Assembly (NCBI GenBank): GCA_963777315.1
Contig: CAVZQC010000004.1
Coordinates: 640,001 to 704,000 of the forward strand
Direction: 5' to 3'
Source of the DNA: Vulcanimicrobiota bacterium
GTDB lineage: Bacteria > Vulcanimicrobiota > Vulcanimicrobiia > Vulcanimicrobiales > Vulcanimicrobiaceae
Length of the DNA: 64,000 nt
Shown: positions 1-64,000 of the stretch, one piece after another
Layout: each line of letters opens with the position of its first letter
How positions within the stretch are numbered: position 1 is the first letter of the stretch
Translations under genes and position numbers: made by a program
The notes under the pieces: generated by a model
What the model was told of the DNA's origin: nothing
Databases searched by the model: none
The model's input: only the letters and a program-made list of their open reading frames with translations

Positions 1-480
1 CTCCGCGGCACGACCAGCGTCGTCGCGGGTTACGCGGGCGGAAAGGCGGCCACGGCGCACTACGACATGGTCAGCACCGGTCAAACCGGTCACGCCGAAT
101 CAGTCGACGTCACTTACGATCCCTCGCAGCTCTCCTTCGGCCGGATCTTGCAAGTCTATTTTTTAGTGGCGCACGATCCGACCGAACTCAACCGTCAAGG
201 GCCCGATGAAGGCACGCAATACCGCTCGGAAATTTTCTATACCACTTCCGAGCAAAAGGCGCAGGCGCAGGCGTACATCGCTCAGCTGCAGCGCGACGGC
301 ACGTTTCGCGCGCCGATCGTCACCACGCTGGCGCCGCTCCACGGTTTCTACCGCGCCGAAGAGTACCACCAGGATTTCGTCGCGCATAATCCGTTCGATC
401 CATACGTTCTGATCAACGACAAGCCCAAACTCGCGCAGCTCCGGCGAGAGTTTCCGCAACTGCTCAAAACGGGGCGGTGA
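1..480 (+). CDS. msrA: Peptide methionine sulfoxide reductase A, 5'-truncated by window edge
   Basis: Frame open from base 1 (VVAGYAGG..HYDMVSTGQTGHAESV); HDPT, QGPDEGTQYRS and FYRAEEYHQDF motifs. Confidence 0.95.
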   Translation, partial: LRGTTSVVAGYAGGKAATAHYDMVSTGQTGHAESVDVTYDPSQLSFGRILQVYFLVAHDPTELNRQGPDEGTQYRSEIFYTTSEQKAQAQAYIAQLQRDGTFRAPIVTTLAPLHGFYRAEEYHQDFVAHNPFDPYVLINDKPKLAQLRREFPQLLKTGR

Positions 481-486
481 CGACGA

Positions 487-969
487 CTACAGTATCGTAA
501 GCGAATGGGGGTCGGCGCGTCCGACGACGTCGCCGCATTCGGTTTTGACGATTACGTAGGCGATGTCCGTGCCGTCCGGGCACATCTTTGCCGCCCACGT
601 GCTGCGCGCTGCCGCGAGCACTTCTTGCTTGTGCGAGTTCGGCAGCGTTCGCCACGCTATCTCGTCCATGGTCAGCAGCAGCTCCTTATGCTCGGCGTTC
701 ATCGCTCCGACCCGGACCGAGCGCACCAAGCCGCGCGGTCCGTATTGAATCTCGAGCCCTTCGACCGTATGACGTGCGGGCCGCGAGACGTTGATGCTGC
801 CCGTTATGACGGTGGGTTCGGGCGCAGCCGGCGAAGGCTCGGGGACATGCGGCATGGGGGACTGTGAGATAGATGCTTTGCGCGAGTCTCTCTTGAGCCA
901 CGCATATGTCATTGCCGCGCCTGCCAGCAGCGCGACGATAATCCATCCAATTTCAAATCCTACGCTCAC
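487..969 (-). CDS. Hypothetical protein with single N-terminal TM helix and Pro-rich linker
   Basis: GGAGG precedes GTG at 969; hydrophobic IGWIIVALLAGAAMTYAW. Confidence 0.65.
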   Translation of the reverse strand: MSVGFEIGWIIVALLAGAAMTYAWLKRDSRKASISQSPMPHVPEPSPAAPEPTVITGSINVSRPARHTVEGLEIQYGPRGLVRSVRVGAMNAEHKELLLTMDEIAWRTLPNSHKQEVLAAARSTWAAKMCPDGTDIAYVIVKTECGDVVGRADPHSLTIL

Positions 970-1228
970 GCTGCCTCCAGACGCACCCCGCACCCTCAGC
1001 GTACCCGCCGCCGGTGGAAAAATCCCTAAGGCGTTCGTCCCCAGTGTCCTGGGCTCAGGACACTAGGAGTTTGTCGGATTTGGGGCATTTTCGAATTTGT
1101 CGCTGAGTTTTGTTCGAAGACGAGGCGCGAGGACGGACGCAATGCAGCGCATTGTGGCCGCCACAGCAACGAAGTATTCGGGCAAAAGGCGGCGCGAAGG
1201 CGGAAACGTGCCTAAGTCCGACAGACTC

Positions 1229-3640
1229 CTAGGACGTAGAGGTATAGGACAACTCGTTGGCCGGGCCGCCGTACTCGCTCGCGCCTGAGGCGCGCCGAGC
1301 ATTGCGGGATGCTTGCAAGCCTTCCAAGGTCTGCATCAGAAAGCGCGCCTGAAACGCGATGACGTCACCGGTATTGGGAAACTTCGGATGCCGCCGGACT
1401 TCCGAAAGCGTGAGTCCTCGTTCCGTTCGCTTGACGATCCCGCTGGTTTGCAAGTTCCTCAACGCCTTTCGGACCATGGCCTCCGGATGTTTGCGCAGCT
1501 GCGGGTCCACGAAGATTTCCGGCGGCAGCGTCTGCAGACGTTCACGGATCGCTGCGACCGCCTCTTCCTGCGAAAACGCAGTAGAGCGTGCCGCGAGCCA
1601 TTCGCTCAGCAGCGCGCTGGTCGTTACCGGCCGTGCCGCCTGCAGCTCTTCCACGGCCATTTCTTTGCTGCGCAGCTCGACGACGCGATAGAGTTGAGAC
1701 AACCGCCTGCCCACGAACGGATCGTAGGCAATCGCAGCCAGGTAAACCGTTTGCACGTGCGGCGCAAGCCTGTCCCAGATTCCGCGAAAGCGCAGCATCG
1801 CACCGTCGGTGGAGTATTCTCCTTCGGGCGTAACGTAGAACGTCGCGCCACGGCGCAGCGCCTCTTCTATGCGGGCCAAATCCCGCTCGACGCCCGCGCG
1901 CGTCTCGTCGAACGATTCTTTGCGGTGGGGCTGCAGGAGTTCGGAGAGCCGCACGTACGTTTCTTGCGCGCGTTTGAACCAGCGTATCCCGAAAAGATCG
2001 GCGGTGGTCATTGCGTGCAGCCCGAGCTCATCGATCGTTGCGGGCTTGAACACCTGGTCGAGCGGCACTGCGCCGTGCCGGCGTTGAATGCCCCAGGCCC
2101 ACCGGGCGATCGATCGCAACTGCAGCTCGTTCTCGACGGGCAGCAGGCCCATTCCCTCAAACAGCCAGCCGAAGTTCACGTTGTACAGTACGCGCCAAAG
2201 CCAGGGAACGCGCACGCCCATGAAACCCGGCTCGTACATCAATTTCGCGCACGCCGCCAACACCGGCGTACGCCAGCCGCCGTGCAGCACCAGCGTGGTG
2301 ACCGGCCCCATCAGGTCCAATTCGACTTGATGGTTTGAAACGATCAACGACGGACCGCGGCCCGGTGCAAGCCATCCCCAGGAGCGAATGCGATACGCAA
2401 GGTGCACGTAGATCGAAACCACCACGCCCGACGCCAGCCGCAGAGGTACGCCCCACCACGGTATCAGCGGCTTTCCCCCGACTGCCAGCACCGTCACCGA
2501 TCCCAGCGCGAAGCTTGCGGCGGCTGCAAAGAACAACGTTCGATATCCGGCTTCCGAGTACGCGTACGATGCCAGCAGCCATCCGCCCGCGAGTGGTGCG
2601 ATCACTTGCGGAAAATTTTGCGCTATTCCCCAAATTCCCAAATCGCGCCCCACATCACGCAATTTGGGCACCGCGTCGATCGCAAGCGCCCAGCCGGTGG
2701 ACATGATCCCGCCGAAACCGATGCCGAACAGCAGTCCGAACGCGTAGATGAGATGCTGTTGCGGAAACAGCGCGAAGCCCGCGGCGGCCAACGTCATGGG
2801 GATGCCGCACACTGCGACGACGATCTTACGCGGAACGCGATCCGATAGCCATCCCAAATACGCGGCCGAAACGATCGCTCCCAGCAGCGAAGCGACTCCC
2901 ACCAACGCCGTCCCGACCGATGGATTGCCGACGTGCAGAATGTCGCGAAAGAAGTACAGCACGAACGTCATGAGCAGCGCCAGACCGAACGCCAAGAAAC
3001 CGCGCGCGATAAAGACGATGCTGAAGTCGTGCCAGTCGCTGATGCGCGCAGGCTCCTCGGGAGTATCGGCAACGGGCTGTTCGGGCTGGGCCAGCAAAGT
3101 GAGCGCGCCCACGCCGATCGCTACGGCCACCGCAACGAAAGTGGTGGGAGCCGGAGTGCCGGCTGCCACGCCGAAAGCCAAAACCGTTCCGACGAGCATT
3201 GCAACGCTTCGCACGCCCGACGCCATGCCCCAAGCTTGCTTTGGAACGACGTCGGGAATGAGCGCTTGATACGCCGCCAAACTGATATTCGCGCCCATCG
3301 TCGCCAAAAACAAGAACGTCATGAACAAGCCGAGGTTGTGGGCTTCGGCCAGCATGATCAAGCAGGCAACGTCGAGCGCGGCACCCGCCAGAATCGGCAC
3401 GCGGCGCGGAATACCGCGCCGGCGAAGCGCGTCGGACACGGCCCCGGCCACCGGCGGCACGATCATCGAGATGAACGAAACGAGCGCGACGACGACGGCC
3501 AAAACGCGTACGTGGTCCTGCGGTGCAAGCACCGCGACCGATGCGGGAATGGCGATTGCCGGCAGGGCGGTGTCTTGAAAGAACAGCGGCGCCCAAAAGG
3601 CGTTTTGGACGATCGACGTGCGAACGCCGTACGTCTTCAT
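1229..3640 (-). CDS. MFS transporter fused to PlsC/GPAT-type acyltransferase domain
   Basis: About 12 hydrophobic segments with GAVSDALRRR and GWLSDRVPRK loops, then SNHQVELD (HxxxxD) and TPEG motifs. Confidence 0.8.
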   Translation of the reverse strand: MKTYGVRTSIVQNAFWAPLFFQDTALPAIAIPASVAVLAPQDHVRVLAVVVALVSFISMIVPPVAGAVSDALRRRGIPRRVPILAGAALDVACLIMLAEAHNLGLFMTFLFLATMGANISLAAYQALIPDVVPKQAWGMASGVRSVAMLVGTVLAFGVAAGTPAPTTFVAVAVAIGVGALTLLAQPEQPVADTPEEPARISDWHDFSIVFIARGFLAFGLALLMTFVLYFFRDILHVGNPSVGTALVGVASLLGAIVSAAYLGWLSDRVPRKIVVAVCGIPMTLAAAGFALFPQQHLIYAFGLLFGIGFGGIMSTGWALAIDAVPKLRDVGRDLGIWGIAQNFPQVIAPLAGGWLLASYAYSEAGYRTLFFAAAASFALGSVTVLAVGGKPLIPWWGVPLRLASGVVVSIYVHLAYRIRSWGWLAPGRGPSLIVSNHQVELDLMGPVTTLVLHGGWRTPVLAACAKLMYEPGFMGVRVPWLWRVLYNVNFGWLFEGMGLLPVENELQLRSIARWAWGIQRRHGAVPLDQVFKPATIDELGLHAMTTADLFGIRWFKRAQETYVRLSELLQPHRKESFDETRAGVERDLARIEEALRRGATFYVTPEGEYSTDGAMLRFRGIWDRLAPHVQTVYLAAIAYDPFVGRRLSQLYRVVELRSKEMAVEELQAARPVTTSALLSEWLAARSTAFSQEEAVAAIRERLQTLPPEIFVDPQLRKHPEAMVRKALRNLQTSGIVKRTERGLTLSEVRRHPKFPNTGDVIAFQARFLMQTLEGLQASRNARRASGASEYGGPANELSYTSTS

Positions 3641-6600
3641 GGGTTCTTTAGAGACTGCAGTTGACCGGCATGCGCATGCAGCAGCGCTTCGACGTCTTTG
3701 GCCATAGCATCCATCTCGTCCGAATACTGTGCGATGAGGGCCTGCTGCGCCGCAGTGGGAGGCCCGGCGTACTGGGCGATTGTTGCGCGCATATAGGCAA
3801 CTTGTTCGCTGACGCCTGCAGCGCGGCGATAACCGGACTGCGGATTGCGCAGCCGGTCCAGACGGTCTTGCAGTTCCGAGTCAAAACCGGCCAGCGCCGG
3901 ATTGTGCGCACCTGCAATGCGCGACCGCACGTTCGCCACGGCCGCGATCGTGCGTTCGGCGCGTTCTTGTATCGCGGCCAGCCGTTCCAGAGCCTCGTAT
4001 TGAGCGCGCAGCGCAGCGGGCGCGGCCGTGTTGCGGGGGTCCATCACAACGCTGACCGGCGCACTCAGGTGCGCACCGGGTAAATCGACCTGCAGCTCGT
4101 ACGTTCCGGGCAGCACCTGCGGGCCTTGAATGCGCATCGGATAAAAAATATAGTATGGGCGGCTATCCTGAACCGCGCCCGCTCCGCCGGGAGCTTGCGT
4201 GGTCAGATCCCACGCAAAACGATTGATTCCCGCGTGCACCGTCGCTTCGAACTCGTTCACTTGGGTGCCGGCCCGGTCGAACACGCGCACCTGCACGGCG
4301 GGTTTGGCTTTGGGTTTGCGGGGCGCAGGCGCTCGCGGCAGATAGAGCGTCAGGAGCGCTCCATACGGCTTGTTTTCGGAAACGAACGCCCCGCGGCCGT
4401 GCTCGTGATACGGACCGTCGTTGTACCGGTACGCCGCCATCGGCGCAAACAGGTAGGGCGCTGAACCTGCGGCGACGCGCGACCATTGCTGCAGCGGCGT
4501 AAGGTCGTCGAGGATAAAGAACCCGCGTCCGTGCGAACCGACGATCAGATCGTTGTCGCGCGGATGAATCTGCAGGTCGTACACCGGGACGTGCGGCAGC
4601 CCCAGCCGAAAATCGCTCCAGTGCGAACCGGCGTCGAGCGAAACGAAGATGCCGCGCTCGGTTCCCGCGTAAAGGACGCTGGGATTGCGCGGATCTTCCC
4701 GCAGCACGTGAACGTAGCTCTGCAGCCCCGCGCCGATGGCGGTCCAGGTTTTCCCGAAGTCGCGCGTTACGAATGCATAGGAATGATAATCGTTCCACTG
4801 ATGCCGGTCGAAGGCGGCATAAGCCACGCCCGAACGCGTCGGCGAAGGAGAAATCGAAGACACGCGCGCGGGCTCAGGCAGATCCGGTACGCCGGCGACG
4901 ACGTCGCTCCAAACGCGTCCGCCGTCACGCGTTATCTCCAGGTGGCCGTTGTCGGTCCCGAACCAAACCGTGTTCGGATCCTTGGCGTCTTCGCCGATCG
5001 TATAGATCGTGCAATACGTTTCGGCGTTGGTGTCGTCATATGTAATCGGACCGCCGCTGCGCTGCAATTGCGCAGGCGAACACTGCGTGAGGTCCGGGCT
5101 GAACCGGCTCCACGTGGTTCCGTCGTCGGGCGAGCGGAACAGCACGTTGCCGCCGAAGTACAAAACGCTCGGATCGAAGTGCGAGAGCAGCAGCGGCGCG
5201 CTCCAATTGAACCGATACCGGTACGTGGACGCACCGGTGCCGAACGAAACGATCGGTTGGGGCGAAATGTAGCGGCGCTCGCCCGTTTTCAAGTTGGCTT
5301 GAACCAGGTCGCCGAAGTGCGTGTCCTCGTACACGAGCGAAGAGTTCCTCGGATCGGCCATAGCGTATTGCCCGTCGCCCCAGTCGGAAATATCCAGCCA
5401 ATCGCCGTCACCGGGGCCGTCCGAGCGGCTGAACAGTTCACTCGGGCCCCACCAGACCTCGTGATCCTGCAGGCCGCCCATGACGTGGTATGGTTCGTCC
5501 ATGTCGTATCCGACGCGATACACTTGCGCGAACGGAACGACGTCGTCATAACTCCACGTTTTTGCGCCGTCGACCGAGTAATGAAAGCCCATGTCGCTGC
5601 CGTTGAGCAGCCGCTTCGAATCCTGCGGATCGATCCACAGATCGTGGTTATCGCCGCCGCCGCCCGCGTCTTTGAACGTCCTGCCGCCGTCGCGCGAAAC
5701 CATCAGACCGCCTGCGATCGCGTACACTTTGTTGGGATCGTGCGGGTCGCAGCGCACTTGGGAAAAATAGAACGGGCGAAAATCGATGTCTTCAGCACTG
5801 CTCCGCAACTGCCAGTGCGCCCCGGCGTCCGCCGTGCGGTACAGCAATCCGGCTTTAGTCGGCACGAAGGCGTACACGACGCTGGAGTTACTGCGGCACA
5901 CGCTGACGCCCACTCGATTGATGGGACCGGCCGGCAAGCCGTTACGCAGGCGCGGGTCCGTCAGACGTATCCACGTTTTGCCCGCATTCATGGACTTGTA
6001 CAGCCCACTGCCCGGGCCGCCGCTGCGCAGCGTCCACGGCCGGCGTAAAAAATCAAAAGTGCCGGCATACACGACGTTGCGGCGGTGCGGGTCGAATGCA
6101 AGGTCGCTGCCGCCCGTCGTATCGTTGACGTACAGCACGCGCGTCCAGTGTTCTCCCGCGTCGCCGCTCCGGAAAATTCCGCGCTGACCGCCGGGAGCGA
6201 ATTCATGTCCCATCGCCGCTGCAAGCACGACGCGCGAGTCGGCAGGATCGACGGCAATTTTCGCGATGCTTCCCGCGCCGTCCAAACCTACATGGCGCCA
6301 GTGTTCGGCAGCGTCCGAGCTGGTCCATACGCCGTCGCCGTAATCTGCCGTATTGCGCGGAAAACCTTCGCCGGTTCCGATGTACAGCCGTTCGGGATTG
6401 CGCGGATCGAGTGCGATGGCGCCGATCGCACTGGTCGATCCGGCTTCGAACGACGACGTAAACGTCAGTCCTCCGTCGACGGATTTCCACAACCCGCCCG
6501 ACGAATGTCCCAGGTAAATGATCTTCGGATCGCCCGGCACGCCCGCAACGGCATCGAGCCTTCCGCCCATGACGGCCGGTCCCACTGATCGGAAATGCAG

Positions 6601-6678
6601 ATCGCCGAAGCTCGCCGGCCACCCGATCGTCGCGAGCAGCAACGCGAGCGGCAGCACAATCGCGTGCAGGCCGTTCAT
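3637..6678 (-). CDS. Secreted BNR/Asp-box (VPS10/sortilin-like) glycosyl-hydrolase-like protein
   Basis: Signal peptide; FRSVGPAVMGGR; many SxDxGxTW repeats; GGGDNHDLWIDP; GGLQD. Confidence 0.88.
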   Translation of the reverse strand: MNGLHAIVLPLALLLATIGWPASFGDLHFRSVGPAVMGGRLDAVAGVPGDPKIIYLGHSSGGLWKSVDGGLTFTSSFEAGSTSAIGAIALDPRNPERLYIGTGEGFPRNTADYGDGVWTSSDAAEHWRHVGLDGAGSIAKIAVDPADSRVVLAAAMGHEFAPGGQRGIFRSGDAGEHWTRVLYVNDTTGGSDLAFDPHRRNVVYAGTFDFLRRPWTLRSGGPGSGLYKSMNAGKTWIRLTDPRLRNGLPAGPINRVGVSVCRSNSSVVYAFVPTKAGLLYRTADAGAHWQLRSSAEDIDFRPFYFSQVRCDPHDPNKVYAIAGGLMVSRDGGRTFKDAGGGGDNHDLWIDPQDSKRLLNGSDMGFHYSVDGAKTWSYDDVVPFAQVYRVGYDMDEPYHVMGGLQDHEVWWGPSELFSRSDGPGDGDWLDISDWGDGQYAMADPRNSSLVYEDTHFGDLVQANLKTGERRYISPQPIVSFGTGASTYRYRFNWSAPLLLSHFDPSVLYFGGNVLFRSPDDGTTWSRFSPDLTQCSPAQLQRSGGPITYDDTNAETYCTIYTIGEDAKDPNTVWFGTDNGHLEITRDGGRVWSDVVAGVPDLPEPARVSSISPSPTRSGVAYAAFDRHQWNDYHSYAFVTRDFGKTWTAIGAGLQSYVHVLREDPRNPSVLYAGTERGIFVSLDAGSHWSDFRLGLPHVPVYDLQIHPRDNDLIVGSHGRGFFILDDLTPLQQWSRVAAGSAPYLFAPMAAYRYNDGPYHEHGRGAFVSENKPYGALLTLYLPRAPAPRKPKAKPAVQVRVFDRAGTQVNEFEATVHAGINRFAWDLTTQAPGGAGAVQDSRPYYIFYPMRIQGPQVLPGTYELQVDLPGAHLSAPVSVVMDPRNTAAPAALRAQYEALERLAAIQERAERTIAAVANVRSRIAGAHNPALAGFDSELQDRLDRLRNPQSGYRRAAGVSEQVAYMRATIAQYAGPPTAAQQALIAQYSDEMDAMAKDVEALLHAHAGQLQSLKNP

Positions 6679-6696
6679 ACCAGCGGCACTACGCCG

Positions 6697-7026
6697 CTAA
6701 GCTTCGGGAGCCTCCGGCGCGGCAATCCAGCGATTCGCCCAGCTCGCGATTTCATCGAGCGCAGGACGCAGTTCAGCGCCGCGCGCGGTGAGCTCGTACA
6801 GCACGCGCACCGGTGACGCCGGAATAACCCGGCGGCGAACGATGTGCTCGGCTTCGAGCTCTCTCAGACGTTCGGTCAGCAGTCGATCGGAAACCCCGGG
6901 AACCGCTCCCAATAGCTCGTTGAACCGGCGAGGACCGGCCATGAGCGTCCTCACGATGGCTCCGTTCCAGCGGCGTCCGATGAGTTCCACCGCGCGGTGG
7001 TAGCGCGGACACAGCTCGGTTGGCAT
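6697..7026 (-). CDS. HxlR-family winged-helix transcriptional regulator
   Basis: CP...ELIGRRW..RRFNEL..GVSDRLLTERLRELE..PVRVLYELT. Confidence 0.93.
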   Translation of the reverse strand: MPTELCPRYHRAVELIGRRWNGAIVRTLMAGPRRFNELLGAVPGVSDRLLTERLRELEAEHIVRRRVIPASPVRVLYELTARGAELRPALDEIASWANRWIAAPEAPEA

Positions 7027-7032
7027 GCACCA

Positions 7033-7062
7033 AGGCTACCATAAGTAAGTTAAGGCCGGCAA
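7033..7062 (-). promoter_or_regulatory. Sigma70-type promoter, probably giving a leaderless mRNA for the HxlR gene
   Basis: TTGCCG-18 nt-TAGCCT with TG extension, 6 nt before the ATG. Confidence 0.5.
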
Positions 7063-7089
7063 GGAGCTTGGCTGCGCATATGAAGAGGC

Positions 7090-7572
7090 TCAAGGCGCTT
7101 GGGTCTGCAGTGCGATCGGCGTACGCCGAGGTGACGGTTTTCCCCTTACGGCGGGCCGAGGCGTCGCAAGCGGCCTGGGCGTAAACACCGCAGTCGGCGC
7201 GACGCGCGGCACGGCGGGATTGAAGGGCGAAGGCGTCGCAAACGGCGCGCGCGGCACGTCGATGCGGAGCTCGTGGTGCCGCCCATCGTACTGTACGAGC
7301 GCTCCGAACGTCCGCAGCACCGGCGCGATTTCGACGAACGTGCTGAAGAAAAACGCGGGATACGGCCGGCGCATGGGAATCTGATCGAATCGATCGCCGC
7401 GCCTTACGACCAGCATGCCGCCGCTGTACTCGATTACGTCTGCGACCCGCGTGACGAACGGATCTACCGGCGCCATGACGTGTCCGGCCTGTATGTACGG
7501 TGCGATGTACGAACGCACGACGGATCCGTCTATCGCGATGCGCAGCACCGCGGCGGCAAGTGGGAATATCAC
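7090..7572 (-). CDS. Hypothetical protein with copper-amine-oxidase N-terminal (stalk)-like domain and Pro-rich tail
   Basis: PYIQAGHVMAPV and FVEIAPVLRTFGALVQYD resemble stalk-domain motifs. Confidence 0.6.
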   Translation of the reverse strand: MIFPLAAAVLRIAIDGSVVRSYIAPYIQAGHVMAPVDPFVTRVADVIEYSGGMLVVRRGDRFDQIPMRRPYPAFFFSTFVEIAPVLRTFGALVQYDGRHHELRIDVPRAPFATPSPFNPAVPRVAPTAVFTPRPLATPRPAVRGKPSPRRTPIALQTQAP

Positions 7573-7602
7573 TGCCGGACCACGATACTACGGACGAAGA
7601 CG

Positions 7603-8472
7603 ATGCGGCTCATCTTAGCGTTCCGCGAAGCCGGGATGCGGTTCTCCCGCGACGGGTGCGCGTTCTTGTCACAGGCGATCGCTTTCAACGCGCTTTTCGC
7701 CATTTTCCCGCTGTTGGTGCTCGTGCTGACTGCGGCTTCGCTCTTCATCCCGCATGCCGAGCGGCAGATTCTCGCGTTCTTCGACACCTTCGCTCCGGCG
7801 CTGCACGATACCGTGGCGGAGAACGTGCGCACGTACGTTTACGGCCGCGGCCTTTCCAGCGCCATCGCGTTCGTGGTGGTCGTATGGGCCTCCAAAAACC
7901 TGTTCATGGGATTGGCTTATGCGCTGAACCGGGCGCTGGCCGTACCCAAGAGCCGCCCGCTGTACCACGATATGCTCATCTCGATCGTCATGCTCCCCAT
8001 CACCGGCATGATGATGATACTCGCAATCGGCATGCCGGTTGCCGTGTCGGTATTGTTTGCCAAAGCCCATCTGCAAGGCCAGTTGCTCTCGCAGCTCGTC
8101 GCGTACGGATTCTCGATGGCGCTGGTTTTTATCGTCGTCGTTTTTTTGTATACGTTCTTGCCCAACCGCACGGTGCACTGGCATTTTGCCGTACCGGGCG
8201 CAACGTTCGTGGCGCTGATGTGGCCGGGAGTGCAGTTCGCGTTTGCCTTTTACACCGTTCACGTGGACTTCACGCGCGTGTACGGCGCACTCTCGGCTCC
8301 GCTCGTGCTGCTGCTCTGGTTCTACTTGATGGGGCTCACGTTTTTCTTCGGCGCCGAACTGAGCGCGGGATGGGCCCATCATAAGGGCACCGAGGAAGTT
8401 TCACCGCTGGTCGATCCCGTCAAACCCAGCGAACAGGACATCGCCAAAGCGGAGGCGGCCGCAGGGTCGTGA
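7603..8472 (+). CDS. YihY/virulence factor BrkB family membrane protein
   Basis: AIAFNALFAIFPLL; LYTFLPN; VYGALSAPLVLLLWFY..FFGAEL; start moved to ATG 7603. Confidence 0.9.
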   Translation: MRLILAFREAGMRFSRDGCAFLSQAIAFNALFAIFPLLVLVLTAASLFIPHAERQILAFFDTFAPALHDTVAENVRTYVYGRGLSSAIAFVVVVWASKNLFMGLAYALNRALAVPKSRPLYHDMLISIVMLPITGMMMILAIGMPVAVSVLFAKAHLQGQLLSQLVAYGFSMALVFIVVVFLYTFLPNRTVHWHFAVPGATFVALMWPGVQFAFAFYTVHVDFTRVYGALSAPLVLLLWFYLMGLTFFFGAELSAGWAHHKGTEEVSPLVDPVKPSEQDIAKAEAAAGS

Positions 8473-9150
8473 CGCTGCTCTTTCTGCACGGCGCCGGAAG
8501 TACGCGGCGGGCATTCGACCTGCAAACTCCGGCATTTCCCGGTTCAGTTGCGATCGATCTTCCCGGACACGGCAGTCCCGGAACTGCAAACTCCATCGCG
8601 GATTTCGCGCAGTTCGTGGAAGATTTCATTCTGGGCAAAGGGTTGGACACGCCGGTACTGTGCGGGCACTCGATGGGAGGCGCAGTTGCGATCGAGATGG
8701 CGCTGCGCGAACGCGTAGACTCTTGCAGGCGTGGCCGTTCTGGGTTCGGGTGCGCGCCTGCGCGTTGCACCCGCGCTTCTGGCGCAGCTTGAATCGGAGT
8801 TCGAACAGGGTGCGCGCGCAATAGCGGCTTTGTGCTTTTCCGATCCAACGCAGGAACGCGTGCAGTGGGCGGTGCAGTCGATGCGCGAGGTTGGGCAGCG
8901 GCAAACGGTACGGGATTTTCGCGCGTGCGATGCGTTTGACGCCGTCGAGCGGCTCGACCAGATAAGCGTGCCGCTCCTCGCCTTAACGGGCGAACGCGAC
9001 GTCATGACTCCTCCCAAATACGCGCGCGCACTGGCCGACCGGGTTCCCGGTGCGCAAGCGCGAATAATTTCGGGCGGCCATTTCGTCATGGTCGAAAACC
9101 CGCAGGAAACAAACGCGGCACTTCGCTCGTTTACTTCGACAATCGCGTAG
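8469..9150 (+). CDS. Alpha/beta hydrolase, split by an apparent 1-nt insertion near 8719
   Basis: LFLHGAG, IDLPGHG, GHSMGG in the first frame; GERDVMTP and GGHFVMVENP in the next frame; removing A8719 gives RERVALAGVAVLGSG. Confidence 0.85.
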
Positions 9151-9170
9151 TGCACTTGGAAAGGACGTTC

Positions 9171-10172
9171 GTGCGCCGAATCGCCGCCCTGATCTTTTTT
9201 TGCTCGAGCGTAGCGCTCGTGGGCGCCGCGCGTCCCACGCCTACGCCCGCACCGGTTGCCACGGCTTCACCGGCGCCGCACAAGGCCATGCCGCTGGTGG
9301 TGGTGTTCGCCTTCGACACGAGCACCGACATAAAACCCGGCACCGGACAGAACGCCGCGCAGATTTTCGTTCAGCAAATGAACGCCGACGGCGGGGTCGA
9401 TGCGATACAGGCACCGGCCTCGGTCAAACGCGTCGATTATCTGACGTACGCGCACGGCCTGAGCGCCGACTACTACGTTGCGGGATACATGACGCCTTTG
9501 GGCAACGGCGTCTCGCTTGTCGAGCAGGTCGTCTCAACGCGCAGCGGCGCGATCGTGTACGGTCAAACGGCCCAAATCGAGTCCTTTCAGGACGCGACGG
9601 CGCAGGCTACGGCGATTCGCGACGGCATCGTCTCACTCGAACAGCAATTATCCGATGCGTATAGCGGCGCGCAGACCACTTCGACGGCCACGCCGATGGC
9701 CAACAATCAAGCCAATTTATCGAAAGGCATTTCCGGTCTTGCGGGGCTGTTCAAACGAAAGGCGAAACAGACGCCGGCCCCGGCGGCCGCAAAGCCTGCC
9801 AAAGGAATTTTTGTCGCCCGGATCGGCGGCGCGCTGCCCGCCGGCGATCTTGCGAAGGGCACGACGAGCTTGTTCGACGCACTGAGCGCTCATTACAACG
9901 TTCGCATGTCGGGCGGAACGTCCGCGAGCCTTTCCAAACAAGCCGACGGCATTTGCGGCGTCGATCGCAACAACACCGTTGCCGGCGGAACGGCGTCCGC
10001 ACAGGTTCAGCGGCGGACGCTGGGAAGCCGCACGCAATACACGTTCGTTTTGGACGTGTACACGTGCTTCGGCGCGAAGCTTGCGCAAAGCACCGGCACG
10101 GGGGACTCGCTCCCGCTGGCAGTGCGCGCTGCCGTAGACGCGTACGCGGCGGCTCATCCGCAAAACGGGTAG
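9171..10172 (+). CDS. Hypothetical secreted protein
   Basis: AAGGA before GTG 9171; signal peptide, PTPTP linker, long open frame. Confidence 0.7.
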   Translation: MRRIAALIFFCSSVALVGAARPTPTPAPVATASPAPHKAMPLVVVFAFDTSTDIKPGTGQNAAQIFVQQMNADGGVDAIQAPASVKRVDYLTYAHGLSADYYVAGYMTPLGNGVSLVEQVVSTRSGAIVYGQTAQIESFQDATAQATAIRDGIVSLEQQLSDAYSGAQTTSTATPMANNQANLSKGISGLAGLFKRKAKQTPAPAAAKPAKGIFVARIGGALPAGDLAKGTTSLFDALSAHYNVRMSGGTSASLSKQADGICGVDRNNTVAGGTASAQVQRRTLGSRTQYTFVLDVYTCFGAKLAQSTGTGDSLPLAVRAAVDAYAAAHPQNG

Positions 10173-10183
10173 CAGCGCCATGC

Positions 10184-10696
10184 TCACTCGTCGTCGAGTA
10201 AGCCCGGCGGCAATTCCACGAGAATGCGGCGCGCGGTCAAGTCGATCGATTTGATGAATTGCGAAACCATCGGCACCATGCTGTGCCCAACGACGAGCAT
10301 GTCGGAGGCGGGGTAGTGTTCGACCGCACTGACCTGCCCGAGCCGTTTCCCCGATCCATCGTAGATCTCGCAGCCGGCTAAGTCCCGATCCAAATATTCG
10401 CGGGCGCCCAGCGCAATTCGGCTGCGTTCGACGCACAACTCGGCGCCGCAATACGGCTGGGCCGCTTCCAGCGAATCGACCTCGCGCAGATGAATCAGCA
10501 GACGGCCTTTGTGCTCTCGAACGGCGCTCACTTCGACGTCACGACCCGAACCGTCCGCAAACCTGGCAAAAAAAACCTCTCCCGATAAAAAAAGAGTGCG
10601 GCCCGCGTTGCTCGGGTCGCACTTCAGATCGCCGTGTAGTCCGAAAACGCCCGCAATGCGGCCGACCGGGATAAGGTCATTCGGAGTCGATGGCAT
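10184..10696 (-). CDS. rimM: 16S rRNA processing protein RimM
   Basis: VGRIAGVFGLHG; EYLDRDLAGC; C-terminal PPGLLD; follows rpsP-khpA. Confidence 0.92.
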   Translation of the reverse strand: MPSTPNDLIPVGRIAGVFGLHGDLKCDPSNAGRTLFLSGEVFFARFADGSGRDVEVSAVREHKGRLLIHLREVDSLEAAQPYCGAELCVERSRIALGAREYLDRDLAGCEIYDGSGKRLGQVSAVEHYPASDMLVVGHSMVPMVSQFIKSIDLTARRILVELPPGLLDDE

Positions 10697-11222
10697 CGTC
10701 CGCGTCTTGCGCTTCTTCGTCTTCGAGATCGTTGGTATCGAAAATTTCGACGCCGACTTTTCCTTCAGCCGTCGCTCGCACGATCGTTCGCAGCGCCTGC
10801 GCAACGCGACCGCTGCGGCCGATGACTTTGCCGATGTCTTCCGGGTCGACGATCAATTCAATCGAAGCCTGCTCGCCGTTTTCGGGCGGGAAGTTGTCGA
10901 CGATCACTGCGTCCGGTTTCTCGACGAGTTTTTTGGCCAAAAATTCGAGCAGCGCTGCAGCGCGCGCGCGCGCGGCTTCCGGATCGGCCGGTTGCCGGTG
11001 CTGCTGCGATCTGCGCCTGGGAGCCTCGCCGCCCGGCACATAGCGTCGAGAAGTGCCGCGTGCGGGTGTATCCCGGCGCGTGCGGGCAACCTCGTCTTCA
11101 GGTTCCACGTCGTCGATGACCGTTTCGTCGGTTGCGATCTTCCGCGCGCCGAGCGTGGAACGGCGCTCGGTCTCGTCGCCTTCTTCTCCGAAGAGCCCGA
11201 ATTCGTCGTCAAAGGAGCTCAT
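10677..11222 (-). CDS. khpA: KH-domain RNA-binding protein (KhpA-like) with long charged N-terminal extension
   Basis: [32 protein letters not shown]; between rpsP and rimM. Confidence 0.88.
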
Positions 11223-11518
11223 GGCTGCGCGCCTTCACTCGACTTGGACTTGCGCTTGGTCTGCGGAACCGGACCCCGTTCCATAATGCCTTTTTCGGCG
11301 AATAAGCGGCGCACCGTATCGGACGGCTGCGCGCCTTTGGCGAGCCAAGCCTTGGCTTTTTCCTCGTTCACGACAACGGTTCGAGGCTCGGTGCGCGGAT
11401 TATAGTGTCCCAGTATCTCGATGAAGCGGCCGTCGCGCGGAGAACGGGCGTCTGCCACTACGAAACGATACGTCGGCTGCTTTTTGGCGCCCATGCGGCG
11501 AAGTCTGATTTTAACCAT
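11219..11518 (-). CDS. rpsP: 30S ribosomal protein S16
   Basis: [34 protein letters not shown]. Confidence 0.98.
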
Positions 11519-11548
11519 TACCTTGCTGTCCGTGTACGATGCTGCGCG

Positions 11549-12901
11549 TTAACCACGCGCGTGGTTGATTCCAAGCGGAAGACGCGGCCGCTTTTTGCCG
11601 CCGCCGATGCCCATCTGCTTCATCATTTTGCGAGCTTCTTCAAATCGCTTGACGAGTCGATTGACGTCGGAAACCTGCGTGCCGCTCCCGCGTGCGATGC
11701 GCTTGCGGCGCGAACCGTTCAAGACGTCGGGATTCTGCCGTTCGCGCCGGGTCATCGAGCAAATGATCGCCTCGATTCGCGCGATGTCGGCCTCGGGGAT
11801 TTCGAAGTTCTTGGGCAACGCGCGCGAAAGCCCCGGGATCATCTTTAAAATGTCGGTCATCGAACCCATCTTGCGGACTTGCCGCATCTGATCCAAAAAG
11901 TCGTCCAGCGTAAACTGCGACTTGAGCATCTTCTGCTCGAGGTCTTTGGCCTGCTCGGCGCTATAGACGTTCTGCGTGCGCTCGATGAGGGTAAGCACGT
12001 CGCCCATGCCCAGGATGCGCGATGCAAGGCGATCGGGGTAGAACGGCTCCAGTGCGGAAAGCTTCTCGCCCACGCCGATGAATTTGATCGGAGCGCCCGT
12101 CACACTGTAGATCGAAAGCGCCGCGCCGCCGCGCGTGTCGCCGTCCATTTTGGTCAGAATGACGCCGGTGATGCCCAGACGATCGTGGAAGCCTTTGGCG
12201 ACGGCGGTTGCCTCTTGCCCCGTCATCGCATCGGCGACGAGCAGAATCTCTTTGGGCCCGATCTGCGCTTTGATGCGCTCGAGCTCGACCATCAGCTCGT
12301 CGTCGATCTGCAGGCGTCCGGCCGTATCGACGATGACCGTCGAGAGGCCCAAGCGCTTGGCTTCCGCAACGCCGTCACGCGCGATCGCCACCGGATCGCC
12401 TCGTCCCCTCTCGAATACCGGCAGATCGATCTGATTGCCCAGCGTGCGCAACTGTTCGACGGCTGCAGGACGGTACACGTCCGCGGCAATCAGCAGCGAG
12501 CGGCGTCCCTGTTCTTTCAAACGCAGAGCCAGCTTGCCGGCCTGCGTAGTCTTACCCGAACCCTGCAGGCCTACGAGCATGATGACCGACGGCGGCGCAT
12601 CCGAAAATTGCAGCCGGCCGGCAGTCGAACCCGACGACGAGCCCAGCAGCTCGACCAGTTCGTCGTGAACGATTTTGACTATCGTTTGGGCGGGCGAAAG
12701 CGACGCCATGACGTCGGCGCCGATCGCCTTCTCTTTGATCGTGTTGACGAACGACTTGGCGGCCGAAAGGGAAACGTCCGCCTCGATCAACGCAACGCGC
12801 ACTTCGCGCATCACGTCGTTGACGTCGCTCTCGCTCAACCTGCCTCGGCCGGTAAGGCGCGAAAATATCGCGTTTAACCGGTCGCTGAGTTGATCGAACA
12901 A
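11549..12901 (-). CDS. ffh: Signal recognition particle protein
   Basis: GLQGSGKTT, DTAGRLQID, TKMDGDTRGG, M domain. Confidence 0.98.
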   Translation of the reverse strand: MFDQLSDRLNAIFSRLTGRGRLSESDVNDVMREVRVALIEADVSLSAAKSFVNTIKEKAIGADVMASLSPAQTIVKIVHDELVELLGSSSGSTAGRLQFSDAPPSVIMLVGLQGSGKTTQAGKLALRLKEQGRRSLLIAADVYRPAAVEQLRTLGNQIDLPVFERGRGDPVAIARDGVAEAKRLGLSTVIVDTAGRLQIDDELMVELERIKAQIGPKEILLVADAMTGQEATAVAKGFHDRLGITGVILTKMDGDTRGGAALSIYSVTGAPIKFIGVGEKLSALEPFYPDRLASRILGMGDVLTLIERTQNVYSAEQAKDLEQKMLKSQFTLDDFLDQMRQVRKMGSMTDILKMIPGLSRALPKNFEIPEADIARIEAIICSMTRRERQNPDVLNGSRRKRIARGSGTQVSDVNRLVKRFEEARKMMKQMGIGGGKKRPRLPLGINHARG

Positions 12902-12904
12902 GAA

Positions 12905-13147
12905 CTATTCCTTGGCCGTGGCATCTTCGACGCGTTTGACCGCATCGCCGACGGTTTTGATTTTTTCAGCTTCTTCGTCCGGAATGTCGATGTTGAACTC
13001 GGTCTCGAAGGCCATCACGAGCTCGACCTGGTCGAGGGAGTCAGCGCCGAGATCGTCGGTGATTGAAGCTTCCGGCGTCACTTCGGACTCGTCGACGCCG
13101 AGCTGCTCGACGATGATCTTCTTGACTTTATCGAACGTGGTGGGCAT
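12905..13147 (-). CDS. acpP: Acyl carrier protein
   Basis: [17 protein letters not shown]. Confidence 0.98.
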
Positions 13148-13162
13148 AGGTCTCCTATCTGC

Positions 13163-13906
13163 TTACATTAAAACGCCGCCGTCGACCACCAGGGTTTGCC
13201 CCGTGATGTATCCAGCAGCTTCCGAACAAAGAAAAGTGACTACTCCGCTGACGTCTTCGGGTTTACCGGGGCGCCCCAGCGCCGTTTGTCTGAGCAAATA
13301 CTCGCGCGCCTCTTCGGGCATCTTCTCGGTCATCGCCGTTTGGATGAGGCCCGGCGCGACGGCGTTGACTCTTATGTTCCTCGAACCCAATTCCTTTGCT
13401 AGGGACTTGGTCAAGCCGAGCAGGCCCGCCTTGGCGGCGGCATAGGCCGCTTGCCCGGCGTTGCCCATGATGCCGACGATGCTCGACATCAAGACGATGG
13501 ACCCCGAGCGCTGCTTCATCATCGGCTTGGCCACCGCGCCGCAGAGATAAAATGCCGACTTGAGGTTCACCGAGAGCGCCTGCTCGATAGCCTCGGGCTT
13601 GAGGCGAAGCAGCAGCGCATCGACGCTCTGCCCGGCGTTGCCGACCGCAAAATCAACTCGCCCAAAGGCGGATAGCGTCTGAGAAACGATCTCGCCGACG
13701 GCCTGCGGATCCGCAGCATCGCCCGTGAGCACGAGCGTTTGCGCTGCGCCACGTGCGGATGTGCACGCAGCGACGGTCTGCTCGAGCGCCTCCCGGTCGC
13801 GCCCGACCAACGCAACGCAGGCGCCGTTTTTTGCGAGATCGACGGCAACCGCGCGGCCGATGCCGCGGCTTGCGCCGGTCACGATCGCGATCTTGCCTTC
13901 GAACAT
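13163..13906 (-). CDS. fabG: 3-oxoacyl-ACP reductase
   Basis: TGASRGIG; GNAGQAAYAAAK; in fab operon. Confidence 0.95.
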   Translation of the reverse strand: MFEGKIAIVTGASRGIGRAVAVDLAKNGACVALVGRDREALEQTVAACTSARGAAQTLVLTGDAADPQAVGEIVSQTLSAFGRVDFAVGNAGQSVDALLLRLKPEAIEQALSVNLKSAFYLCGAVAKPMMKQRSGSIVLMSSIVGIMGNAGQAAYAAAKAGLLGLTKSLAKELGSRNIRVNAVAPGLIQTAMTEKMPEEAREYLLRQTALGRPGKPEDVSGVVTFLCSEAAGYITGQTLVVDGGVLM

Positions 13907-13913
13907 TGCGCGA

Positions 13914-14872
13914 TTACCGGTTCTGCGCGGGCTGCGGATCGGCGAGCATTGCGCGCAGCTTTTCTACGCCGGCGTAATCCGATACGTTCAACACTTCGCG
14001 CGCGCCCGCAATGCGTTTCATGAGCGGAGCAAGCACCGGCGCAGCGCCGAATTCCACGACGACGTCCGGTTCGTATGCCAGCAGCCGTTGGGCCGTGTCG
14101 TGCCAGCGCACTTCGTCGGTAATCGAACGCATGAGATTTCGCCTGATCGTTTCGACGTCGCGATAAGGCAACGCGTCGACGTTGGAGACCACGTCGAAAT
14201 TCGGCAGGCGCAAATTACCCGCTGCAACGGCTCGCGCAAAGCGCTCGACGGCCGGTTCCATGAGCCGGCTGTGCCACGCGCCGGATACATTGAGCGGCAC
14301 GACGCGCTTTGCGCCCGCTTCGAGCAGCGCCTCGCCGGCGGCTTGCACCGCCGCGAGATCGCCGCTGATGACGATTTGCGCGGGCGAATTGAAGTTGGCC
14401 AGCTGCAAGAGTCCCGCTCCGCGCGACGTAATGCGTTCGACGATCTCGCGAATTCGGGGTGCGGGCATGCCTAAAACGGCCGACATGCCGCCTTGCGCGC
14501 GTTCGGCCGCATCCTGCATTGCTTTTCCACGTTCGTCGACGATGCGCAGTGCTTCTACGAACGAGAGCGCGCCGGCAATCGTGAGACTGCAGAACTCCCC
14601 AAACGAGTGACCTGCGCTGGCAATGGGCTCGAGCGCATCGCCGACGGCGCGATACAACGCGACGTTGGTGGCGAATATGGCAGGCTGGCTAAACTTGGTT
14701 TCACGCAGCTTCTCTTCGGGCCCGCAGCGCTGCATCTCGAGCAGATCGTAACCCAGCACCGCAGCGCACTGCGAAAAAAGATCTGCGGCGGCTTGCGAAT
14801 GACGCGCTACGTCGACTCCCATGCCGACAAGCTGCGAGCCCTGTCCGGGAAAAATAACTGCAACGCGCTTGC

Positions 14873-14876
<4 letters not shown>
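13914..14876 (-). CDS. fabD: Malonyl-CoA:ACP transacylase
   Basis: FPGQGSQ, GHSFGE, VSGAWHS; start at ATG 14876 overlapping fabH stop. Confidence 0.96.
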
Positions 14877-15883
<1,007 letters not shown>

Positions 15884-15886
15884 CGC

Positions 15887-16093
15887 CTACCCGTGAGAAT
15901 GGCCGGAGCGATCGTCCTGTATTTCAATGACCTCGCGTCCGGCATACGTTCCGCATTGTCCGCAGGCAAAATGCGGACGCTTGGGCGCGTGGCACTGCGG
16001 ACATTCGACCGTCGTTACCGGATTGAGCTTCCAGTTTGCCGCCCGGCGGCTGCGCGTCTTACTGCGCGGGGTTTTCCACTTGAGGTTGGCCAC
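15887..16093 (-). CDS. rpmF: 50S ribosomal protein L32 (Zn-ribbon form)
   Basis: KTPRSKTRSRRA..CPQC..RPHFACGQCGTY. Confidence 0.95.
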   Translation of the reverse strand: MANLKWKTPRSKTRSRRAANWKLNPVTTVECPQCHAPKRPHFACGQCGTYAGREVIEIQDDRSGHSHG

Positions 16094-16558
16094 TTAATCA
16101 CTCTCCATTACACACGTGCACGCGACCGTATTTCTGTTCTCGCCGCAGGACGCGCAAAGGCCTTTACAGTCCGCTGCGCACAGCACGTTGAGCGGAACGG
16201 CGCCAAAAAGCAGTTGCGTCGCCAAATCCCGTACGTCCAATCGATCTCCGGCCAGCACGTTGCTCGTACCGAACGGATCGCTTTGCGCGTCCGGCCCGGT
16301 GTCGAGCTGCTCTTCAACGTCGACGTGCAATGTCCGATCGACGTCGGCCAAACATCGGTTGCACTCCCCGTAAAAGCTCGCGTCGATCGATCCCGCGATC
16401 TCCAGCATGTTCCCCGAAGACTGCATGGTGAGATGCACGGCTGCCGGAGCGAAGCGCACGCCCTCGAACGGCTCGAGCTCGACGTGCTGATCGAGCACGA
16501 GTCGCTGTCTGCCCCCTGCAAGCAAGCCGCCGACGTCAACTTTGTACGATGAAGCCAT
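16094..16558 (-). CDS. yceD: DUF177/YceD family protein
   Basis: ECNRCL and LCAADCKGLCASCGEN; upstream of rpmF. Confidence 0.9.
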   Translation of the reverse strand: MASSYKVDVGGLLAGGRQRLVLDQHVELEPFEGVRFAPAAVHLTMQSSGNMLEIAGSIDASFYGECNRCLADVDRTLHVDVEEQLDTGPDAQSDPFGTSNVLAGDRLDVRDLATQLLFGAVPLNVLCAADCKGLCASCGENRNTVACTCVMESD

Positions 16559-16666
16559 AACATAGAGGAAGGCCGCCCGGCGATTGGGGGGCCTTCTAAA
16601 CGCAGACATTGTAGACGGCGCGGAAGCGCCTTGTCAAACGACCGGCCCGGCGGGATTGAACTCCCG

Positions 16667-17392
16667 ATGAACACCATAACCAATCCGACGGCGTCCACTG
16701 CGGCCTTGGCCGGCCGCGGGGTCGCCTTCGCTCGGGACATTAGCGGCGCGGCAGCCCGGCACGGGCTCGACCCGCGCCTGCTGGCCGCGGTGGCGGCCCA
16801 AGAGACCGGCGGCCCCGGCAGCAATGCCGGCCACAATGTGGTGGGCGACGGGGGCCACGGTCACGGGCTCTTCCAAATCGACGACCGGTTCCACAGCTTT
16901 GCCGCCACGCCGGCCGCCATGGATCCTACGGCGAACGCCGATTACGCGGCGCGGATGATAACCGGACTGCTGAACCGGTACGGCGGCGACGTGCACAAAG
17001 CGCTCTCGGCATACAACGCAGGCGATCCGAACGCGCGCGGCACCGTAACCCAGTGGCCGGACGGCGCGCGTCTGGGTTACGCGGATTCGGTCTTGCGCCA
17101 TTATGCCATGCTCTCCGGGGGCAGCCCGCAAACATCCCCGAGCACGCCTTCCGTGCCCACGCACGATGCGCTATTGGATGAAATGAGCGCCGAAAGCGCC
17201 GCCGAGCAGAGCGGCGTCAATGCGCTGTCGTCGTTCGCGCTGCAGCTGCCCGCGATGCAGCAGCAGCCATCCTATTCGTATCGTCAGCTCGCGGGGTTGG
17301 ACGACAACGGCAACGGCAACCACGCTTCCGCGCTGGGCTCTATCGTCGATCCGGATTCGGACCCCGACGACGGCGCGGACCTTGTTCTTTGA
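16667..17392 (+). CDS. Lytic transglycosylase (SLT domain) with acidic low-complexity C-terminal tail
   Basis: LLAAVAAQET (catalytic E), GLFQID, ALSAYNAG; no signal peptide; start could also be TTG 16631. Confidence 0.88.
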   Translation: MNTITNPTASTAALAGRGVAFARDISGAAARHGLDPRLLAAVAAQETGGPGSNAGHNVVGDGGHGHGLFQIDDRFHSFAATPAAMDPTANADYAARMITGLLNRYGGDVHKALSAYNAGDPNARGTVTQWPDGARLGYADSVLRHYAMLSGGSPQTSPSTPSVPTHDALLDEMSAESAAEQSGVNALSSFALQLPAMQQQPSYSYRQLAGLDDNGNGNHASALGSIVDPDSDPDDGADLVL

Positions 17393-17439
17393 GATCGACT
17401 GCGTGATTGGCAACGCGACGAGACATGTGAGGAGCTGAA

Positions 17440-17820
17440 ATGGGTTTCAATATCGGTAGCGGCTTGATGGCCGGAATCCAAGGCTTTCTGGAAACGGGTA
17501 ATCCCGCAGCCGGAGTGGCAATGGGCGTAGCGGGCGGTCTGGCGGGCGGCGGTGCGACTGCCGGCAACCTCAGCGGCGCGCTCGGTAACGGGGAAATGGG
17601 TCTGCTCGATGCGCAAGACGAGCAGTTTCAAGTGCAGATGTACGCCGAGCAGATGCGCCATCAAGAGCAAATGCAGCTGCAGTCGCAAGCCTTCGATGAA
17701 ATGATGGACGAGAAATCAGAGCAGATGCGTGAAGTCAATACACTGCGCGACGTTCAGATGGCCCAGCGTAAAGCGGACAATCAGATCACCAAGAAGTTCA
17801 TCGAGTCGATCACCGAATGA
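17440..17820 (+). CDS. Small Gly-rich, Gln/Met-rich helical protein; candidate filament/needle-type subunit
   Basis: GAGGAG SD; C-terminal 40 aa are 20/40 identical to the next ORF. Confidence 0.8.
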   Translation: MGFNIGSGLMAGIQGFLETGNPAAGVAMGVAGGLAGGGATAGNLSGALGNGEMGLLDAQDEQFQVQMYAEQMRHQEQMQLQSQAFDEMMDEKSEQMREVNTLRDVQMAQRKADNQITKKFIESITE

Positions 17821-18023
17821 TCGACCGTACCAGGATGGCGCCGCGCGGCACGACGCCGAAAACGCCCGCCGACGGTGCGGTGGCTGCTCAGCAAGCGCAG
17901 TTCGACCAATCCATGGAGGAACGCGCGGAACTCGAACGCGAGGCCAACGTCCTGCGCGACATGATGCTCGCCCAGCTCAAAGCCGACGACGAGGTCCTCA
18001 AGAAGTACATCGCGATGATATAA
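17817..18023 (+). CDS. Small helical paralog of the preceding protein
   Basis: ATGA overlap with 17440..17820; shared FD..M.E..E..RE.N.LRD...AQ.KAD....KK.I..I. Confidence 0.8.
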   Translation: MIDRTRMAPRGTTPKTPADGAVAAQQAQFDQSMEERAELEREANVLRDMMLAQLKADDEVLKKYIAMI

Positions 18024-18062
18024 CGACTGCCTGTGGCCCGAGCAGAGGGGGCTTGCCGCATA

Positions 18063-18071
18063 TGGTAAAAT
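18063..18071 (+). promoter_or_regulatory. Extended -10 promoter of tRNA-Ile
   Basis: TGGTAAAAT ending 12 nt before the tRNA. Confidence 0.55.
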
Positions 18072-18083
18072 CCTTTTCTGTAC

Positions 18084-18160
18084 GGGCCATTAGCTCAGTT
18101 GGTTAGAGCGCATGCTTGATAAGCATGAGGTCCCAAGTTCGACCCTTGGATGGCCCACCA
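18084..18160 (+). tRNA. tRNA-Ile (GAT), CCA encoded
   Basis: Cloverleaf; anticodon arm CATGC-TT-GAT-AA-GCATG. Confidence 0.97.
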
Positions 18161-18167
18161 TTGCGGC

Positions 18168-18198
18168 AGAGAAGCTCCCCGGGCGCGGGAGCTTTTCT
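18168..18198. terminator. Bidirectional intrinsic terminator between tRNA-Ile and the multicopper oxidase
   Basis: AGAGAAGCTCCC / GGGAGCTTTTCT hairpin between convergent genes. Confidence 0.7.
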
Positions 18199-20105
18199 CA
18201 TATCACGCGGATAATGGCCATCATGCCGTGATCTTCGTGGTACAGCATATGGCAATGGAACACGAACGTACCGCGCGGCACGTGGCGGAAGTCGACCAGC
18301 ACCTTGGTAATGCTCGGACGCATCAGCGGGGAATCCGGATCCTTGCGGTTGGGCATCAGCTTTCCGACGGGCACGAACACCACGTCGTTCGTCATGGGCA
18401 TCCCGCCAAGACCGTGCTCCAGCACGAACGCCATTTGATGAATGTGGAATGCGTGCGCTTCCAAAGTCGTGTTGATCAGATACCATCCTTCGATCGTGCC
18501 GGCTTTTACGGTGACGTCGGCATTCCGCGGAATCATGCCGCCCGCAGAGAAGACCGGCCAGAACGAATGTTCTTGGAATCGAGGATTCGTCGTGTCGGTG
18601 ACGTGATATGAAAGATGCGCCGGATTCTTTTTTGAAACGCTCGGCAGCAGATATTCCGTAAACGTGATCGCTCTTCGGTGAATCGCCCAGGGATGCGTGT
18701 GCGCGAAGGCGACAAGGCGCGCAGCAGGCGTTTGCGCGACCTGCACCGGCACGGAGGCGACGGTTTCGGGTTGGGCTTTGCCGTCCGTAGCCGCTTGAAT
18801 CCGTACAAGTTCGTGCCGCATTTGAAAGAACGCTTCCGAACCTTCACAAAAATGCTCGCTGGAGAGCGTCAATTCTTCGCCCGGCACCATGGTCAGCAGC
18901 ACGGCTGCGCGAGACGACGGTGACAGCATCACCTGATTCATCGAAACATAACGCGCTAAGGGATGCGCCGCATCGCCCGTAACCGGGATCCCGTCGAGTG
19001 CGACGACTCGCAGTGCTTGCAGCCGTCCGCGCGCATCCCGCAGCTGCAGCGCTTTCGGGGAATCGGACGTCGCGTTCACGAGCCGGAGCAGCTGCGTTCG
19101 TCCGGCGGGCAAACGCAACGACGCAGGCGTGGCGGCTCCGTCGATGTCGAGCAGAGGCTCGGGCCCTACGCCGTCGCAACCGTCGGGGTTGAGCCGGACG
19201 GAGCCGGCTTGCACCGGGGTGCTGACCGGCCACGGCGGCGGATCGAACGGATTGTAAGCAGGCGTGGGGCCGGGTTTAAGCGCTTTTACGTCGGCTTCGG
19301 CAGCATCGTCGAGCGCGGACGTGTCGGGAACGAACTCGTTGTCGAAAATAACCGGCAAGCGGTACCGCAGCACGATGAGATGTTCGTCCGACGGCGCAAG
19401 CTGCGGCGCTTTGGGATCGACGATCCACGCACCGGACAAGCCGCCTGCGACTTGCGTGCGAGACATACCGTGCGCGTGCGGGTGATAAAAATAGGTCCCG
19501 GGAGGCTGCGTGCGCGGTATCGTTATGGAGTATTCGCACGCGTGCATCGGCGTGCTCAGCGTCGAGAGAAAGACGTTCTCCTGGTCGGCCGGCCCTTGAA
19601 AGCCGTGCAGGTGGATGTTCGTATCGAGCGGGGGCAAGTGGATGTACCGATCGCTCATCGTATGGTTTAAATAGCCGACATAGCGGACCACCGGACCAGC
19701 CGGCATCGGCATGGGCATGCACTTGGGAATCGCGCCGGCAGCAACGTGCTCGCCCGCGCTTTGTCCCGCGATGTCGTTGACGATGCGAAGCGCAAAATGC
19801 TCGCCGGGACGCACGTGGACCGCGGGAGGCACCGTCTGCACTGCGCCGTGCCAGGAATACCTGTAGCAGAATCGTTCACCGTCGCGGTGAACGGCCAAGA
19901 TGAGCTCGTGCTCGCCGCGGTCGTTGAGCGGCAGATCCCGAACGTCGACGTTGGGCGGTTCGATGATGTCGTGCGACTGCGGGGGCGGCGCGCACGTGGA
20001 AACGTGCCGCAGGGGAGAAGCGACGGCCGCGGGTTGTGCGGCGATGGCACCCGGCCAAGCTGCAGCAAACACGAGCGCCGGCCAAACGATAAGGCGGATG
20101 CTCAC
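18198..20105 (-). CDS. Secreted multicopper oxidase
   Basis: NIHLHG, YHPHAHG, HAFHIH, HCHMLYHEDHGMM copper motifs; signal peptide. Confidence 0.93.
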   Translation of the reverse strand: MSIRLIVWPALVFAAAWPGAIAAQPAAVASPLRHVSTCAPPPQSHDIIEPPNVDVRDLPLNDRGEHELILAVHRDGERFCYRYSWHGAVQTVPPAVHVRPGEHFALRIVNDIAGQSAGEHVAAGAIPKCMPMPMPAGPVVRYVGYLNHTMSDRYIHLPPLDTNIHLHGFQGPADQENVFLSTLSTPMHACEYSITIPRTQPPGTYFYHPHAHGMSRTQVAGGLSGAWIVDPKAPQLAPSDEHLIVLRYRLPVIFDNEFVPDTSALDDAAEADVKALKPGPTPAYNPFDPPPWPVSTPVQAGSVRLNPDGCDGVGPEPLLDIDGAATPASLRLPAGRTQLLRLVNATSDSPKALQLRDARGRLQALRVVALDGIPVTGDAAHPLARYVSMNQVMLSPSSRAAVLLTMVPGEELTLSSEHFCEGSEAFFQMRHELVRIQAATDGKAQPETVASVPVQVAQTPAARLVAFAHTHPWAIHRRAITFTEYLLPSVSKKNPAHLSYHVTDTTNPRFQEHSFWPVFSAGGMIPRNADVTVKAGTIEGWYLINTTLEAHAFHIHQMAFVLEHGLGGMPMTNDVVFVPVGKLMPNRKDPDSPLMRPSITKVLVDFRHVPRGTFVFHCHMLYHEDHGMMAIIRVI

Positions 20106-20140
20106 CAGAGGATTATGAGCGTTTGGTCTCCGGCGCTACA

Positions 20141-21055
20141 TTAATGAGGCGTAATGGCACCGTCATCCTCCGGCGGCTCGACGAGCGTTTCGGGCACCTC
20201 CCCCGAGTGGACGAGAAAGTTGCCCCACGTCTGCAGGGGCGAAATCGCGCGCGCTTTGATATCCGTAAAAGCGATCGACGCTTGGTCGTACGCGCGGCGG
20301 TCCAGTACGAATCCGGTTTGCGCGCGCTCGCTCGCAATGTAGGCAGCACCGTCGATTTGCGTAAAATCGACGGTCCATTTTACGCCCGACAGTTGCGGCG
20401 CGGTGAAGTTGCCCTGCGTGACCAGCCTATCCGTGGCGAATGTGCCGTAGTTCACCCACAGTTCGCGCAGGCGATAACGATTCGGATTAGCGACAGGCTT
20501 GAGCGACAAATGATAATCGGCATGACCCGCGATATCGTTCATGCCGTCGAACGTTATCACGTAACGCCGGCGTACGACCTCAACCGCAGCGATGGTTTTC
20601 AGCGTTGAATTTTCCGCCCGAGGCGCAGGCACGCGCGCCGGCGAATCGCCGAACTCGCGGCGAATTTGCGCTACGAGCCGCATGCCGTCGTCGGTTTGTG
20701 CGCTTTGCGCCGCGTACGGTGCAACGCCGAAAGAATAGTTTGGAGCCAGTTCCGGAACGCCCAGATAGTCGAAGGTGCGCTGCGGTGCGCTCAGCGGTAT
20801 GCTCCCCCCGAACAGATTGAGATACGTGTTTATGCCGTGGGGCGTATACGGATGCGCGATCTCTTCGTCGCTTGCCGCATTAGCGTAGACGCGATCGGTT
20901 GCAGAATCGTATGCGACGTGATAGTGCGCCTGCGCTGTTGCTCCGCCATGCACGACCCTTACCACGATTCCGTATGACAACGCCCGCGGATAAGCCGCCT
21001 GCAGCCAATGCAGACGCGCCTTGGCGAAGACGGCATACGGATCGGGTACAGTCAG
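20141..21055 (-). CDS. Hypothetical beta-rich protein, paralog-like to 21052 and 40532; probable CTG start
   Basis: Frame stays open upstream of TTG 20980 (LTVPDPYAVFAKARLHW) back to a CTGA overlap with the upstream stop. Confidence 0.65.
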   Translation of the reverse strand: MTVPDPYAVFAKARLHWLQAAYPRALSYGIVVRVVHGGATAQAHYHVAYDSATDRVYANAASDEEIAHPYTPHGINTYLNLFGGSIPLSAPQRTFDYLGVPELAPNYSFGVAPYAAQSAQTDDGMRLVAQIRREFGDSPARVPAPRAENSTLKTIAAVEVVRRRYVITFDGMNDIAGHADYHLSLKPVANPNRYRLRELWVNYGTFATDRLVTQGNFTAPQLSGVKWTVDFTQIDGAAYIASERAQTGFVLDRRAYDQASIAFTDIKARAISPLQTWGNFLVHSGEVPETLVEPPEDDGAITPH

Positions 21056-21789
21056 CGAGTGAACGTCTCCGCGGTGCCGCCGAAATACGACGCCGGCAAT
21101 GCTTGCGGGAACGTGTACCCGCTCAGAGTGTATTCGCCGAAGTAATCCGAGCTCTGCGAATATTCGTGGCGCCGGTACGACCAGACGACATGATTCACGA
21201 CCAGATAAGGCCCCGAGTATCCCAGTTCAACTTCAAAGTCGGTCAGCGAATTCGGACCTTGCGTGCTGCCGTCGAAATGAACGTATCCGCTCACGATCAG
21301 CTTCCAAATCGCCTCCGTCTGGGTGTCGACCCACATCGCTTTAATCGCGGGCCGCTTGGACGAAACGCCGTTAAACGCGAGCACGTACGTCGTGTGGCCT
21401 TTGTACGATTCGATCCCCTGCACGCTGCACCCCAAGTCGCCCTGCGTTCGCACGCTGGCGATCGTCGGAAGCACGTCGCCTTGCGGCAGCCACATGTCGC
21501 GCGCGGGACCATACGGGCCCAGCACCGGCGGTCCCGGTTCGGTCCGGCGCGTGAGCACCGGCTCGAAATTGAATCGCTCGTCGCGAACGCGCGCTATGCC
21601 GTCGTCGCGGTAGTCGACGTGGGCAACGGTTTGCACCACCGGCTGCTCGTCTTGCGTGAGTGAGATTCGCTCGTCATAGCTGACGTACGTGGGGTGCGGC
21701 GACATCGCACTGTGCCGAAGCGCCGAATCGAAGATGTCCCAGCATGGCGGAATGCCGATAGCGGCTGCCAGCACGATTGAAGGGAACAT
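21052..21789 (-). CDS. Hypothetical exported beta-rich protein
   Basis: GGAGG before ATG 21789; short hydrophobic N-terminus. Confidence 0.7.
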   Translation of the reverse strand: MFPSIVLAAAIGIPPCWDIFDSALRHSAMSPHPTYVSYDERISLTQDEQPVVQTVAHVDYRDDGIARVRDERFNFEPVLTRRTEPGPPVLGPYGPARDMWLPQGDVLPTIASVRTQGDLGCSVQGIESYKGHTTYVLAFNGVSSKRPAIKAMWVDTQTEAIWKLIVSGYVHFDGSTQGPNSLTDFEVELGYSGPYLVVNHVVWSYRRHEYSQSSDYFGEYTLSGYTFPQALPASYFGGTAETFTR

Positions 21790-21882
21790 TGGAATCGCCT
21801 CCATGGTTATTATGTGGTAGACACGGCCGGATGACAAGGTGATGAACGCGGCCCGGCGAACGAGCCGCGGTCCCAATTTCGC

Positions 21883-21955
21883 GGGGATGTAGCTCAGCTG
21901 GTAGAGCGCCTGCTTTGCAAGCAGGAAGTCAGGGGTTCGAGTCCCCTCATCTCCA
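21883..21955 (+). tRNA. tRNA-Ala (TGC)
   Basis: Anticodon arm CCTGC-TT-TGC-AA-GCAGG; G3:U70 pair. Confidence 0.97.
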
Positions 21956-21974
21956 AGCTGCGTGACCGCGGCGC

Positions 21975-22047
21975 GGGGGCATAGCTCAGCTGGTAGAGCA
22001 TTACGCTGGCAGCGTAAGGGTCAGGAGTTCGAGTCTCCTTGCCTCCA
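21975..22047 (+). tRNA. tRNA-Ala (GGC)
   Basis: Anticodon arm TTACG-CT-GGC-AG-CGTAA; G3:U70 pair. Confidence 0.97.
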
Positions 22048-22084
22048 TATCATCGACGGTCCGGCCGCGCGGAGCGCCGGACCG

Positions 22085-22112
22085 TTGCACGCCACGGCGC
22101 GTGTGCTATACT
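22085..22112 (+). promoter_or_regulatory. Sigma70 promoter of rnpB
   Basis: TTGCAC-16 nt-TATACT with TG extension. Confidence 0.75.
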
Positions 22113-22118
22113 GCTCGA

Positions 22119-22508
22119 CGCGGAGTACGCCGGGCGGCCGCTCTTCCGTACGCGGAGGAGAGGAAAGTCCGGGCTTCACTGGGCAGGGTGCAGGATAACG
22201 TCCTGTCGGGGCGACCCGAAGGAAAGTGCCACAGAAACATACCGCCTCCAAAGCGCGCAGCAATTTGGGGGCAAGGGTGAAATCGTGAGGTAAGAGCTCA
22301 CGGAGCCGCGCGGTGACGCGCGCTCGGGTAAACCCCACCCGAAGCAAGACTGCTCGATTCTCCGCCGGCGCGTAAAGCGCGCCTGCGCAGCGGACGGCCC
22401 GTCCGCCCGAGCAAACGTCGCATCGAGGTCCGCGGCAACGCGGGCCCCAGAGAGATGGCCGTCTCCCGCTCTGCGGGAACAGAATCCGGCTTATAGGCGT
22501 GCTCCGCG
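22119..22508 (+). ncRNA. rnpB: RNase P RNA (bacterial type A)
   Basis: GAGGAAAGTCCGGGC, GGAAAGTGCCACAGAAA, GGTAAACCCCAC, AACAGAATCCGGCTTA; P1 pairing CGGAGTACGCC / GGCGTGCTCCG. Confidence 0.97.
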
Positions 22509-22529
22509 CATCTCCCGTACATTCAATGC

Positions 22530-24246
22530 ATGAGGCCCTCGATCTGGCGTGTCCTCGCGCTGTGCTGCATTACGCTTGCAATTGCGTTTGTGCTGTACCA
22601 ACTGACCATCCCCGAGCGCGATACGTTCGGTCTAGGCAACTGGGTGCCGCTGAGCCGTCCGGAATTTCTCGTCAAATCCGTCGAGCCCAATTCACCCGCG
22701 CAACGCGCCGGTATTCGGCCCGGCGATGCGATCTCGTACGGCACCAATAGTCAAGAACGCCTAACGGCGCTTTACCCCAGTCCGGGCACTCGCGTACGGC
22801 TCAAGGTCAACGGTTCTCGGGTCGTCGTGCTCACTGCGCGCAAATTGCCGGCACTGGGAAGCGAACTCGTGCTGCCGACGCTCATACGTTTGGCATTTTT
22901 GCTCGTGGCCGCTCTACTTGCGTGGCGAAAATCCGAAGATCGATCTGCACGAGCGCTCGTGGCATTTCTCTTTTGCTACGGGCTGGGGATCAGTCTGCCG
23001 AACGGTGTGCTCCCGACGCCTCTTCTGTCGTTCATTGTTCTGCAGCTCGGCCCTTTGGCGCTTTTCCTTCTGGGAACGAGCGCCGCCGCCGTATTCGCTG
23101 CGAACTTTCCTTCGCGCTCGAACGATTACGCAACGCAGGCCATGGCGCGCATCGGGCAGTTGGTCGCGATTGCGGCATTGATCGTCGTGGTTTCAGGCGA
23201 ATCGATTCCACATACCGCGCTTGTCAGCTTTCACGCTCAACGCCATCACCATGGCGGCGTTCATTATTCTTGGCGCACTCGTGCTGGCTACACTGATTGT
23301 GGCCCACGTCCGAGGCGCGGCAGCCGAGCGCCAGCGCCGCCGATGGGTTTTCCTCATCCTCGGCCTGGGAACGAGCGGCTTACTTCTCGATATTGCCGTG
23401 AGCGGCGTCATCGGTTACCAACGCTGGCTCGACGATCTCGCGCTAGTCGTGATCGGTGCCATTCCCATCGGTCTGGCGTACGTCATTCTGCGACATCGGG
23501 TCATCGACGTGGGCTTTGTGCTCAACCGGGCACTGGTCTACACCGGCGTTTCGGCCGTCATCGTTGCGGTTTTTCTGATCGTCGAAACGCTGCTCAGCAA
23601 ATACGTCGAACAGAATAGCCGCGTCGGAAGCATCGCGGCGCAGCTCGTCGTCGCGCTCGTCTTGGGCTTCTCCGTGCGCGCGATCCACACGCGAGTGGAT
23701 CGCTTCGTCGACAGCGTACTTTTCCGCGAGCGGCATCTTGCCGAAGAGGCATTACGTCTCTTCTCGCACGACGCCGCGTACATCACCGAGGCCAACGTCT
23801 TGCTCTCCCGTTGCGTGCGGGCCATCGAACGCTATGCGTGCGCGCGCGGCGCCGGAATTTGGGTGGCAAACTCGCCGGCATACCGGCCGGCGGTAAGCAC
23901 CTTCGAAGTTGCCGCAACCGTGGATGAGAATGATGCAGCCGTGGTCGCAATGCGCGCTCGCCGCGTCTGCGTGGATTTGCCGCTGGACGAATCCGCTCTG
24001 CCCGGTTCGCTCGCCTTTCCCATGATCGTGCGGGGCGAGCTCCTCGGCATGCTTGTGTGCGGGGCCAAGTCCGATGATGAAACCTACGCGCCCGACGAAC
24101 GCGAAACGCTCGCTTCCCTTGCCACAAGCGTCGGCCATGCGCTCGATACGATTGAAGTACGCGAGCTGCGGCGCCGGCTGGAAACGCTCGGCGCGCCGGC
24201 CCTAGTCCCGCCCGTCGCAACCGATGAGGGTCGCGCGGCGTTCTAA
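22530..24246 (+). CDS. PDZ + multi-TM + GAF membrane protein, split by an apparent 1-nt insertion near 23230
   Basis: VEPNSPAQRAGIRPGD (PDZ); YVILRHRVIDV; LAFPMIVRGELLGMLVCG (GAF); removing one T joins HTALVS to FTLNAIT. Confidence 0.8.
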
Positions 24247-24255
24247 CCGAAGGAT

Positions 24256-24666
24256 ATGAGCATGGCAGAACAGCGTTTTACACCCGAGATGACCGTCGAC
24301 CAAGCCTTCAAGGTGCATGCGGGAGCGCGGCGCGTTTTCGCGCGCTTCCACTTGGGGGGCTGCTCCAATTGCGCGATCAGCGAATCGCACACGATTGGCG
24401 CCATCAGCGAAGATTATGGCATTCCTCTGCCGATGCTGCTCGACAGCCTGAACGCGCTATGGGATCAAGGCACGCTGGCAGTCGGCGACCAGGTTCGCAT
24501 CCCGGATGAGATTCGCTCGAAAATCCCTCAGCTGGCGAACGTGCCCGAGGTCGGCGAGATCAAGAGCGTCGAGGCAGGGGCCTACACCGCTGAGTTCGGC
24601 GAGGTGCGGTTGCAGGGTCTAGCCGAGGATTTCATTCCGGTCCGGGCAACCGTCACTACGCCGTAA
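24256..24666 (+). CDS. DUF1858-like CxxC domain fused to a small SH3/KOW-like domain
   Basis: FTPEMTV..VFARFHLGGCSNCAISESHTI; LAVGDQVRI. Confidence 0.7.
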   Translation: MSMAEQRFTPEMTVDQAFKVHAGARRVFARFHLGGCSNCAISESHTIGAISEDYGIPLPMLLDSLNALWDQGTLAVGDQVRIPDEIRSKIPQLANVPEVGEIKSVEAGAYTAEFGEVRLQGLAEDFIPVRATVTTP

Positions 24667-24672
24667 TGAACG

Positions 24673-24695
24673 ACGCCCCGGAATCCGGGGCGTTT
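24673..24695. terminator. Intrinsic terminator between convergent genes
   Basis: ACGCCCCGG-AAT-CCGGGGCGT followed by TT. Confidence 0.7.
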
Positions 24696-25094
24696 CTATT
24701 CGAGGGGCTTGCGTTCGCTAAAGCCTTCGTCCATACCGTGCCAGTGCGAGATGCTCTGCTCGCCGGCTTTCCAGCACAGAAAGACTGCGCGGCCGTCGCG
24801 CATCGACGGGAAATCGAGCAGCCCCAAATCGATGTCCTTCACGATGCAGCCGTAGGCTTCGATGCGGTTCATAATGCGCACGATCTCGGCCTTTTGTTCG
24901 CTGAAACGGCCCGGGGTAAAAGGTGAACGCGGCGTCGCCATTCTGCTGTGGGGAGCGCGCTCCGTGCCGCGCAGCACCGGGTCGTTCTCGAGAAGCCTGA
25001 TCGCCAGGTCGCGCCGCTTGCGCCAAAGATCCTCCATCAATGGAGCTACCTTCGGGATGAGGGCGTTAGCCTTTTCGGGCGAAAACAGTTTCAT
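24696..25094 (-). CDS. DUF2203 family protein
   Basis: FSPEKANALIP..KDIDLGLLDFP..LCWKAGEQSISHWH..GFSERKPL. Confidence 0.88.
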   Translation of the reverse strand: MKLFSPEKANALIPKVAPLMEDLWRKRRDLAIRLLENDPVLRGTERAPHSRMATPRSPFTPGRFSEQKAEIVRIMNRIEAYGCIVKDIDLGLLDFPSMRDGRAVFLCWKAGEQSISHWHGMDEGFSERKPLE

Positions 25095-25140
25095 GAGATT
25101 CGAACGCTCCGCCCTTCGACGGGCCGTGGGAAAGCGCTAA

Positions 25141-26002
25141 GTGGTATCGGGCCGATTGGTTTTCGTAACCGGGCTCTCCGGCGCGGGCAAGAGTCAAGCG
25201 ATGAAGACACTGGAAGATTTGGGCTTTTACTGTGTAGATAACCTTCCTCCCAAGCTCACGCCGCAAACCCTCTCACTGTTAAAAGACGCGCAGGTGCGCG
25301 AAGTCGCAATTGCGCTGGACGTCCGCAGCGGAGGAACCTTGGGCGAAGCGTTGCCCCTGCTTTCCGATCTGTTCGAGCGCAGCGTGCACCCGCTCGTGTT
25401 GTTCTTGGATGCTCGCGACGACGTACTAGTACGGCGGTACAGCGAAACGCGCCGGCGCCACCCGTTCGCTTCGGTCGGTTCGCTGCGCGATGCGATCGCC
25501 GTCGAGCGCTCCACGCTGGCGCCGTTGCGCGCTCTCGCCTCACACGTCATCGACACGACCGCTCTCACGCATGCCGATCTGAAAGAGCGCATCCTTGCTT
25601 CGTTTGCACCCGAGCACGCCGATCGTCGTCTGTCGGTGACCATCGTCGCGTTCGGGTTCAAATACGGCATACCGCTCGATCTGGACGTGCTGTTCGACGT
25701 GCGTTTCCTACACAACCCGAACTACGTTGAGCGGCTGCGCCCGCTTACGGGTGCCGACCCGTCGGTTGCCCAATACATCGAAACCGACCCGTCCACGGCT
25801 CCGTTTCTGGATCGGCTGTTCGACATGATCGACTTTTTGATGCCGCGCTTTATGACCGAGGGCAAATCGCAGACTGACCATCGGTATCGGCTGCACGGGC
25901 GGGCGGCACCGGTCCGTCTACGTAGCGCGCCGTCTGTACGAGCATTTGGAGCGCCGCGGGCAAGTCGAGCTGTATCTGGATTCCAGGGATTCGGTTCGAT
26001 GA
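25141..26002 (+). CDS. rapZ: RNase adapter RapZ (YvcJ), with an apparent 1-nt insertion at 25873
   Basis: GLSGAGKS, VDNLPP, RRYSETRRRHP, FGFKYG; removing A25873 restores GKSQLTIGIGCTGGRHRSV ending at TGA 26002. Confidence 0.92.
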
Positions 26003-27348
26003 TTCGCCTCATACAGCGGTTGCCGCCGTTTCTGCGCTGGGCCGTTCCGGGTTTGGGCGTCAAGCGCTGGCTCATCGTCGCCATCGCCGGCATCCTGCTG
26101 CTCGTCAACGGAATCGATCGATACCTGGTGGCGATCGGGTACGACGTGCACGCCAACGAGCTCATCGACAGCTTCGTCGACGGTTACTTTCCACCCAGCT
26201 GGCTCAAATGGATATTCATCGCCGTAGGCATCGCCGCCATCTTCGTCGGCAGCCGCCAATGGCTGCTGGCCATTTTGCGCGCCGGCGCCATGGGTGGTAA
26301 CGATCGCATTTTAGATACGCTGTACGAAATGCGGCTGGGCAGCGGATACAAGATCGTCGCAATCGGCGGGGGCACGGGCCTTTCCACGCTGTTGCGCGGT
26401 CTCAAACGCAAGACGAGCAATCTGACGGCCGTCGTGACCGTCAGCGACGACGGCGGAAGCTCGGGACGCCTGCAGCGCGAGCTTGGCGTACTTCCCCCCG
26501 GCGACGTGCGCAACTGTTTGGTGGCGCTGGCCGACGACGAAGCAATGGTGACCGATCTGTTCCGCTACCGCTTTAGCGAAGGCGAGGGATTGAGCGGACA
26601 TTCGTTCGGCAACCTTTTCTTGGCTGCGATGACCGGCATCACCGGAAACTTCGATCACGCGATCAAGGAATCGAGCCGCGTGCTCAACATCACGGGGTGC
26701 GTGCTGCCTTCCACGCTTGGCGTTGCGCGGCTGTGCGCCCGGCTCTCCGACGGCACCGTCGTCGAGGGCGAATCGACCATCTCGGCTTCCAAACAGCCGA
26801 TCAAACAGGTCTTTTTCGATCCTCCGTACGCCGCGCCGCTGGGTGAAGTGATCACGGCCATCCGCGAAGCCGATGCGATCGTTCTCGGCCCGGGAAGCCT
26901 CTACACGTCGATTCTGCCGAACTTCTTGGTGGACCGTATCTCGCGCGAAGTCGCGTCGTCGAATGCAGTCAAAATGTACGTGTGCAACGTCATGACGCAG
27001 CCCGGCGAAACCGACCGCATGACCGCCGCGCACCACGTCGAAGCGCTGCTGGAAAATGCCGGCGCGCGCGTATGCGAGTTCGTCATCGTCAACGATCAGC
27101 CGCCCTCGAAACTCCGCGAGGCGTACGCAGTCGAAGGGCAAATTCCGGTCGAACCCGACATCGACCGCATCGTCGAAATGGGGTTGGTGCCGGTGCGCGC
27201 GCAAGTGATCAGCGAAACCGCGACCGTTCGGCACGATCCGGAGAAGCTCGCCCAAGTCGTCATGGGAATCATCGACCGATCCATCGCGCAACGCGCCTCG
27301 TACATGCGTCCCGCTCGCCTCTACGAGCGTTCCAACTCTCCGGCGTAA
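25999..27348 (+). CDS. yvcK: YvcK/GlmR (CofD-like) gluconeogenesis factor with N-terminal TM segments
   Basis: GGGTGLS, SDDGGSSG, PPGDVRNCL, GHSFGNL, GPGSLYTS; ATGA overlap with the restored rapZ stop. Confidence 0.92.
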   Translation: MIRLIQRLPPFLRWAVPGLGVKRWLIVAIAGILLLVNGIDRYLVAIGYDVHANELIDSFVDGYFPPSWLKWIFIAVGIAAIFVGSRQWLLAILRAGAMGGNDRILDTLYEMRLGSGYKIVAIGGGTGLSTLLRGLKRKTSNLTAVVTVSDDGGSSGRLQRELGVLPPGDVRNCLVALADDEAMVTDLFRYRFSEGEGLSGHSFGNLFLAAMTGITGNFDHAIKESSRVLNITGCVLPSTLGVARLCARLSDGTVVEGESTISASKQPIKQVFFDPPYAAPLGEVITAIREADAIVLGPGSLYTSILPNFLVDRISREVASSNAVKMYVCNVMTQPGETDRMTAAHHVEALLENAGARVCEFVIVNDQPPSKLREAYAVEGQIPVEPDIDRIVEMGLVPVRAQVISETATVRHDPEKLAQVVMGIIDRSIAQRASYMRPARLYERSNSPA

Positions 27349-28414
27349 GCTGCGGCAAAGGAACGCGCCGCCTGTTCCACTCGCTGGAATCGGCGGTTCG
27401 AACCGTTACCCCGCGCTCTTCCAACGCGCGACGCCCATCGTCTTCAACCATCCCGCCGAACGCGACGACCGCGACCCCGGCGCGCCGCGCCAGCTGCGCC
27501 ACGCCGGCGACCGTTTTGCCGCGCGGCGTCTGGGAGTCGATCTTTCCTTCGCCCGTCGCGCACAGTTGCGCGCCCCGCAGCGCCTGCTCCAGGCCGCACT
27601 CTTTGGCGATCACTTGCCAGCCGCGTTCCATGCGTGCGTTCAAAAACTCCATGAGTGCATACCCCACGCCGCCGCCGGCGCCGGCGCCGGGCGTTGCCGA
27701 TTCATCGCGGCCGAGCGTTCGCGCGGCGACGTCGGCGATCCGCGCCAACGAACGGTCCAACGCTGCGATCTGTGCTTGGTTTGCGCCTTTCTGCGGCGCG
27801 AACACCCGCGCTGCGCCGGCCGGACCGCACAACGGATTGTCGACGTCGACGGCGATGACGACCGGCACGCTCGTAATGCGCGCGTCCAGGGCGCCGACGT
27901 CGATCGTTTCCAAGCGCGCGTACGCCTCGATATCGCGGCCGAGTTCTTCGCCGGGCGCTGCGATGAAGCGCACGCCCAGGGCGCGCATCATCCCGCTTCC
28001 GGCGTCCGTGGTCGCACTGCCGCCGATTCCGATGACGATCGCTTTGGCTCCCGCATCCAAGGCAGCGCGCAGGAGCTCACCGGTCCCATACGTGTCGGCG
28101 TGCAACGGATCGAGCCGGTCGCGCTCCACTAGAGAAAGCCCCGATGCGCAAGCCATTTCAAGGATTGCGGTGAGGCCTTGCATTGCGAACGGCGCGTCGA
28201 CCGGATCGCCCAGCGGGCCGGTTACCCGAGCGCTGCGCCGCTGCGCGCCCGCATGCAAAAAAGCCTCCACCGTGCCTTCCCCGCCATCGGCCATGGGTAC
28301 CAGCGCGAATTCGGCATGCGGCCATACCGCGCGCATGCCGCGGTGCAGCGCTTGCGCAGCCTGCATCGCCGTCAGCCGGCCTTTGAATTTGTCGGGCGCG
28401 ATGACGACGCGCAT
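27269..28414 (-). CDS. glxK: Glycerate kinase; C-terminus looks irregular
   Basis: APDKFKG, PMADGGEG, GIGGSATTDAG, DVDNPL, TGEGKIDSQT. Confidence 0.92.
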   Translation of the reverse strand: MRVVIAPDKFKGRLTAMQAAQALHRGMRAVWPHAEFALVPMADGGEGTVEAFLHAGAQRRSARVTGPLGDPVDAPFAMQGLTAILEMACASGLSLVERDRLDPLHADTYGTGELLRAALDAGAKAIVIGIGGSATTDAGSGMMRALGVRFIAAPGEELGRDIEAYARLETIDVGALDARITSVPVVIAVDVDNPLCGPAGAARVFAPQKGANQAQIAALDRSLARIADVAARTLGRDESATPGAGAGGGVGYALMEFLNARMERGWQVIAKECGLEQALRGAQLCATGEGKIDSQTPRGKTVAGVAQLARRAGVAVVAFGGMVEDDGRRALEERGVTVRTADSSEWNRRRVPLPQLTPESWNARRGERDACTRRVARWIGR

Positions 28415-28424
28415 CGCGCGGGCC

Positions 28425-28760
28425 TCAGTGCGAAAGCGTGACGGTCAGCGCAAGCGGTTTGTCCGGCGCCAAGTGCGCGCTGCCCGAGTATGGCTTGTAC
28501 GTAGCATTGGGAACGGTCACGACGTAATCAATGGAGCCCACCGGAACCTGCGCAAACGAGAACTTGCCGCTGGGATCCGTTTGTACGGTCAGCACGGTAT
28601 CGACCGTTACGGTGGCGCCTTGGATCGGGCGATTCGTCGCAGCATCCAGCACCACGCCTTGGATGCTTTGGTACGTGCCCCCCGGCGGAAGCGAGCTGTC
28701 GTTGCATCCTACGAGCGCCGCCAATGCAACGAACGCCCAAATCAATCGTGCACGTCTCAT
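28425..28760 (-). CDS. Lipoprotein with carboxypeptidase-regulatory-like (prealbumin-like) domain
   Basis: Lipobox LVGC; IQGVVLDAATNRPIQGATV..TDPSGKF. Confidence 0.8.
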   Translation of the reverse strand: MRRARLIWAFVALAALVGCNDSSLPPGGTYQSIQGVVLDAATNRPIQGATVTVDTVLTVQTDPSGKFSFAQVPVGSIDYVVTVPNATYKPYSGSAHLAPDKPLALTVTLSH

Positions 28761-28877
28761 ACAAGCCTTCCTCTTCCACCACTATAGTACTCGACCCGGC
28801 CAACGTGACCAAGCGAAGGGCCACGAGCCGGCCACGCTGAACCGCGTGAGGTTCCCCCTTGGATCGGAGGCATTCCA

Positions 28878-30284
28878 GTGACGACCATGGCGTCGGACCC
28901 CGCAACCGGCATACGCTACTTCGACGACGCGCTCGAGGCGATCGGCAACACGCCGCTCATCCGGCTCAACAAGGTGACCGACGGCGTTCAATGTTTGGTG
29001 CTCGCCAAGGTCGAGTACGTCAACCCCGGCGGCAGCGTAAAAGATCGACCGGCCGTAGCCATGCTGGATGCTGCCGAGCAAGCCGGCCTGCTCAAGCCGG
29101 GCGGAACGATCGTCGAACCGACCAGCGGCAATACCGGTTCGGGTTTAGCCATGGCGGCGGCCATTCGCGGTTACCGCTGCATTCTGGTTATGCCCGACAA
29201 GATGTCCAAAGAAAAAGTCGACCTGCTTCGCGCGTACGGCGCCGAGGTCGTGGTAACGCCGTCCAACGTGGCCAATGATTCGCCGGAGTCGTATTACGGT
29301 GTGGCAAACCGGCTGGCGTCCGAAATCGCCGGAGCGTTCCAGCCCAACCAATTTCACAACCACCACAATCCGCAGGCTCACTACCACACGACCGGACCGG
29401 AAGTGTGGGAACAGACGGGCGGCCGCATTACGCATTTCGTGGCAGGCATCGGTACTGGCGGGACGATTTCCGGAACGGCACGCTATCTCAAAGAACGCAA
29501 TCCCAAAATTCACGTGGTCGGCGCCGATCCCGAAGGCTCGATCTATTCGGGCGACACGCCCAAATCGTACGCCGTCGAAGGCATCGGCATGTCGTATCTG
29601 CCCGAGACCGTGGATATGAAGGTGATCGATGAAATGGTGCGCGTGTCGGATCGCGATTCTTTCCTCATGGCGCGACGAATTACGCGCGAAGAAGGGCTGC
29701 TCGTCGGCGGCTCGTCGGGCACGGCTGCCGTCGCGGCGATGAGGCTGGCGAAAACACTGCCCGCCCAGGCGGTTCTCGTCGTCCTCTTCCCCGATTCGGG
29801 ACGCGGTTATATGTCGAAGATCTTCAACGACGAATGGATGATCGCCAACGGATTTCTCTCCGAAGGCAAACGCCGCGCTACGGTGGGCGACGTCCTGCGA
29901 AGCAAGCGGCCTCTACCGCCCCTGATTACGGTGGAGGATACCGACGTCGTCAAAAACGCATTGGATCTTCTGCGTCAGTATGAAATTTCGCAGATTCCGG
30001 TCATGCGCGCGCACGAACAAATCGGCAGCATCAACGACGTGACGGTCATGCAGGCAGTTTTCGACCAAGCCGACATCATTCACAAACCCGTCCGCGAGGT
30101 GATGGGACGTCCGTTTCCCGTGCTCGATCAAACCGAAGAGATCGACCGCGCGTACAAATTCCTGACGCTGGCAAATCCGGCGGTCGTGGTGACGGATGAA
30201 GACGAGCCGATCGGCGTACTCACGCGACAAGACATCATCAGCTATCTGTCGGTGGCCAGCGACGCCCCCAAAGGCCACATCTAG
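28878..30284 (+). CDS. cbs: Cystathionine beta-synthase with C-terminal CBS domains
   Basis: NPGGSVKDR, EPTSGNTG, GIGTGGT, PDSGRGYMSK, CBS pair. Confidence 0.92.
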   Translation: MTTMASDPATGIRYFDDALEAIGNTPLIRLNKVTDGVQCLVLAKVEYVNPGGSVKDRPAVAMLDAAEQAGLLKPGGTIVEPTSGNTGSGLAMAAAIRGYRCILVMPDKMSKEKVDLLRAYGAEVVVTPSNVANDSPESYYGVANRLASEIAGAFQPNQFHNHHNPQAHYHTTGPEVWEQTGGRITHFVAGIGTGGTISGTARYLKERNPKIHVVGADPEGSIYSGDTPKSYAVEGIGMSYLPETVDMKVIDEMVRVSDRDSFLMARRITREEGLLVGGSSGTAAVAAMRLAKTLPAQAVLVVLFPDSGRGYMSKIFNDEWMIANGFLSEGKRRATVGDVLRSKRPLPPLITVEDTDVVKNALDLLRQYEISQIPVMRAHEQIGSINDVTVMQAVFDQADIIHKPVREVMGRPFPVLDQTEEIDRAYKFLTLANPAVVVTDEDEPIGVLTRQDIISYLSVASDAPKGHI

Positions 30285-31463
30285 TTGCGATTCAGTACGA
30301 AAGCCATTCACGCCGGGCAGGATGCCGACCCCACTACCGGCGCGACGATCGTCCCAATCTATCAGACTTCCACCTATACGCAGGACGCCGTCGGCGCGCA
30401 TAAAGGTTACGATTACAGCCGGACGATAAATCCGACGCGCGTCGCGCTCGAAACGCAGCTGGCGGCTCTGGAGAACGCGGAATACGCCTGCGCCTTTGCC
30501 AGCGGGATGGCTGCAACGTCTGCGGTGCTCAACGTGCTTTCCGCCGGCGACCACGTCATCGTGACGGATGATTTATACGGGGGAACTTACCGGCTGTTCG
30601 AGCGCGTGCTTACACGCTACGGTTTGGAATTCACGTACGTGGACATGGCCGACATGCAAGCCGTGCGCGCAGCGCTTGCGCCGAACACGAAAATGTTTTG
30701 GATCGAAACGCCGACCAATCCGCTGCTCAAACTGATCGACATCCGCGAGATCGCTTCGCTCGCGCGCGCCGGCGCAGGCAAGGTCATCGTCGCGGTCGAC
30801 AACACCTTTGCTACACCCTACTTTCAGGAGCCGCTCGCGCTGGGCGCCGACGTCGTGGTTCACTCCACGACCAAGTACATCGGCGGACACAGCGACGTGG
30901 TCGGTGGAGCAGCGGCCGTCAACGACAAGAGCCTCTACGAAACGATCAAATTCCATCAAAATGCCGTAGGCGGCATCCCGGGACCGCATGACGCTTGGTT
31001 GACGATGCGCGGCGCCAAAACGCTTGCGCTGCGGATGGAACGGCATGCCGAAAACGCGCAGGCCGTTGCCGAGTTTCTGCAGGCGCATCCCCAGGTACGG
31101 CGCGTGCACTATCCGGGCTTGCCGACCCATCCGCAGCACGAGCTGGCCAAGCGCCAAATGTCCGGATTCGGCGGAATGGTGTCCTTCACGCTTGCGGGTG
31201 AGCCCGAGCGCGCGATCGATTTCGCCAACCGAATGAAATATTTCAGCTTGGCGGAAAGCTTGGGCGGGGTCGAGTCGCTCGTTTGCCATCCGGCGCGCAT
31301 GACGCATGGGTCGATCCCAAAGCAAGAGCGCGAAAAACGCGGAGTCACCGATGGATTGCTGCGGTTGTCGGTCGGTATCGAGGACGTTGAAGACTTATTG
31401 GACGACTTACGCAGCGCCCTGGACAGCGTCAGAAACGATCCTTTGGATACGCTACGGCACTGA
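30285..31463 (+). CDS. Cystathionine gamma-lyase/synthase
   Basis: PIYQTSTY, YSRTINP, ETPTNP, HSTTKYIGGHSD, AESLGGVES; TTG start abutting cbs. Confidence 0.93.
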   Translation: MRFSTKAIHAGQDADPTTGATIVPIYQTSTYTQDAVGAHKGYDYSRTINPTRVALETQLAALENAEYACAFASGMAATSAVLNVLSAGDHVIVTDDLYGGTYRLFERVLTRYGLEFTYVDMADMQAVRAALAPNTKMFWIETPTNPLLKLIDIREIASLARAGAGKVIVAVDNTFATPYFQEPLALGADVVVHSTTKYIGGHSDVVGGAAAVNDKSLYETIKFHQNAVGGIPGPHDAWLTMRGAKTLALRMERHAENAQAVAEFLQAHPQVRRVHYPGLPTHPQHELAKRQMSGFGGMVSFTLAGEPERAIDFANRMKYFSLAESLGGVESLVCHPARMTHGSIPKQEREKRGVTDGLLRLSVGIEDVEDLLDDLRSALDSVRNDPLDTLRH

Positions 31464-31968
31464 CGTCGCTCAGGTCCCGCTTCGCTTTCGCCTCGTCGAG
31501 CTCCCCGAAACGTGCCGTCTCAAAGAGCTCCACTCCCCGCACGCCGTCCGCCCAGATGTACTCGTACGTTTTGACTTGACTAAAGCCGCTGCCGTAAGAA
31601 ATTTCCAGCCAGTACGCGGGCATGCCGTTGGACAGTTTCGTGGCGGTTTTCTTGATGAAGACGCTGTCGGCACGGGTGCGCATATCGTTTTCGACGGTCG
31701 TGTCGAAACCGTCGGCGGACCCGTCGAAGTTCTGCATGCGCAGTCCGATGTTGGACATGTCGGTCTTGTTCGGATGACGAACGAATGCGGCGACGATCGT
31801 CGGCTGATCGAACGCAGCCGGGTCGTGCGGCGGAGCGCCGAGCGAGATGAAATCCGGCGGCGCGGTGAACGACATCGCCGGATCGTTATACGTGTTGCCG
31901 GCGGCGATCGCAAGCGACGGCAGCAGATAAAAGAAAGCAGCCAAAACGGCGGCGGCAACGCGATTCAT
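31429..31968 (-). CDS. Hypothetical secreted protein (PsbP-like pattern)
   Basis: Signal peptide MNRVAAAVLAAFF; YNDPAMSFTAPPDF; ATGA overlap with the esterase stop. Confidence 0.7.
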   Translation of the reverse strand: MNRVAAAVLAAFFYLLPSLAIAAGNTYNDPAMSFTAPPDFISLGAPPHDPAAFDQPTIVAAFVRHPNKTDMSNIGLRMQNFDGSADGFDTTVENDMRTRADSVFIKKTATKLSNGMPAYWLEISYGSGFSQVKTYEYIWADGVRGVELFETARFGELDEAKAKRDLSDVSAVAYPKDRF

Positions 31969-33008
31969 GCACTCTCCAGCACGCCGGCCAGCGCCGGCAG
32001 CGATATCTCGTAGCGGTATCCGACGTTTCGATGGTCGTCGTCGAACTCTTCGTGACGCACCTGCAACCCCATGTCGCGCATGCGGGCGGCTAGAACGCGA
32101 GCGCCGACGTCGAGCGCATATTCGTCGCGTCTTCCGCAATCCAGATAACGCAACCGCAGGCGCGCCAGTTCCGCGCGCTTGCTCAGGCACATCTGCGCCG
32201 GGTCGAACTCCAGCCAGCGCGCGAACACCTCCTCGCGCAGCGCGCCGGTCTCGCGGTCGAACGGCAGGTCGAGCTCGAAAGCCGCACGGCCCGCAGGCGA
32301 ATAAGCCGCCGTGTATGCGAGCATCTCCATCGTCGTGTATTCGGAGGGTGAACGCTTGGGTTTGCCCTCGAATGCTTGGACGAAAGCCGCGATGTCGAAA
32401 TCGTACTTTTCGAGCGTGCGATGGACCTCGGCAAAGCTGTGCGGGTGCGCGTACGGAAAATACGAGTCGCCGCTGTGCGAGGCAAACGCTGCAAAGATGC
32501 CCGGGTACTGCATGCTCAAATACAGCGAACCAAAGCCCCCGGATGACTTTCCAAGCACTGCCCGGCCGCCTTCATCCGCGATGGTACGATACGCCGAATC
32601 GACGTAGCCAACGACGTCCCGAACGGTATACGTGGCGTAGTCGCCGTTATGGATCGAATTGACGTACTGCGATCCGCCAAGGCGAGTAAAACCATCGACG
32701 ACGATCAGCAGCGACGGCTGCATCCGTTCCTGGACGATGAGGCGATCGATCCATTGAACGACGTTCGTTTCCCACGGCCGCGCCGCTACCAGCGCGGCAG
32801 CATCGCCCGTATATCCGTGAAGGCAGTAGAGCGCCGGATAGCGGGCCGAACCTTGAGGATCGTACTGCGGCGGAGTGTAGACGACGATCGGACGCTGCGC
32901 CGGATCGCCCAGCGCATTGTCTTCCAGCGCCGGGCTAGTGATGAAATCGACGTGCACGTCTCCCTGCAATCGAAGCAGGCGCGCAAGGGGCGAATTCGCA
33001 GAATGCAT
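31965..33008 (-). CDS. Esterase family alpha/beta hydrolase (Fes-like)
   Basis: VYTPPQY..YPALYCLHG; GKSSGG nucleophile elbow. Confidence 0.88.
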   Translation of the reverse strand: MHSANSPLARLLRLQGDVHVDFITSPALEDNALGDPAQRPIVVYTPPQYDPQGSARYPALYCLHGYTGDAAALVAARPWETNVVQWIDRLIVQERMQPSLLIVVDGFTRLGGSQYVNSIHNGDYATYTVRDVVGYVDSAYRTIADEGGRAVLGKSSGGFGSLYLSMQYPGIFAAFASHSGDSYFPYAHPHSFAEVHRTLEKYDFDIAAFVQAFEGKPKRSPSEYTTMEMLAYTAAYSPAGRAAFELDLPFDRETGALREEVFARWLEFDPAQMCLSKRAELARLRLRYLDCGRRDEYALDVGARVLAARMRDMGLQVRHEEFDDDHRNVGYRYEISLPALAGVLESA

Positions 33009-33062
33009 ACGGCGCCGTTCGCTGCCAGGGTCGCCCGTTACTACACCGAAACCACCGCGCGT

Positions 33063-35540
33063 ATGCGCACGGTCAAAGCCGCCATGGTTTTGCCGCTGAG
33101 CGCCGCCATAGCGATCGCGCTCTGCGCGTTTGCGCCGGCGAACGCGCACGCAGCGCAGTCGCCCGGCTTCTTGTACGGCGCCGCGTTTTTTTACGAACGT
33201 GTTCCGCGCTCGCAGTGGGCCGCGGCGCTGGCTCGATACCGCAGCATGGGCATCAACACGATCGACGTGTACGTGATGTGGAATTGGCACGAGCCCACAC
33301 CGGGCCGGTTCGACTTTACCGGCCGCACCAATTCGCGGCGCGATCTCGTCGGGTTGTTCAAACTGCTGCACGCCGACGGCATGCGCGTCGTGCTGCGCCC
33401 AGGGCCCGTCATTCGCAACGAATGGCGCAACGCAGGCTATCCGGCCTGGCTGCTGGAGCGCCCTGCGTATCGCATGCCCCTGCGCGACGTGCTCGAAGGG
33501 CGGTATCCCGCCGCTGCAACGTTACAAAACGAACATTCCGACGCCGCCGCCGCCGAATGGATGCGCAACCGCGTGCACATGCGCTATGCCACCCTGTGGC
33601 TGCAGACGGTTCTGCGCATCCTGACTCCATGGAGAGGCGACATCTTTGCCGTCGCCCTGGATGACGACCAGGGTGCGTACCTGGACAACGACACCTGGCC
33701 TGCGCCGCATTTTCACAAATACATTTCCTACTTGAAGTCGGTCGTGCACGGCGTCATGGGCAAGGCGATGCCCGTCTTCATCAACACGTACGAGATGAAA
33801 GTGACGGCATCCGCACCGGTCTGGGCGTGGGGTGACTGGTATCAGAGCGACGCATACAGCATCGGCGAGCACGACCGCGCGCAGTTGGAATTTTCAACGG
33901 GCCTGCTTGCGACGCAACCAGGGCGCCCAGTGATGATCGGCGAGTTTCAGGCCGGCTGGCTGCAGGGCGCGGATCAAGCCGCACCACGTGCCGCCGATCC
34001 GTCCAATACGACGCTCGCGCTGCATACGCTGCTGCAGCTGGGCGTACACGGCATCGTCGATTTTCCGCTGCAGGACACGCTCTCTCCGGCCGGCTGGGAA
34101 GCGCCCTGGACCAATGCGTTTTACTCTTGGGACGCCGCGCTCTCGGTGCAGTTGAGTCCGCAGGCGCGCTATGCGCCGACGCAGCGTTTCGGCGATCTCG
34201 TCGCGCGCTACGGCCGTTTCTTGGCGCGGACGCACCCTGCCGCGGATGCGGCACTGGCGTATCTGACCAGCGCGTACGATGCATCGAAGCTGCACAATGC
34301 GGACGTCGCGCGGATCGCACAAGCGACGATGGCCGCGCAACGCGGCTGCCGCGTAATGCACGTTACCTGCGCGATGGTCGATCTGCGGTACGCCGGCATG
34401 CGCGATCTTCAGCGGTACGACGTCCTCATCGCGCCGCCCAACGGCGTCAGATTGCCGTACATCAGCTCGGTGACGCGCAAGCTCGCGCGGTTCCGGGCCG
34501 CGGGCGGCCGCATTGTTCCGAGCGCGCGCGCAGCCCGCATCGAGTCGCCGGCGGCCGGCGGCATTCCGGACGCGGCGCTGCTCGTGGCCGACGACCGCCG
34601 ATACGCGTTCCTCGACGTAGTGAATTACGGATGGTCCGTCCTGCACACGCGCCCCGCTCGCGTGCACGGCGGCCGCTTTTCCGGCTTTGCTCCGGAGCTT
34701 TCCATTCCGCCGCGCGACGCGCTCCTGCTTCCGCTTGGCATTGACGCGACAAAACCGCCGCAACGACCCGCCGTTCGCGGGCTCGCCCACGGATTTGCGG
34801 TGCCGCTTCGCTCGGGCAGCTACGTGCGCTCGACGCTGCGCAGCAGAAACGGCGTATACTCGTTGGACGTTTACCAAGACGGCTATCCGGCCGTGATATT
34901 TGAGAATGCAGGGCTTCGACTCATCGTTTCACCCTGTGCCGGCGCGCGTTCGTTCGTTTTTGAAGACAAAAGGACCGGCGAAAACCTGTTCACGACGGTC
35001 GGCGGGCTGCGCGATGCGTGGACGCCGCAGCTCCCGCCGTCGCCGCGAGATTACATCGCAGCGTACACGCATCCCATTGCCGCCGGCACGTTCAACCGGT
35101 GTTACGCGACACGCATCCGAGCAGCAGGCGCCGATTTCGCGTATACCGCGCCGGACGCTCCACCGCACGGCGCATCGTATCACAAGCATATCGCGTTGAG
35201 CGCATCCGGCTCGTTCTTCGTAACGACCCTTGCAAGCTTCAATGGCGCCGGCAAAGAGCGCGCGCAGCAGCTCACCTCTTTTGCGCTCGGGCCGGACGCG
35301 CGGATATACGAATCGATCAACGGTCTGGCGATTTACGAACCATCGCGCGAACGCGCAACGCTCGCCGCATGGGCGCCGGCGGGCGTGCAAGCCCACTCGC
35401 TGGCGCGGCACGCGCAAGACGCGCTGCTGACTTTGACGTTCGCGCGGGGGCATGCGTGCGAAACCGCGTACGGCTTGGCACGCGTACGGTCGCCGCAGCA
35501 AGCGCAGGCGGCACTGCGCAAATTCGCGAAACGGCCGTAG
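33063..35540 (+). CDS. Secreted GH35-family (beta-galactosidase-like) glycoside hydrolase
   Basis: MGINTIDVYVMWNWHEPTPGRFDF, LRPGPVIRNEW..GYPAWL, EFQAGW. Confidence 0.88.
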   Translation: MRTVKAAMVLPLSAAIAIALCAFAPANAHAAQSPGFLYGAAFFYERVPRSQWAAALARYRSMGINTIDVYVMWNWHEPTPGRFDFTGRTNSRRDLVGLFKLLHADGMRVVLRPGPVIRNEWRNAGYPAWLLERPAYRMPLRDVLEGRYPAAATLQNEHSDAAAAEWMRNRVHMRYATLWLQTVLRILTPWRGDIFAVALDDDQGAYLDNDTWPAPHFHKYISYLKSVVHGVMGKAMPVFINTYEMKVTASAPVWAWGDWYQSDAYSIGEHDRAQLEFSTGLLATQPGRPVMIGEFQAGWLQGADQAAPRAADPSNTTLALHTLLQLGVHGIVDFPLQDTLSPAGWEAPWTNAFYSWDAALSVQLSPQARYAPTQRFGDLVARYGRFLARTHPAADAALAYLTSAYDASKLHNADVARIAQATMAAQRGCRVMHVTCAMVDLRYAGMRDLQRYDVLIAPPNGVRLPYISSVTRKLARFRAAGGRIVPSARAARIESPAAGGIPDAALLVADDRRYAFLDVVNYGWSVLHTRPARVHGGRFSGFAPELSIPPRDALLLPLGIDATKPPQRPAVRGLAHGFAVPLRSGSYVRSTLRSRNGVYSLDVYQDGYPAVIFENAGLRLIVSPCAGARSFVFEDKRTGENLFTTVGGLRDAWTPQLPPSPRDYIAAYTHPIAAGTFNRCYATRIRAAGADFAYTAPDAPPHGASYHKHIALSASGSFFVTTLASFNGAGKERAQQLTSFALGPDARIYESINGLAIYEPSRERATLAAWAPAGVQAHSLARHAQDALLTLTFARGHACETAYGLARVRSPQQAQAALRKFAKRP

Positions 35541-35546
35541 TCCTGT

Positions 35547-35627
35547 GGGGAAGTGGCGGAATGGCAGACGCAGCCGCCTCAAAAGCGGCCGGGTAACACC
35601 GTGCGGGTTCGAGTCCCGCTTTCCCCA
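35547..35627 (+). tRNA. tRNA-Leu (CAA)
   Basis: Anticodon arm GCCGC-CT-CAA-AA-GCGGC; long variable arm. Confidence 0.96.
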
Positions 35628-35660
35628 GGAACCGGCTCACCATCATCCACGCCGAGCAGA

Positions 35661-36929
35661 TTGTTGATACAACCGGGACCGCTGCGCGGTATCATCCGCG
35701 TACCGGGCGACAAATCGATTTCGCATCGCGCGCTTATTGTGTCGGCCGCGAGTCGCCATCCGATAACGGTCACTAACGTGAATCCCGGCCGCGACGTGCT
35801 TGCGACCATGAATGCCTTGCGTGCCGTCGGAGCTCGCGTTGAACGCGCTCAGCCTGAGGGCGCCGTAACGGTTTGCGCGGGCGAGCTGCACGACCCGTAC
35901 ACGGCGATCGACTGCATGAACTCCGGCTCGACGGCCCGCATGATGATGGGCGTATTGAGCGGAGCGAACCTGCACGGCGAATTGATCGGCGACGAATCGC
36001 TGCGAGCGCGGCCGATGGAGCCGGTGAGCGCTCAACTTCGCGCATTCGGCGCCCGAATCCAAACCGCTGACGGCACGCTGCCGGCGACCGTTCGAGGAAC
36101 GGATAAGCCGCAGACTCGCAGGTTCATTCTGCTTGCGCCCTCGGCGCAAATCAAAACGGCGCTCCTCTTGGCCGGCCTATTCGCCGGCGTGGCCGTCGCG
36201 ACGTTCGGCGACAAAGGATCGCGCGACCATACCGAACGGCTTTTGCGCTGGCTGGACGCAGACATCGACTTCGACCGTTCCACAGTCGAAATGCGTTCGG
36301 GTCCGCGCCATTATCGCGACGTCGAAGTCGTCGGAGACTTTTCTGCAGCCGCTTTTTTTATTGCTGCCGCTACCGTCGCGCCGGGAAGCTCGATTAGGAT
36401 CCTCTCGGTAGGAGTAAACCAATCGCGTACCGGCTTGCTGGAAGCGCTGCAGCACATGGGTGCCCGCATCCGCTTGGAGAACCGGCACGAGATCTGCGGC
36501 GAGCCCGTGGCCGACATCGCCGTCGACTCCGCGGAATTGCGCGGTATCGCCGTCGGCGCCGACATCGCTTTGCGCGCCGTCGACGAAATCATGGTGCTGG
36601 CCGTCGCGGCCGCGTTCGCCCGGGGCGCAACGCGCATCACCGGCATCGCGGACTTGCGAAACAAGGAAACCGATCGTATCGCCGCCGTCGAAAGGCTGTT
36701 GGCGCCGGCAGGCATACGCGTCGAAACTTTGCCCAACGGGATCGCGGTTCACGGCGGCGCTCCGCGCTGCACGGGTGCGACAGCGGTGACCGAAGGCGAC
36801 CACCGAACCGCAATGGCGGCGGCGGCTTTGGCCGCCGGCGCCGGACCCGTGGTAATCGATGACGAATCTGCCATCGAAGTGAGTTTTCCGTTTTTTCTCC
36901 AGACCTTGCAGCGGTCCCAACAGCGGTGA
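35661..36929 (+). CDS. aroA: EPSP synthase (class II-like)
   Basis: PGDKSISHR, NSGST, RPM, SAQIK, RDHTE, LRNKETDR, DHR; first start codon after the tRNA is TTG 35661. Confidence 0.93.
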   Translation: MLIQPGPLRGIIRVPGDKSISHRALIVSAASRHPITVTNVNPGRDVLATMNALRAVGARVERAQPEGAVTVCAGELHDPYTAIDCMNSGSTARMMMGVLSGANLHGELIGDESLRARPMEPVSAQLRAFGARIQTADGTLPATVRGTDKPQTRRFILLAPSAQIKTALLLAGLFAGVAVATFGDKGSRDHTERLLRWLDADIDFDRSTVEMRSGPRHYRDVEVVGDFSAAAFFIAAATVAPGSSIRILSVGVNQSRTGLLEALQHMGARIRLENRHEICGEPVADIAVDSAELRGIAVGADIALRAVDEIMVLAVAAAFARGATRITGIADLRNKETDRIAAVERLLAPAGIRVETLPNGIAVHGGAPRCTGATAVTEGDHRTAMAAAALAAGAGPVVIDDESAIEVSFPFFLQTLQRSQQR

Positions 36930-37984
36930 CCCAGCAAGCTCGGTACTCCGCGAACGAATTCGAGCGCGAATCGCGCTACATCGACAATCTCATTTGGGAC
37001 GCGCTGACGATCGAACGCGGCCAGCGCTTGCTGTTTTGTGGTTACGGCGAAGACGCCAAATGGCCAAAGCGCGCCATCGAAGCCGGCGCCGACGTAACCG
37101 TTATCGAACACCGCGAACAGGTCATTCGCGAATTCGAAAATATCGGCGCGCAGTCGTTGCGCGGAAGCACGTCGGTCATACCCGCAAAGGCCGATGCGTT
37201 CGATGTGGGGATCTCGTTTCATTATCTGCACGAAACCGATCCTTTTTTCCACGCGCAAATCGTTTCGGAGCTCGCTAGAGTATCCAAACGCGTCGCGATC
37301 GTCGAGCCTGGACCGCCTGCCGACGCGCTCGGAAAGAAAATCGTTCGCCTGTATTCGCAGGCAAAACGCGAGCTCGGCCAGTTCGAGTATTATCAGCCGC
37401 TCGAGTATTGGCGAAAACTGCTGCAATCGGTCAAGGCCGACGTTTCGCAACACGTGTTCGCGTTTGCAAAAATGCCGCCGCGCGAATATTTGCGCGACAC
37501 GATCGAACTGCTGCTCGACACGATGGCGGTCGAGGGCGCGCCGGGGCCGGATTTGGAGGAGCTGCGGGCCATAGCACGCCGTTCGGACGCTATGATGTTG
37601 CCGCCGCCGCGCTTTGTGATCGCGGGCGCAGCTGCCGGCGATCTTCCTGCGCCCATCTTCACTCCCCGCGAGGAACCTACGCCCACGCCGGCCATCGCCA
37701 AGGCTGCCCAGAGCCGGGAGCCGGTTCCGGAGTTCCCGCCGTCGATGCCGCGTCCCGCAGAGTCGCCCCGCACACCGGGCCTGCCCCAGCCGATGCCGCC
37801 CCCACCTGCTTGGGCGCCGCCGCCCGCCGGCATGCCGTTTGGTGCACCGTTCGCCGTCCCCGCAGACGCGCCGCCGAATTCTCCGGGCTTCGGCATCCCG
37901 CCGGTGCCTGGAGGACCGATGCCGCCGGGCGCGCCGCCTGGCTGGCAGTGGGAGCCGCCTGAGAACGAGGAATCCTCGAGCTAG
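36926..37984 (+). CDS. Class I SAM-methyltransferase-like domain with Pro-rich C-terminal tail
   Basis: GQRLLFCGYG, IPAKADAFDVGISFHYLHE, ELARVSK; GTGA overlap with aroA. Confidence 0.6.
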   Translation: MTQQARYSANEFERESRYIDNLIWDALTIERGQRLLFCGYGEDAKWPKRAIEAGADVTVIEHREQVIREFENIGAQSLRGSTSVIPAKADAFDVGISFHYLHETDPFFHAQIVSELARVSKRVAIVEPGPPADALGKKIVRLYSQAKRELGQFEYYQPLEYWRKLLQSVKADVSQHVFAFAKMPPREYLRDTIELLLDTMAVEGAPGPDLEELRAIARRSDAMMLPPPRFVIAGAAAGDLPAPIFTPREEPTPTPAIAKAAQSREPVPEFPPSMPRPAESPRTPGLPQPMPPPPAWAPPPAGMPFGAPFAVPADAPPNSPGFGIPPVPGGPMPPGAPPGWQWEPPENEESSS

Positions 37985-38316
37985 CGCAAGTCCTCGACCA
38001 GCGCGGTGACTTCATCAGCGGCCTGCTCCACCGCGAAGCGGGCTTGGCCCACGCCCGTGGCACCAACGCTGCCCGCAATCGACGAAACGGCCACCTGAGC
38101 GCGTGAGGCAAGCGGTTCGGCCTGCTTGGCCAGCCGCGAGAAGCGCTTAGCCTGCATCTGCATGGATTCCAGAGCTAGGAGCATCTCCGAGCTGCGAAGC
38201 CGGCGCAGCCGGCTGCTCAGGCGCAACGCTTGCAGCAGCGTGCGCAGCATCGAAACCACCGCAAGCAGAACGCCTGCAGCGCACAGGGCCACGAGTATCC
38301 ACGTCCAGGGACTCAT
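37981..38316 (-). CDS. Hypothetical membrane-anchored helical protein
   Basis: N-terminal TM helix followed by helical segment. Confidence 0.65.
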   Translation of the reverse strand: MSPWTWILVALCAAGVLLAVVSMLRTLLQALRLSSRLRRLRSSEMLLALESMQMQAKRFSRLAKQAEPLASRAQVAVSSIAGSVGATGVGQARFAVEQAADEVTALVEDLR

Positions 38317-38321
38317 CCGCC

Positions 38322-38642
38322 CTACGCCGCGGATTCGTTGCTAGGCGGCTTCGGCGTCGTTGCCGGCGCGGTAGCGGCAGCCGGTGCGGCAGGCCCTGCG
38401 GGCGATTCGGATGCGGGGCCGGCCGGTTTGGATTCGCCGGTGGGCGCAGCGGCAGCCGATTCTTTCTTGCGCGAATCCGTGACGTAAAAGCCGGAGCCCT
38501 TGAAGATGATTGGCGCCGGACCGATGACCCGCTGCAGCTTGGCGCCGCAAGAATCGCACGGCTGTTCGTACGTTTCATCGAAGCCGTGGCGGACCTCGAT
38601 GACCTTATGGCAACCCGAACAACGGTAGTCGTATAACGGCAT
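38322..38642 (-). CDS. FmdB-family zinc-ribbon protein
   Basis: MPLYDYRCSGC..CDSCG..IIFKGSGFYVTD. Confidence 0.93.
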   Translation of the reverse strand: MPLYDYRCSGCHKVIEVRHGFDETYEQPCDSCGAKLQRVIGPAPIIFKGSGFYVTDSRKKESAAAAPTGESKPAGPASESPAGPAAPAAATAPATTPKPPSNESAA

Positions 38643-38688
38643 ATCGAAAGTAAGTATAGCGAGCCTTAGCAGTCTTAGTCAATCACTG

Positions 38689-39207
38689 CTAAAAATCGGC
38701 CAAGAGATCGTCTTTCGAGCTGCCGTTGTACTCGGCCAGATGCTTGAAATGGACGGCGGATTCTTCCAGATGCGTAGCCAGCTTTCGGGCAGATCCGACC
38801 GCGTCGTACAGCATCGCCAGTTTACCGCCGTACGCAGGATACTGCAGCCTAAGGTGCAGCTTGCAGCGCTTGGTCTTGCGCTCCAGCCGAAACTCCATTC
38901 GCCGGCGCACCGAATATGCGCCGACGAGCGAAAGCTGATGGTTGCTGATGAAGTGTTCCACTTCAAACAATTGTTCGGATTCGCCGGGGACTGCCGACCG
39001 CACCACAATCTCGCTTCCGGCACGCAACGGGACGTGCGGGTCTTTCAGCTCGGCGCTGCGCAAAAAAGAAAGCCATACGGGCCACTTTTCGACTGCGCAG
39101 AGCAGTGAGAACGCCTTTTCCGCGCCGGCCTCGACATCGGTGCTCGCGCTGAGCGAACGCGTACCGGGCGCGGCGTTCCTATCCGGTGCATCGCGTAACA
39201 TTGCCAT
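38689..39207 (-). CDS. SRPBCC (polyketide cyclase-like) family protein
   Basis: SASTDVEAGAEKAFSLLCAVEKWPVW; start uncertain. Confidence 0.7.
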   Translation of the reverse strand: MAMLRDAPDRNAAPGTRSLSASTDVEAGAEKAFSLLCAVEKWPVWLSFLRSAELKDPHVPLRAGSEIVVRSAVPGESEQLFEVEHFISNHQLSLVGAYSVRRRMEFRLERKTKRCKLHLRLQYPAYGGKLAMLYDAVGSARKLATHLEESAVHFKHLAEYNGSSKDDLLADF

Positions 39208-39296
39208 TCTCGCTGCATTCGGCGGCACTGCATCACGCGCCCTTTTCGCCGAATATGCACAAGAGCCGCGGCTATTATCCACAACGCACTCGCAGC

Positions 39297-40478
39297 TTAT
39301 TCAAAGCCGACTTCACCGCTTGCGACTGCAGTGGCGAACGCGACCAGCGTCTGAACGCCCACCGGCAACGCATCTTCGTCCAAGCGGAACTGCGCGCTGT
39401 GACCGGGGTGCACCGATCCGGCTTTTTCGCTGCGCACACCCAAACGAACGTGAATGCCCGGAACGCGCTGCGCAAAATATGCGAAGTCTTCCGCTCCCAT
39501 CGTCGGCGGCGGACTTACTACCTTCAGTTTGGAGTGCGCGGTCATGTACGCTTTGAAGTTTTGCGCCAGCAGAACGTGGTTGATGACCGGCGGATACCCA
39601 TATTCGATCTCCAACCGAACCTTTACGCCATAGGCTGCCGCGATACCGTCGAGTATCCGGCGCACGCGAGCCTCGAGCCCGTTACGTATTTCCGGATCGT
39701 GCGCGCGCAGCGTGCCGGTCATTTTCACTTCGTCGGCGATGACGTTGTTGCGATAGCCGCCGGCGATCGTGCCGATCGTCACCACGACGCTTTTGAGCGG
39801 ATCCGTTTCGCGCGCGGCAATGTTTTGCAGCGCGAGCACCATAGCCGCGCAGGCCGGAATCGCGTCGGCAGCCGTGTGCGGATATGCTCCGTGCCCGCCG
39901 CGCCCTTCGACGGTAATGCGCAATTCGTCGGCCGACGCATTCACCGGACCCGGCGTTATTCCGATTTGTCCCGGCTCTAGGCGCGGATCGACGTGCAGCA
40001 TGGCAATCGCTTCGACTTTCGGATCGTCCAGCGCACCCTCATCGATCATCGGTTCGGCTCCGCCCGGGCCCTCCTCGGCCGGTTGAAACACCAGGACGAC
40101 GGTGCCGTGCAAGTCCGCTCGTCCGGTTTGAAGCACCCGCGCAGCGCCCAGCAGCATTGCCGTGTGCGCGTCGTGTCCGCACGCGTGCATTTTGCCGGGC
40201 ACTTCGGATGAAAACGGCTCGCCGGATTTTTCGGTGATCGGCAAGGCGTCCATGTCGGCCCGCAACGCCGCCACGCGCCCCGGTTTTCGGCCGCGAATGA
40301 CGCCGACGACTCCGGTCTTGGCCGCTCGCCGGTGCTCGATTCCCAACTCGTCCAACTCGCGCTCGACCAACGCTTGCGTGCGGTTCTCTTCATAACCGAG
40401 CTCGGGATGGCGATGGATATCGCGGCGCAATTCGACCACGCGAGCCCGAACGTCGTCCTGCGGAATGATAACGCTCAT
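39297..40478 (-). CDS. M20D amidohydrolase
   Basis: HRHPELGYEE, RADMDALP, MHACGHDAH, FQPAEE, GAEDF. Confidence 0.95.
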   Translation of the reverse strand: MSVIIPQDDVRARVVELRRDIHRHPELGYEENRTQALVERELDELGIEHRRAAKTGVVGVIRGRKPGRVAALRADMDALPITEKSGEPFSSEVPGKMHACGHDAHTAMLLGAARVLQTGRADLHGTVVLVFQPAEEGPGGAEPMIDEGALDDPKVEAIAMLHVDPRLEPGQIGITPGPVNASADELRITVEGRGGHGAYPHTAADAIPACAAMVLALQNIAARETDPLKSVVVTIGTIAGGYRNNVIADEVKMTGTLRAHDPEIRNGLEARVRRILDGIAAAYGVKVRLEIEYGYPPVINHVLLAQNFKAYMTAHSKLKVVSPPPTMGAEDFAYFAQRVPGIHVRLGVRSEKAGSVHPGHSAQFRLDEDALPVGVQTLVAFATAVASGEVGFE

Positions 40479-40531
40479 GCCGCGCAGTTGGCGCGGCGGT
40501 AAAGCGGGCCCTTCGCGCGAAAGAGAAACCG

Positions 40532-41266
40532 ATGCTTTCCCCGGACGTTGCGCTGGTCGGACTGATCAACCGTACGGCTACCGCCTACGTGCAAAACGCG
40601 CCCGCGTACATTTCGTTTCGCGAGCGCACGCATATCAGCGCGCCAAGCCTGGGCCGCAGCCAGGACATCAATCGGTTCGTGCGGGTCCGGCAGGCGGATG
40701 ATTACGCCGTCATGCAGGACTTACCCCAAGGAGCGCAGCGCGTTGGGCAAGCGTTCCCGATCATACCGTACTTCGATCCGTTCACCCAGTTCAGCTTCTC
40801 TTGGTATGCCAACCTCAAACGGGTCGATATCACGTTAAACCGCGGACAGGTGGGACTTTGGCCGTTTCCGCAGCCCGATCCGTCGGTCAACGCCGTAGTA
40901 CCCTACTTGAGTTTTTGGGCACCCGTTTACATGCAGGACTCCACGCAGTCGCAATTGCACGTGCGCATCACGCCCACGCCGTCGTACGGCCAAGGTTTCT
41001 ACCCGTACGATGTGCAGGAAGATGCGAAAACCGGCCTACCCTCGCACGTCGAGATGCGCACGACCGACGATACCCAAACGATCACCTTCGATTACCGCGT
41101 GCTGCAAGGGCATTGGGTCATCACGCATGGGACCTTTTCGTCGATGGAGCATTTCGGCCCGATGACGTTTGCGGTCATTGCCGACACCTCGTACGAAGAC
41201 ATCACGTTTCCTACTGCCGCGCCCGATCCGCGTTTGGCGGGCACGCCGGCTCCGACGCCGACGTAA
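40532..41266 (+). CDS. Hypothetical beta-rich protein, paralog-like to 20141 and 21052
   Basis: Long open frame; PAYISFRE, DAKTGLPSHV, ITFP motifs. Confidence 0.7.
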   Translation: MLSPDVALVGLINRTATAYVQNAPAYISFRERTHISAPSLGRSQDINRFVRVRQADDYAVMQDLPQGAQRVGQAFPIIPYFDPFTQFSFSWYANLKRVDITLNRGQVGLWPFPQPDPSVNAVVPYLSFWAPVYMQDSTQSQLHVRITPTPSYGQGFYPYDVQEDAKTGLPSHVEMRTTDDTQTITFDYRVLQGHWVITHGTFSSMEHFGPMTFAVIADTSYEDITFPTAAPDPRLAGTPAPTPT

Positions 41267-41274
41267 AATCTGCG

Positions 41275-41992
41275 CTATTGCGTCATCGTCTGATACATGC
41301 GCGGGCAAAGCAGCGTGTCTTCGGGTTTGTCCGCCACGTAATCGATGATGTCTTCATTGACGTTCAACGACACGCTCGAAGGCCACGATCCCATACCGAC
41401 GTACCGCAGTACTTTGGCAGGTACGCGAATGTAATGATAACCCGCATGAGAGTCGGTCAACCGCACTGCGACCACGACGGGCTGGTGTTGTGCGAGCACC
41501 GGCGTATCGAACACGGACGCATAGTATGCGTCCTCGTCGTTTTCGGTGACTACGCCGGCATCGAGAGGATCGCCCACCGCTCCTTTGCATGCGACGGACT
41601 TGTCGAAAACGACTACGGTCGGTTGAACGTACGAGAACGAAAACGGCGCGGTGCCCATGACGAGCGCCGGTACGTCGTTTTGTACCGGCCCCATTTGCGG
41701 AGCGACGGCCAGCGTCCGGTTGTGGTCGGCCAGCACGCTGAAATACACTAGGGAACTGCAAGTTCCGTGCGGCACTTTCACGCTTACTCGTGCGCGGTAA
41801 ATGCCCCACGGAATATCGAATTCGACCGCCGACTCATTCCCGTTCTCGCGCACGAGCTGAAAGGTTTGGTTTACGGCATCGCGGTTGATGCGATCCGTTA
41901 CGGCGAGATGGAGGGGCAGACTGAGTTTGCTCTTTGAGTCGAAGAGCTGCATTGCAGAGGGCTACGTGCATTACGACGTGCGAAAGCGCCAT
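41275..41992 (-). CDS. Hypothetical protein; N-terminus possibly separated by a 1-nt insertion near 41944
   Basis: 225-aa frame from 41952; ATG 41992 (MALSHVVMHVALCNAA) joins it if one base next to AGCT is removed. Confidence 0.6.
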
Positions 41993-42048
41993 GGCGGCTA
42001 GCTTCCACCGGCGCGGGGAAGCCCCTTGGCCGTACGGAATCGTTCGGC

Positions 42049-42283
42049 ATGACCGACGCTCAACGCCTTGCCAAAGCGCTCAACACCATCGCAAACAATC
42101 CGCAATTTTCGTACACCAAAGCTCGGGCAGCCGCTCGAGGCGAGCCGGCCGTCGATTGGGATGCCACAAAACGGCTCAATGCGGACTTCAACGCAGAAGT
42201 CGACGGGTGCGAGTCGTTCGCCATGCGCGACGGGACCGTATGTGAATGGCAGCCCGGCAAGTACCGCTATGCAGCTGAAGTGA
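42049..42283 (+). CDS. Small hypothetical protein (ends 42283 if the insertion is corrected, 42315 as read)
   Basis: Open frame MTDAQRLAKAL..; corrected end YRYAAE-stop. Confidence 0.55.
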
Positions 42284-42863
42284 CGGATACACCGACGTTC
42301 CGGCCGGCAAGATAGCCAACGTCGTCACGTGCTTGGAGATGCTCGCACGCCCTGCGGCACGCTCGGAGCCGGTTCGTCCCGGCTGCGAGCTGGTGCGCAT
42401 GGCCTCACCCGGCCTCGATTGGTATCGCAAGCTTTTCCGCCGCGTCGGCGAACCGTACTTGTGGTTTTCGCGTCTCACCGTATCCGACGAACAGTTGCAG
42501 CGTGCCATCTGTGACGCGCTTATCGAGATCTACGCCGTTCGCTGCAATAATGAGGACGTAGGCATGGTGGAATTCGACTTTCGAACCGGCGGACAATGCG
42601 AGTTGCTGTATTTCGGTTTGACGCAGCCGCACGTAGGCTGCGGTTTGGGCCGTTGGACGATGAATCGCGCCATCGACATTGCCTGGTCGCATCCGATCCG
42701 CCGCTTTTGGGTGCATACGTGCACGCTCGATCACCCCGGCGCGGTGAGCTTCTACATGCGATCCGGTTTTCGTCCCTTCAAACGCCAGATCGAAATTGCA
42801 GACGACCCGCGCTTAACCGGAGTGCTGCGGCGCGATGCCGTACCCGAGGTGCCCGTGCTCTAG
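42269..42863 (+). CDS. GNAT N-acetyltransferase, with an apparent 1-nt insertion near 42278
   Basis: SDGYTDVPAGKIANVVTCLEM in frame; YFGL..GCGLGR; WVHTCTLDHPGAVSFYMRSGF. Confidence 0.88.
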
Positions 42864-42880
42864 CGTCCCGAACCATTCGG

Positions 42881-43804
42881 TTACGGAGCCCAAAAACGCG
42901 GCCACTCCAGGGAGATGGCCGCTTCGTAGAGTCGCGGCAAATCCTGGGCCCCGATCAAACTCGCTCCGCCGCCCATCTGCGCACGGAGCCTTGACCCATT
43001 TCGGTTGACCAAACGCTCCAAGAAAATTGCTTCGGGAAGCCAATCGGACTTTTCGTTGTTGCACCGAGCGCAAGCCAAGACGAGATCCCATAGCGGATCC
43101 TCGAGCAAGAACGATCTCGGAATGACGTGATCGACCGTCGGCAGTACCGAGGTTCCAAACGTCTTGCCGCAGTAAAAGCATTCTCCCCGTTCGTCTTGCA
43201 TGAGGATTTGCAGATATTTGGCAAGAGAGGGCCGACGGGGGCCGTCCCGTTCGACCTTTTGAATGATCCGCGGCGCCAGGCGATTGCGCGATTCCAAAAA
43301 ATCCGCCCAATGGTAATTTGCCAACGTTTCTAGTGCGCCGCCGTGCCGTTGCAGGAAGCTGCAAGCCGATGCCGTCATTCGTATTTCACGGTCGCCTTTT
43401 TGCCAATTGTAGAGAAGCGGCATAGACGGTGGACGGCTTTTGTGGAATGCATCGAGCACGTTTATCGTCAGGACCCTTGCCATTTTGGCCTTTACGAGCG
43501 CTTTGCCGGCATCGGGGAGGTCACTGTAGTAGCGAATGTGGTAGTGCTCGGACGTGTGCCGAATTGCTTTTATGACTTCAGCCTCTTTGGTTGTGGCTGA
43601 CGCTTGGCGCAGATGGTACACCGCCGTCTGGTTCCAGTACATCTTCGAGAACTCTTCGCCTATCGCCTCAAGCGATACGGCATGCGAATCGGTGCGCCGC
43701 ACGATGCGAATCAATGCCTTCAGCAGCGCCGGCTTGTAGGAAGCCGACATGGAAGCATGGCGCAGCAAGGATGCAACGTCATTCACGCAATATTCTTGCG
43801 GCAT
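42881..43804 (-). CDS. HNH endonuclease with N-terminal helical/winged-helix-like domain
   Basis: CFYCG..TVDHVIPRS..DLVLACARCNNEKSD; N-terminal SASYKPALLKAL. Confidence 0.9.
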   Translation of the reverse strand: MPQEYCVNDVASLLRHASMSASYKPALLKALIRIVRRTDSHAVSLEAIGEEFSKMYWNQTAVYHLRQASATTKEAEVIKAIRHTSEHYHIRYYSDLPDAGKALVKAKMARVLTINVLDAFHKSRPPSMPLLYNWQKGDREIRMTASACSFLQRHGGALETLANYHWADFLESRNRLAPRIIQKVERDGPRRPSLAKYLQILMQDERGECFYCGKTFGTSVLPTVDHVIPRSFLLEDPLWDLVLACARCNNEKSDWLPEAIFLERLVNRNGSRLRAQMGGGASLIGAQDLPRLYEAAISLEWPRFWAP

Positions 43805-43877
43805 TGGATTGCTACGCCGGCCGTGGCGCGTCGGACGCGCGAACGTGCCCGGTTATCCGGGCGTGCTCTTCAACGAG

Positions 43878-44195
43878 CCGCACATCCGCGACGTTCAAAG
43901 CCTCGATGAGCGTCTCGAGAACGCCGAGGCTACATTCGGAGAGGGAGAGATTCGAACTCTCGAGACGCTGATGTCGGGCGCTTTGCGCCCGCACATCCGC
44001 GACGTTGAAAGCCTCGATGAGCGTCTCGAGAACGCCGAGGCTACATTCGGAGAGGGAGAGATTCGAACTCTCGAGACGCTCATGTCGGGCGCTTTGCGCC
44101 CGCAGCATCCGCGACGTTGAAAGCCTCGATGAGCGTCTCGAGAACGCCGAGGCTACATTCGGAGAGGGAGAGATTCGAACTCTCGAGACGCTCAT
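43878..44195 (-). repeat. tRNA-Ser-linked tandem repeat, about 2.9 x 111 bp, each unit containing the tRNA 3' end and an internal inverted repeat
   Basis: Units start at 43878, 43989, 44100 (+ coordinates), near identical; each has CGGAGAGGGAGAGATTCGAACTCTCGAGACGCT, the third being the tRNA itself. Confidence 0.96.
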
Positions 44196-44247
44196 CACGT
44201 CTGCCCGCTTTCGAGGCGGGTGCCTTCAACCACTCGACCACCTCTCC
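44160..44247 (-). tRNA. tRNA-Ser (CGA)
   Basis: Anticodon arm CCCGC-CT-CGA-AA-GCGGG; long variable arm; G73. Confidence 0.96.
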
Positions 44248-44307
44248 GTAGCGTACCGCCGACAAAGGACCGCTGATTCGAGGCCCCCTGTGAAATTCTT
44301 TTCGGCG

Positions 44308-44754
44308 TCACCGGCGCTTTCGAAAAAACCGCTGCAGCTGGGCCGCCGCTTCTTGCTCGAGCACGCCGCTCGTGACCTCGACGCGATGATTGAGCGACGG
44401 ATGGCGCACCAGGTCGACCACGCTGCCGCTCGCACCGCCCTTAGGATCGGCGCATCCGTACACCAAACGCTTAATGCGAGCTGCCACCATCGCGCCGGCG
44501 CACATCGCGCACGGTTCCTTGCTCACGTAGATCGTCGCTTCGGAAAGCCGCCACGCTCCCATCGCTTGCGCCGCCTTTTGCAGGGCTAGCATTTCTGCAT
44601 GCGCGGTTGCGTCGCGCCTTTGCTCTTTTTCGTTTTTTGCTTCGACGACGAGATCGCCGCTGACGAGCACGGCACCGATCGGTACGTCACCGCAAGCTTC
44701 TGCCTGCGCCGCCAGCTCCAGCGCGCGTCGGATGTAACGTTCGTCAGGTACCAT
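44308..44754 (-). CDS. tadA: tRNA adenosine(34) deaminase
   Basis: DVPIGAV, DATAHAE, WRL, EPCAMCAGA, DPKGGA, LNHR, LQRFF. Confidence 0.95.
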   Translation of the reverse strand: MVPDERYIRRALELAAQAEACGDVPIGAVLVSGDLVVEAKNEKEQRRDATAHAEMLALQKAAQAMGAWRLSEATIYVSKEPCAMCAGAMVAARIKRLVYGCADPKGGASGSVVDLVRHPSLNHRVEVTSGVLEQEAAAQLQRFFRKRR

Positions 44755-44830
44755 GGCGCGGTCGAAGGGATTCGAACCCCCGGCCTCTTCCTTCGGAGGG
44801 AAGCGCTCTATCCAGTCGAGCTACGACCGC
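44754..44830 (-). tRNA. tRNA-Arg (CCG), CCA encoded
   Basis: Anticodon arm CTTCC-CT-CCG-AA-GGAAG. Confidence 0.96.
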
Positions 44831-44839
44831 ACGAGTACG

Positions 44840-45076
44840 TCAGCGCTGGTTCTCGGGAGAGTTTCCGGCGCTGGGAATGTGTTTGAACAGGTCGAGCTTA
44901 TGGTCGATCAGTCCTCTGTAAAATTTGCGAACGCAATCCGGATGCCCGAAAAAGTACGTGCGCGCGTAGGCCAAATCGTCGCCCGAACTGTCCGGAACGT
45001 AGTGCGATATTTCGATTTCCTCCATCTGATTGCGATCGACGGGATGAGGACAAAAATCGCACGGAATCGTTGACAT
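44840..45076 (-). CDS. Small putative Zn-binding protein
   Basis: CDFC...HPDC ligand pattern; fills the gap between two tRNAs. Confidence 0.55.
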   Translation of the reverse strand: MSTIPCDFCPHPVDRNQMEEIEISHYVPDSSGDDLAYARTYFFGHPDCVRKFYRGLIDHKLDLFKHIPSAGNSPENQR

Positions 45077-45166
45077 CGTTGTTCTGCCTTATTAGTCTGA
45101 GCGTCGGTTAGTTGTGCAGGGGCATGGCGACCGCTCCGAATCACGCAACCCGGAGCGGGTGAATTC

Positions 45167-45239
45167 TGACTCGGGTAGGATTCGAACCTACGGCCTAGGG
45201 CTTATGAGTCCCCCGCTCTACCGCTGAGTCTACCGAGCC
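45167..45239 (-). tRNA. tRNA with CAT anticodon (probably elongator Met; Ile2 not excluded), one extra base in the D-stem
   Basis: GGCTCGG/CCGAGTC acceptor with G1-C72 (not initiator); CT-CAT-AA loop; TAGACTCAG in place of TAGCTCAG. Confidence 0.9.
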
Positions 45240-45382
45240 GGACACGCTCTGGTTCGACGCTCTACTCTAGCAAGTCCCGGGCGGGCTTTCAAGAAGTCGC
45301 GCATCACGAGCGTCATCGTACTCCGTCAATGCGCTGCTGCGTCCATGCGGCAACGTGCGAACCTTCTTGGCGTTCGGAGCTT

Positions 45383-45459
45383 TGGCGCGGTCGGAGGGAC
45401 TCGAACCCCCAACCTACAAGTTCGTAGCCTGTTGCTCTATCCAATTGAGCTACGACCGC
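45383..45459 (-). tRNA. tRNA-Arg (ACG), CCA encoded
   Basis: Anticodon arm ACAGG-CT-ACG-AA-CTTGT. Confidence 0.97.
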
Positions 45460-45523
45460 ACAGCCGCGAACGTTTGGTCGCGGTTTCTTTTATTCCCTTC
45501 GCTGAGCCGCGTCGCGCACGCCG

Positions 45524-45615
<92 letters not shown>

Positions 45616-45628
45616 GCGACCGCCGACC

Positions 45629-45637
45629 ACTATACCA
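45629..45637 (-). promoter_or_regulatory. Extended -10 promoter of the tRNA cluster
   Basis: TGGTATAGT 13 nt upstream of tRNA-Ser(GCT). Confidence 0.6.
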
Positions 45638-45655
45638 CAGAGCGAGCGTGCAGCC

Positions 45656-46189
45656 CTAGCGTCGATCTGACGGAGGCGGCTCCTCGACCACCTCAGGGAC
45701 GATCACCGGTCCCCTGCGCGCCGGCGGCCGGTACAGCAGCGAATCCACGCCCGCGACGCGACCCGCCGGCACCGCAAGCATGAGAAACGAAAGCACGAAC
45801 GCAACCGCGTCCAGCGATCCGATCGTGGTCCAGGAAGCAAACTCGCCTTGGATCGCCATGTAGTTGAGCGCCAAAAAGCATCCGACAAGACCGCCGAAAC
45901 GCGTGAAGATGCCCAGCAGCAGCACGCAGCCCGTGCATACCTCGCCTAAGCGAACCAATTCGGCGAATATGGTAATGTTCGGCCCGACGACGTTTGCCAA
46001 AAAGTCGTGATAGAAGCCGGTTTGAGCCTGCGTGCCCTTGGCAACGATCATCGCCATGAAACCGTTGGGCGGCATGTACGCTGCGCTGTTGAGGAACTTC
46101 GGAATTCCATGCGCGAGCCAGAAGATGCCGGCGTAGATGCGCAGCGCCGTGAACCAGCCGGCGTACGTCCAATGCGATGCCATTCTCAT
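45656..46189 (-). CDS. DoxX/TQO small-subunit family membrane protein
   Basis: LRIYAGIFWLAHGIPKF..GEVCTGCVLLLGIFTR..GRVAGVD. Confidence 0.85.
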   Translation of the reverse strand: MRMASHWTYAGWFTALRIYAGIFWLAHGIPKFLNSAAYMPPNGFMAMIVAKGTQAQTGFYHDFLANVVGPNITIFAELVRLGEVCTGCVLLLGIFTRFGGLVGCFLALNYMAIQGEFASWTTIGSLDAVAFVLSFLMLAVPAGRVAGVDSLLYRPPARRGPVIVPEVVEEPPPSDRR

Positions 46190-47328
46190 GCAATGTCTTC
46201 TCTCTGTGCGCGCTGGGTCTCCGCCGACCGGATCGCGCCGGCGATTTTTTCGGCTGCGTCCGGCTTGCCGAGCAAATGCATCGCAGCCCGCATTTGGCTC
46301 AATTTCTCCTCGCTGGCCAGGAGCGACTGCACCGCGCGCGTCAGATCGCGCCCGCTCTTTGCGCGCAGCGCCGCGCGCCGCTGCACCAAATACCTGGTAT
46401 TGCGTTCTTCTTGCCCCGGCAGCGGTTTGAACAGCACCATCGGCAGGCGCGCCGCCAGCGCTTCAGCCGAGGTCAAGCCTCCCGGCTTCGTCAGCAGCAC
46501 GTCGCTGGCGTGCATGTAGTCGTGCACGTTGTTCACGAACCGCACGACCCTGACGGGATAGCGAACGCGATTCGCATATTCCAAAACGCGCTGCTCGGAG
46601 CGCAGGCTTCTGCCGACTATTGCAACCGCGCACAACGGCACGGTCACGCGTTCGAGCGCCTGCATCATCGTTTCGAGCGGCGCGATGCCCAGGCCGCCCC
46701 CCATCAGCAGAGCGATGCGCCGGTCGCATGGCAAACCCAACCGCTCGCGCAAATCGTTCCGGGCGGATGCCGTACTGCCGAAAGCCGCTCTGACGGGAAT
46801 GCCGGAAACGACGATTCGCCCATACGGTATGCCGCGCGCCATCAGCGTGGCCCGCATTTCTTCGGTGGCGACTGCGTACGTTTCGATATTTGAGTGAATC
46901 CAGAACGCGTGCACGACGAAGTCCGTCACCACGCCCACGACGGGCGGCGCGTCCGCGAATTGTCTCTTGTACTCGGCCATGACCCCGCAGGGGAACGCGT
47001 GAGTGCACACGACCACGTCGGGTCGCCACTCCACCAGCAGCGAACGCAGATTGCCTGCCGTGAACTGGTGCGCCCACGCTCGAAACGGCCCCACTTCGGT
47101 CGCGCGTTCGGCGCGGTTGTAAAGAAAACGGTACATCTGCGGAATCGTCCGCACCATGCGCAGGTAGCCGCCCGAAACCACGCGCGAGACCACGAATGCC
47201 GCGTACGCATACGAATCGACGACCCGAGCTTCGAATGCCGGATCGGCTTGCGCAAGCGCAGCCTGAAGCGCGTTTGCCGCCGAGGTATGCCCGACGCCCA
47301 CGTTGGCCGACAGGAACAGCGCGCGAAT
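46186..47328 (-). CDS. MGDG-synthase/UgtP-like GT28 glycosyltransferase; probable ATT start
   Basis: IRALFLSANVGVGHTSAA, THAFP, VVTDF, GIPV, TKPGGLT, PGQEERN. Confidence 0.9.
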   Translation of the reverse strand: MRALFLSANVGVGHTSAANALQAALAQADPAFEARVVDSYAYAAFVVSRVVSGGYLRMVRTIPQMYRFLYNRAERATEVGPFRAWAHQFTAGNLRSLLVEWRPDVVVCTHAFPCGVMAEYKRQFADAPPVVGVVTDFVVHAFWIHSNIETYAVATEEMRATLMARGIPYGRIVVSGIPVRAAFGSTASARNDLRERLGLPCDRRIALLMGGGLGIAPLETMMQALERVTVPLCAVAIVGRSLRSEQRVLEYANRVRYPVRVVRFVNNVHDYMHASDVLLTKPGGLTSAEALAARLPMVLFKPLPGQEERNTRYLVQRRAALRAKSGRDLTRAVQSLLASEEKLSQMRAAMHLLGKPDAAEKIAGAIRSAETQRAQREDIA

Positions 47329-47606
47329 TACTCCTCCCCCTCGGGGCCGGCCTCTTCGGCCAACACGAAAAAGTCGTCGAGTATCTCTTGAGCGAGATCG
47401 TCGTCGTCGAGCATCTCGCCCTTGACGTCGCTCACGACGAATTCGTCTTCCTGTTCGCAGTACAGGACTGCGTACTGGGTATTCTCCTCATCTTCAACCA
47501 AGCCCACGACTTCGAACTCGAGCTGTTTGTCGTCGGTGGTTTGAATGACCAGCACGTCGCGCAGCTCCAGGGCTTGCTGCTGGCCGGATTCGCCGTTGGT
47601 CGACAT
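47328..47606 (-). CDS. DUF1292-like acidic protein
   Basis: Acidic; LEFEVV..QYAVL; follows ruvX-mltG as in Firmicutes. Confidence 0.75.
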   Translation of the reverse strand: MSTNGESGQQQALELRDVLVIQTTDDKQLEFEVVGLVEDEENTQYAVLYCEQEDEFVVSDVKGEMLDDDDLAQEILDDFFVLAEEAGPEGEE

Positions 47607-47616
47607 CGTGGTCTCC

Positions 47617-48603
47617 CTACTTCAGATACTTGGCGATGTTGGCATTCTGCTCCGCCAGGGTCTTTGCGAAGGCGTGGTGCCCATTCCCCTTATAGACGTA
47701 ATAAAGATAGGGCGAAGGCTGTGGGTTGAACGCCGCCCACAGCGACGGCTTGCCCGGGTTGGCGATAGGCGTGGGAGGTAAACCCGCATGCCGGTACGTG
47801 TTGTAGGGCGAATCCAATTTCAAATCGTCGTAGGTGATGACGTTATGGTGCTCGGGAAGCGCATATTCGATCGTGGCATCGACTTCGAGCGGCATCCCGA
47901 TTCGCAACCGGTTATAGTACACGCCCGCCATGAGCGCGCGCTCGTCGTCAGCTTTTGCCTCGCGCTCGATGAGCGAGGCCAGAATGACGACTTGGGGAAC
48001 CGTAAGGCCATGCGCGCGCGCTTTCCGCACTGCGTCGCGCGGCAGCTCTTTATAGAATTGCGCGGTCATGATTCGCTCGACCATCTTGGGCGTGGCCCCT
48101 ATGGGAATGAGGTAGGTGCTGGGAAACAGATATCCTTCAAGGTTTTTGGTGCGCGTGCCGCCGACGACGATCGACGTGCGCATGAACGCCGAGTAATACG
48201 CTTGCTCCGATCCGAAGCCTTCGTCGGAAAGACGCTGCGCGATCTGCATGGCCGTAAAACCTTCGGGAATCGTCACCCATTGCGCCACCTGGGCGCCCCC
48301 GCTTTCGAGCCGGCGTAAGACTTCGTCGGCGCTTTGATGCGGCGAGAAGCGGAATTCGCCCGCGTGCGCTTGCGTGTCGGCATGGCGAAGCTTCGCGTAC
48401 AAGCGAAACGCCGTCGCATTTCCGATGATTCCGGCCTGCGCGAGCTGCGATGCGATATCGTGAAAGGTGGCGCCGCGCGGAACGACGATCGAGGTGCTGC
48501 GCGCGGGATGCGACCGATCGGAGAATATTTCGTATGCAAAGAGCGCCGCTATTACGGCGGCTGCAGCAAGGACGACCCCGAGCACCACGCTAGCGGCGCG
48601 CAA
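47617..48603 (-). CDS. mltG: Endolytic transglycosylase MltG
   Basis: TIPEG, LEGYLFPSTY, ASLIERE, NRL, SPYNTY, GLPPTPIANPG. Confidence 0.96.
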   Translation of the reverse strand: MRAASVVLGVVLAAAAVIAALFAYEIFSDRSHPARSTSIVVPRGATFHDIASQLAQAGIIGNATAFRLYAKLRHADTQAHAGEFRFSPHQSADEVLRRLESGGAQVAQWVTIPEGFTAMQIAQRLSDEGFGSEQAYYSAFMRTSIVVGGTRTKNLEGYLFPSTYLIPIGATPKMVERIMTAQFYKELPRDAVRKARAHGLTVPQVVILASLIEREAKADDERALMAGVYYNRLRIGMPLEVDATIEYALPEHHNVITYDDLKLDSPYNTYRHAGLPPTPIANPGKPSLWAAFNPQPSPYLYYVYKGNGHHAFAKTLAEQNANIAKYLK

Positions 48604-49009
48604 GGAAGCTCTCCAAAATCAATGCGGCGGCCATTTTGTCGATCACGGCTCTGCGTTTCGCGCGTCGTACGTCGGCGGCGATGAGGCTCTTGGTAGCCTG
48701 CGCGGTTGTCAGCCGTTCGTCCACGCGGTGAATCGCTCCGGAAAACACTCGCCGCAGTTGCTCGACGAATCGATCGATCTGCTGCGCCGCTAGACCGCGC
48801 TCTCCCGACAACGTCACGGGGTCGCCGACGACGATTTCACCGACGGCGTGCTCGCGCACCAGTTCCTGGATTCGCTGCAAATCGGCTTGCAGGTTCGTGC
48901 GATCGATCACGGTCAAAGGCAGCGCGAACGTGCCGCCCGGATCCGCAACGGCCACGCCGATTCGCTTACTGCCCACGTCGAGCGCCAGAACCGCGGGGCG
49001 CGAACCCAT
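48590..49009 (-). CDS. ruvX: YqgF/RuvX pre-16S rRNA nuclease
   Basis: LALDVGSKRIGVAVAD, VDERLTT, IDKMAAALILESFL. Confidence 0.95.
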   Translation of the reverse strand: MGSRPAVLALDVGSKRIGVAVADPGGTFALPLTVIDRTNLQADLQRIQELVREHAVGEIVVGDPVTLSGERGLAAQQIDRFVEQLRRVFSGAIHRVDERLTTAQATKSLIAADVRRAKRRAVIDKMAAALILESFLARR

Positions 49010-49017
49010 CGAGGCCG

Positions 49018-49773
49018 TCAAGTGGGGTTCTTTACGAACTCCAGTGCGTGCAATCCCGCTTTCGGGCGGCGGCCTAAGTGGTGATTCACCAACGTCTCGA
49101 TTGCTTCGCGCACCACGGGCGTCGCGCGCATCGCCGGCGTCTTGGACGAACCGGGTGCGGCCGCGAGCGCCTGCAGGTTGGCTACGTCGGCGCAATCGAG
49201 CGCCAGAACAGCGCGCCACGATTCGCGGCACTCTTCGCCTGCGAATCCGCCTTGTTCTGCGTCCAGCCACGCGCAACGCTGCGTCAACGAAGCGCCGCAG
49301 CGCACGCAGGTTTCCACCGGGGGCGCCAAGCCCAGCGCCTCGAGCAGCCGCAGCGAGAAGCGCGGCAGCAATCCGAGCGGATCGCCGCTCTTGCCGACGG
49401 CGCGCAATGCGCCGGTGAGCAGCGCGTACACGTCGGGCAGCGGCAGATCCGGTTCGCAAAACGTAGCGATCTGTTCGGCGATCACGTTGGCGGCTGCAAA
49501 ACGTTCGGGCTGCACGACGTTCTGCCAATGCGCCTCACGGATGTCCGCGGAAACGACGACGTCCAACGTGCGCCCTGAATGCATGCATAGCTGCACTTCG
49601 TTGGCAAATTCCAGCCGTCCGGCCAAAGCGCTCCTGGTTCGGCGCACGCCTTTTGCGATTGCATCGATTTTTCCGCGTTCGGTCGTAAACAGCGTCAGGA
49701 TGCGATCCGCCTCGCCGTACGTGCGCCCGCGCAATACGACGGCATCGGTTTTATACGCGCGTGCCGAGGTCAC
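49018..49773 (-). CDS. recO: DNA repair protein RecO
   Basis: AVVLRGRTYGEADRILTLFT..AKGVRR; CVRCG; GTGA overlap with cdd. Confidence 0.95.
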   Translation of the reverse strand: MTSARAYKTDAVVLRGRTYGEADRILTLFTTERGKIDAIAKGVRRTRSALAGRLEFANEVQLCMHSGRTLDVVVSADIREAHWQNVVQPERFAAANVIAEQIATFCEPDLPLPDVYALLTGALRAVGKSGDPLGLLPRFSLRLLEALGLAPPVETCVRCGASLTQRCAWLDAEQGGFAGEECRESWRAVLALDCADVANLQALAAAPGSSKTPAMRATPVVREAIETLVNHHLGRRPKAGLHALEFVKNPT

Positions 49774-50177
49774 GTAGCGTCTTGCAGCGAGTCCGGCCCG
49801 AACGAAGCGGGCAGCAGCGCATCGAGCGTGGTCACCTGCATCCCCTCCGCGGTAGTATACGCCACGACCATTCCCGCGCCGAACTCGGTGAGAAACTGGC
49901 GGCAAGCTCCGCACGGCGCGGTGAGCGCGTGGCTCGGGCCCGCCACGGCGATTGCGCGAAATTTGCGATGTCCGGCGACCACCGCGGCCGCCGCCGCATT
50001 TCGCTCGGCACAGATCGTCAAGCCGTAACTGGCGTTCTCCACGTTGGCTGCGCCGAAGGTTTCGCCCGATTCCGTGATGAGCGCGGCGCCGACACCGTAA
50101 CGCGAGTAGGGCGCGTACGCGTGCTCGCGGTAGCCGCGCGCCAGCGCCATCGCGCGCTCGATTTCCTCAGACGGCAT
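49770..50177 (-). CDS. cdd: Cytidine deaminase
   Basis: AYAPYS, NVENASYGLTICAER, PCGACRQ. Confidence 0.97.
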   Translation of the reverse strand: MPSEEIERAMALARGYREHAYAPYSRYGVGAALITESGETFGAANVENASYGLTICAERNAAAAAVVAGHRKFRAIAVAGPSHALTAPCGACRQFLTEFGAGMVVAYTTAEGMQVTTLDALLPASFGPDSLQDAT

Positions 50178-51495
50178 CTTCGTTTTCTTCCGGAGTGCCT
50201 TCGCCGATGCGGCCGTTGGTGAAAATGCGTACGGCCACGATGCGCCGCCCGCGCATGCGTTCGACCTTCAGGCGCGTGTGATCCGTCGCCTCGGCCTCTT
50301 CACCTTCGCTGGGAAGCCGTCCGAACAGCCCGAACGTAAAGCCCCCGATTGTTTCGAATTCTTCGTGCGGCAGGCGCGTACCGAGCTTGGAGTTCACGTC
50401 TTCGATGTTGACCCCCGCGTCGACGACCGCTTCATGCTGGTCCACGATGCGCAGCGGTTCTTCTTCGCCCTCGTCGTGCTCGTCGCGAATTTCGCCGACG
50501 ATCTCCTCGAGCAAATCCTCGGTCGTCACCAGGCCGGCAGTGCCGCCGTACTCATCGACGACGATCGCCATCGTGAATTTGTCACGCTGCATTTCGCGAA
50601 GCAATTCGGCAATCTTTTTGTTTTCTGGAACGTGCTCCACCGGACGCATGAGCGATCCCAGCGGAGTGGAGCTCAGCGTGCCGTTCGCCAGCGCGATAAG
50701 CAGCTCGCGATCGTGCACGGCTCCCACGATGTCGTCCTTGGATTCCTGGTAGACCGGCAGCTTCGAGTACCCTTCGGCGATGACCATGTCCAGCGCACGC
50801 CGAGGGGAGTCGTCGATCGATACCGCCACCATATTGGGACGCGGCGTCATGACCTCGCGAACGATCGTGTCGCCGAACTCGATGACGGAATGAATCATCT
50901 CGCGCTCTTGCTCTTCGAGCACTTTTTGTTCGGCCCCGACGTTGACCAGCGCGCGGATATCTTCTTCGGTGACGAAGATTTGATGCGCGCGGCTGATGCC
51001 CAAGGGCCGCAGCATCAGGTTGGTCAGCCATTGGAAAAAGTACACCAGCGGCGTGAGCAGCATGGCAACGCGGCGCATCGACGGCGCCAGGCGCAGCGCC
51101 CAGCGCTCGTTATCCGAAACGGCGACCGTTTTTGGGACGATTTCGCCGAAGAGCAGAAAGACGAACGCCATGAGCAGCGTTGAGATCACCGCGGCGTGCG
51201 GCACGCCCGCGTGAATGAGAAAGTAGGTGGCCAGCGAGTCCGCGATCAGCAGCACGATCGTATTGCCGATCAGTATCGAGGTGAGAAACCGGTTCCGATC
51301 CTCGGTCAAGCGCAAAACGGCGCGCGCGCGTTTGACGCCGCGCTCGACCATGGAAAGGGCGCGCAATCTGGACACGCCGACGAGCGCCGCCTCCGACGCA
51401 GCAAAGAAAGCCGCGAGCAGCAGGAGCACCACGATGGCGGCGATCTCGTACCACGGAATGGCGTGGATGCCCGGCTGACTACTTAGAGGTTCCAA
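50167..51495 (-). CDS. Hemolysin/CNNM family (DUF21-CBS-CorC) protein
   Basis: FFAASEAA, GEIVPK, VREVMTPR, VDEYGG, EEIVGEIRDEHD. Confidence 0.93.
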   Translation of the reverse strand: MEPLSSQPGIHAIPWYEIAAIVVLLLLAAFFAASEAALVGVSRLRALSMVERGVKRARAVLRLTEDRNRFLTSILIGNTIVLLIADSLATYFLIHAGVPHAAVISTLLMAFVFLLFGEIVPKTVAVSDNERWALRLAPSMRRVAMLLTPLVYFFQWLTNLMLRPLGISRAHQIFVTEEDIRALVNVGAEQKVLEEQEREMIHSVIEFGDTIVREVMTPRPNMVAVSIDDSPRRALDMVIAEGYSKLPVYQESKDDIVGAVHDRELLIALANGTLSSTPLGSLMRPVEHVPENKKIAELLREMQRDKFTMAIVVDEYGGTAGLVTTEDLLEEIVGEIRDEHDEGEEEPLRIVDQHEAVVDAGVNIEDVNSKLGTRLPHEEFETIGGFTFGLFGRLPSEGEEAEATDHTRLKVERMRGRRIVAVRIFTNGRIGEGTPEENEDAV

Positions 51496-51506
51496 TGACG
51501 CGAGCC

Positions 51507-51515
51507 ATTATAGCA
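51507..51515 (-). promoter_or_regulatory. Internal extended -10 promoter overlapping the dgkA stop
   Basis: Perfect TGCTATAAT 11 nt before TTG 51495. Confidence 0.5.
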
Positions 51516-52287
51516 TAAGGTGCGGCCGGACCAGGGCAAAGACGGCAAGCGCCACCAAGGTACCCAAAATCGCCCCCCACAGCGCTTCGAACGTGCTGTG
51601 GATGCGGGCCTCCACCCGGCTCTGGGCGACCAAGAAAGCGACGAAGTAGGCCAGCACCGCTGCCAGCGGCTGCTGATAGACCAGCGCCAGGCCCGTCGCG
51701 GCGGCAAATGCGAGCGCCGAATGCCCCGATACGGCGCCCCCCTGCAGCGGAGAACCCCGGCCGGTCCAGGCTTTGGCAAAAAGCGTGCCGATGGCCGTAA
51801 TGGCCAACGCGATGAGCGCGACGTTGGCCGGCACCTGCGCCACTGCGTCGTAGACGCGGGCGCCGCCCTGCTGGATACCCTGATAAAAGGCCAGATAGCC
51901 GACGATGGCCGCCCCGATAGCCGCTACGAGCACCGCGCCCGCTGCCGCGTCCTTCGCCGTCTTGGCCAAAGGATGGTGCGCGACGGTGAGCAGGTCCACC
52001 ACCGCTTCGATCGCCGTGTTCATCAGTTCGAGCGCGAGCACGATGACGATTACGATGACGATCGCGATGACGTACACGCGGCTCAAGCGCAGGGGCAGCG
52101 TCATCGCCAGCACCAGCGCGGCGATAACCAAATGCACGCGCATATTGGGCTGGGTGCGAACGCAGTACATGATGCCCTGGAACGCGTAGTGAAACGCGCT
52201 CCAGAACTTCGTTTCGGTGATGCGGACGTACCGCGGGCGGACGCGCCGGATCAGGGGGCGGTTTTCGCGCGACCTGGGATCATGCAT
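51508..52287 (-). CDS. dgkA: Diacylglycerol/undecaprenol kinase fused to a PAP2-like domain
   Basis: FHYAFQGI..NMRVH..ELMNTAIEAVVD..AKDAAAGAV; SGHS and QSRV..IH. Confidence 0.9.
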   Translation of the reverse strand: MHDPRSRENRPLIRRVRPRYVRITETKFWSAFHYAFQGIMYCVRTQPNMRVHLVIAALVLAMTLPLRLSRVYVIAIVIVIVIVLALELMNTAIEAVVDLLTVAHHPLAKTAKDAAAGAVLVAAIGAAIVGYLAFYQGIQQGGARVYDAVAQVPANVALIALAITAIGTLFAKAWTGRGSPLQGGAVSGHSALAFAAATGLALVYQQPLAAVLAYFVAFLVAQSRVEARIHSTFEALWGAILGTLVALAVFALVRPHLML

Positions 52288-52741
52288 CGCGTTCGTACGG
52301 CCACGGCATACCCAGCGCCGCCGCCAGACGGCGTTCCTGCGTCTGCATTCTCGCACGCTCCCCGGTCCGCTGATGGTCGTGACCCAGCACGTGCAAAATA
52401 CCGTGAATCAGCAACCGGTTGACTTCGTTCTGCAGCGGCGCGTCATATTCCGCGGCCTGGCGTGCAGCGGTTTGCACGCTGATGACGACGTCGCCCAGCA
52501 TGCGTTCGGGCCCCGAGGGCTCCAGCCGTGCAGGCGGCGACATCGGAAAACTCAGCACGTCGGTGGCGGCGTTTTTTCCGCGATGCTCGCCGTTGAGTTC
52601 GCACATTCGCGCATCGCCGACCAGCAGCACCGACAGCGTGGCACCGTCCAGCTCGAGGACGCGCAGCAATTTGCGGGCGTCGCGTCTAAGCCGTCCCATG
52701 TCGACGCCCGTCCCGGCAATCTCGCTGCGCAGCTCGATCAC
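52280..52741 (-). CDS. ybeY: Endoribonuclease YbeY
   Basis: TDVLSFP, LGDVVIS, HGILHVLGHDH. Confidence 0.96.
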   Translation of the reverse strand: MIELRSEIAGTGVDMGRLRRDARKLLRVLELDGATLSVLLVGDARMCELNGEHRGKNAATDVLSFPMSPPARLEPSGPERMLGDVVISVQTAARQAAEYDAPLQNEVNRLLIHGILHVLGHDHQRTGERARMQTQERRLAAALGMPWPYERDA

Positions 52742-53694
52742 GGCATCGAAACGTCGGCTGCATATGCGCGAATGATCTTCGAGACTAGCGGATGACGGAC
52801 CACGTCGGTTTCATCCATCTCCACGATTCCGATGCCGGAAATACCGGCGAAGCGACGGGGGACTTCCAACAAACCGCTTCGCGCGCCTCCGAGCAGATCG
52901 ATCTGCGTTATATCGCCGTTGACGATCATCTTCGAACCCGCGCCCAAGCGCGTAAGAAACATCTTGAGTTGGTCGCGCGTCGCGTTCTGCGCTTCGTCCA
53001 GGATAACGAACGCCTCCGAGAGCGTGCGTCCGCGCATATACGCCAGCGGTGCCACCTCGATGATGCCGCGCTCCAGGTGCCGTTCGACGACCGAATCTTC
53101 GAGCAGTTCACCGAGCGAATCGTACAGCGGACGAAGATACGGATCGACCTTTTCGCGCAAATCGCCCGGAAGAAAGCCGAGCTTCTCGCCGGCTTCGACC
53201 GCCGGCCGGGACAGAATGACGCGAGCCACCTCGCGCGCACGCAGTGCGCGCACCGCCATGACGACCGCCAGAAACGTTTTGCCCGTTCCGGCCGGCCCGA
53301 TGCCGAACGTGAGCGTGTTGGTTCCGATCGATTCAACGAACGAACGCTGACCGGCTGTTTTGGGGCGGATCTCGCGTCCGCGCGACGATCGGTACAACGT
53401 TTCCGGCAGCGCGTCGTGTGAAAGGCCGCGCGCGACGTCGGAGGCGGCCAGCGCAACGTCGTCCGGCGTCACCTGGACGCCTTGAACCGCCGCGTGCAGT
53501 ATGCGGCCGACAACGTCGTATGCGCGATCCACTGCAGGCTTTTCACCGTGCACGAGCAGCCGGTTACCGTCCACCCGCAATGAAACCGAAAGTGCGTCTT
53601 CAAGCGCAGAGAGGTTCTGATCGAACTTTCCGAACAGCCGGAAGTGATCGTTCAGCGAGCTGAGGTCGACGGTTCGTTCGGTTGCTGAATCCAG
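52738..53694 (-). CDS. phoH: PhoH-family ATPase (YbeZ); probable CTG start
   Basis: GPAGTGKT, RPAVEAGE, GFLPG, YMRGRT, DEAQN; frame extends upstream through LFGKFDQNL to CTG 53694 after GGAG. Confidence 0.95.
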   Translation of the reverse strand: MDSATERTVDLSSLNDHFRLFGKFDQNLSALEDALSVSLRVDGNRLLVHGEKPAVDRAYDVVGRILHAAVQGVQVTPDDVALAASDVARGLSHDALPETLYRSSRGREIRPKTAGQRSFVESIGTNTLTFGIGPAGTGKTFLAVVMAVRALRAREVARVILSRPAVEAGEKLGFLPGDLREKVDPYLRPLYDSLGELLEDSVVERHLERGIIEVAPLAYMRGRTLSEAFVILDEAQNATRDQLKMFLTRLGAGSKMIVNGDITQIDLLGGARSGLLEVPRRFAGISGIGIVEMDETDVVRHPLVSKIIRAYAADVSMP

Positions 53695-53828
53695 AAGTGG
53701 TTCTCCGCGCGCAGCTCGACCTCGGGGCGAAGCGCAATCGGCGGTGCTAAGACTTCAGCGGCGACGATCGCCCGCATCAGCGCATCGCCCTCTTGGAACA
53801 GCGTCTGCAGCGGCAAGCGCAGCGGCAT
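53652..53828 (-). CDS. 58-aa mini YqfB-like protein (below the ORF-track cutoff)
   Basis: MPLRLPLQTLFQEGDALMRAIVAAEVLAPPIALRP..; ATG 3 nt after the floA stop. Confidence 0.7.
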   Translation of the reverse strand: MPLRLPLQTLFQEGDALMRAIVAAEVLAPPIALRPEVELRAENHFWIQQPNEPSTSAR

Positions 53829-53831
53829 CGC

Positions 53832-54842
53832 TTACTTTGCGGCCGGCGGAGGCAATGGGCTCGCGCCGTTATCCGTGGCCGTGGCGACGCTGCTCGAGAT
53901 AGCGCCCCGCATGTCGGAATCCGCCTGGATGTTCTTCATCTTGTAGTAGTCCATGATGCCCAGATTTCCGCTGCGGAATGCTTGCGCGATGGCCTGCGGG
54001 ACCGAAGCCTCGGCTTCGACCACCTTGGCGCGCATGCGCTGCGTCTCGGCTTTCATTTCCTGCTCGGAAGCCATGGCCGCATACTGGCGCTCCGACGCCT
54101 TGGCCTGCGCGATGCGCCGGTCGGCTTCGGCTTGCGACATCTGCAGTTCTGCGCCGATATTCTTGCCCACGTCAACGTCGGCGATGTCGATCGAGACGAT
54201 TTCGAACGCCGTTCCGGCATCCAAACCTTTGGCCAGCACCGTCTTGCTGATCCGGTCGGGATACTCCAGCACCTCTTTGTGATCGATGGCCGCGCCCACC
54301 GCCGATACGACGCCCTCGCCGACTCGCGCAACGATCGTGGGTTCTCCTGCGCCGCCGACGTAACGATCCAGGTTGCTGCGCACGGTGATTCGGGCTTTGA
54401 CGTTGAGCTGAATGCCGTTTTGGGCAACGCCTTGGAAGATCGGCGTCTCGATCACCTTGGGATTCACCGACGTTTGCAGGGCTTCGAGCACGTTGCGCCC
54501 GGCGAGATCGATCGCCGATGCCCGCTGCCATTCCAACGGTATCTGGGCGCGTTGCGCGGCGATCATCGCCAGCACGACGTTTTCGACGTTGCCGCCCGCG
54601 AGATAATGCGATTGCATTTGGTCCACGGTCAGCTGAAGGCCGGCTTTGCGGGCGCGAACGAGATTGTTGACGATGATGCTGGGCGCGATGCGGATGATGC
54701 GCATGCGGATGAGCGAGCCGATGGAAAGCGGAACGCCCGCCGCGACGGTTTGCAGCCACAGTCCGATCGGAAAATAATACAGGAACGTAAAAAAGAGAAT
54801 GATTACGACAACGAAAAGGACCGACGCGCCGACTGTAACCAC
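53832..54842 (-). CDS. floA: Flotillin-like protein FloA (YqfA)
   Basis: [45 protein letters not shown] before GTG 54842. Confidence 0.95.
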
Positions 54843-54846
54843 GCTG

Positions 54847-55515
54847 TTACTCCTTGTAGCTCGGGAGCGCCACGGGCTCCACGAAGACTCGCGCGCCCTC
54901 AACGCGGGTGACGCGCACCGGGGTCCCCTCGGGAATGAACTCGCCTTGCGTAAGCACGTCGACGCGCATGCCGTCGATGAGCGCAACGCCGGCCGGGCGC
55001 AAGTACGTTCCGGCAACGCCGCTTTTGCCTCGCAACGCCGAATAGTCCGCGCTCGTTACGTAATCGGCACCTTGCGCGCCCGCGAACGTGAGCTTGGCGA
55101 TCCAGGCGTTTTCGGGCAGCATTCGCGTGGCCAGGTAGAACAGAATGACGGTCAGCACGATGGCGGTAGCAACGGTTTGCAGCGCGACGAAAAATGCAGC
55201 CGCGCCGGGCGGCCCGAACGCCAAAACCAGCGATGCGAGCAGCGCGACCGCACCCAAGACGCCGGGCACTCCGTGACCTGGAACCACGTGCAATTCGTAC
55301 AGGATGCCCGCCAGCCCGATCACCGCAAGCACGATCACCAAACCGCTCGTCGCGCCGACCATGATGTGCGCGCCGAAAAACAGCGCCAGCGCCGCTAGTG
55401 CAATCAGCCCGGCAACGCCGTGCAACGTCTGCATCTCCAACAGCAAACCCAGCAAGCCGACCGTAAGCAGTAGGCCGCTCGCGAGCGGGGTCGTGACCAG
55501 GTGCAGGAAATCCAT
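54847..55515 (-). CDS. NfeD-family membrane protein (YqeZ-like, no protease domain)
   Basis: TM segments, EL.VVPG.GVPG, LRPAG, RVDV..G.FI. Confidence 0.88.
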
Positions 55516-55555
55516 GAATCGAGCTACCGGCTCGCTTCGGTAAAGTTACGGCTGC

Positions 55556-55999
55556 TTACTGCAGCTCGTCCGATACGATTTGCCGGACCAGGTTGCCGTC
55601 GGCGAGCCCCTTGAGCTGCGGCATGACGACCTTCATGACGGCGCCTTGGTTGCGGGTTCCCTGGGGCAGCTCGGCGACGATCGCCTTGACCAGCGCGCGA
55701 ACTTCTTCGGGCGTTTTCTGCACGGGCAAATATGCGAGCAAAATGTCGCGCTCGCGGCCTTCTTTCTGCGCCAAATCTTGCCGGCCGGCTTTTTCGAACT
55801 CGGCGTGCGCATCGTTGCGCTGCTTGACTTGCTTGCGCACCACGTCGATCTCGTCCGCGTCGCTCAGCTCGGCCCCGGCCTCGGTTCGTTTGTAGGTGAA
55901 ACCGGAAAGCGCCGACCGCAGCGCGTCCAGGCGAATTTGATCGCGCGCGCGCATTGCGTCTTTGAGATCGGCGGCGACGCGGTCTTTGAGCGATCCCAC
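55556..55999 (-). CDS. yqeY: GatB/YqeY domain protein
   Basis: DLKDAMRARD..KQVKQR..AYLP..GAVMK..ADG. Confidence 0.93.
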   Translation of the reverse strand: MGSLKDRVAADLKDAMRARDQIRLDALRSALSGFTYKRTEAGAELSDADEIDVVRKQVKQRNDAHAEFEKAGRQDLAQKEGRERDILLAYLPVQKTPEEVRALVKAIVAELPQGTRNQGAVMKVVMPQLKGLADGNLVRQIVSDELQ

Positions 56000-56011
56000 C
56001 AGCAGGCCCCT

Positions 56012-56182
56012 CTAGGCGCGGCGCTTGCGAGCCGCTGCCGATTTCTTCTTTCGGCGCACGCTGGGCTTTTCGTAGTGCTCGTGCTTGCGCGCCTCGGCCA
56101 AAACGCCCGCCTTCTGGGTGGCCTTCTTGAAACGACGCAGCGCGCTCTCGATGGACTCACCCGGAGCAACGCGAACTTCCAT
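56012..56182 (-). CDS. rpsU: 30S ribosomal protein S21
   Basis: [38 protein letters not shown]. Confidence 0.97.
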
Positions 56183-56299
56183 TCCTTTCAACCCTCCCTT
56201 CGTGCGTTCGGCGCACCAAAATTGCGGGGTTCTCAAGCGAACCTCGATTGCTGAAGATACCACACCGCGCGAGGCCGCGCAAGCAAGCACAACGGCTTC

Positions 56300-56647
56300 T
56301 CACCCCGGCGGCCAGTTCATGCGCCTTCCCCCCAAGACGTGCACGTGCAGATGGCCCACGGTCTGGCCGCCGTCCGCGCCTGTATTGATCACGGTTCGAA
56401 AACCGTCGGGCGCTCGCTGTGCACCCAGTCGCGCAGCCGCGGCGAACAGATTTGCGACGACGTGCGCAGGCTGCGATTGCACGAACTCGGTGAGATCGGC
56501 AACGTGTTCGACGGGCATTACGAGCGCGTGCTCAGGCGCCTGCGGGCTCACGTCGTCGACGATCGCAACGTCACCCTGCCGAAGTACCGTCGCCCCGGGA
56601 ACTTCACCGGCGATAATCTTGCAGAAAACGCAGTCCGACGAATTCAC
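56300..56647 (-). CDS. HIT-family nucleotide-binding protein
   Basis: DCVFCKI, PQAPEH, GQTVGHLHVHVLGGR..WPPG. Confidence 0.94.
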   Translation of the reverse strand: MNSSDCVFCKIIAGEVPGATVLRQGDVAIVDDVSPQAPEHALVMPVEHVADLTEFVQSQPAHVVANLFAAAARLGAQRAPDGFRTVINTGADGGQTVGHLHVHVLGGRRMNWPPG

Positions 56648-56649
56648 GC

Positions 56650-58173
56650 TCACCTCTTGATGAAGAACGTCCACGACCTGCTGGCGACGTTGCCGGCTGC
56701 GTCGGAAACGCTTACCGTAACGCGCATCGCTCCGTCGGGATAATCGATGCCGGGGGTATAGTGAATGAAGCGCGCAGTGCGCATCGAGCTCGACGTTACG
56801 TCGTGGCCGTTCACGACGAGCCGTTCGCTCGATGGGTTGACCGCGACGGTGGCGCTGGAAAACGTCGCGTAAATGCTCGGACGCGAATTGTTGACCGTTG
56901 CGCCGTTGTCCGGCGCAAAATCGATTACGCCGGGGGCCTCGGTGGCCGCCGAAACCGTCGTAGGCGCCTCCGCCGGCGGAGCGTCCGTGCCGCGAACGTT
57001 GAGCTTTCCAAAAACCGGCGCGTCGGCAAAATTGACCCCGCGCGGAATGACGTACGACCCGGTATACACCCCGGGCGCACTTTCCGTCAGGGGGAGGTTG
57101 CGCACGTAGGGGCCGATGTCGTACAGCGCTACGCCGCCGGGCGTTCCGCGCAAAGTAATTGCAAGGGTATCGCCCTGACGCAGCGGGCGCGACGGAGACG
57201 CCGAAAGCTCGGTTATGACCACGCCGGTTGCGGGCGCGGGCGAGCCCAGCGATTTGCGCGTGGCGATGATCTCGCGCGGTTCGGAGCTGTCGATGTTGTA
57301 GCGCACCATCACTTCATCGCCGACGGCAATGTCCGCAATACCTGCGGGCGCCCCGTTGAGCGTGATCGTCGTCGAGCGCGACGGCGCAATGACCTGACCG
57401 TCGCTAAGCACAAGCTGGCCGTCCCCTATGCCGGCAACGCTTCCGTTTCTCGAGCCGTAGGCGTCGACGATTTGCTTGATCTGGCCGCCCCGGTCCAAAT
57501 GCACCTGCGCGAAATCCCCAGCGTGCACGTCTTCCAAACTGCCCGCGTTGCTGGTGCCCGTGTTGACGTCTTGCACCATGACGCTCGCGTCCGTACGTAT
57601 CGGGATGGTGCGCACCGACCCGTCGTACGTCAGCGTCAGCGTCGTGGGGTCGGAGGCAAGGTCGACTGCCGTGACGGTTCCTCGTTCCTGCACGCCGCCG
57701 CCGGCGGTGACGATGCCGTTGCCCGTGCGTCCCATCAGCGTCGAAATGATTTCGACGCTGTTGGTCTGCCGGTTGTAGACCGCTTGCGCGTCGAGCGCCC
57801 GCGTAAAAAAGCGCAGCGGCGCGTACAGGACGTTCTTGATCTCGACCGGCGCAGCGTCCAGCTCGACCGGCTCGTTGTCGACCGTTGCGTGCGTGCTTCC
57901 GATCGCCAGTTCGATCGTTTTTGCGCCTGCGGAGGTTCGAACGTAGCGTCCTTCTTTGTCGAACGCCAGGCCCAGCGAACCGAGGATGCGGCGCACGGGA
58001 ACCAGCAAGTGATTTTTGTAAAAGACCGGCGCAGGATTTACCGCCAACTTCGTTCCGTTGAGCACCAGCGCGATCGGCAGCACGCGCTTGCCGACGGGCG
58101 GCTTTGCGGGCTTGTGCGCGACCCCCATGATCAGCGCAGCGCATGCAACTGCAGCACCGACTCTGCGGATCAC
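56650..58173 (-). CDS. Secreted protein with copper-amine-oxidase N-terminal (stalk) domain and beta-rich modules
   Basis: LVPVRRILGSLG, LDAAPVEIKNVLYAPLRFF; C-terminal VSDAAGN..SWTF. Confidence 0.8.
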   Translation of the reverse strand: MIRRVGAAVACAALIMGVAHKPAKPPVGKRVLPIALVLNGTKLAVNPAPVFYKNHLLVPVRRILGSLGLAFDKEGRYVRTSAGAKTIELAIGSTHATVDNEPVELDAAPVEIKNVLYAPLRFFTRALDAQAVYNRQTNSVEIISTLMGRTGNGIVTAGGGVQERGTVTAVDLASDPTTLTLTYDGSVRTIPIRTDASVMVQDVNTGTSNAGSLEDVHAGDFAQVHLDRGGQIKQIVDAYGSRNGSVAGIGDGQLVLSDGQVIAPSRSTTITLNGAPAGIADIAVGDEVMVRYNIDSSEPREIIATRKSLGSPAPATGVVITELSASPSRPLRQGDTLAITLRGTPGGVALYDIGPYVRNLPLTESAPGVYTGSYVIPRGVNFADAPVFGKLNVRGTDAPPAEAPTTVSAATEAPGVIDFAPDNGATVNNSRPSIYATFSSATVAVNPSSERLVVNGHDVTSSSMRTARFIHYTPGIDYPDGAMRVTVSVSDAAGNVASRSWTFFIKR

Positions 58174-59179
58174 TCTGCGGTTTCCTCCAATATTTCACGG
58201 TAGACGGCGGCAGTTTGCGCGGCGCACCGGTCCCAAGTGAAGGCCCGCGCCCGCGCTTGCCCCTCATTGACGAGCGCGCGGCGAAGCCCTTCGTCGCCCA
58301 ACAGCCGCTCCAACGCTGCTTTCGCGTCGCGCGCGCTTCGCGCGGGAAACGTCAGCGCCGCACCGCGCAACACCTGCGGGATCGCATCCTCGCAAGCAAT
58401 CACCGGACAGCCCGATGCCATCGCCTCGAGCATGGGCAGTCCGAAGCCTTCGCAGAGCGCGGGATGAACGAGAGCGCGCGCGCCGGCGTAGTACGAGGGC
58501 ATGCGGGTTTGCGGCACGGCCCCCAATGCGACGATTCGTCCTACCGGGCGCACGTAGCGCGCGAGCAAGTCGCCGAAGTCGTCCACTCCGGTAACGTACA
58601 GATCGAGGGCAATGTCGCTGCTCACCGCCGCCCAAGCTTGGAACAGCGTCGGCAAGTCTTTGTGCGGCCGGTGATTGCCCGCATACAGAATGTACGGGCG
58701 GGCCGCTGCGTACGCCTGAACGCGGTGAAAGTATTCGTCGTCCGCCCCCAACGCGATCACCCGCACGCGCGCCGGATCGACTCCCAAGTAATAGCGAAGA
58801 TCTTTGACGGTCCGTTCGTCGTCGGTGATGACGCGCGCCGCCCGCCTGCATGCGAAGCGCACGGCCGTGCGGTAATAGGGGCCGACTTTGGTCTTGAAGT
58901 ACTGCGGGAATCGCAAGTGGATGAGATCGTGGATCGTGACCGCGTACGGGCGGGGCGCGGCAAGGGGCATGTACACGGACATGAAATGCGCGAGCGCGCA
59001 TTTGCGCATCGCCAGAGGAAGAGCGAACTGCTCGCTCCACCCGAAGTTTCCGCCGGCGCGGAACACGGCGAACTGCAAGTCCGGCGCGACTAGCGGCAGA
59101 CGGCGCGACAGTTCGCGAGCGTAGGCTTTCATTCCGACCGACATCTGCCTGGTCTCGCGCGCGTCCAGCGCGACCGTGT

Positions 59180-59183
<4 letters not shown>
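58170..59183 (-). CDS. GT4 glycosyltransferase
   Basis: TIHDL, HKDL, EGFGLPMLEAMASGCPV, FTWDR; GTGA overlap start. Confidence 0.93.
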
Positions 59184-61613
<2,430 letters not shown>

Positions 61614-62498
61614 TCATCGCGAGCCTGTCGCCCGCACGTAAAGGTACCGCTCCAGCCCGGCGTAGTCGCGGCGGACTTCGACGTCCGCGCCGGGCAGAGC
61701 GCTGCGCGTCATGGCGCTTAGAGTCTGCATCGTCGGGGGAGCGGCTTCCATGAGCAGCAGCGCCCCGGGCCGCAGCATCGTCGAAACGTCCGTGAGCAGG
61801 CTGCGGTACTGCGCGAGCCCGTCCGGACCGCCGTCGAGCGCCGCGACCGGTTCGAATCCCACGGGATCGGGCCGCTGCGGGATCTCACTTGTCGGAATGT
61901 ACGGCAGGTTCGCAACGATTAGATCGTACGCGCTTTGCTCGTGCGGCTTGACGACGTTGCCCAGATGGAAATCGCAGCGCGCGTCGACGCTCAGCCGGCG
62001 AGCGTTGTCCCGCGCCGTTCTTACGGCTCGCGCGCTGATGTCGGTACCTTCGACCGCGGCTTGCGCAACTTCGGCCGCAATCGTGCACGCGACCGCGCCG
62101 CTTCCGATTCCGGCTTCAAACACGCGCAGGGTTGGAGACGGACCGCGCCGAGTATTCTGCGCGTTCAAAAAAGCGATGGCGTCTTCCACCAGATGTTCGG
62201 TTTCCGCGCGCGGGACCAGGACGTGTTCGTTGACCGCAAACTCGCGCCCGTAAAATCCCGCACGTCCCGTGATATAGGCGATCGGCATTCCGGCAGCACG
62301 TCGTTCGCACAGCGTGAAGTACCGGCGCGCTTCGTCTCGCGTAAGACACGTTCGATCGTCAGCCAGCAGCCACTCGCGAGATCGCCCCAGCGCCTCGCCC
62401 AGCAATATGCGCGCGTCGGCATCCGGAGTTGGGCTGCGGTCTTTGAGCGCGCGCATTCCCAGCGCCAGCGTTGCGGCAACCGTAGCGTCGCCCTGCAC
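61614..62498 (-). CDS. prmC: Release factor glutamine methyltransferase
   Basis: PIAYITG, VLVPRAETE, GIGSGA, ANLPYI, ALDGG.DGL. Confidence 0.94.
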   Translation of the reverse strand: MQGDATVAATLALGMRALKDRSPTPDADARILLGEALGRSREWLLADDRTCLTRDEARRYFTLCERRAAGMPIAYITGRAGFYGREFAVNEHVLVPRAETEHLVEDAIAFLNAQNTRRGPSPTLRVFEAGIGSGAVACTIAAEVAQAAVEGTDISARAVRTARDNARRLSVDARCDFHLGNVVKPHEQSAYDLIVANLPYIPTSEIPQRPDPVGFEPVAALDGGPDGLAQYRSLLTDVSTMLRPGALLLMEAAPPTMQTLSAMTRSALPGADVEVRRDYAGLERYLYVRATGSR

Positions 62499-62505
62499 GA
62501 CGGGA

Positions 62506-63621
62506 TTATGCAGCCGAGTCGTCCCCGGCCAAGAGGCGCGCGCGCTCGTCTTTGAGGAGCTCCTCGACGATGTGCCCCAAGTCGCCGTCCATAACGGCGC
62601 GTATGTTGCCGAAACTCTGATTGATGCGGTGGTCGGTGATGCGGTCCTGCGGATAGTTGTACGTGCGAATCTTTTCCGAGCGGTCTCCAGTCCCGACCTG
62701 ACTGCGCCGCATGCTTCCCACGGCCTCCTGAGCTTCGCGGCGTTTGCGATCGTACAGCATGGCGCGCAGCATCTCCATGGCCTTGGCGCGGTTTTGGATT
62801 TGCGAGCGCTCCTGCTGGGAGGCCACGACGATGCCGGTCGGAACGTGCGTGATGCGAATCGCGGACTCGGTCTTGTTCACGTACTGGCCGCCGGCGCCGC
62901 TCGATTTGTAGGTGTCGATCTGCAGATCGCTCGGATTGACTTCGACGTCGATATCCTCGTCGACTTGCGGCAGCACTGCGACCGTCGCGGTGCTGGTATG
63001 CACGCGTCCTTGCGATTCCGTCAGCGGCACGCGCTGCACGCGATGCACGCCGGACTCGTGTTTGAATTGACGGAACGGCGCGCTTGCGGTCCTCCCGCCC
63101 GTCGACCAACCTTTCACCGCAAAAACGATCTCCTTGTAGCCGCCCGCATCGCTTTCGCTTTGCGACACCAGCTCCACTCGCATGCGCTGCGACTCGGCGT
63201 ACCGCATGTACATTCGCGCCAGGTCGCCGGCAAAAATCGCTGCTTCATCGCCGCCGGCCCCGCCCCGAATCTCGATGAATACGTCCTTCTCGTCGTCGGG
63301 GTCCTTGGGAATCATCAGCAGCTGCAGATGCTGTTCGAGAGCCTGACGCTGCTCGCGCAGGACCTTGGCTTCTTCTTGCGCCAGCTCGTGCATTTCCGGA
63401 TCGCTGCGATCCGCCAGCAGCGCTTCGTTGGCAGCGATCTGCGCGAGTAGCGTTTTGTAGCGGCGGTACGCTGCGACCGTTTCTTCGATCGCCGCGCGCT
63501 CTTTGAGCAGCGCGGTATACCGTGCTTGGTCGAACCCGCCTGCGGGATGCGCCAAATCCGCGTCGATTTCGTCGAAGCGGTTGGCGATGGTTTCAAGGCG
63601 GCCGTAAAATGCTGCGCTCAT
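62506..63621 (-). CDS. prfA: Peptide chain release factor 1
   Basis: RVQRVPLTE (PxT), [17 protein letters not shown]. Confidence 0.98.
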
Positions 63622-63632
63622 CGATACATACA

Positions 63633-63659
63633 AAAGCGAGCCCCGGCGGAGCTCGCTTT
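63633..63659 (-). terminator. Intrinsic terminator/attenuator after rpmE
   Basis: AAAGCGAGC / GCTCGCTTT hairpin followed by T on the minus strand. Confidence 0.7.
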
Positions 63660-63675
63660 ACGAAAACCTGCGAAG

Positions 63676-63942
63676 TTACGCTTCGGCTTTGGCGGCGTCG
63701 CGTTTGGCTTTGCGGACGGCGGCTTCTTGCTGTTTCTTTTTGGCGATCTCTTCGCGCTGGCGGAACTTATCGACTCGTCCGGCGGTATCGACGAACTTCT
63801 GCTGGCCCGTGAACAACGGGTGGCATGCCGAACAGATCTCGACGGCGATTTCCGGCATCGTCGAACCGGTCGTAAAGGTGCTCCCGCAGGCGCAATGCAC
63901 TTTGGCCTGGGGGTACCACTTGGGATGGATCTTCTCTTTCAC
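63676..63942 (-). CDS. rpmE: 50S ribosomal protein L31 (Zn-binding form)
   Basis: [33 protein letters not shown]. Confidence 0.98.
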
Positions 63943-63951
63943 AGCCCCATC

Positions 63952-63960
63952 ATTATAACA
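63952..63960 (-). promoter_or_regulatory. Extended -10 promoter of rpmE
   Basis: TGTTATAAT 9 nt before the GTG. Confidence 0.6.
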
Positions 63961-64000
63961 ACGGCGGCAAGGGGGACCCCTACGGCACCTGCTTGCCCGC

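Follow-up and report, generated by a model that had tools for sequence, protein, structure and literature searches.

The transition from flagellum to injectisome is a long-standing question. The only intermediate described for it, the non-flagellar type III secretion system (T3SS) of Myxococcales, is flagellum-derived, motorless and secretin-less, is vertically inherited in free-living hosts, lacks FlgBCDEK and FliE/G, and is already without rod genes, according to the available part of the source (PMC3459982). The Hrp/Nop pilins measure 63-113 aa, form helices everywhere but at the N-terminus and show little resemblance from group to group, as given in the accessible text of PMC3973906. For the phylum studied here, the Vulcanimicrobiota, the accessible part of PMC9758169 describes a cultured Vulcanimicrobium strain as diderm, assigns its pili to type IV, reports no flagella or flagellin and lists fliN; in the accessible part of PMC9259500, the TXSScan result reads 'T3SS_putative, no_decision' and a predatory life style is proposed for one family of the phylum. 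Our literature search, in which subscription papers remained largely uncovered, found no description of the system of second exporter and A/B proteins reported below.

The window analyzed here is a stretch of 64,000 nucleotides from the genome of a soil bacterium of the Vulcanimicrobiota. It contains a GH23 muramidase/lytic transglycosylase gene (16667..17392, + strand; 241 aa, Pfam SLT match), followed by the ORF of protein A (17440..17820, +; 126 aa, a candidate major pilin) and the ORF of protein B (17817..18023, +; 68 aa, a candidate minor pilin, adaptor or cap), which overlaps A by an ATGA. The first-pass annotation had described this compact, ATGA-coupled operon of an SLT, a 126-aa and a 68-aa protein, and all three ORFs were recovered where it had placed them. 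A tRNA-Ile gene (18084..18160, +; ARAGORN) lies directly 3' of B; it bounds the operon and is not thought to be a member of the system. The divergent neighbor yceD (16094..16609, - strand; Pfam YceD) is likewise context outside the system, and the back-to-back arrangement of the trio with yceD-rpmF-fabH is kept in most relatives. A promoter scan at the trio detected the divergent yceD site only, and no terminator. In some genera a 70-90 aa ORF between muramidase and A resembles the muramidase tail (L009:868-1140, L072:1764-1976, L212:1848-2102) and is a possible fourth small component. At another locus (L008, G007:C61) an element led by a recombinase-like gene separates B from A, and A and the muramidase are found ~19 kb off. 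Elsewhere in the window, a short ORF of two near-identical 27-residue units (43845-44120) is located just before a tRNA-Ser at 44159 and may stem from an integrated element that left duplicated tRNA ends behind, and the non-coding stretch after a tRNA-Ala (~22050-22350) has a look that we take to be that of RNase P RNA.

An ungapped C-terminal alignment of A and B has 20 identities in 40 positions, whereas 300 shuffled versions of B never gave more than 12 in their best 40-residue window with A. The gapless match reported earlier was thus reproduced, with one correction: it had been assigned to the last 40 aa of both proteins, which is true of B, whereas the A segment stops 2 residues short of the C-terminus. 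Alignment of the A and B profiles by hhalign gave a probability of 98.7%, exceeding all 40 column shuffles, and we concluded from these sequence comparisons that A and B are paralogous. Protein A has a Gly/Ala-rich uncharged N-terminus (2% charged residues in the first 25, with Gly-rich apolar stretches) and then a single long Gln/Met-rich helix; B has a variable Pro/Ala/Thr-rich N-terminus and the conserved C-terminal helix. A measures 100-138 aa, with 97-98 aa in family f3, and relatives of B 64-125 aa with the C-terminal 40 residues fixed; across the relatives of both, the N-termini differ in length as well as in sequence, the final 40-45 residues stay constant, and Pro is absent from the last 45 residues in 21/21 A and 23/23 B rows. 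The AF2 model of A, of modest confidence (mean pLDDT 63.7), shows two short helices and one long helix (44-125). A four-copy complex prediction of the A helix scored 0.22, a value that speaks neither for nor against polymerization. The best 19-residue hydropathy mean is 1.22 for A and 0.36 for B, and hydropathy stays under the transmembrane level in 20 of 21 A homologs. Within one genus, dN/dS of A is 0.03-0.08. Pfam and NCBIfam scans assigned no family to either protein. A joint A/B profile run against 1.84 billion representatives collected 232 proteins, the matches being without names or context, and in the Atlas the clusters to which A itself belongs are from Vulcanimicrobiota (also called Eremiobacterota). 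Two unpublished genomes (G021 and G028) supply rows in the A, B and joint alignments, and the tallies in this work include the unpublished G021, G028, G029, G048, G059, G234, and G262; no conclusion depends solely on them. A and B are real and strongly conserved proteins.

The muramidase consists of a catalytic domain (residues ~17-148) and a low-complexity tail, with no evident signal peptide. Its Pfam SLT match (E 9.5e-10; 38.5 bits vs. a cut-off of 21.3) is accompanied by goose-type lysozymes as best solved relatives (E 1.8e-7), and the Glu of its helix motif is aligned with the catalytic Glu of lysozyme g; with the SLT domain and the catalytic glutamate position both present, its sequence assigns it to GH23. 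It shares these two features with goose-type lysozyme and the GH23 lytic transglycosylases, of which EtgA, IagB, and FlgJ are functional analogs, but differs from the IagB/EtgA/FlgJ group in being nearer to lysozyme g than to IagB (the IagB model match is weak, E 2e-4), signal-less, extended by the low-complexity tail and limited to one family. Muramidase homologs begin a few residues ahead of the catalytic domain, and together with the hydropathy values this supports the earlier statement that none of the trio has a Sec signal.

Of the 181 genomes of the class, 172 were matched by a profile built from 21 homologs of A, with 151/160 in f1 (the family of the window), 3/3 in f2 and 18/18 in f3; in other classes the profile matched 0 of 69. 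The layout is mostly muramidase-A-B in f1, A-B alone in f2 and a single A in f3, where the short protein lacks the Gly-rich apolar N-terminal stretch; A occurs without muramidase in both f2 and f3. At E<=1e-25 the muramidase was found in 140/160 genomes of f1 and 0/90 others, upstream of A in 21 of 29 f1 loci. The trio, whose conservation in relatives the first-pass annotation had proposed to check, is conserved in most of f1, but its muramidase does not extend beyond that one family. The notion of a dedicated injectisome-type SLT fares in a similar way: an SLT enzyme is conserved beside A in f1, but it is goose-type-like, restricted to that family, and the export cluster described below has an SLT of its own.

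FlhA and FliP are each encoded twice in the genome. One pair is part of a complete flagellum, which includes hook, rings, flagellins, and MotAB (most of these gene labels come from reading and blast, not all from family scans). The other lies on contig C6 at 30.5-48.8 kb in a cluster of flagellum-type gene content: FlgB-like, FlgC, FliE, FliF, FliH, FliI, SLT, aspartyl protease, FlgF/G-like, FliM-like, FliN, FliP, MetF, FliQ, FliR, FlhB, and FlhA2, plus an ORF that is presumably FliK-like. Hook, flagellin and stator genes are all absent from this second cluster. The f1 and f2 loci read preserve its gene order; those read in f3 cover the FlgF/G-to-FlhA half only. The A/B loci never adjoin the export cluster in this class. 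An export apparatus elsewhere in the genome and distinct from the flagellum, for which the first-pass annotation had proposed to search, is thus present as the second FlhA/FliP cluster, and is of flagellum type. By NCBIfam, FlhA2 scores 636 to FlhA and 503 to SctV, and FliP2 is over the flagellar cut-off; for FlhB2 and FliI2 the SctU and SctN models have a slight edge over the flagellar ones, with every score far under cut-off. No SctC or SctD match was seen in the cluster. It contains no secretin gene (secretins are located elsewhere in the genomes, and the closed G144 has none), and no outer-membrane ring linked to the second system was found. The cluster has FliF and does not present the combination of an SctC secretin and SctD/SctJ rings with SctRSTUV. 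We concluded that the second apparatus is flagellum-type (FliF, FliE, FlgC, FlgF/G-like, FliN) and not an sct cluster.

Some further features of contig C6 were recorded. The FliF of the second cluster (L036:18498-19919 = G000:C6:46497-47918) ends in a piece resembling the FliG middle domain (Pfam FliG_M at cut-off), and the cluster is without a separate FliG. FliI2 (L036:16788-18011 = G000:C6:44787-46010) matches its relatives to about residue 337 and then leaves the frame; a sequencing error is possible, and further genes of the same assembly also appear frameshifted. At L035 (G000:C6:8888-22362), what we take to be phospholipase D, DUF1998-like, helicase, methylase, and SNF2 genes follow one another in a row that presumably resembles the DISARM defense system.

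Four candidates per genome were scored in the FlhA search, and genomes with zero matches were rechecked with FliP. By our own reading of the search, 141 of 160 f1 genomes have an FlhA match stronger than any flagellar FlhA match. Seven closed genomes that carry A (G005, G006, G015, G024, G144, G177, and G205) have one FlhA match each, with no flagellin over cut-off and no FlgI, from which we reasoned that the second exporter has a non-flagellar cargo. Flagellin over cut-off was absent in 5/5 genomes tested and, in a second set, in 13/15, where none of the 13 genomes with the second exporter only had it; FlgI was absent in 17/20 and the hook domain FlgE_D2 in 5/5 of the genomes tested.

In other classes of the phylum a syntenic cluster contains FliI, FliJ, SLT, FlgG-like, FliM, FliN, FliP/Q/R, FlhB, and FlhA, and FliG/FliJ are found there too. 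FlhA2 and the matching FlhA of these classes form one clade (support 99 in a 40-row quick tree and 100/100 in a 19-row LG+G4 tree), separate from the flagellar FlhA of the phylum and from SctV; the trees were built without Myxococcales (including their SctV) and Chlamydiae. The best tree groups the FlhA2 clade with flagellar FlhA (80/87), outside SctV, and a forced union of FlhA2 with SctV was not rejected (AU p 0.22). An origin of the FlhA2 system independent of injectisomes is favored by these trees, short of demonstration. Among the FlhA2 relatives listed (at least 120 matches), all were 72% identical or closer and none from outside was reached. Other classes also encode stand-alone proteins that match the cytoplasmic half of FlhA only, from 1 to >10 per genome (for example L099:8070-9557, and 19 family matches in G105); this expansion may provide substrate-specific docking for the second exporter.

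Fifteen class genomes, picked for missing FlhA or A, were checked for FliP. Intact FliP is missing in 12; FliP is present and A unmatched in G018, G193, and G231, all three of which are fragmented assemblies. In the nine export-less loci that were read end to end, the interval from rpsI to secD has lost the export genes apart from remnants. The status of A/B was recorded in 11 of the 12 genomes, with G218 left out: A/B are intact in five (G131, G219, G152, G164, and G212), not found in G012 and G019 (in G012 A/B are lost and the export remnants broken), damaged in G201 and G232, and altered by a Leu-to-Pro change in G099; in G216 the exporter is lost, A is split and B has two stops. Broken A/B in export-less genomes is not diagnostic, because the export-positive assemblies G001, G006, and G015 have frameshifts in A as well. 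Among G099, G131, and G219, dN/dS of A is 0.03-0.04. Branch counts about twofold higher in G131/G219 than in G114 were considered as a sign of relaxed selection after exporter loss; a control gene gave the same result and the counts were rejected as evidence. The export-less genomes of genus g50 do not form one clade (AU p 3e-7) and still carry remnants, so the exporter losses may have been repeated and recent. Four non-sister genomes (L066, L207, L208, and L209) have lost the export genes and kept the aspartyl protease and MetF genes with an SLT remnant; these remnants all begin at one shared -10-like hexamer, which may be the promoter of the protease.

The other classes, in which A and B were not matched, carry a different small protein, X (77-95 aa, predicted single helix), and the two distributions are complementary. 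X lies within ~6 kb after flhA in 11 of 16 other-class loci read, usually behind a conserved 80-120 aa ORF (L081:9586-9930, L089:8592-8882) that has no NCBIfam family and is a candidate chaperone. It occurs in 62 of 69 other-class genomes with up to eight matches each (a few of them weak), often as near-identical tandem copies, and longer X paralogs bear low-complexity N-termini. Among named records, X is found mostly in Xenobia or in unclassified MAGs; some records under other phylum labels are taken to be mislabels. The A/B and X profiles stay in register up to their C-termini (E 7.6e-4, probability 25%), and the alignment score of 21.9 is over all 40 column shuffles (maximum 12.0) and the reversed profile. 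The A/B profile ranked X members 2-9 of 9,946 segments, and the X profile run against 2,701 proteins placed B second and did not recover A, no E-value being significant in either search. A wider X alignment lowered the probability to 7%, and one of 60 control comparisons (f3 vs. a rod-protein C-terminus) scored 20.7, near the A-X score. Homology of A/B with X, judged on sequence, architecture and complementary distribution together, is likely, although the sequence link is weak and the case no more than suggestive.

A and B were then compared with needle, pilin and axial proteins. PDB sequence searches with the A, B, joint, and X profiles gave nothing meaningful, Pfam and NCBIfam searches of A/B members found no needle or pilin family, and hhalign scores of A/B against three SctF and one SctI sequences were within the shuffle range. 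A/B resemble the SctF needle proteins (PrgI, MxiH, YscF) and SctI in size, in the helical C-terminus and in their association with both a lytic enzyme and a type III exporter; unlike them, A is one long helix without the PxxP hairpin, and no sequence relation is detectable. The assignment of A/B to the SctF needle or SctI rod families is not supported on these grounds. Searched with the models, Foldseek found no match and VIA returned generic long helices only (best Z 6.7), and derivation of A, B or X from flagellar D0 helices (FlgB/C/E/F/G/K, FliE, FliC) was not supported, with scores within the shuffle range; the structural and profile checks proposed earlier against SctF, SctI and flagellar axial proteins thus ended without a needle or D0 match. 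Atlas leads for A are HrpA_pilin (0.89) and HrpE-like (0.85), under the 0.9 mark and with a recognition value below the mark. All named rows for B are type III needle/pilus families (0.84-0.89), 3 of the 10 best matches being one family; rows of this kind, including the T3SS_needle_F and SctF clusters at 0.84-0.89, are leads only. For A and B alike, the named clusters that come nearest are of HrpA, HrpE, SctF and needle types.

The closest likeness is in anatomy. The Hrp pilins (HrpA, HrpY, HrpE) and NopA, as portrayed in the available text of PMC3973906 and PMC6026121, share with A/B a small size, a helical fold apart from the variable N-terminus, a conserved C-terminal half, absence of a Sec signal and low similarity between groups; A, at 100-138 aa, exceeds the size range given for them in the available text of PMC3973906. 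A/B differ in having no Pfam match to the Hrp/Nop families, in a free-living host of a Terrabacteria-side phylum, in a flagellum-type exporter with rod genes and no linked secretin, and in the presence of two paralogs in a muramidase operon. If at all, A/B work like Hrp pilins, and they are not filed as SctF. The exporter shares with the Myxococcales system its flagellar derivation, the lack of motor and secretin, vertical inheritance and free-living hosts, but the Vulcanimicrobiota cluster keeps FliE, FlgC, FlgB-like, FlgF/G-like, and a full FliF, with FliG/FliJ in other classes (PMC3459982, available part). With the flagellum it has in common the export gate, MS ring, C-ring parts, ATPase, and proximal rod homologs; flagellin, hook D2, and P-ring are absent where the second system stands alone, and A/B/X are unlike D0 helices.

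We consider that A and B are probably HrpA/NopA-like pilins, subunits of a thin tube secreted by a phylum-wide, flagellum-derived but hookless and motorless, non-flagellar type III system, which probably arose separately from injectisomes. The uncharged Gly/Ser/Ala-rich N-termini would serve as export signals, and the subunits would pass the FliP/Q/R-FlhA/B gate powered by FliI and stack through the conserved C-terminal helix on a rod of FliE, FlgB/C, and FlgF/G-like proteins, with A as the bulk and B as the minor subunit. The muramidase, which has no evident signal and would be a late acquisition of one family, is predicted to take the same path out and open the peptidoglycan, and the filament might be periplasmic or cross the outer membrane without a ring. 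The earlier idea of type III filament subunits therefore gains from the look of the pair and from the export apparatus in the genome, and loses the SctF/SctI identity. That identity, with A and B as true needle and inner-rod proteins of a divergent injectisome, we regard as highly improbable: the needle rows of the Atlas, the marginally better SctU/SctN scores of FlhB2/FliI2 and the unrejected union of FlhA2 with SctV lean toward it, but they are outweighed by the failed Pfam, NCBIfam, PDB, and SctF/SctI comparisons, the missing helical hairpin, the FliF, FliE, and rod genes in a cluster with no SctC/SctD match, and the higher flagellar scores of FlhA2 and FliP2.

A and B might instead be exported by the second apparatus without building a tube, as translocon-, tip- or effector-like cargo, with the N-terminus of A entering a membrane and the muramidase acting as an antibacterial or self-remodeling effector. 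This is unlikely. In its favor, the N-terminus of A is nearly uncharged with Gly-rich apolar stretches, the lysozyme-g-like, signal-less muramidase is redundant with the SLT of the cluster, and predation has been proposed for one family (PMC9259500, in the part available). Against these points, the hydropathy of A homologs is almost always sub-transmembrane, the short A of f3 lacks the apolar stretch, and the occurrence of X in tandem, near-identical copies suggests a structural subunit needed in bulk. Quite unlikely, in our judgment, is a role of A/B independent of any type III apparatus. They might, for instance, take part in cell-wall turnover by inhibiting the muramidase or by pairing with it as coiled coils, FlhA2 co-occurrence then reflecting shared class ancestry only. 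Such a role would account for the five FliP-less genomes with intact A/B and low dN/dS and for a locus by yceD-rpmF-fabH, far from the export genes, and co-occurrence carries little weight since A/B and FlhA2 are both near-universal in the class; the polyphyly of the g50 export-less genomes and their remnants, the existence of A without muramidase in f2 and f3, and the position of the likely homolog X in the export cluster argue the other way.

In a wider form of the pilin reading, the phylum carries throughout an ancestral secretion machine to which the flagellum gave rise by a route separate from that of injectisomes; this machine would have retained the proximal rod, shed motor, hook and filament, and acquired its own family of single-helix pilins (A/B, and multicopy X in Xenobia); to this wider proposal we would give slightly less than an even chance. 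If true, a phylum-wide exporter that has rod parts and uses a new pilin in place of flagellin would provide a second natural experiment in the passage from flagellum to secretion system, and the 'flagellar' annotations and some of the pili seen in the phylum would be misassigned. The cultured Vulcanimicrobium, which has pili and fliN and no flagellin in the available text of PMC9758169, makes the idea directly testable.
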